NCBI GenBank assembly: GCA_046045965.1
Contig: JBJOKS010000002.1
Span: 128,001-192,000, forward strand
From: Cyanobacteriota bacterium
GTDB taxonomy: Bacteria; Cyanobacteriota; Cyanobacteriia; Cyanobacteriales; Nostocaceae
Direction: 5' to 3'
DNA: 64,000 nucleotides
Part shown: piece after piece, positions 1-64,000 of the stretch
How the letters are laid out: the number at the start of each line of letters is the position of its first letter
How positions within the stretch are numbered: position 1 is the first letter of the stretch
Program-made: the position numbers and the translations under genes
Notes under the pieces: model-generated
Databases searched by the model: none
What the model saw: the letters and a program-made list of their open reading frames with translations, nothing else
Told to the model about the DNA's origin: nothing

Positions 1-206
1 AAAAACAGGGTATACTCCCCGTTGGCATCGTTATAAGTGGCTTGTTGTACTGGATACTGTCCATCATTCAGCTTCGTGGGGGTAGCACTTTGGCTGGTAC
101 TTTGGCTACCACTCTGAGGAGAAGATGTAGTTTGGGTTCCTCCCCCACAGGCGACAGTTGTTAAGCATAAACTCAGGGTTAAACAAGCGATTGTAAATTT
201 ACGCAT
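1..206 (-). CDS. Putative lipoprotein, partial (runs off the window start)
   Basis: Manual translation MRKFTIACLTLSLCLTTVACGGGTQ...: signal peptide with lipobox-like TVAC, then an S/T-rich linker. Alternative in-frame ATG at 221. Confidence 0.7.
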   Translation of the reverse strand, partial: MRKFTIACLTLSLCLTTVACGGGTQTTSSPQSGSQSTSQSATPTKLNDGQYPVQQATYNDANGEYTLF

Positions 207-291
207 TATAATCTTGATCATTGCATGATTGTCCTAATTTGTTAGCTATCCTTGCCAATGTTCTGGTGATAACTACAGACTAACCAACAAG

Positions 292-885
292 TTACAATGG
301 GATCAATTCCGGAAAATACTGCAATAACTGATCGTTAGTCAATTCGTCTCCTAACTGCGCTGGTGAGAAATGCACTTGGATGGCTCGGAGTTTATGTTTG
401 TGGTGTAAATTAATTAAAGCTTTCAATCCTGCTTTTAATGCTTGGATGTTAGAAAGATCAGCTTCTAATTCTGGTACTTCTCCTTCAAAAGCTACTGTCA
501 GCATTACTACTACGTTGCGGGTGACAGGAATAGATAAAGGTTGATCGAAACCAGAGGCAGAACTAATATCAAATTCAGCGCCATATCTTTCGGCGGAGTC
601 GGTAAATAATTCATTCACATAATCTCCCGCTTCTCCTTCATTCCAAAAAACATCGCCTTCGTTAGCTGATGAAAGCCAGTATTCATCAACTCTAAGTAGG
701 CTTTCGCAAATTTCTACCAATCCTTCTCCCAAGACTTCTAAATCGCCATCAGCATCAATGGCTTCCCTGGCAGCGCGGTTTAAAACTCCTAAAATTGGTG
801 CGACTTCGCCTCCTGCTAAATGCAGAAATAGACGGCAAACTACATAGCGAGTTCTACCTATCATGCGGTTAAATGTATCACGCAT
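292..885 (-). CDS. DUF1517-like conserved cyanobacterial protein
   Basis: 197 aa ORF. Resembles DUF1517 from memory (C-terminal ...ELTNDQLLQYFPELIPL). Confidence 0.65.
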   Translation of the reverse strand: MRDTFNRMIGRTRYVVCRLFLHLAGGEVAPILGVLNRAAREAIDADGDLEVLGEGLVEICESLLRVDEYWLSSANEGDVFWNEGEAGDYVNELFTDSAERYGAEFDISSASGFDQPLSIPVTRNVVVMLTVAFEGEVPELEADLSNIQALKAGLKALINLHHKHKLRAIQVHFSPAQLGDELTNDQLLQYFPELIPL

Positions 886-1094
886 TTTTTTTCTCCAGTA
901 ATTTTCTCAGTTATGGCGGTTGTCAGTTGGATGAGAACATACATTTATAGCAGGAGTTGGGAGTCAGGAGGTAGGGGGCAGGAGTTCTTAATTTTGGATT
1001 TGGGATTTGGAATTTTGGATTGTTTTTGTCAACTCCAATCTAACATCTAAAATGTTCCTCCCCCTGAACCCATCTCCCTGTTAAGAGTTCCCTG

Positions 1095-2654
1095 TCACTG
1101 ATTAATAAGGTAAAAACCTTGGACAAAATCTATGATCATCTTTAAGGAAGGTATAATATATTCTGATTCTCCAGATATATCATCGCCAGTACCACTATTA
1201 GAATAACGATTGACAAATCTTTTGCCAAAGTTAGGATGATCATAGATGGTCAAGCACTGGGCGCTAGAATTGGTTAATATTGTTTGGGTTGGCGCTTTAA
1301 AAAATCTTAGTTTTGCTGCTACTTCTAAATTTTTTTTCGTTTGTTTAATAGTTTTAGATTTATTGATAGCTTCCTCTATCAGCAACATTATTTTTTTTGC
1401 GAGTACGGGTGATTTGAAAATAGAGTTAGTAATTCCTTCTTGACAAATCATGTCTACCATTGTGTAAATAACTTTTTGGGTAGCTGTTGCATCTTTAAAC
1501 GGAAGAATTGCCATAAAAGCTGTGGATAATAAAGCTTCATCGCTATCTACTCGAAAGGTTAAAACAGTCCTGCGGTTACTGATTTCTAGGCTGGGAGGGT
1601 GAATTAATCCCTGGTATTCTTGAGCTATTTGGAAATAAGTACCAGCAAGAACAAAGTTAGCTTCGTGTTCTAATGGTAAATCAACAATAATGCGGATTGT
1701 TGGTGGTGTCGCATTAAAAAAGTCGCGTAATTCTTCTTCATTGAAATTTTGGATAATGGTGCGATCGCCTGTGGGAGAAAGATCAACCCATTCGCATTTA
1801 ATACCTTCAATTTTTAAACCAAATCTGGGGGTAGCATACAGCTTGGCACCGGTTAAGGTAGATCCAGTTAAGTCCGCACCCATCCATTCAACTTTAATTA
1901 ATTTTGACTGAGTTAAATTAGCGTGTACTAAACTTGCATTTGTTAAATTGGCATTAGTCAAATCTGCCCCCGTTAAATTGGCTCCACTCAGTTTGGCTCC
2001 ACTTAAGTCAGCCCAAATCAAATTTGCCCCTCTTAAATCTGCCCATCTCAGATTTGCCCCACTTAAATCGGCTCCACTGAGGTTAGCCATACAAAGATTA
2101 GCTTGTCTGAGTTCACTGTCTCGTAAATTTGCGCCACTCATGTCTGAGGAAGTCATATCAGCGGCGTTTAAGTTGGCCATTTCTAAGTTGGCTTCTCTCA
2201 AACAAGAACCTCTTAAGTTGGCTTCGTTTAAATTAGCCCGACGGAGATTTGCTTGTCGCAGTGTAGCTTCTCGTAAGTCAGCACTGTTGAGATTAGCTTC
2301 ACACATATCAGCGCGGCTAAAATCTGTGCGAATCAACTCGGCGCGAATAAAGGAGGCTTGACGCAGTTGAGTGCGAGTTAGATCCGCACGAATTAAATTA
2401 GCAACGTTAAGACTACAGTTATTAAGAATAGCGCCAGCGAGAGTTGCACCACTAAGTCTAGCTACATTGAGCTTGGCATAACTCAAATCAGCATCAGTAA
2501 GATTTATGCCACTGAGATTCGCTACGCTCAAATTAGCGTCGCTAAGATTAATACCACTAAGTTTAGTGCCACTTAAATTGACTTCAGCCAGGTCAGCGCC
2601 ACTAAAATCTAAGACTCCCGTTGCATATTTTTCTAGTAATTCTTCTATAGTCAT
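1095..2654 (-). CDS. Pentapeptide repeat protein with a C-terminal non-repeat domain
   Basis: Long run of A(D/N)LxxA(N/D)L repeats over the first ~270 aa. Confidence 0.95.
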   Translation of the reverse strand: MTIEELLEKYATGVLDFSGADLAEVNLSGTKLSGINLSDANLSVANLSGINLTDADLSYAKLNVARLSGATLAGAILNNCSLNVANLIRADLTRTQLRQASFIRAELIRTDFSRADMCEANLNSADLREATLRQANLRRANLNEANLRGSCLREANLEMANLNAADMTSSDMSGANLRDSELRQANLCMANLSGADLSGANLRWADLRGANLIWADLSGAKLSGANLTGADLTNANLTNASLVHANLTQSKLIKVEWMGADLTGSTLTGAKLYATPRFGLKIEGIKCEWVDLSPTGDRTIIQNFNEEELRDFFNATPPTIRIIVDLPLEHEANFVLAGTYFQIAQEYQGLIHPPSLEISNRRTVLTFRVDSDEALLSTAFMAILPFKDATATQKVIYTMVDMICQEGITNSIFKSPVLAKKIMLLIEEAINKSKTIKQTKKNLEVAAKLRFFKAPTQTILTNSSAQCLTIYDHPNFGKRFVNRYSNSGTGDDISGESEYIIPSLKMIIDFVQGFYLINQ

Positions 2655-2736
2655 GAATCTACCTCTCGGATGCCAACTTTAAATAGTTGGTAAAGTATGC
2701 AGATAATATTTCAAAGTTTAGTTGTCAAGGGTAAAA

Positions 2737-3573
2737 ATGAAAATTGGTATTTTAGGATTGGGGTTAATAGGCGGTTCTTTAGGTTTTGATTTACGCTCCC
2801 AAGGACATTATCTGTTAGGTGTTAGCCGTCGTGAATCTACCTGTCAAAAAGCTATTGACATCGGCAGTGTCGATCAAGCCTCAATTGAGTTGAGTTTGTT
2901 GGCATTTGCTGAAGTTGTGTTTATTTGCACCCCTATAGGACTTATTGTGCCTCAAGTTGAACAGTTAGTTGCTCATTTGCCACAAACTACTATTATCACT
3001 GATGTAGGTTCTGTAAAAACACCTATAGTAAATGCAATTTCTCCCCTATGGAATAATTTTGTTGGTGGTCATCCTATGGCGGGAAACACAGATGTGGGTA
3101 TAGAGGCTGCACAAAGAAATTTATTTGTGAATCGGCCTTATGTACTCACACCAATAGAGACAACGCCAACCAGTGCAATTACTGTTTTAGAGGAAATAGT
3201 GCGATCGCTTGGTTCTATTATCTACCATTGTCCGCCAGAAAAACACGACCGCGCTGTAAGTTGGATTTCCCATTTACCTGTCATGGTTAGCGCCTCTTTG
3301 ATGGCTGCTTGTTTGGGTGAATCAGATCCAGAAATTTTCCAATTAGCCCAAAACCTTGCTAGTTCAGGATTTCGGGATACCAGCCGCGTTGGGGCGGGCA
3401 ATCCCGAATTAGGGGTAATGATGGCGCAATATAATCGTCAAGCATTAGTTAGTTCACTACATCAATATCGTCAAAACCTAGATGAATTTATTAACCTGAT
3501 TGAACAAGAAAAATGGGAAATGTTAGCAGAAAAGCTGACGTTAAATCAACAGAGTCGCCCTAAATTTCTGTAG
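2737..3573 (+). CDS. tyrA: Prephenate/arogenate dehydrogenase
   Basis: GLGLIGGS Rossmann motif, DVGSVK, GGHPMAG, HD...SHLP, GFRDTSR. Confidence 0.93.
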   Translation: MKIGILGLGLIGGSLGFDLRSQGHYLLGVSRRESTCQKAIDIGSVDQASIELSLLAFAEVVFICTPIGLIVPQVEQLVAHLPQTTIITDVGSVKTPIVNAISPLWNNFVGGHPMAGNTDVGIEAAQRNLFVNRPYVLTPIETTPTSAITVLEEIVRSLGSIIYHCPPEKHDRAVSWISHLPVMVSASLMAACLGESDPEIFQLAQNLASSGFRDTSRVGAGNPELGVMMAQYNRQALVSSLHQYRQNLDEFINLIEQEKWEMLAEKLTLNQQSRPKFL

Positions 3574-3670
3574 TTGGGTAGAAGGCAGAGGGTAGGAGGC
3601 AAGGGAATAGGAATTAAGGAAAAATATATTACCAATGCCAATACCCAATGCCGAATTTCCATCCGTTAGT

Positions 3671-4378
3671 TCAATCTCTCCATAAAGCAATCCCACCTAA
3701 TAAACCGGTGATATTAGGAATCAGCTTCACGTTTAAGGGTAAGTTCATATTCACGCGCACAGCTTCACCACCACCGATGTAAAGACAATCATAGTTAAAT
3801 AGACGTTGTAAAGATGTGATCGCTTTTTTTAACCGCTGATTCCATTTCTTATCGCCAATCTTTTCTAATGCAGCACGTCCTAGCTGTTCTTCATAAGTCT
3901 TACCTTTGCGAAACTGATGATGTCCCATTTCCATATTGGCAACTAATTTCCCATCTACAAACAAAGCTGAACCAAAACCAGTACCCAAGGTAATTACTAA
4001 TTCTACGCCTTTACCGGCAATTGCTCCTAATCCTTGCATATCTGCATCGTTAATTACTTTTACAGGTTTATTTAACAGTCCAGATAGTGCTGTTGCTAAA
4101 TCGAAGCCAATCCAATTAGCATCTAAATTTACTGCTGTTTCTGTAACTCCATTGCGAACTACACCAGGAAAACCGACGGAAACCCGATGATACTCACCTT
4201 GAGATGCGGCTAATACAGCAATGGCATTAATTATTACTTCTGGTGTGGCTGGATGGGGTGTTTCTAATCTTCCCCTTTCTGTTAATGGTTTGCCGGTGAT
4301 GTCCAAAACTATAGCTTTAACACCACTTCCACCAATATCTACTGATAGGGTACGAACTGATCCGTTATCTTCAACCAT
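3671..4378 (-). CDS. ppgK: ROK-family polyphosphate glucokinase
   Basis: DIGGSGVK, GFPGVV, NDAD, TLGTGFGS, EMGH motifs. Confidence 0.85.
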   Translation of the reverse strand: MVEDNGSVRTLSVDIGGSGVKAIVLDITGKPLTERGRLETPHPATPEVIINAIAVLAASQGEYHRVSVGFPGVVRNGVTETAVNLDANWIGFDLATALSGLLNKPVKVINDADMQGLGAIAGKGVELVITLGTGFGSALFVDGKLVANMEMGHHQFRKGKTYEEQLGRAALEKIGDKKWNQRLKKAITSLQRLFNYDCLYIGGGEAVRVNMNLPLNVKLIPNITGLLGGIALWRD

Positions 4379-4533
4379 TGGAGTTTTTCCCTTATGCTGC
4401 AATTTCTTTGGCTATTATGATCTGTTAAATTCCAGTCAGTAGCAGATATTCCGAGTATTTTCACAAATTCCCGCATCTGGAGGTGACAGGGACTGGGAAG
4501 GTGGGGAGAATAACAACTTACTGATAACTAATG

Positions 4534-4571
4534 ACCAATTACCAATTACCAATTACCAATTACCAATTACC
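4534..4571. repeat. STRR heptamer array (ACCAATT)n
   Basis: About 5 tandem copies, read directly. Confidence 0.9.
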
Positions 4572-4656
4572 ATCTAGATTTGCTAATGTAGGAGTAGTGC
4601 CAAAATTGCTAATACTGGCGTAGTTCTTTATTAAAAATATTATCAGACAAAGCATT

Positions 4657-5163
4657 ATGACAACCTTTGAATCTAATAGCCTACGTTCCTATAGCCAAGA
4701 AGAGGTTCAGCAAATACTGCAACTAGCGATCGCTCGTCAAACCGATGATGGTGATCAAGAATTTTCATATCAGCAAATCATTGAAATTGCAGCCGAGTTA
4801 CAAATTTCACCAGAAGCAGTCAAACAAGCAGAATTTGACTGGATAGCCCTACAAAGCGAAGCACAACAACGCAAAGCTTTTGACCTTTACCGCCAAGGTA
4901 AATTTAAAAAACGTCTGGGTAATTATGCAATTATCAATGGTTTTTTCATACTTGCAGATTTGATTGGTGGTGCTGGTCTTTCTTGGTCACTATACATTTT
5001 ACTATTCTGCGGATTAGCAATTGTACTTGATATCTGGAATACCTTTCAAAGTCAAGGTGAAGACTATGAAGTTGCTTTCCAAAAATGGAACCGTAAGCAT
5101 CAAATTAAACAAACTATCAATACAGTTATAAATAAGTGGTTTAAGGCACTACAAACACATTAA
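4657..5163 (+). CDS. 2TM-domain membrane protein
   Basis: N-terminal YSQEEVQQILQLA helix and two hydrophobic segments. Confidence 0.75.
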   Translation: MTTFESNSLRSYSQEEVQQILQLAIARQTDDGDQEFSYQQIIEIAAELQISPEAVKQAEFDWIALQSEAQQRKAFDLYRQGKFKKRLGNYAIINGFFILADLIGGAGLSWSLYILLFCGLAIVLDIWNTFQSQGEDYEVAFQKWNRKHQIKQTINTVINKWFKALQTH

Positions 5164-5168
5164 ATTTA

Positions 5169-5222
5169 GTAATTGGTAATTGGTAATTGATAATTGGTAA
5201 TGGGTAATTGGTAATTGGTAAT
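5169..5222. repeat. STRR heptamer array (GTAATTG)n
   Basis: About 7 imperfect tandem copies. Confidence 0.9.
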
Positions 5223-5608
5223 GAGTGATTGATTACTTGATTTTAGTAGTATTGAATACAAAAAATCATCCTTACCCTAATGCAATTTCGGCAAAAATCA
5301 AAATCTTGATGAATATTGTTGATTGAGAAATCATTAACATATCTATCAAATATTGTCATGGCAATTTGACCAGATTTTTGATTTAGATTGCTATATAATC
5401 AAAATACATTAGTAATCATGGCTCTTGTGGTTTTCCCATAGTCAGGAAAACAGAAGACATTTTCAGAACTTTAAATATAATAAGTAATTCCTCAATCCCT
5501 AACCAGGTTGAACTACCATTTCAGTCAGCAAGAGTCCGTGAAATAAAGGGAAAATGTGGAAAAAACTTAGCATTATTTATCATGCAGTCACTCTTCTTAG
5601 ATTATGTC

Positions 5609-7684
5609 ATGATATGCTGCTTAAATCCCGATTGCCAAAATCCACAAAATCCCGATGTCAACGAGTTTTGTCAAAGTTGTAATACTCCCTTAGTACCACT
5701 TTTAAGAAATCGTTTCCGCGTGATCCGGGTACTTTCCGATGAAGGAGGATTTGGTAGAACCTATCTATCAGAAGATACAGATAAATTAAATGATTGTTGT
5801 GTAGTTAAACAGTTAGCACCAAAATTTCAAGGAACTTGGTCACAAAAAAAAGCTATGGAGTTGTTTAGCGAAGAAGCAAAACGACTTCAAGAACTGGGAG
5901 AACATCCACAAATTCCCACTCTATTAGCTTATTTTGAACAAGATAACTGCTTGTATTTGGTACAACAGTTTATTGATGGCAATAATTTATTACAGGAGTT
6001 ACAGTTAAGAAAGAACTATAAAGATTGGGATATTCAATCTATTTTACTAGATTTGTTGCCTATTCTCAAATTTATTCATAGTCGAGGAGTGATTCATCGA
6101 GATATCAAACCTGAAAATATTATCCGACGTAAAAGTGATGGAAGATTAACACTAATTGATTTTGGTTCTTCCAAACAATTAACAGCTACAGTGCAGAAAA
6201 AACATGGTACTTCAATTGGTTCACATGGTTATTCTGCTATTGAACAAATCAGAGATGGTAAAGCTTACCCTGCTAGTGATTTATTTGGTTTAGGAGCTAC
6301 TTGCTTTCATTTAATCACGGGAATTTCTCCTTTTCAATTGTGGATGGAACATGGTTATAGTTGGGTAAAAAATTGGCAAGATTATTTGCGATCTCCTCTT
6401 AGTCATGAATTAGCAATTATTATTGATAAGTTGTTACAAACAGATATTCGGAATCGCTATCAATCTGCTGATGAAGTTATTAGAGATTTGAGTAAACAGT
6501 ACACACATTTACTAGCACCAGCTAGTAATTCTTTATTAGCAACACCACCAAAAAAAGCGGATGTTTATCCTAAAAAATATATTTTTCTGAGAAATTCACT
6601 TTTAATATTGGGGACGATGATATTTTTAGGTCTGGGAGAATTTGGTTATAGACACTTTCACCAACTACAAACAGCTATTTCTTCTCGTTTTAATTCCCCA
6701 ACAAAGAGTACAGCTAATAGTGATGCTGTTGTTTATCAACCACCACAAGAAAATATAGAAAAAATTGCTTTATTGAAAACTATTTCTGAACCAAATGAAT
6801 TGATTTTATCTGTTGCTATTACTCCAGATGGTCAAACTATTGCTAGTGGTGGTAATCTCATAATTAAATTATGGAATATTACCACAGGTCAAGAAATTAC
6901 AACCCTGAAAGGACATACAAAAAATGTCAATGTCGTAGCTATTAGTCCTGATGGTAAAAATGTGGTTAGTGGTAGTGATGACAAAACAATTAAAGTTTGG
7001 AATTTGCAAACAAAAAAGTTAGTTCATACCCTCATTAGTCATAGTGACTCAGTTCATGCTTTGGCTATTAGCAAAGATGGAAAAACTTTGATAAGTGCTG
7101 GTGATGATAAAACAATTAAAGTTTGGAATTTAGCTACAGGGAAGTTAATTCGTACTCTCAAAGGCCATGCTTACTGGGTGCGTTCTGTGGCTATTAGTCC
7201 TGATGGTGTTACCCTCGCAAGTGGTAGTTTTGATAAGACTATTAAACTGTGGAATATTACTCAAGAAACACCAATTCATAACTTAAGTCCAAATTCGCAA
7301 ACTGTGACATCTTTGGCTTTTAGTCCAGATGGTAAAATTCTTGCTAGTGCTAGTCGCGATCGGCAAATTAAACTCTGGAATCTCAATACAAAGACGGAAA
7401 TTAACACGATTACAAAAGAAGATCATAATGTCACATCTTTAGCTTTTAGTCCAGATGGTAAAACTCTTGTTAGTGGTAATCGCCATTGTACAGAATGTAA
7501 CGACACTATTAATCCTAATATTAAATTATGGGATGTCGTGACAGGTGAGGAACTTTCCACTGTAACTGGACATACTAACACAGTTACTTCTCTGGTTTTT
7601 AGCGCAGATGGTAAAATTTTAGTTAGTAGTGGAGAGGATAATAAAATTAACATTTGGCGTTTTTTACAGTCCAGCAAGGAATAG
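5609..7684 (+). CDS. Ser/Thr protein kinase with Cys-rich N-terminus, TM helix and WD40 repeats
   Basis: CLNPDC...CxxC prefix, GGFG, HRDIKPEN, DFG and about 7 GH...WD-type repeats. Confidence 0.95.
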   Translation: MICCLNPDCQNPQNPDVNEFCQSCNTPLVPLLRNRFRVIRVLSDEGGFGRTYLSEDTDKLNDCCVVKQLAPKFQGTWSQKKAMELFSEEAKRLQELGEHPQIPTLLAYFEQDNCLYLVQQFIDGNNLLQELQLRKNYKDWDIQSILLDLLPILKFIHSRGVIHRDIKPENIIRRKSDGRLTLIDFGSSKQLTATVQKKHGTSIGSHGYSAIEQIRDGKAYPASDLFGLGATCFHLITGISPFQLWMEHGYSWVKNWQDYLRSPLSHELAIIIDKLLQTDIRNRYQSADEVIRDLSKQYTHLLAPASNSLLATPPKKADVYPKKYIFLRNSLLILGTMIFLGLGEFGYRHFHQLQTAISSRFNSPTKSTANSDAVVYQPPQENIEKIALLKTISEPNELILSVAITPDGQTIASGGNLIIKLWNITTGQEITTLKGHTKNVNVVAISPDGKNVVSGSDDKTIKVWNLQTKKLVHTLISHSDSVHALAISKDGKTLISAGDDKTIKVWNLATGKLIRTLKGHAYWVRSVAISPDGVTLASGSFDKTIKLWNITQETPIHNLSPNSQTVTSLAFSPDGKILASASRDRQIKLWNLNTKTEINTITKEDHNVTSLAFSPDGKTLVSGNRHCTECNDTINPNIKLWDVVTGEELSTVTGHTNTVTSLVFSADGKILVSSGEDNKINIWRFLQSSKE

Positions 7685-7695
7685 AGAATTGGTAA

Positions 7696-7872
7696 CTAGG
7701 GTTTGCTGAAAAAAGGGAACAGGGAACAGGGAACAGGGAACAGATAACAAACTTTAGTTCTGAGTTTAAAGCTCAGTCAAAAAAAAGATGTTTTTAAAAG
7801 ATGCATAGCACGCAAAAAACAGTGTCATTATTTCAATCTTATGTTTTTAAACATGAGTTTTTCCTGTTCCCT
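7696..7872. repeat. Putative IS/MITE remnant with (GGGAACA)n STRR
   Basis: Starts with AGGGTTTGCTGAAAAA, which resembles cyanobacterial IS/MITE ends from memory. No matching right end seen. Confidence 0.35.
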
Positions 7873-7896
7873 CTGAATTTCACCTGTCACCTCTTC

Positions 7897-7930
<34 letters not shown>

Positions 7931-7935
7931 TTTTA

Positions 7936-9201
7936 TTAACGTCTATCTCTTTCTAAATCATCAATTACTGTTTGCAAATACCACTCTTCCGACATACCCG
8001 GATAAAAATCTTTCTTTTGCTGAATTAATCTTTCGGCTATTTCCCAATGTCCCCCAACCATGCGTAATAGTCTTTGACGTAATAGGTTAGAGGTGACTTT
8101 TTTGGTTTCTGGGATAGATGATTGGATTTTTTGTGAGCTATTTAATACTTGTTGATAATTTTGCCAATCTTCTTGTTCACAATAGATACTCGCTGCTTTT
8201 TGATAATCTTCTACAGCATGAGATATTTCTTCTAAACAAGTGTAGGCAATACCACGATTATAGTAAGCTAAGGCATGATCAGGATTAATTTGTATTGCTT
8301 GAGAGTAATCTTGAATTGCTGCTAAATAATTACCCATTGCTTGATAAATATTACCTCTAGCAATGTATACTAAAATTTCTTGAGGCTGCATTTTTAGAGC
8401 TTGATTGATATCAGCTAAACCTCCTTGATGATCTCCTATTTGAGAACGGGCTTTTCCGCGATTTCGATAAACAATAGCATCTTTAAAATTGAGTTCTAGG
8501 GCTTGATTGAAATCTGCGATCGCCTCTCGATAATTTCCCATTTTGCAATATACCACCCCACGACAGCAATAAGCTTGAGCATCTTGATTATCAGCTTTTA
8601 ATATCCAGTTTAAATCAGCGATCGCTTCTTTTGTATCTCCTTTTTCTGCCTTGTCTAATAATTGTGTGAAATAATCTTGAGTAGATATGATTGGTGCAGG
8701 TTTGGTAATAGCTGGATTTGGTGTAGGTTCTACTTTTGGTTGTAGCTGTTTAATTTTATCTAAACAAAGGCGAACATTTTCTTTATCTTTTTGTTCTAAA
8801 TATAATTCTGCTGCTTTTTTAAAATTAGCGATCGCCTCTGGAATATTTCCTTGTTTGCGCTGAACTATCCCTCGTAAATCATAAGCAGCAGCATCATTAA
8901 ATTTAAAGTGAATTGCTTTTTCTACATCTTCTAAAGCACCAGGAAAATTTTTTAAAGTTAACTTTGCTAAAGCCCGAAAATAATAAGCTTTTGCATTTTC
9001 CCCATCCAACTTAATAGCTTCATTATAATCAAAGACGGCTGGCAAAGTTGCACCTGAGTTGTAATAAGCCAGACCCCGTTCCATGTAAGCTTTGCTAAAG
9101 TAAGGATCTAGCTGTATAGCTTGGTTAAATGCCTCAATAGCACCAGCATAGTCTTTTTGTTTAGCTTGTTCTAATCCGCGACTGTAAAATTCTGAAGTCA
9201 T
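7936..9201 (-). CDS. Tetratricopeptide repeat protein
   Basis: Multiple AYxNRG...A..D...A TPR motifs. Confidence 0.92.
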   Translation of the reverse strand: MTSEFYSRGLEQAKQKDYAGAIEAFNQAIQLDPYFSKAYMERGLAYYNSGATLPAVFDYNEAIKLDGENAKAYYFRALAKLTLKNFPGALEDVEKAIHFKFNDAAAYDLRGIVQRKQGNIPEAIANFKKAAELYLEQKDKENVRLCLDKIKQLQPKVEPTPNPAITKPAPIISTQDYFTQLLDKAEKGDTKEAIADLNWILKADNQDAQAYCCRGVVYCKMGNYREAIADFNQALELNFKDAIVYRNRGKARSQIGDHQGGLADINQALKMQPQEILVYIARGNIYQAMGNYLAAIQDYSQAIQINPDHALAYYNRGIAYTCLEEISHAVEDYQKAASIYCEQEDWQNYQQVLNSSQKIQSSIPETKKVTSNLLRQRLLRMVGGHWEIAERLIQQKKDFYPGMSEEWYLQTVIDDLERDRR

Positions 9202-9401
9202 AATTTTTGATATGAACTCGGCTTAAATTATAGAACTAATCGCACAGGGTATAACTAATTATCCTAATTATCCGAACTTGAACAGCTGTTATGCAGCTAA
9301 ATTGTATAATCCTCAATAGTTAAGTCTTGTGGTGCGCGCTGAAAAACCCGCTAGACTGATACAAATTAAATGCACAACAGCTTATTAAACATTTGGTAAG
9401 T

Positions 9402-9437
9402 GCGATTGCGCTCTAGCGCAGTGCCATAGGCAATCGC
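9402..9437. mobile_element. Small dispersed repeat inserted in a HIP1 site (SDR5-like)
   Basis: GCGAT-TGCGCTCTAGCGCAGTGCCATAGGCAAT-CGC; closely similar to the copy at 10810-10844. Confidence 0.7.
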
Positions 9438-9583
9438 TCTCTAAAATCCAACAGGCTTGGTCTAACTTTTCAACTTCAAAACATTAAAACAAAAGATTTG
9501 CTGCATTAAAAGTACCTGTGATAGACGTAAAGTTGATTTCCAGATCACCTTTTTTAATTTTTAATTGATTTCTCCCTATGCTC

Positions 9584-10252
9584 CTATTCCGTAATTAAAC
9601 TAGGACAAGTCAGTACGAAAACATCCCTAGTTCCCGGTGCTAGATTTTGGGATTTAATGGGAGTTGTAAAGTGAAAGAAATCATGATCGTTGACCACAAT
9701 TAGTTCTCCTGGTTGCAGGATTTTGTTAAAAACTGGTTTCTGTTTTTTAGCAGTATATAAATGTGTTTCTCCACCTTGAATATTGTCTCTACCAACAGAA
9801 AAGATGGCTATAAAATCAGTTCCATCTTGATGAATACCTTCAGGGGCGGGATTTCCTAAATGACCTGGTGAACAAGTAGTTCTAATTTGATGAATACCAA
9901 TTTCTGCTTCTGGATGCAGTTTACAAGAATCAATAAATGCTAATACCAAATTCTTGAAAATCTCCAGTTCTACAAGTTCATCTTCTAATTCTGCAAACTC
10001 TCTTTTGATATCACCCAATAAAGGGTTATATTCTTGGCTTTGGAATAAATGTCCATGGGGGAGTTTAATCAACTTATTCTCAGAAACTATTACCCTTGAT
10101 AACCTTCTTGAACGATATTTACCCTTAATGTAAGGATCAATAGGTAAGTTCTGAAAAAATGGCTGGAAACCTTCACTATTAATCGAATTTACTTTTCTGA
10201 GGGTAAACAAAAAAGCATATTCTAACTTTGTCGCTGACGAAACTTGTTGCAT
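9584..10252 (-). CDS. 2OG-Fe(II) dioxygenase family protein (2OG-Fe_Oxy_2 type)
   Basis: PEGIHQDG (HxD), distal H and RDV motifs. Confidence 0.85.
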   Translation of the reverse strand: MQQVSSATKLEYAFLFTLRKVNSINSEGFQPFFQNLPIDPYIKGKYRSRRLSRVIVSENKLIKLPHGHLFQSQEYNPLLGDIKREFAELEDELVELEIFKNLVLAFIDSCKLHPEAEIGIHQIRTTCSPGHLGNPAPEGIHQDGTDFIAIFSVGRDNIQGGETHLYTAKKQKPVFNKILQPGELIVVNDHDFFHFTTPIKSQNLAPGTRDVFVLTCPSLITE

Positions 10253-10408
10253 AGGATTGTTCTCCTTGCATTTTCAAATACTCCCAAATTTTTTAACGTG
10301 GGAGGTCTGTAATATCTATTATACGCAATTATTCACCAACTGTGGTAAATTTGACTACAAAAATTGTTAAGCTGGGTTATTTAATCAGACCTATAGCTAC
10401 TCGCTTTC

Positions 10409-11554
10409 CTATTCCTTATTCCCTATTCCCTGATTCTCTATTCCCTTTTTTTGATAGCTATGAAGATGAGCTAATGTAATCAGGTTATCTAATGAAATGG
10501 TCGTATTGGTATGATAAGACTGGATACCAATATTTACAGCTAGGGGAAACGGTAACTGTTGAGTCTGATTGAATTGGTCGATATTGGTTTCCACTCGGTT
10601 TTGTATCACTTCACAAGTAGAATCATATCCCTGGATTAGCACTGCAAACTCATCTTCCCCAATTCTTCCTAATGTGTCAGAAGTGCGGAAACTTCGTTTG
10701 AGCAATCTTGCAACTGCAACGATAGCATCTTCGCCGAGTTCATGACCAAAGGTTTCCTGAATTTGTTCGAGTCCATTCACTTCAATGAACATCAAATTAG
10801 TGTAAATTTGCGCTTGCGTGGAGCGCACTGCTGTAGGTAATCGCTTGGCTAATCTTAGCTGTTGTTCAGCCAACAGGAAAAAGCCACGTCGATTATGTAG
10901 TTTAGTGAGTTCGTCTGTGAGTGAGAGTCGTCGGACTTCCGCTTCCATCGCTTTGCGTTCTTGTCTTTCTTTTTGCAGAAGAGTATTCGCGGTTTCTAGG
11001 GCGGTTGTGCGATCGCGCAATTGTCTTTCTAGTTGAGAATATGTCTGTACATTCTCCATAGCCACCGCTGTACTATCTGCTAGTAATTGCAGCAATTTTA
11101 CCTCTTCTGTAGTCGCTTGATGCTGCTGTAACCAATAAGTGCCAATTGCACCAATCGGTTCATCGGTACTGATGGGAACCATAGCCATACTTTTGACAAA
11201 TGTATCTTTATCAATAGTCCTGGAAGTTCTTTGATCTTTAGATACGTCTTCTATAATTGTCGGCTCACGGTTCAGCATTACCCAACCGCCGATACAGGTA
11301 TTGATCGGAAATCGCTGACCTTTCCACAGGGGAGCTATAGCATTCTCATCAACGTAGTAGGAAAAGCCATTATCTAATAGTACAAACGTCGCTCCATCAG
11401 AATTGGTTAGTTCGCGGACTGCTACTAGCACAATTTTCGTAATCTCTTCTAAGGTGTGTGCCAAGCATAAGTTTTGAACTACTTTTAACAACTTCTCTAG
11501 TGACTGGAAATAATACTCAGTACCAACCGTTGGAGATTCAATTTTGATGTACAT
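10409..11554 (-). CDS. GAF + GGDEF-domain protein (degenerate GEDEF)
   Basis: GAF domain, coiled coil, DELTKLHNRR, RIGEDEF. Confidence 0.88.
   Translation of the reverse strand: MYIKIESPTVGTEYYFQSLEKLLKVVQNLCLAHTLEEITKIVLVAVRELTNSDGATFVLLDNGFSYYVDENAIAPLWKGQRFPINTCIGGWVMLNREPTIIEDVSKDQRTSRTIDKDTFVKSMAMVPISTDEPIGAIGTYWLQQHQATTEEVKLLQLLADSTAVAMENVQTYSQLERQLRDRTTALETANTLLQKERQERKAMEAEVRRLSLTDELTKLHNRRGFFLLAEQQLRLAKRLPTAVRSTQAQIYTNLMFIEVNGLEQIQETFGHELGEDAIVAVARLLKRSFRTSDTLGRIGEDEFAVLIQGYDSTCEVIQNRVETNIDQFNQTQQLPFPLAVNIGIQSYHTNTTISLDNLITLAHLHSYQKKGIENQGIGNKE
10810..10844. mobile_element. SDR5-like 27-nt in-frame insertion in a HIP1 site within the GGDEF gene
   Basis: Minus strand reads GCGAT[TACCTACAGCAGTGCGCTCCACGCAAG]CGC; removing the insert restores GCGATCGC. 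Confidence 0.75.
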
Positions 11555-11699
11555 AAAATTTTTGCCCCCTGTGTTTTACACTATATAATTGCTGCTCTGT
11601 GAGCTACGATATCAAAATATTTACAGAAATGTAATCTTCTTCGTAACCACTTTTATCGTATATTTACTAAGTATTCAAATTCATAATTTACATATCATA

Positions 11700-12425
11700 A
11701 TGACTGATTGGCTTTATCAATACCCTAAATTATACCCTGGGATTTTACTTAAACGCTACAAGCGTTTTTTTGCTGATGTTCAACTTGTCTCTGGGGAAAT
11801 TGTCACAGCACACTGCCCTAATACCGGACCAATGACGGGAGTTTCCACAGTAGGTAGTGCTGTACAGTTGTCTCAAAGTGATAATCCTCAGCGAAAATTA
11901 GCTTATACTTTGGAGTTAATTCAAGTAAATGAACCAGAAACGACTTGGGTAGGCGTAAATACCGCTTTACCTAACCGAGTAGTGAAACTAGCTTTAGAAA
12001 AACATCTTTTCCCTGAATTAAGTGAATATACAGCAATTAAGGGAGAAGTAGTTTATGGCAAAGATCAAAAAAGCCGGGTAGATTTTTACTTAACAGGAAA
12101 CGATGAACAACGACCGATTTATTTAGAAGTTAAAAATACTACTTGGACTCAAGGTAATTTAGCACTTTTTCCCGACACGGAAACCACCAGAGGACAAAAA
12201 CATTTGCGGGAATTAATGGAAGTTTTACCCCAAAGCCGTGCGGTAATGTTGTATTTTATTAATCGTGGTGATTGTCCAGAGTTTGCCCCTGGTGACACTA
12301 AAGATCCTCTATATGGTAAGTTGTTACGACAAGCGATCGCTCTCGGTTTAGAAATCTTACCCTGTCGTTTTGATATTTCCCCAGCAGGTATCCGTTATTT
12401 GGGTTTAGCAAAACTGAAAATTTAA
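11700..12425 (+). CDS. sfsA: DNA/RNA nuclease SfsA
   Basis: KRYKRFFADV, HCPNTGPM, EVK, FPDTETTRGQKHL. Confidence 0.95.
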   Translation: MTDWLYQYPKLYPGILLKRYKRFFADVQLVSGEIVTAHCPNTGPMTGVSTVGSAVQLSQSDNPQRKLAYTLELIQVNEPETTWVGVNTALPNRVVKLALEKHLFPELSEYTAIKGEVVYGKDQKSRVDFYLTGNDEQRPIYLEVKNTTWTQGNLALFPDTETTRGQKHLRELMEVLPQSRAVMLYFINRGDCPEFAPGDTKDPLYGKLLRQAIALGLEILPCRFDISPAGIRYLGLAKLKI

Positions 12426-12441
12426 TAATTTTATCAACATA

Positions 12442-12924
12442 ATGATAATTGTGATCATGGGTGTTTCAGGTTCTGGTAAAACCACTATCGGTCAACTTTT
12501 AGCAGCATCACTGAACTGGGAATTTATCGACGCTGACAGTTTTCACCCACAAGCAAACATTGCCAAAATGCAGCTTGGTATTCCCCTCAGTGATGCGGAT
12601 AGAATACCTTGGTTACAAGATTTACAAAGCTATATCAAAAGTTGGTTGCAAGAAAATAAAAATGTAGTTTTAGCCTGTTCTGCACTTAAAGCTAGTTATC
12701 GGCAAATATTGATCATTGATAACCGTGTTCAACTGGTTTATGCACAAGGTTCTTATGATGTCATTCACGAACGACTCAGAAGGCGGCAAAATCACTTTAT
12801 GAGTGAAAAACTCCTCAAAAGCCAGTTTAATGACCTTGAGGAGCCGGATAACGCTATTTACATTGATGTTTCCCTATCGGCTGAAGTGAGTGTTGCTCAA
12901 ATTAGAAGGGTTTTAGGGGTTTAG
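12442..12924 (+). CDS. Gluconokinase
   Basis: MGVSGSGKTT, DADSFHP, ACSALK, SQF..LE motifs. Confidence 0.92.
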   Translation: MIIVIMGVSGSGKTTIGQLLAASLNWEFIDADSFHPQANIAKMQLGIPLSDADRIPWLQDLQSYIKSWLQENKNVVLACSALKASYRQILIIDNRVQLVYAQGSYDVIHERLRRRQNHFMSEKLLKSQFNDLEEPDNAIYIDVSLSAEVSVAQIRRVLGV

Positions 12925-13062
12925 CTGATTTGATGGGATGAGGTACACACGGGCGGGCAGGATGCCCACCCCACAAGAGTTATAATATTAAGATGCGTAC
13001 TTCATTTATTTACAAAATGCTGTATATCTCATATTCCCCTGGTTGCGGTGTTAGTTAAATCA

Positions 13063-14040
13063 TTAAAGTTGATGATCAGCCAGAAAAGCATCAACTTCTT
13101 GGGCAGTGGGTTGAGATGCGATCGCACCAGGTTTAATGGTAGTCAACGCTCCTACAGCACTAGCATAGGTAACAACTCGTTTAGCAGTTTCTCCATCCCG
13201 TAAACTTTGAATACCCGACTTACTCAACTGATGGATAAACCCAGCCAAAAAGCTATCTCCCGCACCAGTGGTATCGACAACAGGGATGGAAAACGCTGGT
13301 AATTTACCTTCGTTCTCACCTAAACAATAGGAACAACCATTTTCACCATCTGTTACTAAAACCCCTTCCAATGAATTCAGTCGGTAAGTAATTGCTCCAG
13401 GGTCTTTAGTATCAAATAGCCATTCAGCTTCTTCTTTAGTCAGTTTGAGAAAATCGAACCGCTTTAATAATGCTAGAATTTTCGACTTGGCTGTATTCTC
13501 ATCTTGCCAAAATACTGGTCGCCAATTTACATCTAAGATAATTTTCAGGTCATATTGTTCTGCTAACTCTAAGGCTCGCAAAACTGCTTGCTCACTTTCA
13601 GGATAGGCTAGTTCTAAAGTTCCTACTACCAAAAAGTTTGCTTCATCAAATATCCCAGGTGGTAATTTTTTGGCTTGTAACCGGGTATCGGCAAACTCGC
13701 TAGTATCATATTTACCAAAACCTGCAAAAGAGCGATCGCCCGCTAAATCCCTGACTACATAAACCTGTCGCGTTGGTGCTGTGGGATGACGTTGCACACC
13801 CGTTGTATCTACACCTACATTTTGTAATAACTTCACCAGTGTATTACCGGGTTCATCTTCACCTACTGCACCAATAAAACCTGCTGGGGTTCCCAGTTTG
13901 ACTAAAGCACAAGCAACATTAGCTGGCGCTCCCCCTGGGTAGGGAGTCCAAGACTTGACTTCTGACAGCTTTAGCCCGATTTGATCAGCTAAACAATCAA
14001 ACAAAACTTCGCCAAGGCACAAAACATGGGGATTACTCAT
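13063..14040 (-). CDS. PfkB-family carbohydrate kinase (fructokinase-like)
   Basis: GGAPANVA, DVNWR, DTTGAGDSF. Confidence 0.93.
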   Translation of the reverse strand: MSNPHVLCLGEVLFDCLADQIGLKLSEVKSWTPYPGGAPANVACALVKLGTPAGFIGAVGEDEPGNTLVKLLQNVGVDTTGVQRHPTAPTRQVYVVRDLAGDRSFAGFGKYDTSEFADTRLQAKKLPPGIFDEANFLVVGTLELAYPESEQAVLRALELAEQYDLKIILDVNWRPVFWQDENTAKSKILALLKRFDFLKLTKEEAEWLFDTKDPGAITYRLNSLEGVLVTDGENGCSYCLGENEGKLPAFSIPVVDTTGAGDSFLAGFIHQLSKSGIQSLRDGETAKRVVTYASAVGALTTIKPGAIASQPTAQEVDAFLADHQL

Positions 14041-14395
14041 TTTCGATTTACGTCTTGGGATTAGGAATCTTGGGAATCTGTATAAAATCTACAACAATCT
14101 TTATTCCTCTGTCTTCACTTATTCATAGAATACAATAGCAGATTTTGTCACTAAATATAGTGCATAATGCTATTAAATTCCAAAATTTATAACTTCAGTA
14201 GCTAAGAGAGATTTTATAAAAAATAGTAATATTTATTACTATTATCTTGCTCAAGTCAACTCAGTTCCAAATTAAATCTAAATTAAATCTTGACTTTGGT
14301 ATTAAGAGGAACATTTACAACGTCTACCTCTGAGAGAATCTTTTAGAATTAGAAAGAGTGATTGAGTACATATACCAAGGGAGAATAAATAAGTC

Positions 14396-14671
14396 ATGGC
14401 TGCTAGTGAGTCTGGGACCCCTGTTAGTCTGTCAGACAGAGAACTGCAAATTATCGACTTAGTGGCCGCTGGCTTAACTAACCAAGAAATTGCAGGAAAA
14501 CTGGAGATTAGCAAACGTACAGTTGATAACCATATCAGCAACATCCTCACCAAAACTAAAACTGACAACCGAGTCGCTTTGGTTCGCTGGGCTTTACAAT
14601 GGGGTAAAGTATGCTTAAACGATGTTAATTGCTGCACTCTGCCTAACTACAACGATGCAGATGTTGGTTAG
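14396..14671 (+). CDS. pedR: Small LuxR-type regulator, PedR-like
   Basis: LSDRELQII HTH with C-terminal WGKVCLNDVNCC cysteines. Confidence 0.8.
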   Translation: MAASESGTPVSLSDRELQIIDLVAAGLTNQEIAGKLEISKRTVDNHISNILTKTKTDNRVALVRWALQWGKVCLNDVNCCTLPNYNDADVG

Positions 14672-15058
14672 TTGATTGCTATTAATCACTTCTACGATGC
14701 TGAAAAGTTAATTCTGAGGTTTACCGGTTGTTCTCCTCCTCACTTCTATTTTTCAGTGTGAACCTCAACCATCAGTTCTGAAATTTTCACTCAGCACCAG
14801 TTGAAGCTCAGGAATCAGTCGATTTTTGAAGTCGGAACTTACATATCAGAATTCTTCATTCTTCTTGCGATTTAGCTTAAGCAGACTACCGAAGAAAGAT
14901 CAAGGAATCTCTTGACTTCCTATAGAAGTCGGGGAAAAGATAAGGGGAAAAGAGCGTAATTTTATTTACCCTTTACCCTTTACCTTTAGTGACATCGATC
15001 ATTTGGAAAAGTTGTAGACTGAAAAGGAACCTATTTTGCTTTCTCAGCTTGGGGGAAA

Positions 15059-15712
15059 ATGAATACTCCTGCTTCTTTTCCAGATCACTCATCTCCCTTT
15101 AACTTTTTTAACCTCGACTTGATAGCGCCATCACCGCATCAAGATACAGATTTACTCCAACAGCTATCTTTTGTCCCCGGTTTGCAAGAAATTCTTATGT
15201 TGCGTCAGGTTCACGCCCTAGAACACGCTACTGTTTGGGTTCTGGGTGAAACTCAAAGTGTTTATTCCTCTCCTCAAAAGCCTACTAATGTCCAGTTCGA
15301 TAACGAGTCATTAAGCGGTTTATCCACAGAACAAGGCTTTTATCTTTATGGTGAGGTGAATATTAGTCATTTGCGGCGTGCGGTAACACTGGCCCAGCAT
15401 CGTCTCACTAACGGAGAATGGGATTTAGCTGTCCATCCTCGTTGTGGTACAAATTTATCTGTGGCAATGTTATTAACTGCTGGACTTGCTGTAGGTGTCT
15501 ATGTAATGTTACCATTTCGACCAGTTGAGCAAATAATAGGTTTAGGATTAGCAGCAACTACGGCCTCTGAACTTGCACCAGATTTAGGAGCGATCGCTCA
15601 ACGTTATTTAACAACAGCTATCCCCTTTAACCTCACAATTGAAAATATCATTCGTACACGGGACACTTGGGGTAAGGAGGCACATTTTGTTAGGGTAAAA
15701 TGGCGGGAATAA
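15059..15712 (+). CDS. Conserved membrane-associated protein (DUF6391-like)
   Basis: HALEHAT and HPRCGTN motifs; hydrophobic C-terminal half. Confidence 0.65.
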   Translation: MNTPASFPDHSSPFNFFNLDLIAPSPHQDTDLLQQLSFVPGLQEILMLRQVHALEHATVWVLGETQSVYSSPQKPTNVQFDNESLSGLSTEQGFYLYGEVNISHLRRAVTLAQHRLTNGEWDLAVHPRCGTNLSVAMLLTAGLAVGVYVMLPFRPVEQIIGLGLAATTASELAPDLGAIAQRYLTTAIPFNLTIENIIRTRDTWGKEAHFVRVKWRE

Positions 15713-15762
15713 TTCATAATTCATAATTTATAATTCATAATTCATAATTCATAATTCATAAT
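15710..15762. repeat. STRR array (AATTCAT)n
   Basis: About 7 copies filling the intergenic space. Confidence 0.9.
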
Positions 15763-15763
15763 C

Positions 15764-16759
15764 ATGAGAAAGCTTTACTTTTTACTGCCAGGAACAGACG
15801 GAAAATTTGCCTGTGGTGGTTTATGGGCAGAATTAAAAACATTTAATTTAGCTCAAAATATTTGTAGTGCGGAAGTTGTCACTTATCGACAGAAAGAAAA
15901 AAATAAACTTTTTCTTGATGACTTATTACAAAATGAAAATCATGAAAATTTAGATAATGTAATATTTGTTATTAGTTGGGGATTTGATATTGCTAAACTT
16001 GCGCCTAAACTGCAAAAATACAATCTCGTTTATCATGCTCATAGTGCAGGTTATAAATTTAGTCTTCCCTCTAGTATTCCTATTATTACAGTCAGCCGCA
16101 ACACAATGGGATATTGGGGACAAAAATCACCCAATAATTTAATTTATTATTTACCTAATCAAATCGCTGATGAATTTACAAACTTACAGTTAAACAGAGA
16201 TATTGATGTTTTAGTTCAAGCACGAAAATCTTCTGAATATTTAATCAAAGCATTAATTCCTGCATTGCAAAAACATTGTAAAGTCTTTGTTGTTGATTCT
16301 TATATCGAAGATTTACCAGGTTTATTCAACCGAGCTAAAATCTACCTCTATGACTCTGCTGAATATTGGGCGTTACAGGGAGTAAGTGAAGGTTTTGGTT
16401 TACAACCAATGGAAGCTCTCGCTTGTGGTTGTCAGGTTTTTTCCAGCGTTAATGGCGGACTTTCTGATTATTTAGATCCGGGATTTAATTGCTGTAAAAT
16501 AGCTGGTTATTCTCTAGAATATGATATACAACGTATTCTCAAAACTCTAGAATCTCCCGTTTCTTTAAATTTACTACCAGAGATTTTAACAGAGTACAGA
16601 ACTGATAACATTATTAAACGATTTACAGTAATTTTATCAGAAATAAATACTTTCTTTGACCACAAAAACCATTACTCAGCTAATATTCAAGATTTAACCC
16701 AATTGCGTCTAATAAAACTCTTTATACAGAGAGTATACAAAAAACTGAAACAGAATTAA
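15764..16759 (+). CDS. GT-B (GT4-like) glycosyltransferase
   Basis: EGFGLQPMEALACG motif. Confidence 0.85.
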   Translation: MRKLYFLLPGTDGKFACGGLWAELKTFNLAQNICSAEVVTYRQKEKNKLFLDDLLQNENHENLDNVIFVISWGFDIAKLAPKLQKYNLVYHAHSAGYKFSLPSSIPIITVSRNTMGYWGQKSPNNLIYYLPNQIADEFTNLQLNRDIDVLVQARKSSEYLIKALIPALQKHCKVFVVDSYIEDLPGLFNRAKIYLYDSAEYWALQGVSEGFGLQPMEALACGCQVFSSVNGGLSDYLDPGFNCCKIAGYSLEYDIQRILKTLESPVSLNLLPEILTEYRTDNIIKRFTVILSEINTFFDHKNHYSANIQDLTQLRLIKLFIQRVYKKLKQN

Positions 16760-17266
16760 GAATTGTCTGGAACTTGCAAAGGTATTTGAGCTTTAATGCG
16801 AAAAATTATAATTTAAAGCGTAGACAAATAACTAAATGCAACCGGACACTGATTTCTTGGAGAAGTCGAGGATTTGAAGACTCAAAAAGCCAATGTCAAG
16901 GTTTACTGATATAACGACCCCCGTATAGAACTGAATGTTATGATTTCCTGACAAAGTGATCCCCCAAGGGCTGATAAATACGTGAAATAGGCAAAAAACC
17001 GTCTTCATACCCCTTGATCACTAGGCATGAATACCTGTTAATATTTCTTTAACAAAAGCACGCCGCTGATCCCAAAGAAATGCTAATCATGGCAAAACTA
17101 GGAATCAGAAAGCGTGAAAATCCATTTAAAAACAAACTAAAACACTTATAAACTGGGCAAAACCAGAGTCAGGAATAAGAAACTCATCTGGGATAGATGA
17201 CATTTTATCAACCATTCTATAACCAGGGGAAGTCATTTACCCTTAAAACTACTGGAGGCCAAATTA

Positions 17267-18514
17267 ATGGCAAAAGAACGCCCACCGCTAGAGGAGATGA
17301 CATTAAGGCAACTTCGTAAAGTTGCTAGTGAGTATGGAATTTCTCGCTATAGCCGAATGCGTAAATCTCAATTACTGGCATCGATTCAAGAAGTACAACG
17401 CAACAAAGTCTCGCTTAGTCCATCTCGTTCACTGGAGGCACAGGAAACCGTGGAAGCTGCAAAGTTTGAATTAGGTCAGGAAGATCGCACTGGTGGTTCT
17501 CTCGCTGATGTTGATGAAGCATTAGCTGATTTACCAGGTGGTTATGGTGAAAGTCGCATTGTTTTGTTACCTCGTGATCCACAATGGGCTTATACATACT
17601 GGGATATTCCCAATGATCATAAAGAAGAACTGCGCCGTCAAGGTGGTCAGCAACTAGCGTTGCGGATTTATGATGTTACTGATATTAGTCTGGATCATCA
17701 AAGTCCCCACAGCATCCAGGAATATCCAGCCGATGAACTAGCCAGAGAATGGTATTTACCCATTCCTGTGAGCGATCGCGATTATGTGATAGATATCGGT
17801 TATCGTACCCCAGATGGTGGCTGGTTGGTATTGGCTCGTTCCGCTAGAGTCCACATTCCTCCTGTATATCCTTCTGACTGGATCGAAGATGTCTTCATCA
17901 CTGTAGACTTTGAAGAAGACTTGCGCGGTAAAACTAAGTATGAATTGGTTCCCCCAGCTAAGAAAATCGCCACTACTGCTGCTGGTGCAGGTGGAAACCC
18001 CATTTACGACCAAATCTTTGGTATGGCAGAATCTGCCGAAGCTCAACGGGTTGCTGGTTCTCTTTTCGGTTCTATGCAGCACGTAGCCGGTTCTGTCCGT
18101 CCAGAACAAGCTATCAGTTCCTACGTCTTCCCATCTGGTGTGGGTATGTGGGCAGTTCCTACCGTGTCTGGTTTAACCATGTCCGGTGTGGGTATGTCTG
18201 GTGTTGGTTTCTCAGCTTCTGCTGTACCAGTACGTCCCCGCAAATTCTGGTTAATTGCTGATGCTGAATTGATTGTATATGGTGCAACTGAACCAGATGC
18301 AACTGTAACTATTGGTGGTCGTCCTATTAAACTCAATTCAGATGGTACATTCCGTTTCCAAATGTCCTTCCAAGATGGTGTAATTGATTACCCAATTTTG
18401 GCTGTTGCTGCTGATGGTGAACAAACTCGTTCTATTCACATGAAGTTTGAACGGGAAACACCTTCTCGCAATACCAACACCAAGGATGAAGCTGTTCTGG
18501 AATGGCTTAAATAA
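17267..18514 (+). CDS. Rho-N domain + DUF4912 protein
   Basis: LEEMTLRQLRKVA Rho-N-like start; LLPRDPQWAYTYWD; C-terminal FWLIADAELIVYGAT. Confidence 0.88.
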   Translation: MAKERPPLEEMTLRQLRKVASEYGISRYSRMRKSQLLASIQEVQRNKVSLSPSRSLEAQETVEAAKFELGQEDRTGGSLADVDEALADLPGGYGESRIVLLPRDPQWAYTYWDIPNDHKEELRRQGGQQLALRIYDVTDISLDHQSPHSIQEYPADELAREWYLPIPVSDRDYVIDIGYRTPDGGWLVLARSARVHIPPVYPSDWIEDVFITVDFEEDLRGKTKYELVPPAKKIATTAAGAGGNPIYDQIFGMAESAEAQRVAGSLFGSMQHVAGSVRPEQAISSYVFPSGVGMWAVPTVSGLTMSGVGMSGVGFSASAVPVRPRKFWLIADAELIVYGATEPDATVTIGGRPIKLNSDGTFRFQMSFQDGVIDYPILAVAADGEQTRSIHMKFERETPSRNTNTKDEAVLEWLK

Positions 18515-18557
18515 AGTTTGAATTTTACATTACCCATAACTGCATTTTTTAATATTT

Positions 18558-18588
18558 CCCGCTATAGTTATTCTGTGGCGGGTTTTTT
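18558..18588 (+). terminator. Intrinsic terminator
   Basis: CCCGCTATAG...CTGTGGCGGG stem followed by T6. Confidence 0.8.
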
Positions 18589-18666
18589 ATGTAGGAGGCA
18601 GGAGGCAGGAGGCAGAAGGCAGGAGTAAAATATTTTTGTTGTCATAAAAATTCTTTGTAAGTCTGT

Positions 18667-19650
18667 ATGTTTATAAATAAATTGAATTTAATACCTCTCT
18701 CCAAACCTCTCTCCTACAAGGAGAGAGGCTTTGAGTTTTCTTTCTCTTTATTGATTTCCATAATTACCACAGGTTTATTATTAGGTAATCAGGATATGGT
18801 AGCGAATTCAGCCCCAAAATCAGCTGCTAATTGTCCTGGGAATAATTCACAGTTTAGTATGGAATTTTTTAAGACTAATAATAAGGGTGAAAAATATTCT
18901 AAAGGCATCAATCATGTGATTCTCTTTAATCCTAAATCCCCAAGTTTAGATTTTAAGGTGAATGTGGGTTTGGCTCATAAAATATATGCTAAAGATGGTA
19001 GGGGGAATTTTAGGAGAGAATACATTCCTAAATATTTTAGTCAATTGATAGCTGATGAAAATTCTCAGTTAAATGGTAGAAAACCTATTGCTGCTATTAA
19101 TGCAGATTATATAGATACTGTAAATAAACCCCAAGGTTTAAATATTTCTCGTGGGGTAGAATATTCTGGTGCATTTAAAAATAGACGTTCTTCTTTTGGA
19201 ATATCTGGAGGAAACCCAAGAGAACGTATAGCTACTATTGATACTGGAAGAAGAGGAGCAAATTTTCTTAATTATAATCTCGTGGGAGGTAATGGCAGAT
19301 TTTACCGTCAAGGTGTTTTTAAAGATATTTGCAAAGCTTTGGGTGAATTTGCTTGTAAAGGTGCAACTAATCGCTCTATGGTAGCAGTTACAAGTAAAGG
19401 TTATGTGATTTTGTTAGTTAATGATGTGAAAGCTAGTTCTAGTATTCAAACTTCTGCAATTAATAAAGAGTTGCTACCCAGTCAGTTTGATGATGTGTTA
19501 TCAGGTATTGCTAGAAATAATTGTTTGGGGAGAATTCAAGAAGGAATGTTGTTTGATGGGGGGATGTCTCCGGGGTTGTTTTATAATAATAAGGTTTATG
19601 TGGAAAATTTTGGTCCCATTGGTTCGGTGTTTCTGATTTATAAGAAGTGA
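18667..19650 (+). CDS. Phosphodiester glycosidase (NAGPA)-like secreted protein
   Basis: AAINADY, NRSMV and FDGGMS motifs. Start uncertain because a palindromic repeat sits in the 5' end. Confidence 0.6.
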   Translation: MFINKLNLIPLSKPLSYKERGFEFSFSLLISIITTGLLLGNQDMVANSAPKSAANCPGNNSQFSMEFFKTNNKGEKYSKGINHVILFNPKSPSLDFKVNVGLAHKIYAKDGRGNFRREYIPKYFSQLIADENSQLNGRKPIAAINADYIDTVNKPQGLNISRGVEYSGAFKNRRSSFGISGGNPRERIATIDTGRRGANFLNYNLVGGNGRFYRQGVFKDICKALGEFACKGATNRSMVAVTSKGYVILLVNDVKASSSIQTSAINKELLPSQFDDVLSGIARNNCLGRIQEGMLFDGGMSPGLFYNNKVYVENFGPIGSVFLIYKK

Positions 19651-20120
19651 AAGTAAAATTTCAAGATGCTGAAATTATCAAGCTATACTAGAATAACTAG
19701 AATAAAATAGCCATAGCCGAAGCACAGAATTTACAGGATATATCAAAAAACTCCCTTGATTCCTAAATTATAAGTAAAAACTATTAATTTATATATTTTT
19801 AATAAGTTTTTTTTGAAAAAATTTTTTGTTTTTTAGGGTTCACGGGGCGGCGGCTGTGGTAAGATAGTTTTATTAATATAATAGGATGTAAGCAAAATTT
19901 TTATCGAGGCACACATTCCCATTATAAAAATACCACTTCTAGAAGAAAAAGTCAATCGGTTGGAACCCCAAAAAACGAATTTTTTTTTGAATTTTTGAAT
20001 TTTTTTTAACTTTTATTTAATTTTTGTGAAGCTTGGAGAAAATCGGCAGCGGGATTTCAGATAGAAGAATCATAACACAAAAAACATCCTGTCAATCCTG
20101 ATTCAGAGAAATGGATATTA

Positions 20121-21074
20121 CTATTTTTCATATTGTTCATAAGCAGCAACAATCCGCTGTACTAGAGGATGACGGACAACATCTTTTTGGGTAAATTCAC
20201 AAAACGCTATCCCTTCAACGTGCTTCAAAATTTGTAAAGCTGTTGTTAACCCTGATTGCTGGTAATGTGGTAAATCGGTTTGTGTGATATCACCTGTAAT
20301 CACCATGCGTGAACCAAACCCCAAGCGAGTTAAAACCATTTTCATTTGCGCTGGTGTGGTATTTTGGGCTTCATCAACAATCACAAAAGCATTGTTTAAA
20401 GTGCGTCCTCGCATATATGCCAATGGTGCAACTTCAATCACACCACGTTCCATTAAATTAGGTACTTTTTCGGGGTCGATAAATTCATTAATAGCATCAT
20501 AAAGAGGACGGAGATAGGGGTTAACTTTTTGTTGCAAGTCTCCTGGCAAAAATCCCAATTTTTCCCCAGCTTCCACCGCAGGACGAGTTAAAATTAAGCG
20601 TTCAAATTGATTAGATAAAAGTTCTTGAACAGCGACGACAACCGCGAGATAGGTTTTACCAGTTCCCGCAGGACCAATACCAAAAGTGAGATCGCGTTTG
20701 CGGATAGCTTCAATATATTGTCGTTGACGAAAGGTTTTAGCGCGGACTTCTTGACCACGACGACTTTTAGCGAGGATATCGCGTTGGAGGTCTTGGAGTT
20801 CACCTTGGCGATCGCTATCTAATGCCTGACGGGCTGTTAAAATATCAGCAGTTGAGATATTATTACCTTTACTCCAGAGATTTTCCAGCGATCGCACTAA
20901 ACGCATTGCTAGATCAACCTGCTTTTCTTGACCAGCAATGAGCAATTCTTGTCCGCGCAGAACTAAATTAGCTCCTGTTTGTTGAGACAGAAACTTGAGA
21001 TTTGCTTCCCCATATCCCGCTAGAGCGATCGCACTGGGAATATTAGGCAGTTGAATTGTTAAAGCACCTGCCAT
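20121..21074 (-). CDS. phoH: PhoH-family ATPase
   Basis: GPAGTGKT, LTRPAVEAGE, YMRGRT, DEAQN. Confidence 0.95.
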   Translation of the reverse strand: MAGALTIQLPNIPSAIALAGYGEANLKFLSQQTGANLVLRGQELLIAGQEKQVDLAMRLVRSLENLWSKGNNISTADILTARQALDSDRQGELQDLQRDILAKSRRGQEVRAKTFRQRQYIEAIRKRDLTFGIGPAGTGKTYLAVVVAVQELLSNQFERLILTRPAVEAGEKLGFLPGDLQQKVNPYLRPLYDAINEFIDPEKVPNLMERGVIEVAPLAYMRGRTLNNAFVIVDEAQNTTPAQMKMVLTRLGFGSRMVITGDITQTDLPHYQQSGLTTALQILKHVEGIAFCEFTQKDVVRHPLVQRIVAAYEQYEK

Positions 21075-21099
21075 AGTTTTTGTAAAATGCTGAGTATAT

Positions 21100-21132
21100 A
21101 GATCCCCAACTTCTTTGAGAAGTCGAGGATCT
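21100..21132. repeat. REP-like palindromic dispersed repeat (AGATCCCCGACTTC-N-GAAGTCGGGGATCT family)
   Basis: Imperfect palindrome; other copies at ~14907, ~16851, ~31368 and ~33307. Confidence 0.8.
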
Positions 21133-21279
21133 AAGTATTGCGTTTTTTAAGTCGAAGCTTAGGGAGCAACGAGAGATTGCAAAAACATTTAATTTGACAA
21201 TCTGATTGCCACCTATATCTATCTTTACCAGAACTGCTTACTGGCTGAGTCTCCTCAACATTACCAGTTTAAACTAAAC

Positions 21280-21711
21280 CTAGCGAAAGCGTGGTTTAGC
21301 AACAGGTTTGGGTATATTTCCACTTCTTTCTCTTGATCTTGGTGGGGGTATTCTTTCTTCCTGTTCTTCATCAAAAGACATCCCATCCCGACTTTGGGAA
21401 TTGTTGCCGTAGATGTCCAGGTATACTGATTGACCTGCCAACTCTGCTGCTGCTGCAATTACCGTGCGAATTGCCTGAATATTGCGTCCCCCCCGGCCAA
21501 AGACTTTTCCTTTGTCTGTAGGGTCAAAAGCGATGCGAATCCAAGCCCGTTTGAGGGTGTGAGACATTTCACAATCGACACTTAAAGACTCTGGAGATTC
21601 TAAAAACGGCTGCACAAGAAACTTCACCAGTCCAATATAGTTAGGACCGGCTGCTGGTAACTTCGTCTCAAGCTTATGATGCGGCGTTTGCACTGACTTG
21701 TTCAAAAACAT
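21280..21711 (-). CDS. khpA: KH-domain RNA-binding protein (KhpA-like)
   Basis: [17 protein letters not shown]; directly downstream of rpsP. Confidence 0.88.
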
Positions 21712-21934
21712 TAGCTTTTACTAGGATGCGACGAACGGTGTCCGTAGGTTGAGCGCCCTGTTGTAGTCGCTTAACGATACCGGGAACATCCAATCTCACT
21801 TCATCAGTTCTGGGGTTGTAAAATCCTAGTTCTTCTAGGGGACGACCATCACGACGGGATAAGTCGTTAATAGCAATAATGCGGTAACTTGCTTCCCGCT
21901 TTTTACCAAATCGCTTCAAGCGCAGTTTGATCAT
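21674..21934 (-). CDS. rpsP: 30S ribosomal protein S16
   Basis: [13 protein letters not shown]...[14 protein letters not shown]. Confidence 0.98.
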
Positions 21935-22011
21935 GTTGAGAACTTGTTCTCCTGTTTATTAGTCGGTAGTGATTTTGTGAATGAAATGATAATTGTAGCA
22001 CGGTTAGGAGT

Positions 22012-22157
22012 CAGGGAACAGGGAACAGGGAACAGGGAAAAGAAGGCAGGGGAGGCAGGGGAGGCAGGGGAGGCAGGGGAAGATTAATAATCTAATAATG
22101 CCCAGTCCCCAGTCCCCAGTCCCCAGTCCCCAGTCCCCAGTCCCCAGTCCCTAGTCC
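22012..22157. repeat. Compound STRR arrays (CAGGGAA)n, (GGCAGGGGA)n, (CCCAGTC)n
   Basis: Tandem repeats between ffh and rpsP. Confidence 0.9.
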
Positions 22158-23618
22158 CTAAAGCGTGCCAAAGCCTTTTTTCTTTTTCTCTTTCTTTTTC
22201 TTTTTCGCTGGTGGTGCGCCGCCGGGATAACCGCGCCAACCGGGTGCAGTGCGATTTCCTGCTGCTAGGGGGTTGCCACCGCCGCCAAACATTCCGGGCA
22301 TTCCGGGCATTCCGGGGAAATTGCCTTGTCCCATTTGCTGCATGAGCGATCGCATTTTTTGGAAATCTGCTACCAACTTACTCACGTCTGATTCTCTATA
22401 ACCTGAACCAGAAGCGATGCGTCGCCGACGACTGGGAGAACTGGCTAATAGTTCTGGATCTTTTCTTTCCTGCTTAGTCATGGAATTAATCATGGACTCA
22501 CAGCGTTTTAGCTGGGTTTCCCCTTGCTTTAACTGCTCATCGGAAAGTTTACCCATGCCGGGAATTAATTTCATGATCCCACCTAATGAACCCATGTTTT
22601 TCATTAGGCGTAGCTGTTTTAAGAAGTCTGTAAAATCAAACTTCGCTGACAGCATTTTCTCCTGCATTTTCTCAGCGTCGGCGATGTCGATTTCTTCCTG
22701 GGCTTTTTCAACCAAGGTAAGAACATCACCCATGCCTAAAATCCGCGAAGCCATGCGGTCAGGATAAAACGGTTGCAGCGCCTCGACTTTTTCACCCACA
22801 CCGATAAATTTAATCGGCGCACCGGAAATTTGCCGCACTGACAAAGCCGCACCACCCCGGCTATCACCGTCCATTTTGGTGAGAATAGCCCCAGTTATAC
22901 CGATTTGTTCATGGAAAGTACGGGTAAGATTTGCTGCTTCTTGCCCCGTCATGGCATCCACAACTAACAGGGTTTCGTCTGGTGCGATAGTTGACTTGAT
23001 GCTGGCTAATTCCGCCATCATGTCTTGGTCAATTTGCAAGCGTCCAGCAGTATCAACAATAACTGTATTAATACCTTCTGCCTTGGCGCGTTCCACACCT
23101 TGACGGGCGATTTCTACGGGGTCGGCATCACTACCCATCTCAAACACGGGTACGTTAATTTGCTTACCCAGTGTAATTAACTGATCAATAGCTGCGGGAC
23201 GATATACGTCAGTAGCTACTAATAAACAACTACGATCTAATTTTCTTAAATGTAAAGCTAATTTAGCAGTAGCGGTGGTTTTACCAGTACCCTGTAAACC
23301 CGCCATTAGCACAACGGTAGTTTTATCCTTAACTTCTGCCAGGGGAACATTTTCTTCCCCCATCACCTGTACCAGTTCATCGTAAACAATTTTGATAAAC
23401 TGTTGATCAGGACGTACACCAGCTATGACCTCGGCTCCCTGAGCTTTGGTTTCGACTTCAGCTATAAAATCTTTAACTACCTGGAGGTTAACATCTGCTT
23501 CCAATAAAGCGCGACGCACTTCGCGCAAAGCGTCTTGAATGTTGGATTGAGAAATTTTATCTTGTCCCCGCAGTTTTTTCCAGGCAGATTCTAAACGGTC
23601 AGATAGTGCATCAAACAT
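22158..23618 (-). CDS. ffh: Signal recognition particle protein Ffh
   Basis: GLQGTGKTT, DTAGR, TKMD and Met-rich M domain. Confidence 0.98.
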   Translation of the reverse strand: MFDALSDRLESAWKKLRGQDKISQSNIQDALREVRRALLEADVNLQVVKDFIAEVETKAQGAEVIAGVRPDQQFIKIVYDELVQVMGEENVPLAEVKDKTTVVLMAGLQGTGKTTATAKLALHLRKLDRSCLLVATDVYRPAAIDQLITLGKQINVPVFEMGSDADPVEIARQGVERAKAEGINTVIVDTAGRLQIDQDMMAELASIKSTIAPDETLLVVDAMTGQEAANLTRTFHEQIGITGAILTKMDGDSRGGAALSVRQISGAPIKFIGVGEKVEALQPFYPDRMASRILGMGDVLTLVEKAQEEIDIADAEKMQEKMLSAKFDFTDFLKQLRLMKNMGSLGGIMKLIPGMGKLSDEQLKQGETQLKRCESMINSMTKQERKDPELLASSPSRRRRIASGSGYRESDVSKLVADFQKMRSLMQQMGQGNFPGMPGMPGMFGGGGNPLAAGNRTAPGWRGYPGGAPPAKKKKKEKKKKGFGTL

Positions 23619-23938
23619 AATGTAATTACAATGTACGTGAGTCGGTGTGAAAGTTTGAACCGCTGGTTTTGCGCTCCAGGCAGAATTTTCGGTAAAGTTT
23701 TAAGTTTCCATATTACCAGCTTAGTAGGTTTTATCCCAGGTGTGGCAACAGGATGAGTGATTATGTGATGCGGAAGTGAAGAATAAGGGTGTGGGGTTTG
23801 GGATGTAGGGTGTAGATTTAATCGCATGATTATTAAAATAATCTTTTCATAAACGATATAAAAACAAATCTCCAGTAATATTGATGATTTGAAATTAAGT
23901 CTAATTTTCTACCTTGAACTGCAAGAGGATTGATTTTT

Positions 23939-24421
23939 ATGTCTGCATCTATAAAAAATCAAGCTTATATTGCTGCTTTGTGGGAACAACCAACTTTATG
24001 CCTAGCATTCTTTGGTGTGCAGTTTCAGACTGAAGAAGGTCAAAAACTGTATAATGATTCGGGTATCCAGGAAGAAATTTTACCAGCTTTAGCTGCGGCT
24101 GAATCTGAAGGGTTGTTGCTCAACCGGGAGATGATGACTAAAGAGGGTCCGGTGATTATGCAATATTGGAGATCCCACGAAGAGTTAAATCAATGGTCGC
24201 ATAAACTTCCCCATACTCGCTGGTGGCAATGGTTAGTAGATAATACTGATAAGGGTGTTTGCTTTTATCACGAAATTTATCAGGTAAAAACCGCAGAAGC
24301 AATTTATGAACCTGGTACTCAACCTGTTGGACCGGCGGTGTTTTGTTCTTTGTATCCTGTGAAGACTGGGGAAGGAAAGTCAAAACAGCGTCAGCAAAAA
24401 TTTACGGAAGCTGCAAATTAG
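23939..24421 (+). CDS. DUF4188/monooxygenase-like protein
   Basis: QYWRS.E.L..W...PH..WW and FYHEIY motifs. Confidence 0.7.
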   Translation: MSASIKNQAYIAALWEQPTLCLAFFGVQFQTEEGQKLYNDSGIQEEILPALAAAESEGLLLNREMMTKEGPVIMQYWRSHEELNQWSHKLPHTRWWQWLVDNTDKGVCFYHEIYQVKTAEAIYEPGTQPVGPAVFCSLYPVKTGEGKSKQRQQKFTEAAN

Positions 24422-24475
24422 ATTGAGTAAGGAAAGCAAAATAGGCGTTAAAATCGATCCAGCCTTTGTATTTTA

Positions 24476-26191
24476 GTGGTTTTGTCCCAGATAAATCAGA
24501 GTGCGGTTCACTGCATAAATCCTCACTGTCAACGTCCTTATCCCCAACCTTGGGGAAACAAATTTTGTAACAGCTGTGGCAGTCAGTTACAGTTGGTAGA
24601 CCGCTATTGGCCACTTCAACCTTTAGGTTCGGGCGGTTTTGCCCAAATTTATACGGTTTGGGATGTCAAAACTCAAACTGAAAAGGTGCTGAAAGTGTTG
24701 GTGGAAAACTCTCCCAAAGCTTTGGAATTATTTATCCAAGAAGCGGAGGTTTTAAGTAATTTCCGAAATCCTGGTGTTCCTAAAGTGGATGCTGATGGGT
24801 ATTTTCAAATCAATTTGACTAACCCTAAACCACACCAGTTGGCCTGTCTGGTGATGGAAAAAATTGATGGCCATAATTTAGAGGAAATTCGCAAAAAGTA
24901 TCCTCAAGGATGTCCAGAAGATTTGGTGTTAAATTGGTTTTCCCAATCTGTAAAAATTTTACAGGAATTACACAAACGCCACATTATTCATCGAGATATT
25001 AAACCTTCTAATTTAATGTTGCGTAGTCCTGCACCTAACGCACCTTTTAAAGTACAACAATTGGTGTTAATTGATTTTGGTGGGGCTAAACAGTTTAGTG
25101 GGGGAATATTACGATCACATTCTTCTTCTACCCGATTATTTTCTTCGGGTTACAGTCCACCAGAACAAATCATTGGTGGTAATGTTGGTCCTGCGGCTGA
25201 TTTTTATGCTTTGGGACGAACAATGATTGAATTACTCACAGGTAAATATCCGCAAGAATTGGAAGATCCGATTACTGGGGAATTAAGCTGGCGTAAGTGG
25301 TGTAATGTTAATATTCAACTAGCAGATTTACTAGATGAAATGATACAGGCGGATGTGCGATCGCGTCCAGCCCATGCAGCTATTATTCAAAAACGTTTAT
25401 TAGCAATTAATTCTGTAAAATCCAAAAAATTACAAAAATCACAACCAGGGTTTTTTACCCAAATTAAAAATACTATCATTCATGGTATTACAGAATTTAC
25501 CCAAGCTGTAGGTAATACAACTTTATTTACAGTGCAAGCAATTTTCAAATTTTTGAAAGCTTGTCTGGCTACAATTTGGGCGATAATTTTAAGTTTTATT
25601 GGTGCGAGTGTGGGGACTATTGGTGGTTTTTTTCTGGCTTATCAAACTAAATTAGGTGCTTTTGTTGCAGAATTTATATTACGTCAATTACCAGAATTAA
25701 TCCCCAATTTTACACCTACAAATCCCAAGGAAATTATCATCTATGCTGTTGCTGGTTTAGGGACTGCTTGGGGAATTACTTTATCTGGAAGTTTTGGACA
25801 AAAACGACGTTTTTTAAGTTCAGCAATGATGGGTTTAATAGGCTATAGTTCAGGTTGGATAACTTGGCAATTTATTAAACCACAGGATAGTCCCGAAGGA
25901 TTAATTGCTTGGATGTTAATATCAATTTCTCTACTGACTTTGGGTTTAGGTCTGCGTAGCCATTACCTAGCTTACGCTTTTATAGCTGCTTTTGGTAGTG
26001 CTAATATTGTCGCAGGTTTAATTCATTTAGGAATAAAAATTTCATTGGTTCATTTTTCCGATCCACCAAATTGGGTAGAGTTATTACAACATATAGCTTT
26101 TTTGGGTTTTATTGGTATTTTAATTAGTCTTTGTTTAGGGTTGAGTCATTACATTATTGTTCCCTGTTTACGTTGGTTAGGATGGAGATAA
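24476..26191 (+). CDS. Membrane Ser/Thr protein kinase
   Basis: CINPHC prefix, GSGGFA, HRDIKPSN, DFG; multi-TM C-terminus. Confidence 0.93.
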   Translation: MVLSQINQSAVHCINPHCQRPYPQPWGNKFCNSCGSQLQLVDRYWPLQPLGSGGFAQIYTVWDVKTQTEKVLKVLVENSPKALELFIQEAEVLSNFRNPGVPKVDADGYFQINLTNPKPHQLACLVMEKIDGHNLEEIRKKYPQGCPEDLVLNWFSQSVKILQELHKRHIIHRDIKPSNLMLRSPAPNAPFKVQQLVLIDFGGAKQFSGGILRSHSSSTRLFSSGYSPPEQIIGGNVGPAADFYALGRTMIELLTGKYPQELEDPITGELSWRKWCNVNIQLADLLDEMIQADVRSRPAHAAIIQKRLLAINSVKSKKLQKSQPGFFTQIKNTIIHGITEFTQAVGNTTLFTVQAIFKFLKACLATIWAIILSFIGASVGTIGGFFLAYQTKLGAFVAEFILRQLPELIPNFTPTNPKEIIIYAVAGLGTAWGITLSGSFGQKRRFLSSAMMGLIGYSSGWITWQFIKPQDSPEGLIAWMLISISLLTLGLGLRSHYLAYAFIAAFGSANIVAGLIHLGIKISLVHFSDPPNWVELLQHIAFLGFIGILISLCLGLSHYIIVPCLRWLGWR

Positions 26192-26436
26192 TTGACAATT
26201 GATAATTATGGTATTTTTCAGGTAAATTAACCAAGTTTTCAATTTTTTTAATGTCTCTCGCAATTTCCGCCAGGAGATCCCGCAGGGTAGGAACAAAAAA
26301 GCAAAGGTGTCGTTATAAGTGAAAAATGCCGTTAATATATAAAAATTTACAAATAATCTCTCAGTTGTAAGGTAGACTATCCAAAACTATGGTATTTTTA
26401 CTTAAAAAAGTTATAGTAATTTACCAATAATCAATC

Positions 26437-28000
26437 ATGATCATAGAATTTTCTACCATCACTTCTGCTATTAGTAAAGTTGCTCCTCAAGCAAGTCAAC
26501 TACTAATTAAACACGCGCAAAGAAACGAAGCTTGTAATCAAAGTTTTACAGGAATTAAAACTCAATCCAACAGAAATTCCTGATGATATTGATGGAGTTT
26601 ATGCTTATAGCTTGGTTAGATATGGGATATTTAAACATTCAGCCATATTAAACCTGTTTAGAGAAAAGCCAATAAAAGATTATTTTTGGGATGCTTACAG
26701 TAATAATGCCCCGTTTCAGTTTGTAGAAAATGCCAAAAAATACTTGAATTTAAATAGTGAATTAAAGACACAAGTAATTAATAGTAAAATTAATTTTTTA
26801 GCAGAGTTAGAAGAATTTGGTGAGGCTTTTATTGCTGTTGCCAAACAAACCAAGAACGAAAAATATCAACCTTATCCAGATTGGGATTTAGATATTTATC
26901 CTAAAGAATTTAAAGCCTTAATTTTTGAAAAGACTCGCTTATTTTGCGGTCGTGATTTTGTATTTAAAGCTATCAATCAATTTTTCACAACTCAACCCAA
27001 AGGTTATTTTACAGTGATTGGGGATGCAGGGATGGGAAAAAGTGCGATCGCATCCAAATACGTTTTAGCTACTAAATTTCTTTGTTATTTTAATATCTTT
27101 GCAGAAGGACGCAACAAACCAGAGAAATTTTTAGCTAGTATGCGTCAACAATTAATCAAACGCTACTCTTTACAAAATGCAGAAACCGCAGATTTAAGGA
27201 CTTTATTAGAAAAAGTCAGTGAAAAAGGACAAAGATTAGTCATTGTTGTTGATGCACTAGATGAAGTAGAACAAGAAGGAAATGGTAATCTTTTAGATTT
27301 ACCCCAAAACCTGCCTAACGGCATTTATTTTTTACTAACCAGAAGACCTTATAATCAAGAAACCAAACGTTTAACAGTTTCTCCTGATACTCCTGTTAGT
27401 GAATTGGATTTAACCAAAGGTGATTATACAGCTTTGAGTCAGGAAGATATCAAAGAATATCTGCACTTATTTTTAAACAACGACAAAAAACTGAGAAATT
27501 GGATTAATGAACGTCATATTTCTGAGGAAAGTTTTGTGGAACAAATAGCGGTCAAGAGTGAGAATAATTTTATCTATTTACGTTATCTTTTACCAGGAAT
27601 ATCTGAAGGTAAATATAACGATTTAACTTTACAGGGATTACTCCAAGGATTACAGGATTATTATACAACCCATTGGACACGCATGGGCATGGATAAAGAA
27701 TCTAATGAAAAGAAAGTGAAAATACTTTATATCTTGGTAGAAAGAGGTGAAGCAATTTCTAGTGAAATGATTGCGGATATTCTCGATGAAGATGAATATG
27801 ATGTGAAAGACGTTTTAAATGATTGGATAGAATATGTGACACCGAAAGTAAATTTAAAGGAACAGAAAACTTACTATAGTATTTATCATCGCAGTTTTTT
27901 AGAATTTCTTAAAGGTCAGGATAAATTAGGCAAAGGAAGGAAACTGTTTAGGGAAGTTAATAAGAGTATGGCTGATTATATGCTCAAGGAGATGGAATAA
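26437..28000 (+). pseudogene. STAND/NACHT-like ATPase with an apparent +1 frameshift near 26533
   Basis: The ATG 26437 frame stops at 26583. Removing one T at 26532-26533 joins it to the long ORF (FCGR, GDAGMGKS, VVDALDE, YHRSF). Confidence 0.75.
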
Positions 28001-28001
28001 A

Positions 28002-28649
28002 ATGGATTTCTCAGCTTTGTACCAATGGATTATTAATTTACAAATTGCAAAAATAGCACCAGTTATAGGAATAGTTATAGCGGTCATAGTGAATTTTCCA
28101 AAAATTTACGCTATGGTGAGAGGAGTAATTGTTAAAATTGAAATTAAACAGTTTACTCTTGTCGAAAGAGAACCCGGCTTAGTGGATTTTCAACTTAATT
28201 TATGTATGCACGCCTTATATGGAAAGGTAGTCGTTAAAGGAATTTATTTGGTAAATAAACACAAGTTTCATTTACTATACAATGAGTCAATTTGCTTATA
28301 TAATGAACCAGATAACAATACACCAAGTAATAAGGCAATAATAAAACTTGCTATGCCTATGATTGACTTTGAGTTTACTCAATTTGTAGAGGATAAATTT
28401 AAAGAGTTACTTTGCAAAAAATTGGAACAGTCTCAAGTGAATGTTCTCGGATTTGAAATTCTTGAAAATTCATTCAAGTGTTTAACAATGGCTGGTAGAT
28501 TAAAAGGAAAACTTGATGGCATATATTTTTCAAATATTTCTTTGGAAAATTGGAGTGTCCTGGTGGAATATGGTACTGATAAATGGACACGCACCACCAA
28601 GACAGAACTTATGTCTTCGATTATTGACAATGAGAAAACTATTTATTAA
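28002..28649 (+). CDS. Hypothetical protein with N-terminal TM helix
   Basis: 215 aa ORF starting 1 nt after the ATPase stop; hydrophobic residues ~15-32. Confidence 0.6.
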   Translation: MDFSALYQWIINLQIAKIAPVIGIVIAVIVNFPKIYAMVRGVIVKIEIKQFTLVEREPGLVDFQLNLCMHALYGKVVVKGIYLVNKHKFHLLYNESICLYNEPDNNTPSNKAIIKLAMPMIDFEFTQFVEDKFKELLCKKLEQSQVNVLGFEILENSFKCLTMAGRLKGKLDGIYFSNISLENWSVLVEYGTDKWTRTTKTELMSSIIDNEKTIY

Positions 28650-29347
28650 CTATCAATACCTCCGTTTAATGATTCCAGTCGTAATAGCCATGAATTAAAA
28701 TGAGGACATTTATCCCGAATTACTTCTAATCCAATTGATTCAGCTAATAGTGAGCCAACAGTAGATTTTGCTCTTTCATAATCAGGAAATTGGGCAATAA
28801 TACGTTTACTGGGGGCTGTTTCCTTGCTATCATTAATCAACTCAGGGGTTTCATAGCTATCAGAAATAGTCTTGAGAATTACAACCTTATCTGAGCAATT
28901 ATCATAAAAGGACTCAAAACAAGTTGGATCAGAAAAAAGATAAGCCTCGTATTCATGCAATTGAATGTACGGTATGAATCGAGGATCATCAATATCATCA
29001 GCAAAGCTTTTCTCCAAAAACTCGACTCGTTTGATGGGATTTTGGCGCATAATTTCAGATGCTGCTAATCCCGGTAAATTATGATGAATTGCATACAAAT
29101 CAATCATGGTAGTAAAAAATACATTAGTTCCTTTCTCCTGCTTGAGAAAACGCAAAATGTCGTCCCTCATGGGCTGATAGTCACCATAACCGCTACCACC
29201 ACGATGAGCCTTTCCCTTTTTTCTTGCGTGAGCAATTAATATAATCTTGTCCAAAAAAACACCGTATTTAGCAAGGTGTGGTTTCAGGATGCTATCAGCA
29301 AATGTTTGTTCAGTTGGTCCTTCAGCAAATAAATAGAGTCGTATCAT
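28646..29347 (-). CDS. DUF4276-family protein (TOPRIM/RloB-like)
   Basis: EGPTE, TTMIDLY, HEYEA, PSKRI and CPHF..W motifs; ATG overlaps the upstream TAA (TAATG). Confidence 0.85.
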   Translation of the reverse strand: MIRLYLFAEGPTEQTFADSILKPHLAKYGVFLDKIILIAHARKKGKAHRGGSGYGDYQPMRDDILRFLKQEKGTNVFFTTMIDLYAIHHNLPGLAASEIMRQNPIKRVEFLEKSFADDIDDPRFIPYIQLHEYEAYLFSDPTCFESFYDNCSDKVVILKTISDSYETPELINDSKETAPSKRIIAQFPDYERAKSTVGSLLAESIGLEVIRDKCPHFNSWLLRLESLNGGIDS

Positions 29348-30444
29348 TAGTGTGGACCTCCACCAAGGATATTTTTTTCCCACATTTCTCCCAAACTATA
29401 TTCTTCTAACCAAGCTTCTAATTCTTCGGGATTTAACCGCTTAAATTGCGACTCCTTACCCACTCTATCTACTGTAATTACATCTTCAGCATTAAAGTTA
29501 TCTAAGAAAGAACTAGATTGGGTGCTGATGAGAATTTGTGTATGATAGGAAGCCTTACCAAACATCGCAGCTACAACATTGAGCGCATAGGGATGAAGAC
29601 CCAGTTCCGGTTCATCAACAATTATTAGTTCTGGAAGTTCTGTTTCTGGCTGCAAAAGCAACGTAGTCAGGCAGATAGCTCGCAAAGTACCGTCCGAAAA
29701 TTGGTGTGGACCAAATACTTGATCTGAGCCTTTTTCTCGCCAATTGAGAATGATATTAGTCCCTCTACGCTCAAGGACAAAATCATCAAAAAATGGGGCA
29801 ATCAAACGGATAGTTTTAATAATACGCTGATAAACTGTATTATTATCGTCGCGGAATCGGAGGAGTAATGCGGCTAAATTTCCCGCATCAGGTTTTAACT
29901 GAAGATTGTCATCAACATAACCGGCTAGACGAACTGCGGCAGTAGAAGACGTATCATGAAAGTGGTAAACATGGCAATACTTGAGCAAATGTTTGATAGT
30001 GTTGGCAATTGTTGGCGTACCTTCTTGTGCTGCTTTGTTGATTTTTGTTTCCTGATGTCCTGCACCGAATGAGTAAGTGGTTGAGGGTTGAGGTAGGTGT
30101 GAGCCGTTTCGCGTCCCTGTTTCTTCAGCAAATATCAAAGTATCACCTGCCGCATGAACTAGACAGATTTTATAGATAATATCCCCTTTGTCAATCTTGA
30201 ACTCTAGTTTTGCTTCTATTTCCCGTGTTACCTTCGGTCCAAAGTGCAATAGGGATTGAGCATAACCCGATATGCCGATATATTCTTGAAGTCGTTCGGC
30301 CATCATCTCATTCAGCATCTTGAAAAAGGAGATCAGATTGCTCTTACCTGCTCCATTAGCTCCAATCAATATGTTTAAGGGACGCAACTCAAGATCCATT
30401 GTCTTAATGGACTTGAAGCCCTTGATCATTAGTCGCTGTAGCAT
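29347..30444 (-). CDS. AAA_21/ABC-type ATPase
   Basis: GFKSI, GANGAGKSN, FSDGT, IVDEPELGLHP, STQS, LGEMW..N.LGG. Confidence 0.92.
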   Translation of the reverse strand: MLQRLMIKGFKSIKTMDLELRPLNILIGANGAGKSNLISFFKMLNEMMAERLQEYIGISGYAQSLLHFGPKVTREIEAKLEFKIDKGDIIYKICLVHAAGDTLIFAEETGTRNGSHLPQPSTTYSFGAGHQETKINKAAQEGTPTIANTIKHLLKYCHVYHFHDTSSTAAVRLAGYVDDNLQLKPDAGNLAALLLRFRDDNNTVYQRIIKTIRLIAPFFDDFVLERRGTNIILNWREKGSDQVFGPHQFSDGTLRAICLTTLLLQPETELPELIIVDEPELGLHPYALNVVAAMFGKASYHTQILISTQSSSFLDNFNAEDVITVDRVGKESQFKRLNPEELEAWLEEYSLGEMWEKNILGGGPH

Positions 30445-30515
30445 GACAAACAATTAGTTCTTATACAAAATAATTATAATATATGTAATCTCTCTGTACA
30501 GGATAAAAAATTAAA

Positions 30516-30584
30516 AAATTACGCAAAGTGCTGTATTGACGGTTGAGATTTTGATAATTTAATTGAAGAGATAGATAGTTTTGG
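30516..30584 (+). pseudogene. DUF29 gene fragment
   Basis: Near-duplicate of 30976-31044 (TATTGACGGTT.AGATTTTGATAATTTAATTGA.GAGATAGA.AGTTT). Confidence 0.75.
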
Positions 30585-30632
30585 AGATTGGAATAAAAAG
30601 GTAAATAATGAATGGTTTTCTATTAACTGGAG

Positions 30633-30839
30633 ATGATGAAAATGACACTGATTGAATTACGTACAAAAGGTTATCAAGCCTTAGTTAAAGAGTTAGGATT
30701 AATTGACACAATACGCTTTTTACAAGAAATGGGTTGGGGTTCTGGTGACTATACAAAAGAAGGCAAAAAGTCTCTAAAAAATGTAACAAGAGGAGAATTT
30801 TGACAAGATATTGAAGAAATTACAAAGGAGAAAATTTGA
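30633..30839 (+). pseudogene. Small antitoxin-like gene with probable premature TGA at 30801
   Basis: MMKMTLIELRTKGYQALVKELGLIDTIRFLQEMGWGSGDYTKE...GEF*QDIEEITKEKI*. Resembles small partners of PIN toxins from memory. Confidence 0.5.
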
Positions 30840-30903
30840 ATTTATCATAATAGTAAATAAAGTTATATAATGTTTAATAACATAACAATTAAGAGGCGGA
30901 AAA

Positions 30904-31353
30904 ATGACACAGATACAACCAGAAGTATCCTTATATGAACAAGATTACTTACTCTGGATAGAAGATATAGTTAACAAATTACGTAATAGGGATATTGACG
31001 GTTTAGATTTTGATAATTTAATTGAGGAGATAGACAGTTTGGGACGTTCAGATAAACGTGAGTTAGAAAGTAGACTCAGAGAACTTTTAGAGCATATTCT
31101 CAAGCGCAAATATGTGGATATGCCTGATTGTTCTCGTGGTTGGGTAGAATCTATTAACAAGCAAAGGATTGGAATTAGAAAATTACTCAAAGATTCACCA
31201 AGTCTCAAGCCCTATTTTAGCACAGTATTTGATGAAGTTTATGCGGATACTCTCAAAATCGTATCTATGAGTTATCCACAGTGTGAATTTCCTGATAAAT
31301 GGCCATTTAGTTGTGATATTGATGCAATGCTAAATGTGGATTTTTGGGAATAA
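30904..31353 (+). CDS. DUF29-family protein
   Basis: LYEQDYLLW, LDFDNLIEEI..LGRS, HILK, SPSLK, FP..WPF. Confidence 0.93.
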   Translation: MTQIQPEVSLYEQDYLLWIEDIVNKLRNRDIDGLDFDNLIEEIDSLGRSDKRELESRLRELLEHILKRKYVDMPDCSRGWVESINKQRIGIRKLLKDSPSLKPYFSTVFDEVYADTLKIVSMSYPQCEFPDKWPFSCDIDAMLNVDFWE

Positions 31354-31420
31354 TTAAATAATATACCAGATCCTCGACTTCTTAAATAATTCGGGGATCT
31401 AAATCAGGAGGTGTCATAAA

Positions 31421-32266
31421 ATGGGAAATCTTGCCGATAAATTAACCACAAAATCACCAGAATTTAAAAATATGTTTTTAGGTCAATTTCCTGAACAACA
31501 ACTCAAAGCAGGAAACACAGATAAATATTATCAAACTCTCACGGATTTTGATTTTATCTCTCTCAAAATCAATTATACTCAATTGGGAATAGAAGCATTA
31601 ATCAAAGATTATGATTTAATTGAAAATCCTGAAATATTAGAACTTTTAGCGGATGATGAACAACTAACAACAGGACAAATTAAAACTTTAAAATTAATTC
31701 AAAGAACCTTAGAATTATCAGCCTATATTTTAAACGAACATCCTCATCAATTAGTCGGTCAACTCTGGGGAAGATTACAGAGTTGTCAAAATCCCGATAT
31801 TCAGAAATTATTACAAGATGCAGCAGCAAGTAAAAGTGAAATTCCCCGATTTATTCCCATTAAATCCAGCTTAAATACTCCTGACGGAAAATTATTGCGT
31901 ACTCTTAAAGGTCATGATAACGCAGTCAGAGCAGTAGCAATTACACCGGATGGGAAAAAAGCTGTTTCTGGTTCTGATGATAAAACTTTGAAATTATGGA
32001 ATTTGGAAACGTATCAGGAAATTTGTACCTTGACAGGTCATGAAAATTGGGTGAGGTCAGTTACAATTACCCCAGATGGAAAAAAAGCGGTTTCCAGTTC
32101 TGATGATAATACATTAAAATTGTGGGATTTAGAGAGAAGAAAGGAAATTTCTAATTTTACTGGTGATACATCAATCATAAGTTGTGCAGTTTCCCCAGAT
32201 GGGTTAATGGTTGTCGCTGGAGAACAATCTGGACGAGTTCATTTCTTACATTTAGAAGGAATTTAA
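31421..32266 (+). CDS. Helical-domain + short WD40 protein (sensor half of an NWD/STAND protein)
   Basis: LTDFDFI..K...LIKDY, QLWGRL helical region, then about 3 WD40 repeats ending GRVHFL. Confidence 0.85.
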   Translation: MGNLADKLTTKSPEFKNMFLGQFPEQQLKAGNTDKYYQTLTDFDFISLKINYTQLGIEALIKDYDLIENPEILELLADDEQLTTGQIKTLKLIQRTLELSAYILNEHPHQLVGQLWGRLQSCQNPDIQKLLQDAAASKSEIPRFIPIKSSLNTPDGKLLRTLKGHDNAVRAVAITPDGKKAVSGSDDKTLKLWNLETYQEICTLTGHENWVRSVTITPDGKKAVSSSDDNTLKLWDLERRKEISNFTGDTSIISCAVSPDGLMVVAGEQSGRVHFLHLEGI

Positions 32267-32270
32267 AAAC

Positions 32271-33299
32271 ATGAAGAACATCACTCAAAATACCATCAAT
32301 ATTCCCAGATATCCCCCAGAATTTCAACAAATCATCACCGCTAAGAATCATAACTTTGTCGGTCGTGAATTTGTCTTTTCTGCTATTAATAACTTCCTTC
32401 ATCAATATGACCGTGGTTATTTTACTATTATCGGTGAACCGGGTATTGGTAAAAGTGCGATTATTGCCAATTATGTCAGTCAAAATCCGGGAATTGTTTA
32501 TTATAATGTGGAGATTTATGGTAAAAATTGTGCTGAGGAATTTCTATCTAACGTTTGCACGCAATTAATAGAAATTGCTCAAAGCAAAGGTATTAAAAAT
32601 ATAGATGACAATTTAATTAATTCCCCTACAGAAAATAGCGGTTTATTATCTTTATTACTGCAACAAATCAGCGATAAATTACATCCAGAACAAAGGTTAA
32701 TTATTACTATTGATGGTTGTGATAGAATTGATATTAAGAATCAAATACCGGGTTCAAATCTTTTCTATTTACCCCGTTATTTACCTGAGAAGGTTTATTT
32801 TCTCCTTTCTCGTCGTCCATTTTTAGCAGATAAATCGGGTTTATTAATTGAAACTCCATCCAACTCTTTAGATTTAGCTAACTATGCTGAACAAAACCGC
32901 GCTGATATTCAGGAATATATTAGTTATTATCATCTGCATCAGCAATTAACAGAAATTAGTCCAGATGAAACTAATTTTATGTATGTGAGTGAAATTTTCA
33001 CAGGAAATAATTTAGATAATTTAATCAGATATTATCAAAATCATTGGTTTCAGATGTTTTTAAAAACCAGTAACCAAGAAGAAATGGCTATACAAGTGTT
33101 AAATATTTTAGTGCAATCACAATCCATAGAAATAGCAGATATAGCAGAAAGATTAGATGAAGATGAATATGATATCAAGGTTATTTTAAACCATTGGCGA
33201 GAATTTTTATATTTAGAATCAACAGGAGAAGAAATCCATTATAGTCTTTATCATGCTAGTTTTCGTGATTGGTTAAGGCAGCAACTTGAGTTTGAATAA
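32271..33299 (+). CDS. STAND/AAA-like ATPase, paralog of 26437-28000
   Basis: FVGR, GEPGIGKS, IDGCD, DEDEYD, YHASF. Confidence 0.85.
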   Translation: MKNITQNTINIPRYPPEFQQIITAKNHNFVGREFVFSAINNFLHQYDRGYFTIIGEPGIGKSAIIANYVSQNPGIVYYNVEIYGKNCAEEFLSNVCTQLIEIAQSKGIKNIDDNLINSPTENSGLLSLLLQQISDKLHPEQRLIITIDGCDRIDIKNQIPGSNLFYLPRYLPEKVYFLLSRRPFLADKSGLLIETPSNSLDLANYAEQNRADIQEYISYYHLHQQLTEISPDETNFMYVSEIFTGNNLDNLIRYYQNHWFQMFLKTSNQEEMAIQVLNILVQSQSIEIADIAERLDEDEYDIKVILNHWREFLYLESTGEEIHYSLYHASFRDWLRQQLEFE

Positions 33300-33417
33300 C
33301 AATAAAATCCCCGACTTCTTTAAGAAATCGCGGATATGAAGACTTATAAATTGTGTTAAAACACGTTATAACAAATTAAATCTCAGAGACAAATGCTGTG
33401 TTAAGTTCTGAAAACAA

Positions 33418-33462
33418 GATCCCCCTAGCGGTTTTTTCTCCGATCTAGGGGGATCACATATT
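33418..33462 (-). terminator. Perfect 11-bp hairpin, probable minus-strand terminator (its T-tract lies at 33411-33417)
   Basis: GATCCCCCTAG...CTAGGGGGATC (33418-33455), followed on the minus strand by TTGTTTT. Confidence 0.55.
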
Positions 33463-33606
33463 GCGTAGTCTATAAGTCTTTCGGTATAGGCAATTAAGTC
33501 AAATATATCCAATATATTTCATTTTGGCTACCCCTAGAATGATGATTTAACAAAAATTTACAATTTCTTTATAATTCTCGGTCTCTTGAGAATTAATTTC
33601 TAATTT

Positions 33607-33622
33607 TGTATTAAAAATTACA
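33607..33622. promoter_or_regulatory. Possible NtcA box
   Basis: TGTA-TTAAAAAT-TACA matches TGTA-N8-TACA. AT-rich context, so it may be chance. Confidence 0.35.
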
Positions 33623-33745
33623 AAAATTTAGCATTTCACACCATGTACTCCAGACCCCTTCTTCAATATCTTGTCAGATGGGAGCATTTTGCTAATTAAC
33701 AGTTATCTATCATAGGAACAAAGCTTGTAAATAACAATCAATTAA

Positions 33746-34927
33746 ATGCTAACCCGGATTAAAGATATAGCAACCACCATCGCACCCCGCTTATTAGAAA
33801 TTCGCCGTCATATTCATTCACACCCAGAACTCAGCGGACAAGAGTATCAAACTGCTGCTTTTGTGGCTGGTGTATTGTCTTCCAGTGGGTTGCACGTGGT
33901 AGAAGGGGTGGGTAAAACAGGTGTCATTGGTGAATTACACAGCAATCACCATGATGAAAGGGTGTTGGCAATTCGCACTGATATGGATGCTTTACCAATC
34001 CAAGAGCGCAGCGGATTGGACTATGCTTCACGAATAGAAGGAGTGATGCACGCTTGTGGGCATGACGTTCATACTACTGTAGGTTTAGGTACAGCAATGG
34101 TGCTATCCCAAATAGCTGATGAGTTGGCTGGTAAAATCAGGTTTTTATTTCAACCAGCAGAAGAAATTGCCCAAGGTGCAAACTGGATGGTAAAAGATGG
34201 GGCGATGAATAATGTTGCTGCTATTTTAGGTGTTCATGTTTTCCCTTCTATTCCGGCTGGTTCTGTGGGTATTCGTTATGGTGCATTGACAGCAGCAGCA
34301 GATGATTTAGAAATTATTATTCTTGGTGAATCTGGACATGGGGCGCGTCCCTATGAAGCCGTAGATGCGATTTGGATTGCTTCACAGGTAATTACCGCAT
34401 TGCAACAAGCTATTAGCCGTACTCAAAATCCTTTGCGCCCAGTGGTTTTGAGTATTGGTAAGATTAATGGTGGTAGAGCGCCCAATGTGATTGCCGATCA
34501 AGTACAGTTATTGGGTACGGTGCGATCGCTCCATCCAGAAACCCGCGCTCAACTACCAAATTGGATAGAAAATATTGTTGCTAATGTTTGCAATTCTTAC
34601 GGTGCAAAATATCAAGTTAATTATCGTCAAGGTGTACCCAGTGTGCAAAATGATTATGCTTTAACACAATTATTACAATCCTCAGCAGAAGAAGCTTGGA
34701 GTAGCGATCGCGTGCAAGTTTTACCTGAACCTTCCTTGGGTGCTGAAGATTTTTCTGTTTATTTGGATCATGCCCCTGGTTCAATGTTTCGTTTGGGTGT
34801 AGGCTATAAAGATAGAATCATCAATCATCCTTTACATCATCCACAATTTGAAGTTGATGAATCTGCAATTATTACGGGAGTGGTGACATTGGCTTATGCA
34901 GCTTATAAATATTGGCAATCTAAATAA
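33746..34927 (+). CDS. M20-family amidohydrolase (N-acyl-L-amino acid amidohydrolase type)
   Basis: HPELS, RTDMDALP, MHACGHD, QPAEE, GAEDF, HHP.F. Confidence 0.93.
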   Translation: MLTRIKDIATTIAPRLLEIRRHIHSHPELSGQEYQTAAFVAGVLSSSGLHVVEGVGKTGVIGELHSNHHDERVLAIRTDMDALPIQERSGLDYASRIEGVMHACGHDVHTTVGLGTAMVLSQIADELAGKIRFLFQPAEEIAQGANWMVKDGAMNNVAAILGVHVFPSIPAGSVGIRYGALTAAADDLEIIILGESGHGARPYEAVDAIWIASQVITALQQAISRTQNPLRPVVLSIGKINGGRAPNVIADQVQLLGTVRSLHPETRAQLPNWIENIVANVCNSYGAKYQVNYRQGVPSVQNDYALTQLLQSSAEEAWSSDRVQVLPEPSLGAEDFSVYLDHAPGSMFRLGVGYKDRIINHPLHHPQFEVDESAIITGVVTLAYAAYKYWQSK

Positions 34928-35171
34928 ACTACAGCGATATTAAGAATTATTTAGATGTTAATCTACTGCATATCTCCCCAACTGGGGGGAGTATTTCTTT
35001 ATGAATGTTTTTAATTAGTAACCCTATTGCTAAAGGTGAAGTTAGAGAAAATTACTGCTATACTATTTTGATTAATAGTAAGTCAAAAAATCTGGTTTTG
35101 GCTACTATTTGTACATGCAAGTTCAAAGATAACTGAGAGCTTTTGATTTCCACAGAAACTTCATCTATACT

Positions 35172-35486
35172 ATGCCACCAATAGAACCTTTAGAATCTTC
35201 ATCACCTCAACCTATTAGTAATAATTGGTACTTATTAAATGTACGTTCTAAAAAACGGCAATCATTTTTAAAATTTTTGAACCTGACGATAGAACAAAAT
35301 AACCTGCAAGACTTCTTTTTGGATATAAAAGTTCCCCAAGATTCAGTATATGAAGATATTGTTTTACTGAATTTAACTAATTTTAAAACAGCATATACAT
35401 ATTTACAAAAAGTTGAATTTTTCCAGAATATAGAACGCAAACCCTTACAGTCAGCACAAGTTAATCGAATGTTGGGTATTAGTTAA
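35172..35486 (+). CDS. Stand-alone NusG N-terminal (NGN)-like protein
   Basis: WYLLNV.S, ...D.F.DIKVP, V...VLL, PL..AQV.RML follow the NGN pattern; no KOW domain. Confidence 0.55.
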   Translation: MPPIEPLESSSPQPISNNWYLLNVRSKKRQSFLKFLNLTIEQNNLQDFFLDIKVPQDSVYEDIVLLNLTNFKTAYTYLQKVEFFQNIERKPLQSAQVNRMLGIS

Positions 35487-35828
35487 GCTTCCCTGGAAAC
35501 AGGATGAAAAAGCTGGCAATTGTTAGTTACTCAGTTATTAGTTGTCACTTGTCACCTGTCACCTATTTTCTCCGCTGGGCTAGATGGTACTTATACTTAA
35601 TTAAATGTATAAATAATTTTGGGTGATATCTGGGTTGGAATATGGCAATTGAGGAAAGTATCATAAAACATGAATTATGAAGTTAGTTAGATTTGAAAAA
35701 ATCCATAAGCTTCACAATTCAGGTTTTATTAGCTCTCAGACTGAAGTCAAGATAAAATAGCTGCTTTGAGCTTTGAGCTATGGTAGCTTAACTCAAAACT
35801 CAAAACGGGAGCCAAATCAGCAGAGCAT

Positions 35829-36506
35829 TTAAGCCATTTGATTTTCAATCGCCCACCGTGCTAACTCAGTACGGTTATGGAGATTGGTTTTACCCAACAT
35901 ATTGGAAACATGGCTTTCAACGGTACGCTGACTGACGTTTAATTCTTCAGCGATTTCCCGGTTAGCTAAACCCCTGGCCACAAACTGAACTACTTTCAGT
36001 TCGGTTGGGGTCAACTGAACATCAAAGGGAACTTGGATACGGGAACCGTTTTCCCCTCCCTTAGTTTGATGTTCTTTCCAACGGATAGTTTGCTTAAGTG
36101 AGGATTCTACTTGTGCTACGAGTTCTTCTGGTTCAAAGGGCTTAACCATGTATACATCAGCACCTTTATTCAGACCTTTAACTCGGTCTGCACTTTGCCC
36201 CTTAGCTGAGAGGAAGAGAACGGGTATCCAGCTGGTGCGTTCATTTTGCCGCACTTGTTCGACAAAAGTGTACCCGTCCATTTCTGGCATCATCACGTCA
36301 CAGATGATCATGTCTGGAACATCATGTTCTAAAATATCCAGAGCTTCTCGTCCATTTTCCGCCGTGATGACTTCGTATCCCCGGAATTCTAAGTAATCCT
36401 TCACCAGCAAGATGAGGTTAGGGTCATCATCAATCAATAGAAGTCGTTTGTGATCTTTCATGCTGGACTCTTTCATAGCAGTGGCACTTGTCGCGCTTAA
36501 ATCCAT
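35829..36506 (-). CDS. NarL/LuxR-family response regulator
   Basis: LLIDDD, CDVMMP and KPF receiver motifs; LTPTE...HVSNML HTH. Confidence 0.95.
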   Translation of the reverse strand: MDLSATSATAMKESSMKDHKRLLLIDDDPNLILLVKDYLEFRGYEVITAENGREALDILEHDVPDMIICDVMMPEMDGYTFVEQVRQNERTSWIPVLFLSAKGQSADRVKGLNKGADVYMVKPFEPEELVAQVESSLKQTIRWKEHQTKGGENGSRIQVPFDVQLTPTELKVVQFVARGLANREIAEELNVSQRTVESHVSNMLGKTNLHNRTELARWAIENQMA

Positions 36507-36554
36507 CCAAGGCTTGAATAGTTATCCTCTATGGTGGATTATGTGAGATGTTGT

Positions 36555-36755
36555 GCAAAACAAAACTTACACAAATTGTTCATCATAGAGGCATATTTGG
36601 AATACACCCTAGAACATTTTGTTGTTTGCTTCCTGCTTCCACCAAGCCCGTCACCGGGTTCTTGTCCACAGGCGTAAATTCCGCGCTGGCCGCACGTACT
36701 GTTTTTTCCACTTAACTTGCCTTTGTGGCTTGTTGTTGTGAAAGTTGTGGTAACT
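36555..36755 (-). mobile_element. Orphan tnpB 3'-end / omegaRNA-like element (IS200/IS605- or IS607-derived)
   Basis: GGAATTTACGCCTGTGGA-hairpin-GAAGCAGGAAG signature. One frame reads VRAASAEFTPVDKNPVTGLVEAGSK, like a TnpB tail. No tnpA or tnpB in the window. Confidence 0.7.
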
Positions 36756-36983
36756 CTTAACATACTACTAGTAACTTTATAGCAAAAGTCTAGTAAGGAT
36801 ACGGAGAGCAATAGTATTTATAATGCGCTATTATATATTCCTTTGAAAGCAGCGGGCTAAAAAACCTGATTAAATCATAATCTGTCTGGTTGACAAGTTC
36901 AGTATTTAGCTGAAGATGACCCTAACTGACAACTCACCCGCACTTTCATTTGTTGACTGTTGCTCTACTATATCCTTTGGATG

Positions 36984-37458
36984 TTAAGCCTCTGTTAGAG
37001 ATTCACAAGAAACCAAGGCAGTTTCTGGCAAAGGATGGGTTAAAAGGGCTGATGCTTCAACCACCATGATGCCAATTAAGTGTTCTGGGATGATCCGCTC
37101 AATGACTTCCGGTTTGGAGTGCCTATACCAGACCCCATCTGGGTAAACTACCATTATCTGCCTAGAACAACAAATACGCAAGCAGTTGGTTTTGGCTCAG
37201 AGGATGCAAATCGGATAACTTTTATGCAACTGGTCAAGATATTGCCCCTTGAGTGATATTTTCCAGCATTCCCAGGATTCCAGTCTAGGTTATTTTGACT
37301 CCAAAGCAGTATCTGTCTGGTCATAACAAACAAAAACCAGTTTGGTGAAAATTTGCCAGTCCTGGAGGGTCTACACACTCACTTAGGGCTTTAAGTTCCT
37401 CAGCTTTGGTAGTTTTGGGGATTGGCTGGCTGTTTTGACTCACTGTATTGTTACTCAT
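36984..37458 (-). pseudogene. Degraded thioredoxin-like [2Fe-2S] ferredoxin
   Basis: The 3' part retains NCLRICC...IMVVYPDGVWY...IERII.EHL; the 5' part has stops and frameshifts. Confidence 0.75.
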
Positions 37459-37640
37459 CATTAAGCGGCTCCCTGATTACAGTTCTATAACAATTTCTCA
37501 GCTTTGGAAATAAAGTTGTCCATATAAAAATATTCACTACCTACGCAACAGAACCAGATAACTACAGTAATTAGGCATTTATACTCTGGGATTGGTAATT
37601 GGTAATTGGTAATTGGTGATTGGGAAAATAAAATTGATTA

Positions 37641-37696
37641 CCCAGTAAAGAGTCCCCAGTAAAGAGTCCCCAGTAAAGAGTCCCCAGTAAAGAGTC
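37641..37696. repeat. 4 x 14-bp tandem repeat CCCAGTAAAGAGTC
   Basis: Four exact copies, read directly. Confidence 0.95.
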
Positions 37697-37700
37697 CCTA

Positions 37701-37716
37701 GTTCGGGAACCCGTAC
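37701..37716 (+). promoter_or_regulatory. K-box of the groESL promoter
   Basis: GTTCGG-GAAC-CCGTAC matches GTTCGG-NNAN-CCNNAC. Confidence 0.85.
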
Positions 37717-37755
37717 AGAACAACTTGTTGCCATTAGTCATGACTTTTCGGTAGA

Positions 37756-37782
37756 TTAGCACTCAGGAATTGAGAGTGCTAA
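37756..37782 (+). promoter_or_regulatory. CIRCE element (HrcA operator)
   Basis: Perfect TTAGCACTC-N9-GAGTGCTAA. Confidence 0.98.
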
Positions 37783-37803
37783 CAAGCGAGAAAAATTAAA
37801 ATT

Positions 37804-38115
37804 ATGGCAGCTGTATCTCTAAGCGTATCTACAGTTAAACCTTTGGGCGATCGCGTTTTCGTAAAAGTGACCGCCGCTGAAGAAAAGACCGCAGGTGGTC
37901 TATATTTGCCCGACACTGCTAAGGAAAAACCCCAAGTAGGCGAAGTTGTAGCCCTTGGACCTGGGAAGCGGAATGATGACGGTAGCCGTCAAGAATTGGA
38001 AGTGAACGTTGGCGATAAAGTGCTGTACTCCAAGTACGCTGGCACAGACGTTAAGCTCGGCACTGAAGAATATGTACTGCTTTCTGAGAAAGACATTCTA
38101 GCAGTCGTTAGCTAA
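37804..38115 (+). CDS. groES: Co-chaperonin GroES
   Basis: [22 protein letters not shown]. Confidence 0.99.
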
Positions 38116-38226
38116 TTGAGTGATGAGGGGTCTAACAAGTCAAAAGTCAAAAGTCAAACGTCAAAAGTTTAAATTTGGGTTTTGGATTTTGAATTGGCAT
38201 CAACTGACACCCCACTAAAGAACTGA

Positions 38227-39903
<1,677 letters not shown>

Positions 39904-39926
39904 AATCTTTTCCTAGTTTGAATAAT

Positions 39927-39959
39927 GGCCGCTTCCGCAAGGGGGCGGCTGTTTTTTTT
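39927..39959 (+). terminator. groESL intrinsic terminator
   Basis: GGCCGCTTCC-GCAA-GGGGGCGGCT followed by a T-tract. Confidence 0.9.
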
Positions 39960-40274
39960 GCACGCAGAGGCGCAGAGGACGCAGAGGGGAGGAAAGAACC
40001 ATATTTTAGTGGACTGTTTAAGTCTGGAGAAGCCATTGATGGATTATAAACTTCTCCTTTGTAGGGTTGCCAAATATAACCAGAGCTAAATTCTTGGAAA
40101 CCTGATTATGATATTTTTATTGATATAAATTTACAATATAATGTGTATAGTGCTAGTTTATATAATACAATTACGCAATTAGTATAATTATACATAAGTG
40201 ATTTAGGTCACTTACAATCATTTATGTAATTGAATATTATTAAATCAACTAATAAATATTTATTAATTTCAATT

Positions 40275-42272
40275 ATGGCTTTAATTCTTCCAGAGTCAAT
40301 TTCATCAAATTCTAGCCAAGGTGAAATAACTTTATTTAATTTATTAAGTAAGCAATTACCAAATAGTTTTTATGTTTGGTATCAGCAAGTAATTGATGGT
40401 AAAAATATTGATTTTATTATTCTTGCTCCCAATTTCGGATTACTGCTAATTCAAGTTATTAATTACTATCCCAATCAAATTCTTGATGTAAACATAGATA
40501 ATAAAACTATAGATTTTCCTAAAGTAAAACAAGTTCAAAATAAACCTCAACAACCTCACTATTTAGATATTCCAGGAAGAAAAACCCGTAAACGCTCGCA
40601 ACCAGTTAAAAAAATATCTGAAATTAATCAATATTCTTGGTGGGAAGATCAGGATTTTTTACAATCCTTAATTACAAAATTGCAAGATTATCCAATTCTC
40701 AATCTTACAGATATTGATAATAACAATAAATTAGTTATACCTGTGGCATATAGTGTAGTATTTTCTAATATTACTGAAGAACAAGGAATAAACAAAAATC
40801 TTCATAATTTACTTCCGAAATCTCAAGTAATATACAGAGATGAATTACTCTCATTAAATAACGATAGTGTCAGTTTACTTGATAGATTGAAACAGATATT
40901 TAATGAGACAAATAAATTTAATTTTCCTGATATCACTACTGAACAAATTGATACTATCAAAGCTGTTTTATTTCCAGAAATAGCTATCAAACTTTTACCA
41001 GCATCTTCTCAGAGTGTTCCTGATGGTTTTTCCATTCCAGATGAAAGTTATGTGTTTAGAACCTTAGATCATCGTCAAGAAAGTATAGTTAGAAGTATAG
41101 GTGAAGGACACAGAATAATTTATGGTGTTGCAGGTTCTGGGAAAACTTTAATCCTGCTATCTCACGCTAAATTATTACTAAAAATTAACCCTGAACAAAA
41201 AATTTTAATTCTCTGTTATAATCGCAGTCTTGCTGCTTTCTTAAATTCCTTGCTTGTTCAAGATATAGATCAAAAAATATTTGGTATAAATATTAAAGTA
41301 TTAACGTTTTATGCTTGGGTAAATTCTGAAGTTAGAAAAATACCTTTTCAGCCGGGTTTTTATACTGGTTTTTATGATCAGATTTTAGGGAGAATTTTGT
41401 TAGAAAAATTGTCTAAAATGAGAAATTTTCAGAAATATGACGCGATTTTAATTGATGAAGCACAAACCTTTGATCCCAGTTGGTTTAAATGTTGTGTTGC
41501 TGCTTTAAAAGATCCTCATGATGGCGATTTAATGATTGTTGCAGATGGTGGACAATCTATTTATAAACGCCAAAATTTCACCTGGAAATCAGTAGGAGTT
41601 AAAGCAGTTGGTAGAACGATGAATAAAAAGTTTAATCTTGATAAAAACTATCGTAATACTCAAGAAATTTTAACTGCTGCTTGGAGTTTATTTCACAATC
41701 ATCAAAATGTTGATATTCAGGAAATTTATGATGATGAAACTTTAGTATTTGATGTGATTAAACCGGAAAATGCTATGCGTCATGGTTCATCCCCTGTTCT
41801 ACATATTAAAGAATCAGAAAAGGATGAATTAGAATCTGTAATTAGTTTAGTTCAAGAATTACAGAGAAATGGTTTATCTTTAAATGATATAGCAATAATA
41901 TATAGGATAGCAGATGATGATAAAAATAAGTTGTTAACTACATTAATTCAAAGGTTAACTAATTTAGGACTTGAAACTTATTGGATATCCAGAACTAGAG
42001 AAGCTGAGAAAAACTATAGTATCAAACAGTCAGGAATCAAAATATTAAATTCTTTGAGCGCGCTTGGTTTAGAATTTAAAGCTGTGTTAATTCTTTGGGT
42101 TCAAGATTGGGATTTTAATATACCTGCAATTTCAGAAAATGATATTTTGGTCGGTAAAAGACTTTATGTAGCTATGACTCGCGCTCAAGATATATTACAC
42201 ATTTTTGGTTCTGGTAATTCGGCAGTAATTCAACAATTGCAAAACATTGGAAATTTTATAGTTAAAAATTAG
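40275..42272 (+). CDS. NERD-like domain + SF1 (UvrD-like) helicase
   Basis: DFIIL.P..GLL N-terminus; GVAGSGKT, DEAQ, NYRN, GLEF, LYVAMTRA. Confidence 0.88.
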   Translation: MALILPESISSNSSQGEITLFNLLSKQLPNSFYVWYQQVIDGKNIDFIILAPNFGLLLIQVINYYPNQILDVNIDNKTIDFPKVKQVQNKPQQPHYLDIPGRKTRKRSQPVKKISEINQYSWWEDQDFLQSLITKLQDYPILNLTDIDNNNKLVIPVAYSVVFSNITEEQGINKNLHNLLPKSQVIYRDELLSLNNDSVSLLDRLKQIFNETNKFNFPDITTEQIDTIKAVLFPEIAIKLLPASSQSVPDGFSIPDESYVFRTLDHRQESIVRSIGEGHRIIYGVAGSGKTLILLSHAKLLLKINPEQKILILCYNRSLAAFLNSLLVQDIDQKIFGINIKVLTFYAWVNSEVRKIPFQPGFYTGFYDQILGRILLEKLSKMRNFQKYDAILIDEAQTFDPSWFKCCVAALKDPHDGDLMIVADGGQSIYKRQNFTWKSVGVKAVGRTMNKKFNLDKNYRNTQEILTAAWSLFHNHQNVDIQEIYDDETLVFDVIKPENAMRHGSSPVLHIKESEKDELESVISLVQELQRNGLSLNDIAIIYRIADDDKNKLLTTLIQRLTNLGLETYWISRTREAEKNYSIKQSGIKILNSLSALGLEFKAVLILWVQDWDFNIPAISENDILVGKRLYVAMTRAQDILHIFGSGNSAVIQQLQNIGNFIVKN

Positions 42273-42448
42273 GAATGGAAGAATTATAATATCTTAATTG
42301 TTGATATTTTAACATATTTTCTGAATCAGAATGTACAAGATTTCAGGATTTACAGGATGTTGAATTTATTAACTACTACAAAGTTCTTAGAATCTGTTTT
42401 AAAAGACTTTTACTATTTAAACTGGGAATTAATTCCCAGTCTTACTAA

Positions 42449-44257
42449 TTATTCATTACAAGACTGTTCCAATTTCAGCTTTTTCTCAACAGTTTGTTCT
42501 TCCCCTGGTGGAACAGTACGCTCATCCATAAAGTAAACATCTAATTTCTTTAATTTTTCACTACCTTGATGTTGAGTATTCCAAGCACGACAGAGATATT
42601 TTCCATAAAAAGGATAAAGCTTTTTACCAATGGCTCGGTTAAGATTGATAAAATAAGTGCGCCATTGCATATTGCGATAAATTTCACTTCTGACACTCAA
42701 ACTAGGTTTATCCCAATTAACAGCATTTCCATCTCGAAAAATATCAACCTCATTACCATTTTCCAGATTACCAGGAATAACGTGCCATCCATCATCTCTG
42801 GGTGGACCAGGTGCAAAAATACTCCATGATTGATCAAGTCTTGTTATTCGTCCCATAACTTCAGTTCTGTGCCATATTTTGCGTTTAAATAAATCAGGAG
42901 AATAACTTTGAATATTCCAAAGAGTAGCATAAATTAAACATACTAAAGCCAGAATAGTTAAAGTTTTAGATTTACGAATTTCCAAAGGACGGAATTTAAA
43001 AGGTTTGGTGAAATTACCAGCAAATTTGCGATTATTAGCTACTGCTTCATAAAATTTTGTCCCCCCTGCCATCACTGGTTTCCAATTTAATAACGGCACT
43101 AAAAACCTAAATATCGGCGACAAACTCACCACATAAACAATACCTTTAAACTTAAAATATCGGTTTCCTTGATAATCTTCAATTACCCAAGAATTATGAG
43201 TCTGCATATCAGCATACGCATTAGGATAATCCTGCGCCATTAATAACGGTGTTCCGGGTAAAATCAATAGTGTTCTGAGGATATGCACTACCTTTTTACA
43301 GAAACCACAATCAGCATCAAAATAAATTACTAACCCCTGACGTGCTGGTGTTTGTAAACGCTTTTCCAAACCATTCCAAAACTCACTAGGGAGAAAAGCT
43401 AACCAACTAAATGAACTCAAAAATGGGAAAATTCCGATATTCAAAGTTAACCCAAATCCGACATGGAGACCGATAAAAGTCAAAACTGCACCTAACCGAA
43501 ATAAACTATTCCGCCAAGGAATAAATATAGCTAAAGGTCCAACCCATTCCAGAACTAAAGTAATTTTAGTAAAAATATTTAAAATTGGTTTAAAATTGAG
43601 AATAAAAAGACCAAATGGTGTAACATATTGATCATAACTCAGAGCATAATAAACTGCACTTCCATCAAGCCATACAGGGCTTTTACTTTTAATTGCGGCG
43701 GAGAAAATATAGATAAAACACTGTTGACACATCAGTGCAAAAGTAGCACCAGAGGCAAATGTTTCTGGTAATTTGCGTTGAGAAGTATTCAATGCACTAT
43801 CAAAAGAATAACGAGCGCCCCAAGGTAGAAACATTGCCCAAAACATAAGAGCGCGTAAAACATCATCCGCTGCAAAAATCAAAGCTGGATTTCTATTGTG
43901 CATGGATATTAATAATATCCAAGAAGCAATAGTAGCAATTCTAGTCCGATAACCAACTAACATTTGCAATGCGAAAAACGCTGCAAGTGCAAATAATAAA
44001 ACTTGAAAAATTGGTTCTCCGCTGATAGCGTGTAAAGACCAATGTCCAGTTTTAGCTATTTCCTTGAGTAAAGCACGGGGAAGTACACCGACATCTGTAT
44101 AATGGGCGGTTAAATCACCAAAACGAGTAAATAAATCGACGAGAATGATGATGGAAACACCGATACGAAAAGCAGCGAGCGATCGCAAATCTAGTCCTAA
44201 AACTGTTTCTAGATTTTTTCTCCAGGATGTTTTTGATGTTTCTTGTTGAGTAACCAT
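42449..44257 (-). CDS. HTTM-domain membrane protein with DCC1-like (DxxCxxC) insert
   Basis: DLRSLAAFRI, multi-TM, YFDADCGFC, QSWSIFAP. Confidence 0.8.
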   Translation of the reverse strand: MVTQQETSKTSWRKNLETVLGLDLRSLAAFRIGVSIIILVDLFTRFGDLTAHYTDVGVLPRALLKEIAKTGHWSLHAISGEPIFQVLLFALAAFFALQMLVGYRTRIATIASWILLISMHNRNPALIFAADDVLRALMFWAMFLPWGARYSFDSALNTSQRKLPETFASGATFALMCQQCFIYIFSAAIKSKSPVWLDGSAVYYALSYDQYVTPFGLFILNFKPILNIFTKITLVLEWVGPLAIFIPWRNSLFRLGAVLTFIGLHVGFGLTLNIGIFPFLSSFSWLAFLPSEFWNGLEKRLQTPARQGLVIYFDADCGFCKKVVHILRTLLILPGTPLLMAQDYPNAYADMQTHNSWVIEDYQGNRYFKFKGIVYVVSLSPIFRFLVPLLNWKPVMAGGTKFYEAVANNRKFAGNFTKPFKFRPLEIRKSKTLTILALVCLIYATLWNIQSYSPDLFKRKIWHRTEVMGRITRLDQSWSIFAPGPPRDDGWHVIPGNLENGNEVDIFRDGNAVNWDKPSLSVRSEIYRNMQWRTYFINLNRAIGKKLYPFYGKYLCRAWNTQHQGSEKLKKLDVYFMDERTVPPGEEQTVEKKLKLEQSCNE

Positions 44258-44454
44258 ATATTTTTTTAATTAACCACGTTAGCGAAGCTTTCCGTAAGGA
44301 TAGACACGAAGAAACGAAGGAAGAAGAAAGAAGAAAGGAGAAAGAAGAAGAAAGAAGAAATGAAGGATGAGAAAATATTAATGTTGGAATTGATAAAATA
44401 CTAAAATCTATCAAAAATTTAGGTTTTTTACTCCTGACTCCTGACTCCTGACTC

Positions 44455-45690
44455 CTATTTTTTAATTCCTCCAAATATCCATCTTTTAGCCACCTGAAGT
44501 TGATGTTTAAGAGTTGGTAACCGTTGAATATAAACTCCTCTGCGAATGATGCCAGCTAGATTACCATTTAAGGTGATGCCAAAGCTAAAAACTACAGCAT
44601 TCTTAATACCCAAAGTTAACATTTCTCCTAAATATAAGTAGCTAAATGATTTTAAGCGACGACCTGTAATTTTTGCCCATATATTACGCGCTGCACAGGG
44701 TGCTTGTTGAAATGCTGCTTGCGCTGTAGCGGGAGATTTGTTACCTTTAATATCTCTAATTTCTGCCAAGTCTCCTAATACAAATACGTTGGTATATTCT
44801 GCTAGTTGTAAAGTGGGAGTTGCTATTAATTGTCCTTGTTGATTATGTTGACAATTTAACTCTTTTACCCATTGAATTGATTGATTTCCTCCTGTCCATA
44901 ATACTAAATCTGTCTGTAATTGCTGAGTTTTACCTTGATGATTAATTATAATTGCATCAGATTGAATTGCTTCAATATTAGTATTTAAATCTATCTGCAC
45001 ACCACGTTTTAATAAAGCTCTATATGATGCAGTTCGACAACCTTTAGGGAAAGTTTTCAGAATTTCATCTCCTCGATCAATTAAGCGAATTTCTCCCCGT
45101 TTTTTTAATCTATCTGCTAATTTACAAGCGATTTCCACACCATTTGGACCAGCACCAGCTATAGATATTTTAATGATTGGAATATTAGATGCTTCTAAAA
45201 CCCGTAACCGTTCCTTTAAAGATTCAGCATCTTCTAAACTTCTAAAAGTTTGAGCGTATGCTGCTGCTCCTGGAACTATATCTAACCGCGTTTCTTTGCC
45301 AACAGCTAACACTAAAAAATCGTAATTTACCAGAGTTCCATTTTCCAAAGTTACCAAATTTTGCTCTAAATCAACTCCTTGAATTTCTGCTTGATAAAAT
45401 TTAACATTACTACCTGCTAACAACTTTTTATAAGTGGGTGCAACTTCCCAATTAAGTAACTCTCCCGTCACCACTTCATAAAGTAAAGGAGTAAATAAAA
45501 AATGATCCCGTTTTTCAATCAAGATAATCTCATAATTAGGTTGAGAGATGAGAGGAATTTTTATTAATTCCAAAGCCGTATACAACCCACCAAAACCACC
45601 ACCCAAAATACAAATCCGTACCGGATCATTAGTGATATTCTGGTTTTTTAGAGTTACGTTTTTAATAAACTTATTGCTGATATGAGACAT
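44455..45690 (-). CDS. Type-2 NAD(P)H:quinone oxidoreductase, NdbB/NDC1-like
   Basis: ICILGGGFGGLYTAL, FLFTPLLYE, GAGPNGVE, GD, ATAQAAFQQA. Confidence 0.85.
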   Translation of the reverse strand: MSHISNKFIKNVTLKNQNITNDPVRICILGGGFGGLYTALELIKIPLISQPNYEIILIEKRDHFLFTPLLYEVVTGELLNWEVAPTYKKLLAGSNVKFYQAEIQGVDLEQNLVTLENGTLVNYDFLVLAVGKETRLDIVPGAAAYAQTFRSLEDAESLKERLRVLEASNIPIIKISIAGAGPNGVEIACKLADRLKKRGEIRLIDRGDEILKTFPKGCRTASYRALLKRGVQIDLNTNIEAIQSDAIIINHQGKTQQLQTDLVLWTGGNQSIQWVKELNCQHNQQGQLIATPTLQLAEYTNVFVLGDLAEIRDIKGNKSPATAQAAFQQAPCAARNIWAKITGRRLKSFSYLYLGEMLTLGIKNAVVFSFGITLNGNLAGIIRRGVYIQRLPTLKHQLQVAKRWIFGGIKK

Positions 45691-45804
45691 AATTTATAAT
45701 TCATGATTTATACTTTTCCCCTTTCTTCCTTTCTTCCTTTGCCTCTTTGCTCCTTTGCGACTACCCTACGGGATCTCCTGACGGAGATTGCGCGAAATAA
45801 AAAA

Positions 45805-46731
45805 TTAATTAATATTTATAGCCTTAAACTGCTCAACCAATTCACTCGTGCGAGTGCGACGGCCATCAGGATTCAGATGATAATGGGTATCAGCAAACAA
45901 ACTAGAATCAGTCTTCACATTTAAAGTTTCTTTGTCATAAAGTACCGGGGCAATTTTTTCTAACTCTGCTGCTGTTTTACGAATATTATTGAGAGTTTTA
46001 TCATCAGTGCTACCATAAATCCAAGAAAGTCCTAATACTAAAGTTGCTCCCTTACTTTCAACTTCCTGCTTAAATTGTTCAATTCGTCGCAAAGAATGAG
46101 GAGAAACAGCATCATTGATTGTCAATTTCCACCATTTACTCTTACCCCTTTCTTTCATGACTGTAGGATCACCGTTAGCTGTTACAGGGTCAGAATAATA
46201 ACCGGTTAAACGACCTTTCTGCACCACATCTAAAGATGATTTAGTGGCGGCTTTTAAGGTGGGAATACCTAATAACATTAAATCTTGAGCGAGTTGTTTG
46301 GGGGGTACATTTCCTAAACCGGGTTTACCAATAGCTGCACCAAATTGACCAGAGCGATCGCCAAAACCGTCATCATCTAACAACAATAAATATTCAGGAA
46401 TAAGTAAAACAATATCGCCTTTTTTGATCACATCAGAAACACTAGGCAAAATCACATCTAAACCAATGGGTCCATCAGTAGCTATGTTAATAGTAGGGAT
46501 GCCTAATGTCTCTTGCATCAATTTAGCATCGACGGTGTAATGAGCGCCAGAACCACCGACAATGAGAATACGCTGGGGTGTTTGTACTTCTTTAGCAATA
46601 GCCATTTTCTGCTCATACAACATTCGCACCCAGCTAAGTTCACCACCATAACGAGCGTTGTAAAAATAACCAACACTCCAAGTTAAACCAGCGATCGCAA
46701 ACCAACTAGAAAGTTTTAAAAACTTGTTCAT
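45805..46731 (-). CDS. Membrane-anchored SGNH-like protein (DltD/AlgJ-type)
   Basis: N-terminal anchor, ILIVGGS block-I Ser, C-terminal DTHYHL; directly downstream of an MBOAT. Confidence 0.65.
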   Translation of the reverse strand: MNKFLKLSSWFAIAGLTWSVGYFYNARYGGELSWVRMLYEQKMAIAKEVQTPQRILIVGGSGAHYTVDAKLMQETLGIPTINIATDGPIGLDVILPSVSDVIKKGDIVLLIPEYLLLLDDDGFGDRSGQFGAAIGKPGLGNVPPKQLAQDLMLLGIPTLKAATKSSLDVVQKGRLTGYYSDPVTANGDPTVMKERGKSKWWKLTINDAVSPHSLRRIEQFKQEVESKGATLVLGLSWIYGSTDDKTLNNIRKTAAELEKIAPVLYDKETLNVKTDSSLFADTHYHLNPDGRRTRTSELVEQFKAININ

Positions 46732-46790
46732 AAAAGGGAACAGGGAACAGGGAACAGGGAACAGTTAAGAGTCTTAACTGATAACTAAAT

Positions 46791-48254
46791 CTAAAATTCA
46801 AAGTAAATAAACGGAGAAGGTGCATTAGCAGCAAACAAAATAGTTAGCACTAATAAAATTCTCGACATCCATGGCGAAACTAATAAATCATATTCTGTTT
46901 CACCTTGTCGCCAAACTCCAATTTGTTCCATCAATAATAGTCCTATTGATAAAAACAAAGTGAATAATAAAGCCGCTGCTCCATTCTCATTAAAAAATGT
47001 CAAAGCTTCACCTAAATTAGATAAAGAATAGTTCCAAGGAGTGATCAAAACTAACAGCTTTGCCAGCAAGCGTCTTGTGTTTGTTTCCATAAAAAACAAA
47101 CATCCCAAAATCACAGAACCAAAAGTTAAAGCCCAGGAAATAAACTGCGGCATTAAAAACTTTTGTTGTCCCAAAAATTTATAAAATGGTCGTCCAGCAT
47201 AGCGCAATACTAACAGTAATAAACCGTGATAAGCTCCCCACAAAATAAAATTCCAGGCTGCTCCATGCCAAAAACCAGATAGGGTAAATGTAATAAAAAG
47301 ATAAAATGGAGCATACTTCATATTTTTGCCCATCAAAGGCAGAAACACATAGTCTCTAAACCACGTACTCAGAGTAACGTGCCATCTACGCCAAAATTCG
47401 TTAATGCTTTGGGAAGTATAGGGAGCAAGAAAGTTAAGGGTTAATTTAACACCTAAAAATTTTCCTAACCCTACGGCAATAAAACTATATCCGCCAAAAT
47501 CAAAATAAATTTGTAATGTAAATAAAAAGGCAAAAAACCAAACTAACCAAGGATTATCAACTTGATCTAATTTGATGTAAGGTGAAATATTATCTGCCAG
47601 GACAAACTTCATAAATAGTCCTAGAGATAACCACCGAAACCCAGATTCAAAGTTATCATAAGTTAACTTAAATCTAAAGTTTTCAATTTGCGGAAATAGG
47701 TCTGCTCGTCGTTCAATTGGACCTGCTACAACTTGGGGAAAAAATGCCACAAAGTTGACGTAATCTAAAGCAGCGATGGGTTGTTTCTTTTTACTGTTGT
47801 AGGAGTCAACGACAAAGGCTACCATTTGAAATGTATAAAAAGACAAACCTGGGGGAATTGAACCCATACCAGGAATAGATTTTGATTGCCAATTTTCTGC
47901 TAACCCTGGAACTACTAAACCTAAAACATCTTCAACAAAGAAGTTGAGATATTTGAAATAAGCCAGAATCGCAATATCAATTACTACTACAATCGTTGCT
48001 ATTAACTTAGCTTGTGCTTTTTCCTGTTTCAACATCAACCACACCATGATGTAGTTGAAAATGATTTCACACAAAAAGATGGCAAAACTTGTTTTGGATG
48101 CGTTGAGAAACAAAAACAACGACATCGCTACCAAGCCCACCGCGTCAAAAACACCTTTCCACAGGTTTAAAGACTTGGCAACATAGCGGACTGTAAAGTA
48201 AGGGATGGCAAATAATAGCAGCACCCACCAAAACGAAAACTCCGAAAAATTCAA
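46791..48254 (-). CDS. MBOAT O-acyltransferase (AlgI/DltB family)
   Basis: PPGLSFYTFQ, FPQVVAGPI, YFDFGGYS, FWRRWH, SGFWHG, C-terminal FIYFEF. Confidence 0.95.
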   Translation of the reverse strand: MNFSEFSFWWVLLLFAIPYFTVRYVAKSLNLWKGVFDAVGLVAMSLFLFLNASKTSFAIFLCEIIFNYIMVWLMLKQEKAQAKLIATIVVVIDIAILAYFKYLNFFVEDVLGLVVPGLAENWQSKSIPGMGSIPPGLSFYTFQMVAFVVDSYNSKKKQPIAALDYVNFVAFFPQVVAGPIERRADLFPQIENFRFKLTYDNFESGFRWLSLGLFMKFVLADNISPYIKLDQVDNPWLVWFFAFLFTLQIYFDFGGYSFIAVGLGKFLGVKLTLNFLAPYTSQSINEFWRRWHVTLSTWFRDYVFLPLMGKNMKYAPFYLFITFTLSGFWHGAAWNFILWGAYHGLLLLVLRYAGRPFYKFLGQQKFLMPQFISWALTFGSVILGCLFFMETNTRRLLAKLLVLITPWNYSLSNLGEALTFFNENGAAALLFTLFLSIGLLLMEQIGVWRQGETEYDLLVSPWMSRILLVLTILFAANAPSPFIYFEF

Positions 48255-48394
48255 TTCACCACGCCTCCGACCTGTGAAAATACTGGGGACCCTTGACTGG
48301 GGACTGGGGACTGGGGACTGGAGACTGGGGAAGATAAGATATTGCTTTTTTCCTCCTGCCTCCTGCCTCCTGCCTCCTGCCTCCTATCACCATA

Positions 48395-48751
48395 TCAACT
48401 ACCGCTAATTTTGTTCCAAAGACCACCCCAACCTTTACCGGCAGGTGCTTCTGCTTGAGGTTTGCTAGTAGCTGCTACTGGTTGAGGAGTGGTTGTTTCT
48501 TCAGGAGACACACCCGCTTCTTCAACTAAATATTTAGCAGCTTTTTCAATAGTTGGATAGTCCCAAAGTAAGGTGGAAGGAAGTTCTGCACCTAACCAGT
48601 CTTCCATATCACCAACAATGGTTACAGAGTCAATAGAATCTAAACCATAGCGGGTTAAAGGTTCAGTGACTTTGATGGTTTCAGAACTGATGTTTAGTTG
48701 TTTAGAAATTTGGTTAACTAACCATCCTTGAATAGCATCAATAGAGTTCAT
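48395..48751 (-). CDS. Acyl carrier protein with C-terminal extension
   Basis: YGLDS phosphopantetheine motif, LWDYPTI. Confidence 0.92.
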   Translation of the reverse strand: MNSIDAIQGWLVNQISKQLNISSETIKVTEPLTRYGLDSIDSVTIVGDMEDWLGAELPSTLLWDYPTIEKAAKYLVEEAGVSPEETTTPQPVAATSKPQAEAPAGKGWGGLWNKISGS

Positions 48752-48755
48752 AGTA

Positions 48756-50564
48756 TCAGGTTTGGAGTTGGAGTTTTGGAGTTGCATCTGTGGTAGTTTC
48801 CTGTAGTTGAGATTTTGCTAGTTGAAAAGGAACGATGGAAAACATCCGGTCTTCGTTATACAAACGAATCATTTCTTGAACTACACCACCGTCGTCTATT
48901 CTTCTAGGTAATGCTTTAGCAGGGCGGCAGTTTAACATTAATCTGTGTAAGCTAAGAGCCAACCATTCTCCATTAGCAAAGAATTCTCCCAGGTGATTAC
49001 GGTTATAAATCCATGTATACACACAGGAAGCCGCAGCGTGTAGTACACAGTATTGTTTGGCCATATCAAACAACTCTGGATCTTGTTCATGTCCAAACTG
49101 GAAGGTTGACTCTGTAATTTCTACATCCAGATTGTTTAATTCTTCTCGTACTATATCCGTTAAAGTAATGATTTGGTAGAGAGTATCTGGATTCAGATTA
49201 GAGTCAGATTTTAGCTTCTCTAGAGATGTTAAAGCCAAGTCTAATCCCTGTAGGACATCATCTCCACCCCGGTTAACCAACTCCAGTTTTTTGCCATTAA
49301 AAGCAGGTAAATTCTGGGTGAGGTCAAAAGTTGTAGAAAGACGATTTTCTAAAGCTTCTAGATTCTTTCCAGCGTTTCTGGTGCGAGATTTTGTTAACTG
49401 CCGTAGTTGTAGTAAGAGGGCATGGAGATTCACAACGCTGCTGCCATCAAACATACTGATGATGGAGTTATCCCGCAGCACTTTCTGGAAAATACCCCAG
49501 TCGTGTGCTTCCCGCATATAAAAGCGCGAACCTAAAACGACGGATACATTATTTACTACTGTTTCCAAGGTGGTGGTAACAAAATATTTCACCACTGCTG
49601 ACCAAACACTGATTTGTTCTGGCATGGTACTAAAACCACGACCTACACCAAAGGTAGAACAGTCGCAAATCAAAATATCCAAAAACGCATCTGTAAGCGT
49701 GCGTCGGGGTTGGGGCATATCAAAGACTGTCTTACCGTATAGTTTGCGTTCTATAGCAAATTTCAAGGTAGTCCGCAAAGCTGTATCAGCCGCACCTTGG
49801 GAAAAGGCAGCACATAAGGCTCTAGTTATTTGAAAGCCTTTTAAAGCTAGTTCTAAACCTGCACCTTCCGCACCTAACCGCATAGATTCGGGAATAAAGC
49901 AGTTATCAAACTTAATCCCACTCATATCTGATCCGCGAATCCCGTGAGTGAGAATTTTTGGCAAGTTACTAAAATGCTCAGGGTTAATTTTGCTCTTTTC
50001 CACCATGAACAAGGAAAGGCTTCTTGGTCCTCCTTCTGGGTCTGTTCTAGCTAATACAAAGGCAACTCCTGAACGGGTAGCGCGGTTAATTGGCCATTTT
50101 TCCCCAGTTAGCAAATAACCACCTTCTACTTTTGTGGCTTGCATATCACCGCCTAACAAATCGCTACCATGTGCTTTTTCGGAGTAAGCTAGACACATAG
50201 TACCGTTGTTATCCTTCATAAAGCTGGACAGGATTTGCTTTTGCTCGTCTGTTCCTGCCATCCAAACTAGGTATGACCAAAACATGGTAGTGAAAGCTAT
50301 TCCCGCTGTTTGGTCACGCCGTGAAAGCACGCGCACAAAGGAGATAAACTCGTCAAAACTTGTGAACTCACCACCGCATTCTGTGGGAATGTAGTAATGT
50401 TGGAGTTTCCAGTTATATAACCAGTCGATGATTTCCTGGGGAAATTCTTCCTTTTCATCCAGGTCTATTACCTGTTTGAAGGACATCATACTCTCTGGAT
50501 TACCAGGATCGCCTAAATCCTTTTCTAGTGCTTCGGCGACCCAAAATTGTTTGAGTGGCTGCAT
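48756..50564 (-). CDS. Acyl-CoA/acyl-ACP dehydrogenase
   Basis: AYSEKAHGSD, GEKW, GIRG, R.LYGK, LG, FDGS motifs. Confidence 0.9.
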   Translation of the reverse strand: MQPLKQFWVAEALEKDLGDPGNPESMMSFKQVIDLDEKEEFPQEIIDWLYNWKLQHYYIPTECGGEFTSFDEFISFVRVLSRRDQTAGIAFTTMFWSYLVWMAGTDEQKQILSSFMKDNNGTMCLAYSEKAHGSDLLGGDMQATKVEGGYLLTGEKWPINRATRSGVAFVLARTDPEGGPRSLSLFMVEKSKINPEHFSNLPKILTHGIRGSDMSGIKFDNCFIPESMRLGAEGAGLELALKGFQITRALCAAFSQGAADTALRTTLKFAIERKLYGKTVFDMPQPRRTLTDAFLDILICDCSTFGVGRGFSTMPEQISVWSAVVKYFVTTTLETVVNNVSVVLGSRFYMREAHDWGIFQKVLRDNSIISMFDGSSVVNLHALLLQLRQLTKSRTRNAGKNLEALENRLSTTFDLTQNLPAFNGKKLELVNRGGDDVLQGLDLALTSLEKLKSDSNLNPDTLYQIITLTDIVREELNNLDVEITESTFQFGHEQDPELFDMAKQYCVLHAAASCVYTWIYNRNHLGEFFANGEWLALSLHRLMLNCRPAKALPRRIDDGGVVQEMIRLYNEDRMFSIVPFQLAKSQLQETTTDATPKLQLQT

Positions 50565-50574
50565 AATTTTCTCC

Positions 50575-52413
50575 TTATTTGTTAACTTGCACTTGATTGA
50601 GCAAGGTATCAACTTCATGGGATAATTTGCGGTAGTGGTTGCTGTATTTAGGGTTTTCGCTCCAATCTGATAACACTTCCAATTCTCCTGATAGGAAACT
50701 GGCTTTACAAGCGCGACGTTGAATTTTCCCGCTGGATGTTTTGAGGATATTACCTGGTTTAGCTAAAACTACGGCGTAAACTTGTAGTTCATGAATTTCA
50801 GCGATCGCCTGACGAATATTACTGATGACTTCATCAGATGTAAACTCTTCAGGATTGCGTTTTACTTCCTGCACCACTATCAATCTTTCCACACCTTCTG
50901 ACTCTATAGAGAAGGCTGCACCATAGTCAGGACGCAAACAAGGATGAATTTGTTGTACCGTCCACTCGATATCTTGAGGATAGTGATTTGTACCTCTGAT
51001 AATAATCAAATCTTTGATCCGTCCAGTGATGAACAACTCACCACCACGCATAAAACCTAAGTCACCAGTTCTCAAAAATGGACCCTCTTTAGTATCCGCA
51101 GTATAGGCTCGGAAGGTACTCTCACTTTCTTCTGGACGCTGCCAATATCCACCTGCTACACTCGGATCAGATACCCAAACTTCCCCCACTTCATCAGGAT
51201 GACAAAGTTTCAGAGTATCAGGATCAACTATTGCCACTTTAGTATCACATACCAGTTGTCCACAGCCAGGAATAGCCCGGACACCATCACCCCAACCATC
51301 AGCTTCGACAATTTTGTTTTTCTCTATTTCTGATGTTTTCACCAGACACAATACCGGTGATTTTCCTTTGGGACTGGTGGATACTAATAATGTATCTTCT
51401 GCTAAACCATAAGCTGGTGCAAAGGTTTCCCACTGAAAACCAGCAGGTGCAAATTTTCCATAAAATTCTTCTAATACTCTAGGATTAATTGGTTCTGCTG
51501 CATTTCCCGCTGCTTGCCAACTACTGAGATTCAAACTTGCCACTTGTTCATCGGTAACACGACTCACACACAGTTCATAGGCAAAGTTAGGCGCTTGAGA
51601 GTGAGTACCCCGATAACGCTCAATAGCTTGCAGCCAACGCAGTGGACGTTTAATAAAGGCTAATGGAGAGATGACATAGCAGGGATGACCGTTGTATAGT
51701 GGTTCAGTCATGCCTTCCACCAATCCATAATCATGGAAATAGGGCATCCAAGTAATAGAAACACTATCAGCATCGTAACCACAGGCTTTTTGTAGATAAC
51801 CGCAGTGGTGAATAATATTGTGATGGCTGATCATCACTCCTTTGGGTGTGGAGGTAGAACCAGAGGTATATTGCAAGTACGCCAAACTCTCAGGAGTAAC
51901 TTGGGGATCTTGCCAATTATCTGCTAGGCTTAAATCTACTTTTTCAGTAGCAAACCAAGTCATTTCCCTAAATTCAGGAAAATCTGATTCTTCAGCTTGC
52001 AAAATCTCTAAAAAACTTTGATTAGTTAAGGCAAAGGTCGCATTAGCATCTTTGACTATTGCCCGTAAGCGAGGTAATGCTCGTTTCAACCTACCCGCAT
52101 CAGGGGGTGGTACTGGTATGGCTATTACCCCAGCATACAGACTACCCAAGAAAGCCGCTATGACTTCTAAACCCTGGGGGTAAAGTAACAATGCTCTTTG
52201 TCCTTTGCCATTGTGTTGCTGTAACAAAGCGCCAATAGCACGGGCTTGACGGTCAAGTTCTTGATATGTAAACTTTAAACCCTCTGTTTTCCCATCTATC
52301 AGGAACGTATAGGCGAGTTGATCAGGTTGCTGATCAGCACGCCAGCGTAGTAGTTCGACCAGGGTAGAGAAGTTGCTCATGGGCTGATTTTGGGTAGCTA
52401 GGCTTTGAGTCAT
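50575..52413 (-). CDS. Fatty acyl-AMP ligase (FAAL)
   Basis: LQYTSGSTSTPKG, YGLAE, LRTGDLG, GRIKDLII.RG.N.YPQDIE, KTSSGKIQR. Confidence 0.93.
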   Translation of the reverse strand: MTQSLATQNQPMSNFSTLVELLRWRADQQPDQLAYTFLIDGKTEGLKFTYQELDRQARAIGALLQQHNGKGQRALLLYPQGLEVIAAFLGSLYAGVIAIPVPPPDAGRLKRALPRLRAIVKDANATFALTNQSFLEILQAEESDFPEFREMTWFATEKVDLSLADNWQDPQVTPESLAYLQYTSGSTSTPKGVMISHHNIIHHCGYLQKACGYDADSVSITWMPYFHDYGLVEGMTEPLYNGHPCYVISPLAFIKRPLRWLQAIERYRGTHSQAPNFAYELCVSRVTDEQVASLNLSSWQAAGNAAEPINPRVLEEFYGKFAPAGFQWETFAPAYGLAEDTLLVSTSPKGKSPVLCLVKTSEIEKNKIVEADGWGDGVRAIPGCGQLVCDTKVAIVDPDTLKLCHPDEVGEVWVSDPSVAGGYWQRPEESESTFRAYTADTKEGPFLRTGDLGFMRGGELFITGRIKDLIIIRGTNHYPQDIEWTVQQIHPCLRPDYGAAFSIESEGVERLIVVQEVKRNPEEFTSDEVISNIRQAIAEIHELQVYAVVLAKPGNILKTSSGKIQRRACKASFLSGELEVLSDWSENPKYSNHYRKLSHEVDTLLNQVQVNK

Positions 52414-52817
52414 CGGACGACTACGACAAGATTAGTGTATCTGAAATTAATATATAACACTGTATATTTCTGGGCTGTACGGAGTACAACTCTATGGCTA
52501 TGTGCTTGACATTTTTTTTGTTTTATAGCAATTTATTGTGACATATAAAACCGATTTCTTGTACAGCTTCTTCGGTATTTTTACTAAATTTATAAATTTA
52601 ATCTTGAATATCAAGTAGTTATTTCTGTGGTTATGTTTGGGTATAGCTATGATTTTTCAGGGGTTTTCACCTTTTTGAGATTTTGAATGTGAAAAGATAT
52701 CATAAAGTTTTGATGAAAATTTCTGACTTGGTTAAAAATTATTGCAGGTAATAGGTAATGGGTTATTCTTCCCAGTCCCCAGTCAAGGGTCAAGAGTCCC
52801 CAGTCAAGGGTCCCTAT

Positions 52818-55148
52818 TTATTCCATTCTTTGCAACTGCGCTACTCTGGGGTCAATTATTTTTTGACCCAAACTAGCAAATTTAATCGCTACAGAAATTT
52901 TATTCCCTTCTCCAAAAACGTGTGTAATTTCTCCAATACCAAAGGTTTTATGTAACACCTTTTCGCCTACTTGCCATTTTTGTGTTGTGCTTGTAATATC
53001 AGGTTTTGCAGATGTGGACTTGGTAAAAGTACGAGTAACTTTATGTTTCGTGGTTAACAGTTCTTCTGGTAGTTCGTCGAGAAATTGCGATCGCATTGCT
53101 GGTTCTCTAGAACCATACAAACGTCTTTCTCTAGCATGGGATATAAATAAACGTTCTTTGGCGCGAGTTATTCCTACATAACATAAACGACGTTCTTCTT
53201 CTAAGGATGCCGGATCTTGTAAGGAACGATAACCAGGAAATAGTCCCTGTTCTAACCCGACTAAAAAGACTACCGGAAATTCCAAGCCTTTAGAAGCGTG
53301 CAGAGTCATTAAGGAAACTGCTGTTTGTCCTTCTTTTAAATTATCTAAATCAGAACTTAACGCCGCACTTTGCAAGAATGCTTGTAAGGAAATATCATCT
53401 CCTTGGTTTTCATCCTCAAATTGAGTAATGGCGTTATAAAGTTCTTTAACGTTACTGATTCGATTATCAGCTTCATCTGTTCCTTGTGCCATTAAGTCTT
53501 GAATATAGCCAGAATCTTCTAAAATTCCTTCTAAAATCTCAGAACCGGGAACTTTTGTGGTTTTTTCTTGCCATTTTTCAATAATTTTAGCAAAACTATT
53601 GACAGACTTTGCTGCACGACCAGCTAAGGTATTGACTGAAGTTTCATCACTTAATATTTCCCATAGAGTTGTACCTAATTGTTGAGAAGCATTCATTAAA
53701 GCATCCACAGTCGATTTACCAATTCCTCGACGGGGAGTGTTAATAACTCTTAATAAACTGACAGTATCAGCGGGATTATTAATTGCTCTTAAATAAGCGA
53801 CAGCATCTTTAATTTCTTTGCGGTCATAAAATTTCATTCCTCCTACAACTGTATAAGGAATTTGATATTTTACGAGCAATTCTTCAAAGGGTCGAGATTG
53901 AGCGTTTGTACGATAAAGAATAGCAAAGTTACCCCAATTTATGTCTGGGTTTTGATTTTCTAAAGTGCGAATTTGATTAATTACAAAATCGGCTTCTGCT
54001 ATTTCATCATCGGCTTTATAACAGTATATTGCTTCCCCTGGATCTCTTGTTGCTCTGAGAATTTTATCAATGCGTTGGGTGTTATTTTCAATTAGTTCAT
54101 TTGCAGCTTGAAGAATGTTTTCACAAGAGCGATAGTTTTCTTCTAATTTTACCATTGTTCTGGTATCATCATCTTCTAAACCATCACCAAAATTTTCTTG
54201 AAATTCTAGTAAGATGGTAAAATCTGCCATTCTAAAACTATAAATTGATTGGTCTGCATCACCCACCACAAACACAGAGCGATTTTCCCAATTCCATTCA
54301 CTTTTACGATTTTCACCATTGGTAACTAAAAGCTGAATGAGATCATATTGAGTGCGGTTTGTGTCTTGATATTCATCTACTAAAATATGACAAAATTTCC
54401 GATGCCAATAACCTAAAACTTGCTCATTTTGCTGAAATAATCGAGTAGGTATGAGAATTAAATCATCAAAATCTAAAGCGTTGTTTTGTGCTAATCTATC
54501 TTGATAAAGATTGTAAACATCAGCAATTACCCGACCGCGATAATTAGGTTGTTCCCGTTCAAATTCTTGGGGTGATAAACCTTGGTTTTTAGCATTGCTG
54601 ATAGCGTAACGCACAGATTTATGTTCAAATTTTTTACTATCTAAATTCAGTTCTTTTGTAACTATTTCTTTGATTAAACTTTGAACATCAGATTCATCGA
54701 AAATAGAAAAGTTTTTATTCCAACGTCGTCCTTTTTCATCTTGATATTTTTCAATGTCATAGCGAAGAATGCGAGAAAATAAACTGTGGAAAGTTCCACA
54801 CCACATATTTTTGATGATAGTGCGGTAAACCTTTGATTTTAACTGAGTTTGTTCGTATTCTGGTAATAAATCCAACTTTTGACCGTGTTGAGTAATTGCT
54901 AATTGTTCAGCAAATAACCTTTGTATTCGGTCTTTCATTTCCCGTGCAGCTTTATTAGTAAATGTCACCGCTAAAATATTTTCCGGGTTAACACGGTTTT
55001 GCAGAATTAAATTAGCAATACGGTAAGTCAGCGCACGGGTTTTACCGGAACCAGCACCAGCTACCACTAATAATGGTCCACAGTAGTGTTCGACTGCTTG
55101 ACGTTGACTGGGGTTGAGATGGTTAAGGAAATCAATATTTGTGGTCAT
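52818..55148 (-). CDS. pcrA: ATP-dependent DNA helicase PcrA/UvrD
   Basis: AGAGSGKT, TFTNKAA, DEYQD, VGDADQSIY, HASKGLEF, YVGITRA and a C-terminal Tudor-like domain. Confidence 0.96.
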   Translation of the reverse strand: MTTNIDFLNHLNPSQRQAVEHYCGPLLVVAGAGSGKTRALTYRIANLILQNRVNPENILAVTFTNKAAREMKDRIQRLFAEQLAITQHGQKLDLLPEYEQTQLKSKVYRTIIKNMWCGTFHSLFSRILRYDIEKYQDEKGRRWNKNFSIFDESDVQSLIKEIVTKELNLDSKKFEHKSVRYAISNAKNQGLSPQEFEREQPNYRGRVIADVYNLYQDRLAQNNALDFDDLILIPTRLFQQNEQVLGYWHRKFCHILVDEYQDTNRTQYDLIQLLVTNGENRKSEWNWENRSVFVVGDADQSIYSFRMADFTILLEFQENFGDGLEDDDTRTMVKLEENYRSCENILQAANELIENNTQRIDKILRATRDPGEAIYCYKADDEIAEADFVINQIRTLENQNPDINWGNFAILYRTNAQSRPFEELLVKYQIPYTVVGGMKFYDRKEIKDAVAYLRAINNPADTVSLLRVINTPRRGIGKSTVDALMNASQQLGTTLWEILSDETSVNTLAGRAAKSVNSFAKIIEKWQEKTTKVPGSEILEGILEDSGYIQDLMAQGTDEADNRISNVKELYNAITQFEDENQGDDISLQAFLQSAALSSDLDNLKEGQTAVSLMTLHASKGLEFPVVFLVGLEQGLFPGYRSLQDPASLEEERRLCYVGITRAKERLFISHARERRLYGSREPAMRSQFLDELPEELLTTKHKVTRTFTKSTSAKPDITSTTQKWQVGEKVLHKTFGIGEITHVFGEGNKISVAIKFASLGQKIIDPRVAQLQRME

Positions 55149-55271
55149 GGGTATGTGAAAGAGCGATCGCCTGGTATTACATCCACCAATTGTAACGATT
55201 GCTTGGGTGAGATGAACTGAACATAATTCAGTATTGATATATTCAACCAAATTTTGCTCACCAGATACCTG

Positions 55272-56420
55272 TTATTTGTTGGATTTAAAATATATACCTT
55301 CTACAAATTTAACCATCTTGGGGTTATTGGACTGCCACCTAATTCTATCAGTACGAATAGTAGCTTGATGGCTTTCAATAGTGTCTGGTGTTAACAACAC
55401 CCCAAAATTCAAAGGCACAGTTTCCAGTTGGGACTGAAAAATTCTGTTTAAAATCAAATCTGCAACTCTATACTGGTAATGAGCGCCATCTACATAATTT
55501 TTCATTTCATTGGTGACATTTTCCGTATTCACACTCGTGTAACCAGTAAAATCCCATACTGGGGTAATTTTTACAACTTCACGCTGCCACTGTTCGTATT
55601 TTGGCCATAAGCCAGCTATATGTATACCCTCCATCTGTACAGCGTGTGTTGGTGAAAAAAATACTTTCACATCTATATTTTTTTGCTTGCAAATTTCAAG
55701 AATTTTTTGAAAATCATTAAGGCGAGCAGGGGAAAGTTGGTAGTTTTTATATCGATCTTCTTTCTGAAAATAACTTTTTAAAACTGCTTGGAATTGCAGT
55801 AACATTTGTTCAGATTTATTGTTATTTTCACCTTGAATATTTGTGAAATCTATTGAGTTTGCATCTTCCGATTTTGATGGTAAATTGGCCGTTAGTGTAG
55901 TCCAACTTGATTGGAATGCACTGAAAGAAAAAATAGCATTTAAAGCATCCTGCAAAACAAGATATTTTTTTTGTAACCTTTCTGCTACAAAATCTGGAGA
56001 TGTTTGGACTCCAATACCAAATGAGAAAAAGTCCAAGCCAATTACGACTTTTTTTAAATCTGGTTGATTAAACAATGCGTGTTGAAAGTACAGCAATTGT
56101 TCTTGTGTTCCAGAACCAGGTAAAGCTAAGTTATATACTGGTTGACTATTGGCAAAAACTGGATGATTAGTAGATAACCTTAATGCAGTAGATGAGCCTA
56201 ATAAAATAGTTTTCGGTTTAATGCGAGTTACTTCAATTGCTTTTATCAGTCTGGTGTTATTCTTACTAACAGGCTTTTCTTGATTGACACCTTTAATTTT
56301 ACTAATACTAAATAGTTCATAGGGATCTATCAATAAATTGAATAACCCAAAAGTCAATAGACTGGAAGAAACTAGGGAAAAAAAGACTAAATTAAAATGT
56401 TTATAGGTTTTGATATTCAT
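55272..56420 (-). CDS. SGNH-like periplasmic partner of an MBOAT
   Basis: N-terminal TM with DPY, LLGSS, YNLA, DGAH (DxxH). Confidence 0.7.
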   Translation of the reverse strand: MNIKTYKHFNLVFFSLVSSSLLTFGLFNLLIDPYELFSISKIKGVNQEKPVSKNNTRLIKAIEVTRIKPKTILLGSSTALRLSTNHPVFANSQPVYNLALPGSGTQEQLLYFQHALFNQPDLKKVVIGLDFFSFGIGVQTSPDFVAERLQKKYLVLQDALNAIFSFSAFQSSWTTLTANLPSKSEDANSIDFTNIQGENNNKSEQMLLQFQAVLKSYFQKEDRYKNYQLSPARLNDFQKILEICKQKNIDVKVFFSPTHAVQMEGIHIAGLWPKYEQWQREVVKITPVWDFTGYTSVNTENVTNEMKNYVDGAHYQYRVADLILNRIFQSQLETVPLNFGVLLTPDTIESHQATIRTDRIRWQSNNPKMVKFVEGIYFKSNK

Positions 56421-56426
56421 GCTGAT

Positions 56427-57881
56427 TTAGAACTGGAAGTAAAGAAATTCAGATATTTGATTAAGTGACAAAAAGCAATATATAGCAATAAATGATACGC
56501 CCAAAGTCCACCACAAATTAGGTTTAAATCTATCCATAATCTCTTGAGTATTTGGCAATAGGACAACCCATATTATGAGTCCAAAAATAAAAATAAGTGT
56601 CTCTTTACCTGGTAAATAAGGATAACTACGCTGAAATCTAACGCCAAAGGCCGTCAGCCATTGCCAGCTAGACTGGTATCCTTCTGTTAATACCAAACCC
56701 TTCATTCCTGCCATTGTCCGTAATAATTCTACAGCATCAGTAATATTTTGAGCGCGAAATAGTACCCAGCCAATGATGACAGCGATAAATGTTATTAACC
56801 AAGCAAAGAACTTTGGCAGGGGCTTACCAAATTTACGCCAACCATGATTAATACAAAGATATAATCCATGTAGTCCACCCCAAGCTATGAAAGTCCAACC
56901 AGCACCATGCCATAAACCACCGATTAACATTGTAATGAAAAGATTGATATAACGTCTTACTTGCCCATGACGATTACCACCTAATGGAATATAAAGATAG
57001 TCCCGTAGAAAATTAGAAAGAGTAATATGCCAGCGTCGCCAAAAATCAATTATTGAAGTTGCTTTATAGGGTGAGTTAAAGTTAATAGGTAGTCGAAGAT
57101 TAAACATGAAACCTAAGCCAACTACCATATCAGAATAACCAGAAAAATCAAAGTATAATTGCAATGTATAACTTAATGCTCCAACCCAAACTTCTAGAAA
57201 ACTTGCTGTACTAGCATGAGTAAAAACGGGGTTGACAAAACGAGCAACGTGATCAGCAATAACTAATTTTTTAAACAGCCCAAGTATAAACCATGTGATA
57301 CCAATGGATATATTTTTATGAGAAAAGAATAAATTTCTCATTTTCTGAAACTGGGGAATTATGTCAATATGGTTAACAATTGGACCTGAAATTATATAGG
57401 GAAAAAATGTAACAAATAAACTATAATCAATAAAATTATAATTTTTATTTCTACCACGGTAAACATCTACTAAATATGCAGTTTGAGTAAATGTGTAAAA
57501 AGAAATTCCCAAAGGAAAAATAATTGTGGGAATACTCCAATTTATACTAATTACCTGATCAATAATATTAATGAAAAAGTTAGCATACTTATAATATCCT
57601 AATATGACTAAGTTAAACCAAACTCCCAAAACCAGAAAAATTTTGGCTCTTTTACTACCTAATATTGACTTACTTATTAATTTGCTAAATTGATAATTAA
57701 TTAAAATAGAGAGTAGTAATAAGGGAAGATAAACAAGACTCCAAAAACTATAAAAAACTAAAGAAGCTATCAATAAAAAAAATCGAGATAACTTAGTTAA
57801 ACGCCATGTATTTATAGCGAAAAACCCTAGTATTGTGATTGGCAAAAAACAAAAAATAAATGGGTATGAATTAAATAACAT
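56427..57881 (-). CDS. MBOAT O-acyltransferase (AlgI-like)
   Basis: MLFNS, PLGISFYTF, YFDFSGYSD, FWRRWHITLS, GLWHG, C-terminal FLYFQF. Confidence 0.95.
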   Translation of the reverse strand: MLFNSYPFIFCFLPITILGFFAINTWRLTKLSRFFLLIASLVFYSFWSLVYLPLLLLSILINYQFSKLISKSILGSKRAKIFLVLGVWFNLVILGYYKYANFFINIIDQVISINWSIPTIIFPLGISFYTFTQTAYLVDVYRGRNKNYNFIDYSLFVTFFPYIISGPIVNHIDIIPQFQKMRNLFFSHKNISIGITWFILGLFKKLVIADHVARFVNPVFTHASTASFLEVWVGALSYTLQLYFDFSGYSDMVVGLGFMFNLRLPINFNSPYKATSIIDFWRRWHITLSNFLRDYLYIPLGGNRHGQVRRYINLFITMLIGGLWHGAGWTFIAWGGLHGLYLCINHGWRKFGKPLPKFFAWLITFIAVIIGWVLFRAQNITDAVELLRTMAGMKGLVLTEGYQSSWQWLTAFGVRFQRSYPYLPGKETLIFIFGLIIWVVLLPNTQEIMDRFKPNLWWTLGVSFIAIYCFLSLNQISEFLYFQF

Positions 57882-58110
57882 CGTTACTTTTTTAATATAT
57901 TTTGCTGTAGTTAGTCATGGATTTGCAAATCCAATATTTTGTTTTTAGTGAAAATTATTTGTTGTTGATTCGGATTTTTTTAAATCTAAAGTAGATTCTT
58001 TATTTTTATTAAAATCATCAAAAAATATATTATTCTGTTTTTTATATAAATGTTATTTTTTTTACAAAAATTTACATATTTTGTTTATTCCTGCACCGTC
58101 ACTTTAATTT

Positions 58111-58773
58111 ATGTTGAATTGGAAAACTGGTTTTGCCTTACTGATGGCTGTATGTTTGATAGCCACTGGAATAGTAGGATATTTGCTAGGGGGAATTGAT
58201 CCAAATCAAATTCAGTCCTGGTTAAAAGCAGCGGGAATATGGGCTCCTGTTACTTATATATTAATCTATGTGGTAGCAACAATTTTGATTTTGCCTTCAA
58301 CAGCATTAAATCTGACTGGGGGGGCAATTTTTGGAGTTTGGATGGGGACATTTTGGACAAGTATCGGAGCAATTATAGCGGCGATCGCTGCCTTTTTCTT
58401 TGCCCGCACCATAGGACGTGAAGTGGTTTCTGTGCGACTAGCAGGACGTTGGCAAGCTATAGATGCCGAAGTGCAACAAGGTGCTATTTTTTATATGTTC
58501 GCCATTCGTTTGATGCCAATTTTGCCCTATGGGTTGGTAAATTTTGCAGCAGGGTTGACATCAATCAGTTTTAAAGATTACCTAATTGGCACTACATTGG
58601 GAACAGTACCAGGAATTTTACCATTTGTGATGTTGGGTAGTTCTGGTTTAAAGGCTATCCGTACCGGTGATGTTTTGCCATTAGTTACTGCTTTGGCATT
58701 AATTGGAATGCTCGTTGGTGGTTCTACTTGGTATCGTCGTCGTCGCTCTTTTCCATCTCGTAAAAAACCTTAA
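58111..58773 (+). CDS. TVP38/TMEM64 (DedA/VTT) family membrane protein
   Basis: LP...L...GG.IFG...[17 protein letters not shown]. Confidence 0.9.
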
Positions 58774-58787
58774 TATATAGCTCAAAT

Positions 58788-59768
58788 ATGCTACCTAAAT
58801 ATTCTTTTCTTGTCCCGATCTACAACGAAGAAGAAACAATTTATGAAATGTATCGCCGTATTTCTCTGGTGATGAATCAGATGGATGGTTCAGTAGAATT
58901 GTGTTTGATTAATGATGGTAGTCGCGATCGCTCTTTACAAATGATACGCGAATTACACCAAAAAGATCCCCGTGTAGTTTACTTGAGTCTGGCACGGAAT
59001 TTTGGCCATCAAATTGCTGTTACAGCAGGGTTAAATTTTGTTCGTGGACAAATAGTTGTGATTTTAGATGCTGATTTACAAGATCCACCAGAATTAATTC
59101 CAGAAATGGTGGAACTCTGGAAACAAGGATATCAAATTGTTTACGCTCAACGAACAAAACGCCGTCAAGAAGGTTTATTTAAACGTTTTACAGCTTATGC
59201 TTTTTATCGGATCTTGAAAAATCTCGCAGACGTTGATATTCCTACCGACACTGGAGATTTTTGTCTATTAGATCGCAAAGTTGTTGATGTACTCAATGCT
59301 ATGCCAGAAAGAAACCGCTACATTCGAGGGTTACGCTCATGGGTTGGTTTTAATCAAACCGCCATCAGATTTGAAAGAGATCCTCGTTTTGCGGGTGATG
59401 TTAAATACACCTTTAACAAATCTTTTGCATTGGCAATTAACGGACTAGTTTCTTTTTCCAAAGTACCGCTAAGGCTCTCAACCTATTTAGGATTGTTAGC
59501 TGCTATAGTTTCATTATTTATGTCTCTGCTGGTTTTGTACTGGCGACTTTTTACCCCCCATTCTCCCCTCACAGGCATTACTATAATTTTGATGATTGTC
59601 TTCTTTTTGGGAGCAGTACAACTAGTGAGTATTGGCATTTTGGGTGAGTATATCGGGCGTATTTATGAAGAGGTGAAACAAAGACCTCTTTATACACTAT
59701 CAGAAGTGGCAGGTTTTAATGAACAGTATCAGCAGGATACTCAAAAACGAGCGACACTTGCAGAATAG
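58788..59768 (+). CDS. GT2 polyprenol-phosphate glycosyltransferase (GtrB-like)
   Basis: [25 protein letters not shown], two C-terminal TMs, [13 protein letters not shown]. Confidence 0.92.
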
Positions 59769-59782
59769 GCTCTCAAACCAGC

Positions 59783-61471
59783 TTACTTCTTCACCGTCAA
59801 AGGTAAATTTACTCTAAAAGTAGAACCAGCACCAAGCTGACTTTTGACAATAATCTCACCTCCCAACATTTTGCAAAAATGACTGCTAATAGCTAATCCT
59901 AAGCCAGTACCACCATATTTCTTAGTAGTTGAATTATCGCCTTGTGTAAAGGGTTGAAACAGCTGCTGCTGTTGACTGGGTGACATTCCAATACCTGTAT
60001 CAGTGACAGTAAAGCTCATCATACCTAAAGGAGCTTCCTTAAGTAAGTTTGTTTTCTCATGCTTAACAGTCAAAGTCACTTTGCCGTTGGTTGTAAATTT
60101 AGCAGAATTGCTGAGTAAGTTTAATAATACTTGTCGCATCCTCATTTGGTCAGCATACATTGTCCCCAGATTCTCATCACATTCCACTACTAAAGTATTG
60201 CCATTCTTTTCCATAGCTGGTTTAACTGTGAGAACAATATTATTAATTAAATTTGTGATATCAAATGTTTCTGGGTAGAGAGTCATTTTTCCGGCTTCAA
60301 TTTTGGACAAATCGAGGATATCGTTAATGAGTTCTAGTAAATGTCTACCAGCCGAATTGATAGTTTCTAAATCTGTAACAAATTCTGGGGTTGCACCAAT
60401 ATCAGCAGCATCATCTTTCAACAGTTGACTTAAACCAATGACTGCATTTAACGGTGTACGTAACTCGTGACTGACATTAGCCAGAAATTGGCTTTTTGCC
60501 TTACTAGCAGCCTCAGCTAATTCTTTCGCTTGTTGTAGTTGTTTAGTTCGTTCAGATACTCTTTCAATCAAGCGATTGAGAGATTTAGCCAGCAAGCCAA
60601 TTTCATCATCAGTGGTGATGGGAGCGCGTAAATCAAAATTAGATTTTTTTGCCACCTGTTCAGCTACTTGAGTTACAGTAATTACAGGTTCAGCGATCGC
60701 TCGACTGGTACGCCAAGCCATCACAGAAGCAATAACTGCCGATACCAGCATACTGACTATGACAATTGCTCTTTCCACAAATCTCGCTTGCTCTACATCG
60801 CTTCGTCTTTCCTGCTCTTGTTGTTGAGCAGTTCGTAAAATTCTAGTCAAATTATCTGATAACTTATCTAGCTCCTCGACTGTGTGACTATTCATAATTG
60901 TCAGCAACTGCTCTCGTACTAAGTCCACTTGTTCTGGCTGCACGCTTTTGGTATCAAGTTGCTGCAAAATAGTTTCTATCTGGTCAATATAGGTTTTTAG
61001 GCTAGTAGAGTAATCGAATAATAAGGTTTGTAAAGTGCTGCTGTTGGCCGCTAATGTCTGTGGGTTACTGTTTATATATTCATAAATTTTTTGTTCTAAT
61101 TTTTGAGCTTCGTCAAACGAATTGAGTAATTCAGATTTTTTCTTGTCTAGCCTTTGTGCATTATCCAACACAGCAACTAAGTTTGCAGCTCGGAATTGTG
61201 CCTCAATTACGGCATCTTTATAATTGTTGAGTAATTCTCCTTGCTGGTTTGCTTGATAGAATTGCCGAACTTCTCTTCCTCGATAGTAGTTGGCCAGCAC
61301 CAACCCAGTCAGGGAACCAAAAAAGCCAATTCCAATAGCTACAAAGTAACCATAGCCAATCTTTTGATGGATACGCCATGAACTAGCCTTAAGTTTCCCA
61401 CGGGAGGGAAATTCTATAGTTGGGAGTTCATCTATTTTTGGCTCTTGAGTTGACACTTTCTTGCTTTCCAA
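59783..61471 (-). CDS. HAMP-domain sensor histidine kinase
   Basis: Two TMs, [33 protein letters not shown]. Start codon uncertain. Confidence 0.95.
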
Positions 61472-61935
61472 ACTTTTGTCAACAAAGGTGGGTTTTGGAT
61501 CTGGCAGATCGGCAATTTATTCAAGCTCCCACAAATATTACCAACTAAGTCTAGCCTTTATAATCACTCATAATGTGATTAAATTGGAATTTATCTTTTT
61601 TGATAACAGGAGTAAATCATTCTTTCCGAGATAATAACATGGACTTATATTGATTAGTAAGGGAACTGATTTTTTTCAACCATCACATAGGAGTCCTACA
61701 GAAAGAAAAACAAGTAATTATATCATTAAATATAATCAATGTCCAGTCTATATGAACAGACAAAAGCAATTGTTACATATTAGTATCAATAATCAATAAG
61801 TTAATTGACGAATGCGGCTGAAGATAGCTTTAATATCAGATAAAATCAGCCTTTAGCCTTGTATCAATGACAGGTGTAGTGATTTGCCTGATTTGTACTG
61901 TAACAAGTACGATCTTAAGCAAATAACTTGAAGAA

Positions 61936-62106
61936 GGAGTCAGGAGTCAGTAGCCAGGAGTCAGAATCAATCAGTCGAGGATTGGGACCTGGGACTGATT
62001 AAAGACCACCAAATCGCAGATTTGGTGGGGGTCTGAAACCCGGTTATTCATCCGCCGCTCGCACAGAATACCCAACTGAATTCTGACTCCTGACTCCTGA
62101 ATTCTG
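61936..62106. mobile_element. MITE-like structured repeat with inverted (GGAGTCA)n ends
   Basis: Terminal GGAGTCAG.../...CTGACTCC; internal hairpins AATCAGTC/GACTGATT and CCACCAAATC/GATTTGGTGG. Confidence 0.55.
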
Positions 62107-62356
62107 TTCGATAACATAGGATAATCACAAGCTCTTGGTCAAATCATTGGTGAATTTCAGAAACTTCTCGAAAATATCATCAACTGACTTTCTATCTTAT
62201 AGTTGATGCAGTAGAGGTAAGGCAGTAATTATGTTTATAGGAAATTCAAAACCCTTTTAAACCTAATTGTGCTGTTCCAGGATTCTATTGCCTACTCAAC
62301 AGCCTTGTGGTCATAATTGTGCAGATTAGGAAAACTCGACTGTCAAAATTATAGGA

Positions 62357-62791
62357 GTGAAAATGCAAGAACCAGAATACACAGAAACCAAGTCAAAAGA
62401 TACAACAATTCCAGATATCAACACCCAACCAGGAAGCATCACCAAACTTCAGCCTCCTGTACAGTCTCAAGAACAATGGCTCAAATATGGGCAGCAAATT
62501 TCTGGCTTTCTAGGTACATTACCTGACTACGTAGGTAACTTTTTTAATCAATACAAGCAGCCTATAGTTAGCGTTGGATTAGTGATTACAGCAATTGTCA
62601 CCGTTAAGGTACTATTGGCTGTACTAGATTCTCTCAATGATATTCCTTTAGTAGCACCTACCTTTGAGTTGATTGGTATTGGTTATTCTGCTTGGTTTGT
62701 TTATCGCTATTTACTCAAAGCTTCATCTCGGCAAGAGTTAACCAGTGAAATTACAACCCTCAAATCACAAGTTGTAGGTAAAGACTCTTAA
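62357..62791 (+). CDS. curT: CAAD-domain thylakoid curvature protein CurT
   Basis: LNDIPLVAPTFELIGIGYSAWFVYRYLL. Confidence 0.88.
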   Translation: MKMQEPEYTETKSKDTTIPDINTQPGSITKLQPPVQSQEQWLKYGQQISGFLGTLPDYVGNFFNQYKQPIVSVGLVITAIVTVKVLLAVLDSLNDIPLVAPTFELIGIGYSAWFVYRYLLKASSRQELTSEITTLKSQVVGKDS

Positions 62792-62802
62792 GAATTTTAA
62801 GA

Positions 62803-62833
<31 letters not shown>

Positions 62834-62873
62834 AAGAATTAATTTTTCCCCCTGCACCCTGCTCCCTACCTCC

Positions 62874-64000
62874 TCAAAGCACTCTTAAGATGCTGGGAAT
62901 GCTGTCTATGGCTTCTAGGGTTTGAATTTCGGCTAAAGCTTGTCTAAAGTCCCCTTCTCTGACATCGTGGGTGACAACGACAATTTCCGCTAGTTCTGCC
63001 TGAAAACCTGTTTGTACAACTGACTCTAAACTCACGCCATATTTGCCAAAAATAGTACCCAATTTACCAATCACACCTGGTTGATCTTTTGTTAAAAACC
63101 GAGCATAAAATCGGGTGACGAGTTGGTCAATGGGGGCAATTTGAGAGTAATGTTGATGACTACAAGCTAATAGGGGATTTGGTTTGGGGGTATTAGTTTT
63201 CAGAGTTGCGACAAGATTGAGTATATCCGAGCAGACCGCACTAGCAGTAGCACCTGCACCGGCACCAGGTCCAAAGAACATGACTTGGCCAATGGGTTCA
63301 CCTTCAACGAGAATGGCATTATAAACACCGTTAATACTAGCCAAAGGATGAGTTTGGGGTACTAAGGTAGGATTAACTCTGACCGACAACTGAGAGTTAT
63401 CATCGGTTTGGCCTTTGGCGATCGCCAGTAGTTTAATCACAAATCCCAATTTGGCAGCATAGGCAATATCTGTCTTGGTGACTTGGCGAATGCCTTCACA
63501 ATATACATCTTGGAGATTAATCCGCCCACCAAAGCCTAAAGATGCCAAGATAGCGATTTTATCGGCTGCATCTAAGCCATCGACATCAGCAGTAGGGTCA
63601 GCTTCAGCATAACCTAAACGTTGAGCATCAGCTAAAACATCATCGAAGTCGCTACCTTCCGTTTGCATCCTGGTGAGGATGTAATTAGTTGTACCATTGA
63701 CAATGCCAGTGATGGCATGGATCTGGTTGACACTTAAAGACTGCTTCAGGGGTTGAATTACGGGGATACCTCCGCCTACAGAGGCTTCTAGCATCACATA
63801 TACCCCGGCTTCGTTGGCAGCGGTAAATATTTCCGCTCCAAATCGAGAGATGGCGGCTTTATTGGCTGTGACTACGTGCTTACCATTTTTAATAGCGGTG
63901 AGGATGAGCGATCGCGCTGGTTCCAATCCGCCCATAACTTCAACAATTATATCTATCTCTGGATCATTGACAATAGCTTCTAAATCTGTAGTTACTATCC
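62874..64000 (-). CDS. hom: Homoserine dehydrogenase with ACT domain, partial (5' end beyond the window)
   Basis: VVTANK, EASVGGGIP, NGTTN, GYAEADP, GPGAG. Confidence 0.95.
   Translation of the reverse strand, partial: IVTTDLEAIVNDPEIDIIVEVMGGLEPARSLILTAIKNGKHVVTANKAAISRFGAEIFTAANEAGVYVMLEASVGGGIPVIQPLKQSLSVNQIHAITGIVNGTTNYILTRMQTEGSDFDDVLADAQRLGYAEADPTADVDGLDAADKIAILASLGFGGRINLQDVYCEGIRQVTKTDIAYAAKLGFVIKLLAIAKGQTDDNSQLSVRVNPTLVPQTHPLASINGVYNAILVEGEPIGQVMFFGPGAGAGATASAVCSDILNLVATLKTNTPKPNPLLACSHQHYSQIAPIDQLVTRFYARFLTKDQPGVIGKLGTIFGKYGVSLESVVQTGFQAELAEIVVVTHDVREGDFRQALAEIQTLEAIDSIPSILRVL

Follow-up and report, generated by a model that had tools for sequence, protein, structure and literature searches.

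The window analysed here, a stretch of 64,000 nucleotides from a member of the Nostocaceae, carries on its minus strand a gene for a response regulator, and the leader of this gene contains an insert homologous to a TnpB omegaRNA scaffold (Table 1). The right end of the insert stops at 36553, 46 nt upstream of the regulator ATG at 36506, close to the distance of about 50 nt given in the original prediction. Upstream of the leader, a promoter block at 36780-36850 (minus strand) with a TATAAT/ATTATA palindrome is highly conserved across the family and is likely the operator of this near-invariant regulator; the TATAAT box itself is, from its sequence, a likely host promoter/operator, and a sigma-70 consensus scan found no site, this box included. 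Between the regulator and groES, positions 36984-37378 (minus strand) hold a broken gene, presumably ferredoxin-like, that is also broken in most of the relatives viewed, and two kinds of short tandem repeats lie upstream of groES at 37590-37700. The gene names used below (tig, srx, ndhF, pdhA, gmk, rimP, rpsO, leuS, groES, groEL and tnsB) are those that we presume from sequence. We take the locus tags all3660 and sll1708 to be candidates for the studied counterpart of the regulator gene, and a literature search for such a counterpart gave nothing usable.

Table 1. Features of the regulator leader and of the insert within it; positions are those of the window.
Feature	Position	Strand	Basis or remark
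NarL-type response regulator, receiver and HTH domains, 225 aa	35829..36506	-	92-100% identity across the family loci compared
Would-be guide of 20 nt, part of the normal host leader	36533..36552	-	present in empty-site alleles
Entire insert: scaffold of an IS607-type omegaRNA with the right end, 148 nt, without left end	36553..36700	-	alignment with empty-site alleles; covariance model, 95.3 bits
Long 3' hairpin: A/C-rich 5' arm, hypervariable interior, 3' arm including the former right end	36553..36629	-	
42-codon frame, remnant of the C-terminal tail of TnpB, without conservation as an ORF	36583..36711	-	ORF list, alignment
P2 helix (CCUGU/GCAGG) enclosing SL2 (36643-36664)	36629..36672	-	
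Nexus hairpin; loop GCCA, against GCAA in tnpB-linked relatives; mismatched 5' half of the pseudoknot	36682..36696	-	
Host leader just 5' of the insertion point, ending in the AC core	36701..36721	-	conserved in non-carriers
CACAA-rich stretch: host leader, derived state common to carriers and genus g77	36723..36749	-	alignment
TATAAT box, palindromic and conserved, upstream of the leader	36819..36835	-	alignments; 13/82 columns vary in nine carriers

Family-wide BLAST found the same sequence as the 3' end of intact tnpB genes (for example P0001, 420 aa), and by BLAST and alignment the insert matches the tnpB-linked copies L064, L068, L071 and L081. A covariance model of 25 tnpB-linked scaffolds ranked it as the top of five matches in the genome (95.3 bits, E 1.3e-14), and the 42-codon frame, which had been likened to a TnpB tail, does exist and matches residues 389-403 in the tail of intact TnpB at 73%. 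The homology to an omegaRNA scaffold is thus, at the sequence level, unambiguous, and the tnpB 3' end recognized in the original prediction is confirmed; all of the strings that it quoted were found on the minus strand, among them the hairpin CAAG-CCCG-GTGA-CGGG-CTTG at 36664-36643. Neither tnpA nor tnpB accompanies the insert, again as predicted, and none of the 11 PF07282 matches in the genome lies on this contig. An Rfam scan of 35500-38000 returned nothing relevant, RAGATH-18 included, with two chance-level matches elsewhere, and the folding energy of the 221-nt region is modest (z -1.85). A role of the 42-codon frame as an upstream ORF or leader peptide was rejected because neither start nor frame is conserved: across the nine genomes that carry the insert the frame is shifted after the TnpB-like part in four, the GTG start is in frame in six and the stops differ.

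Alignment with empty-site alleles redrew the limits of the element, which had been placed at 36555-36755 and in fact occupies 36553-36700. The insertion is clean at an AC dinucleotide that stands at both junctions, and 52 of 61 non-carrier leaders have AC just before this site (AGAC in 10, GGAC in 16; seven unresolved). The CACAA repeats, proposed as a transposon end, fall outside the insert, are collinear with the empty alleles and are separated from it by 21 nt of host sequence that is kept in non-carriers. Their candidacy as a left end was rejected since the true left ends of the subfamily, which do hold similar CACAAA motifs further in, begin with a different sequence, one that this locus lacks. 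In the parent subfamily, seven of eight readable left junctions show AGAC and then the common left end; in the alignment with empty alleles the insert has no such left end and the first bases of its scaffold directly abut host DNA. The structure is therefore that of a left-end deletion and not, as had been suggested, of an internally deleted element with both ends. In decayed copies elsewhere (L047, L052) an internal AGAC stands just before the scaffold, so that a deletion from junction to AGAC would explain what is seen. We propose that an element inserted at the AC core in the regulator leader and that a deletion, mediated by a serine recombinase or by microhomology, may then have run from the original junction to the internal AC just before the scaffold, removing the left end and tnpB. 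A serine-recombinase motif lies upstream of tnpB in the sister subfamilies L205, L209 and L223 (58-63% to the parent TnpB) and in others, and in none of nine copies of the exact subfamily, three of which have little upstream context; the parent TnpB, P0001, also falls below the curated cut-off of both the IS607 and the IS200/605 models. The label 'IS607-type' consequently derives from the relatives and from the core dinucleotide.

A presence/absence check in relatives showed that 9 of 389 family genomes hold the insert, recognized by its GCCA loop, as one copy each and always at the regulator gene; the carriers represent three genera (four in g1, two in g92 and three in g23), and the leader comparison covered these nine leaders and 61 orthologues without the insert, 70 in all. 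A version-specific pattern matched 10 of the 389 genomes, the tenth being G168 with two parent-type copies that match with one or two mismatches. The insert is also present in four named public records, two Nostocales MAGs, Anabaena sp. UHCC 0451 and Sphaerospermopsis kisseleviana NIES-73, which were excluded from counts and trees against double counting; an exact-pattern scan of metagenome contigs gave no hits and PLSDB plasmids held no match to the insert. Genus g77 has the derived upstream leader of the carriers, has no insert and also misses some host sequence beyond, a state that is possibly a secondary loss. The carriers form a clade in the regulator-gene tree (94/95), and this clade was rejected by trees with groES/groEL (AU p 0.002-0.004); carrier monophyly and the nesting of g77 were compatible with the regulator gene (AU p 0.21-0.28) and rejected by groEL-containing sets. 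Four-fold distances gave no sign of recent transfer. In age the insert roughly matches the divergence of the carrier genera, and the gene trees conflict on its history.

Related remnants were observed elsewhere in the family. A second, decayed remnant of the same subfamily (L256, 45 bits) lies at G000:C18:73771-73906, before a gene that we assume to be NYN-like; it was unmatched at the orthologous site in five of five relatives searched, and the same AC junction occurs in G137. Other remnants lie repeatedly in sense orientation 16-135 nt before housekeeping genes: tig (L047, L048, L052, L323), srx (L046, L050), pdhA (L051), gmk (L053), ndhF (L269, L292, L266), rpsO (L054) and leuS (L068, with an intact tnpB), and tig of G000 is preceded by a mini-element with both left and right ends. 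In L292 and L266, in the ndhF leaders of G147 and G025, the pseudoknot shows a compensatory change (ACAA/UUGU for GCAA/UUGC) and there is no adjacent tnpB, making these two a candidate for a standalone omegaRNA that is still functional. L139 and L141 (tig, genus g16) and L140 (rimP, G062) are tandem omegaRNA 3' halves, the second unit resembling the 3' hairpin of the insert; they fit the insertion of one element at an AC inside the scaffold of another and resemble nascent omegaRNA arrays. At L135 (G168:C36:38000-42500) the tnpB is intact, a small ORF in reverse orientation stands between the left end and this gene, and the right end runs into repeats that we take to be like a Tn7/CAST end with a tnsB-like start. 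G094 and G147, with 55 and 38 omegaRNA model matches against 21 and 3 tnpB matches, hold many protein-free copies of a sister subfamily.

The nexus and P2 helices of the insert are kept in all nine carriers, with one nexus pair broken in G025, and the closing stem UGUUC/GAACA of the long 3' hairpin is conserved. The nexus and P2/SL helices covary in the tnpB-linked reference set. Among the inserts there is only one clear compensatory event, in SL2, where one base pair is G-C in g1 and g92 and U-A in g23; most pairs are invariant and so little informative. Changes in the core are concentrated in loops, with one paired double change, and loop and joint primary sequence is conserved, not pairing alone. 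The interior of the long hairpin beat shuffles in folding at p<0.05 in only three of the nine.

A pseudoknot between the nexus loop and the 3' end is paired in 98% of cells across the 25 tnpB-linked scaffolds; three of its four pairs change on both sides, and the covariation score was reached by none of 500 shuffles. A different pseudoknot, of an AAUUUAC stretch with a 3' GUAAGUU stretch, was dropped because it was the nexus-loop pairing that showed covariation. All 25 tnpB-linked scaffolds have a Watson-Crick third pair, and all nine inserts have C-U there; the remaining three pairs are kept in all nine inserts, in which a weakened pseudoknot may persist. The consensus fold predicts the terminal UUGC within the long hairpin, paired with the linker. 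An explanation for this is that the change of the loop from GCAA to GCCA, together with a U-richer 3' end, may have shifted the terminal UUGC from the pseudoknot to the hairpin with the linker GCAAAC, and an RNA with UUGC so displaced would make a poor guide.

These observations bear on the possibility that the insert is a standalone, trans-acting omegaRNA which directs a TnpB towards the empty allele of the leader or another target, an option of the original prediction that we now regard as most improbable. Its covariance score is the highest in the genome, one C-U pair might be tolerated, the tree discordance could reflect old homing, and trans-acting standalone omegaRNAs are described in the accessible parts of two reports (PMC10691335; 10.1101/2023.03.14.532601). 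Set against this, and besides the uniform C-U mismatch, the last two scaffold bases differ in five of the nine inserts, and an IS607 TnpB requires the pseudoknot according to the available portions of studies in which whole motifs, not one pair, were mutated (10.1101/2023.11.20.567912; PMC11061315). Without a left end there would be no excision, so no empty site would arise. The guide would, as predicted, be host leader sequence, and it is variable at 15 of 46 columns of the guide region; a search with the 16-20 nt or so past the right end found no AGAC-flanked match of at least 8 nt in G000 (92% complete), the best having four mismatches in 16, typical of shuffled guides, where the presumed target motif AGAC is that of the seven of eight readable left junctions. 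No cognate-subfamily TnpB was found in any of the nine carriers, several of whose genomes are drafts, and the best full-length proteins stand at 41-45% to the parent type; across the family, 18 of 121 genomes hold such TnpBs at E<=1e-100, with sister subfamilies also passing this cut-off. The insert derives from an omegaRNA and resembles one in its working, but as it fails the pseudoknot, left-end and target tests it is not filed as a functional omegaRNA or PATE, and it is probably not a guide.

The conservation of the insert suggests that it has been kept by the host. Between genera 1-11% of sites differ in its 89-nt core (G025 aside), and at four-fold sites of the regulator, groES, groEL and tig the carrier genera are 0.19-0.48 apart. 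Core against regulator four-fold sites, the differences number 1/88 against 21/88 for G000-G137 and 8/87 against 36/88 for G000-G108 (Fisher p ~1e-6 in both, values that are overstated since the nine carriers are related and not independent), and 10/87 against 37/84 for G000-G147; each g92 genome shows one core difference to G000 and 19-21 at about 88 regulator four-fold sites. Variable columns in eight carriers amount to 14/89 in the core, 49/82 at four-fold sites and 12/82 in the promoter region, and with G025 as the ninth to 24/89, 58/82 and 13/82. Over the 290 nt upstream, 51 of 271 positions differ between G000 and G108, and the hairpin interior (36582-36611) varies at 29 of 30 columns. 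An interior this variable is at odds with a block transfer in recent times. Conversion from other copies is at odds with the GCCA loop, which no other matched locus shows.

Remnants of this element type before other genes in the same genomes provide a second yardstick, and they decay faster than the regulator insert in five of seven pairings. Their differences are 11/66, 15/89 and 10/66 for tig, 19/86 for srx and 18/89 for ndhF; thus G001 and G003 differ at 15/89 in the tig remnant and 19/86 in the srx remnant against 5/87 in the regulator insert, and G108 and G147 at 18/89 in the ndhF remnant against 4/87. Both exceptional pairings involve G025, whose copy is decaying (41.8 bits by the covariance model) and differs at 13/87 from each sister, against 11/89 and 10/89 in ndhF. 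One explanation for the data is a neutral scar that has decayed slowly by chance or through low local mutation and is kept because deletions in a leader are risky. It would accommodate the decay in G025, the absence from g77, the abundance of orphan remnants of its own and sister subfamilies (5-55 covariance-model matches per genome) and the want of any functional effect predicted from the terminator and promoter scan and from folding. We nevertheless consider it decidedly unlikely, given the slower decay than in most sister remnants and, between genera, a divergence of the core 4- to 20-fold below that of synonymous sites, next to a saturated interior. The insert is not a simple scar, and this conservation above both synonymous sites and most sister remnants supports the other option of the original prediction, a domesticated 5'-UTR element.

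How the insert might act was approached through transcript and folding data. In metatranscriptome run X1 a single contig identical to the window bridges 36850-36468 at a depth of 77, against 2-4 at 35034-35501; in X2 a contig spans 36468-36684, in X4 a contig shows 11 differences and in X6 the cover is partial, both X4 and X6 being thin over the region. Such contigs carry neither strand nor ends and possibly include DNA, and they support transcription weakly and a separate small RNA not at all; with respect to attenuation, the contig depths of X1 and X2 disagree and cannot rank the parts. No intrinsic terminator or internal sigma-70 promoter was found by consensus scan. Removal of the insert in silico hardly altered the accessibility of the start codon, and sequestration of the start codon was not supported by folding. 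IS ends are known to supply promoters, and the retained part could in principle act as DNA, as a promoter or transcription-factor site derived from the transposon end; the scarcity of compensatory changes would agree with sequence being conserved as such. We find this very unlikely, as the conserved 89 nt follow the RNA helices with changes mainly in loops, the host TATAAT box upstream is intact and no promoter-like site emerged from the scan.

We therefore favour, with modest confidence, the view that the insert is an exapted cis-acting leader RNA which most likely tunes the stability or processing of the regulator mRNA. It would be transcribed from the upstream host promoter as a folded part of the mRNA leader and would set the stability or processing of the message, probably together with a protein reading the conserved core, and not by hiding the start codon. 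Against this reading stand the decaying copy in one carrier, G025, and the related genus g77, whose lack of the insert makes the element look dispensable.

Another possibility is that the insert is a decoy or sensor for TnpB: the guide-disabled core may bind the TnpB of other IS607 elements and either titrate it into a non-cutting complex or, on cleavage, couple the output of the regulator to transposon activity. RNA anti-CRISPRs offer a comparison for an RNA decoy of this kind. The conserved loop and joint sequence is as expected of a protein-binding RNA, and three of four pseudoknot pairs persist in all nine inserts. Seven of the nine carriers encode full-length IS607-like TnpBs that belong to sister subfamilies (41-45% to the parent type); in six of the seven all three catalytic motifs were read, and the TnpBs readable in full keep the D-E-D motifs (11 rows, three of them mis-trimmed); G025, with the decaying copy, has TnpB fragments only. 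According to the accessible text of PMC10278001, TnpB carries out the 5'-end processing of its own omegaRNA. This explanation is unlikely in our view, as no carrier has a TnpB of the cognate subfamily and no single TnpB subfamily is common to all carriers; the explanation would call for loading across subfamilies. Nor is there a clean link between the state of the insert and the presence of an IS607 TnpB: in its draft genome G001 combines an intact insert with IS607-type tnpB as fragments only, and G128 has a full-length tnpB and no insert.

The insert resembles the omegaRNA/reRNA of IS607-family elements, as far as these are described in the accessible parts of reports on CboIStron (10.1101/2023.11.20.567912) and the RAGATH-18 RNA of ISFba1 (PMC11061315), in that nexus, further stem-loops and right end follow in the same order, and it shares with such elements a core dinucleotide common to both junctions. 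It differs from them in lacking tnpB, tnpA and left end, in its fixed pseudoknot mismatch and in its occurrence as a single copy at one host locus in three genera. Standalone omegaRNAs and PATE-like elements (PMC10691335; 10.1101/2023.03.14.532601) are likewise scaffolds without a nuclease gene, but on the available accounts they are mobile, PATEs having both ends, with a compatible effector in the same genome, whereas the insert is one-ended, fixed in copy and without a cognate effector among those found. As with TldR guide RNAs (PMC10705468), a transposon omegaRNA would have been kept for host gene regulation; in TldR systems, from what is accessible of that report, a nuclease-dead protein is encoded beside the guide and the DNA targets lie elsewhere, whereas the insert is RNA alone, in cis, with a guide part that is not conserved and no adjacent TnpB gene. 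The IS200 tnpA 5' UTR sRNA (PMC5435999) and Sulfolobus RNA-257 (PMC3674436) are, in the open parts of their descriptions, also transposon sequences reused as regulatory RNA, but these are trans-acting small RNAs and the insert is an omegaRNA scaffold within a host leader. In the accessible literature, which leaves subscription journals largely outside, neither this locus nor the retention of a lone omegaRNA scaffold in a host leader was reported, and the main text of a screen of conserved cyanobacterial RNA structures (PMC12873609) contains neither 'transpos' nor 'response regulator', although its supplements may list the locus.

The domestications of TnpB described so far in the sources accessible (Cas12, TldR and sigma-linked forms) have retained the protein, and the present locus points to the RNA half of a TnpB system kept alone and in cis. 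It offers a dated before-and-after series, with empty alleles, carriers, a decaying copy and loss, and allows a direct test of omegaRNA scaffolds as raw material for bacterial leader RNAs, or as TnpB decoys. A by-product, for one IS607-type TnpB subfamily of cyanobacteria, is its pseudoknot register and its likely target motif. If the decoy or sensor reading were true, the host would have turned the guide RNA of a transposon against that transposon or into its sensor. Perhaps, as similar remnants lie before housekeeping genes in the family, this route from transposon to leader RNA may recur.
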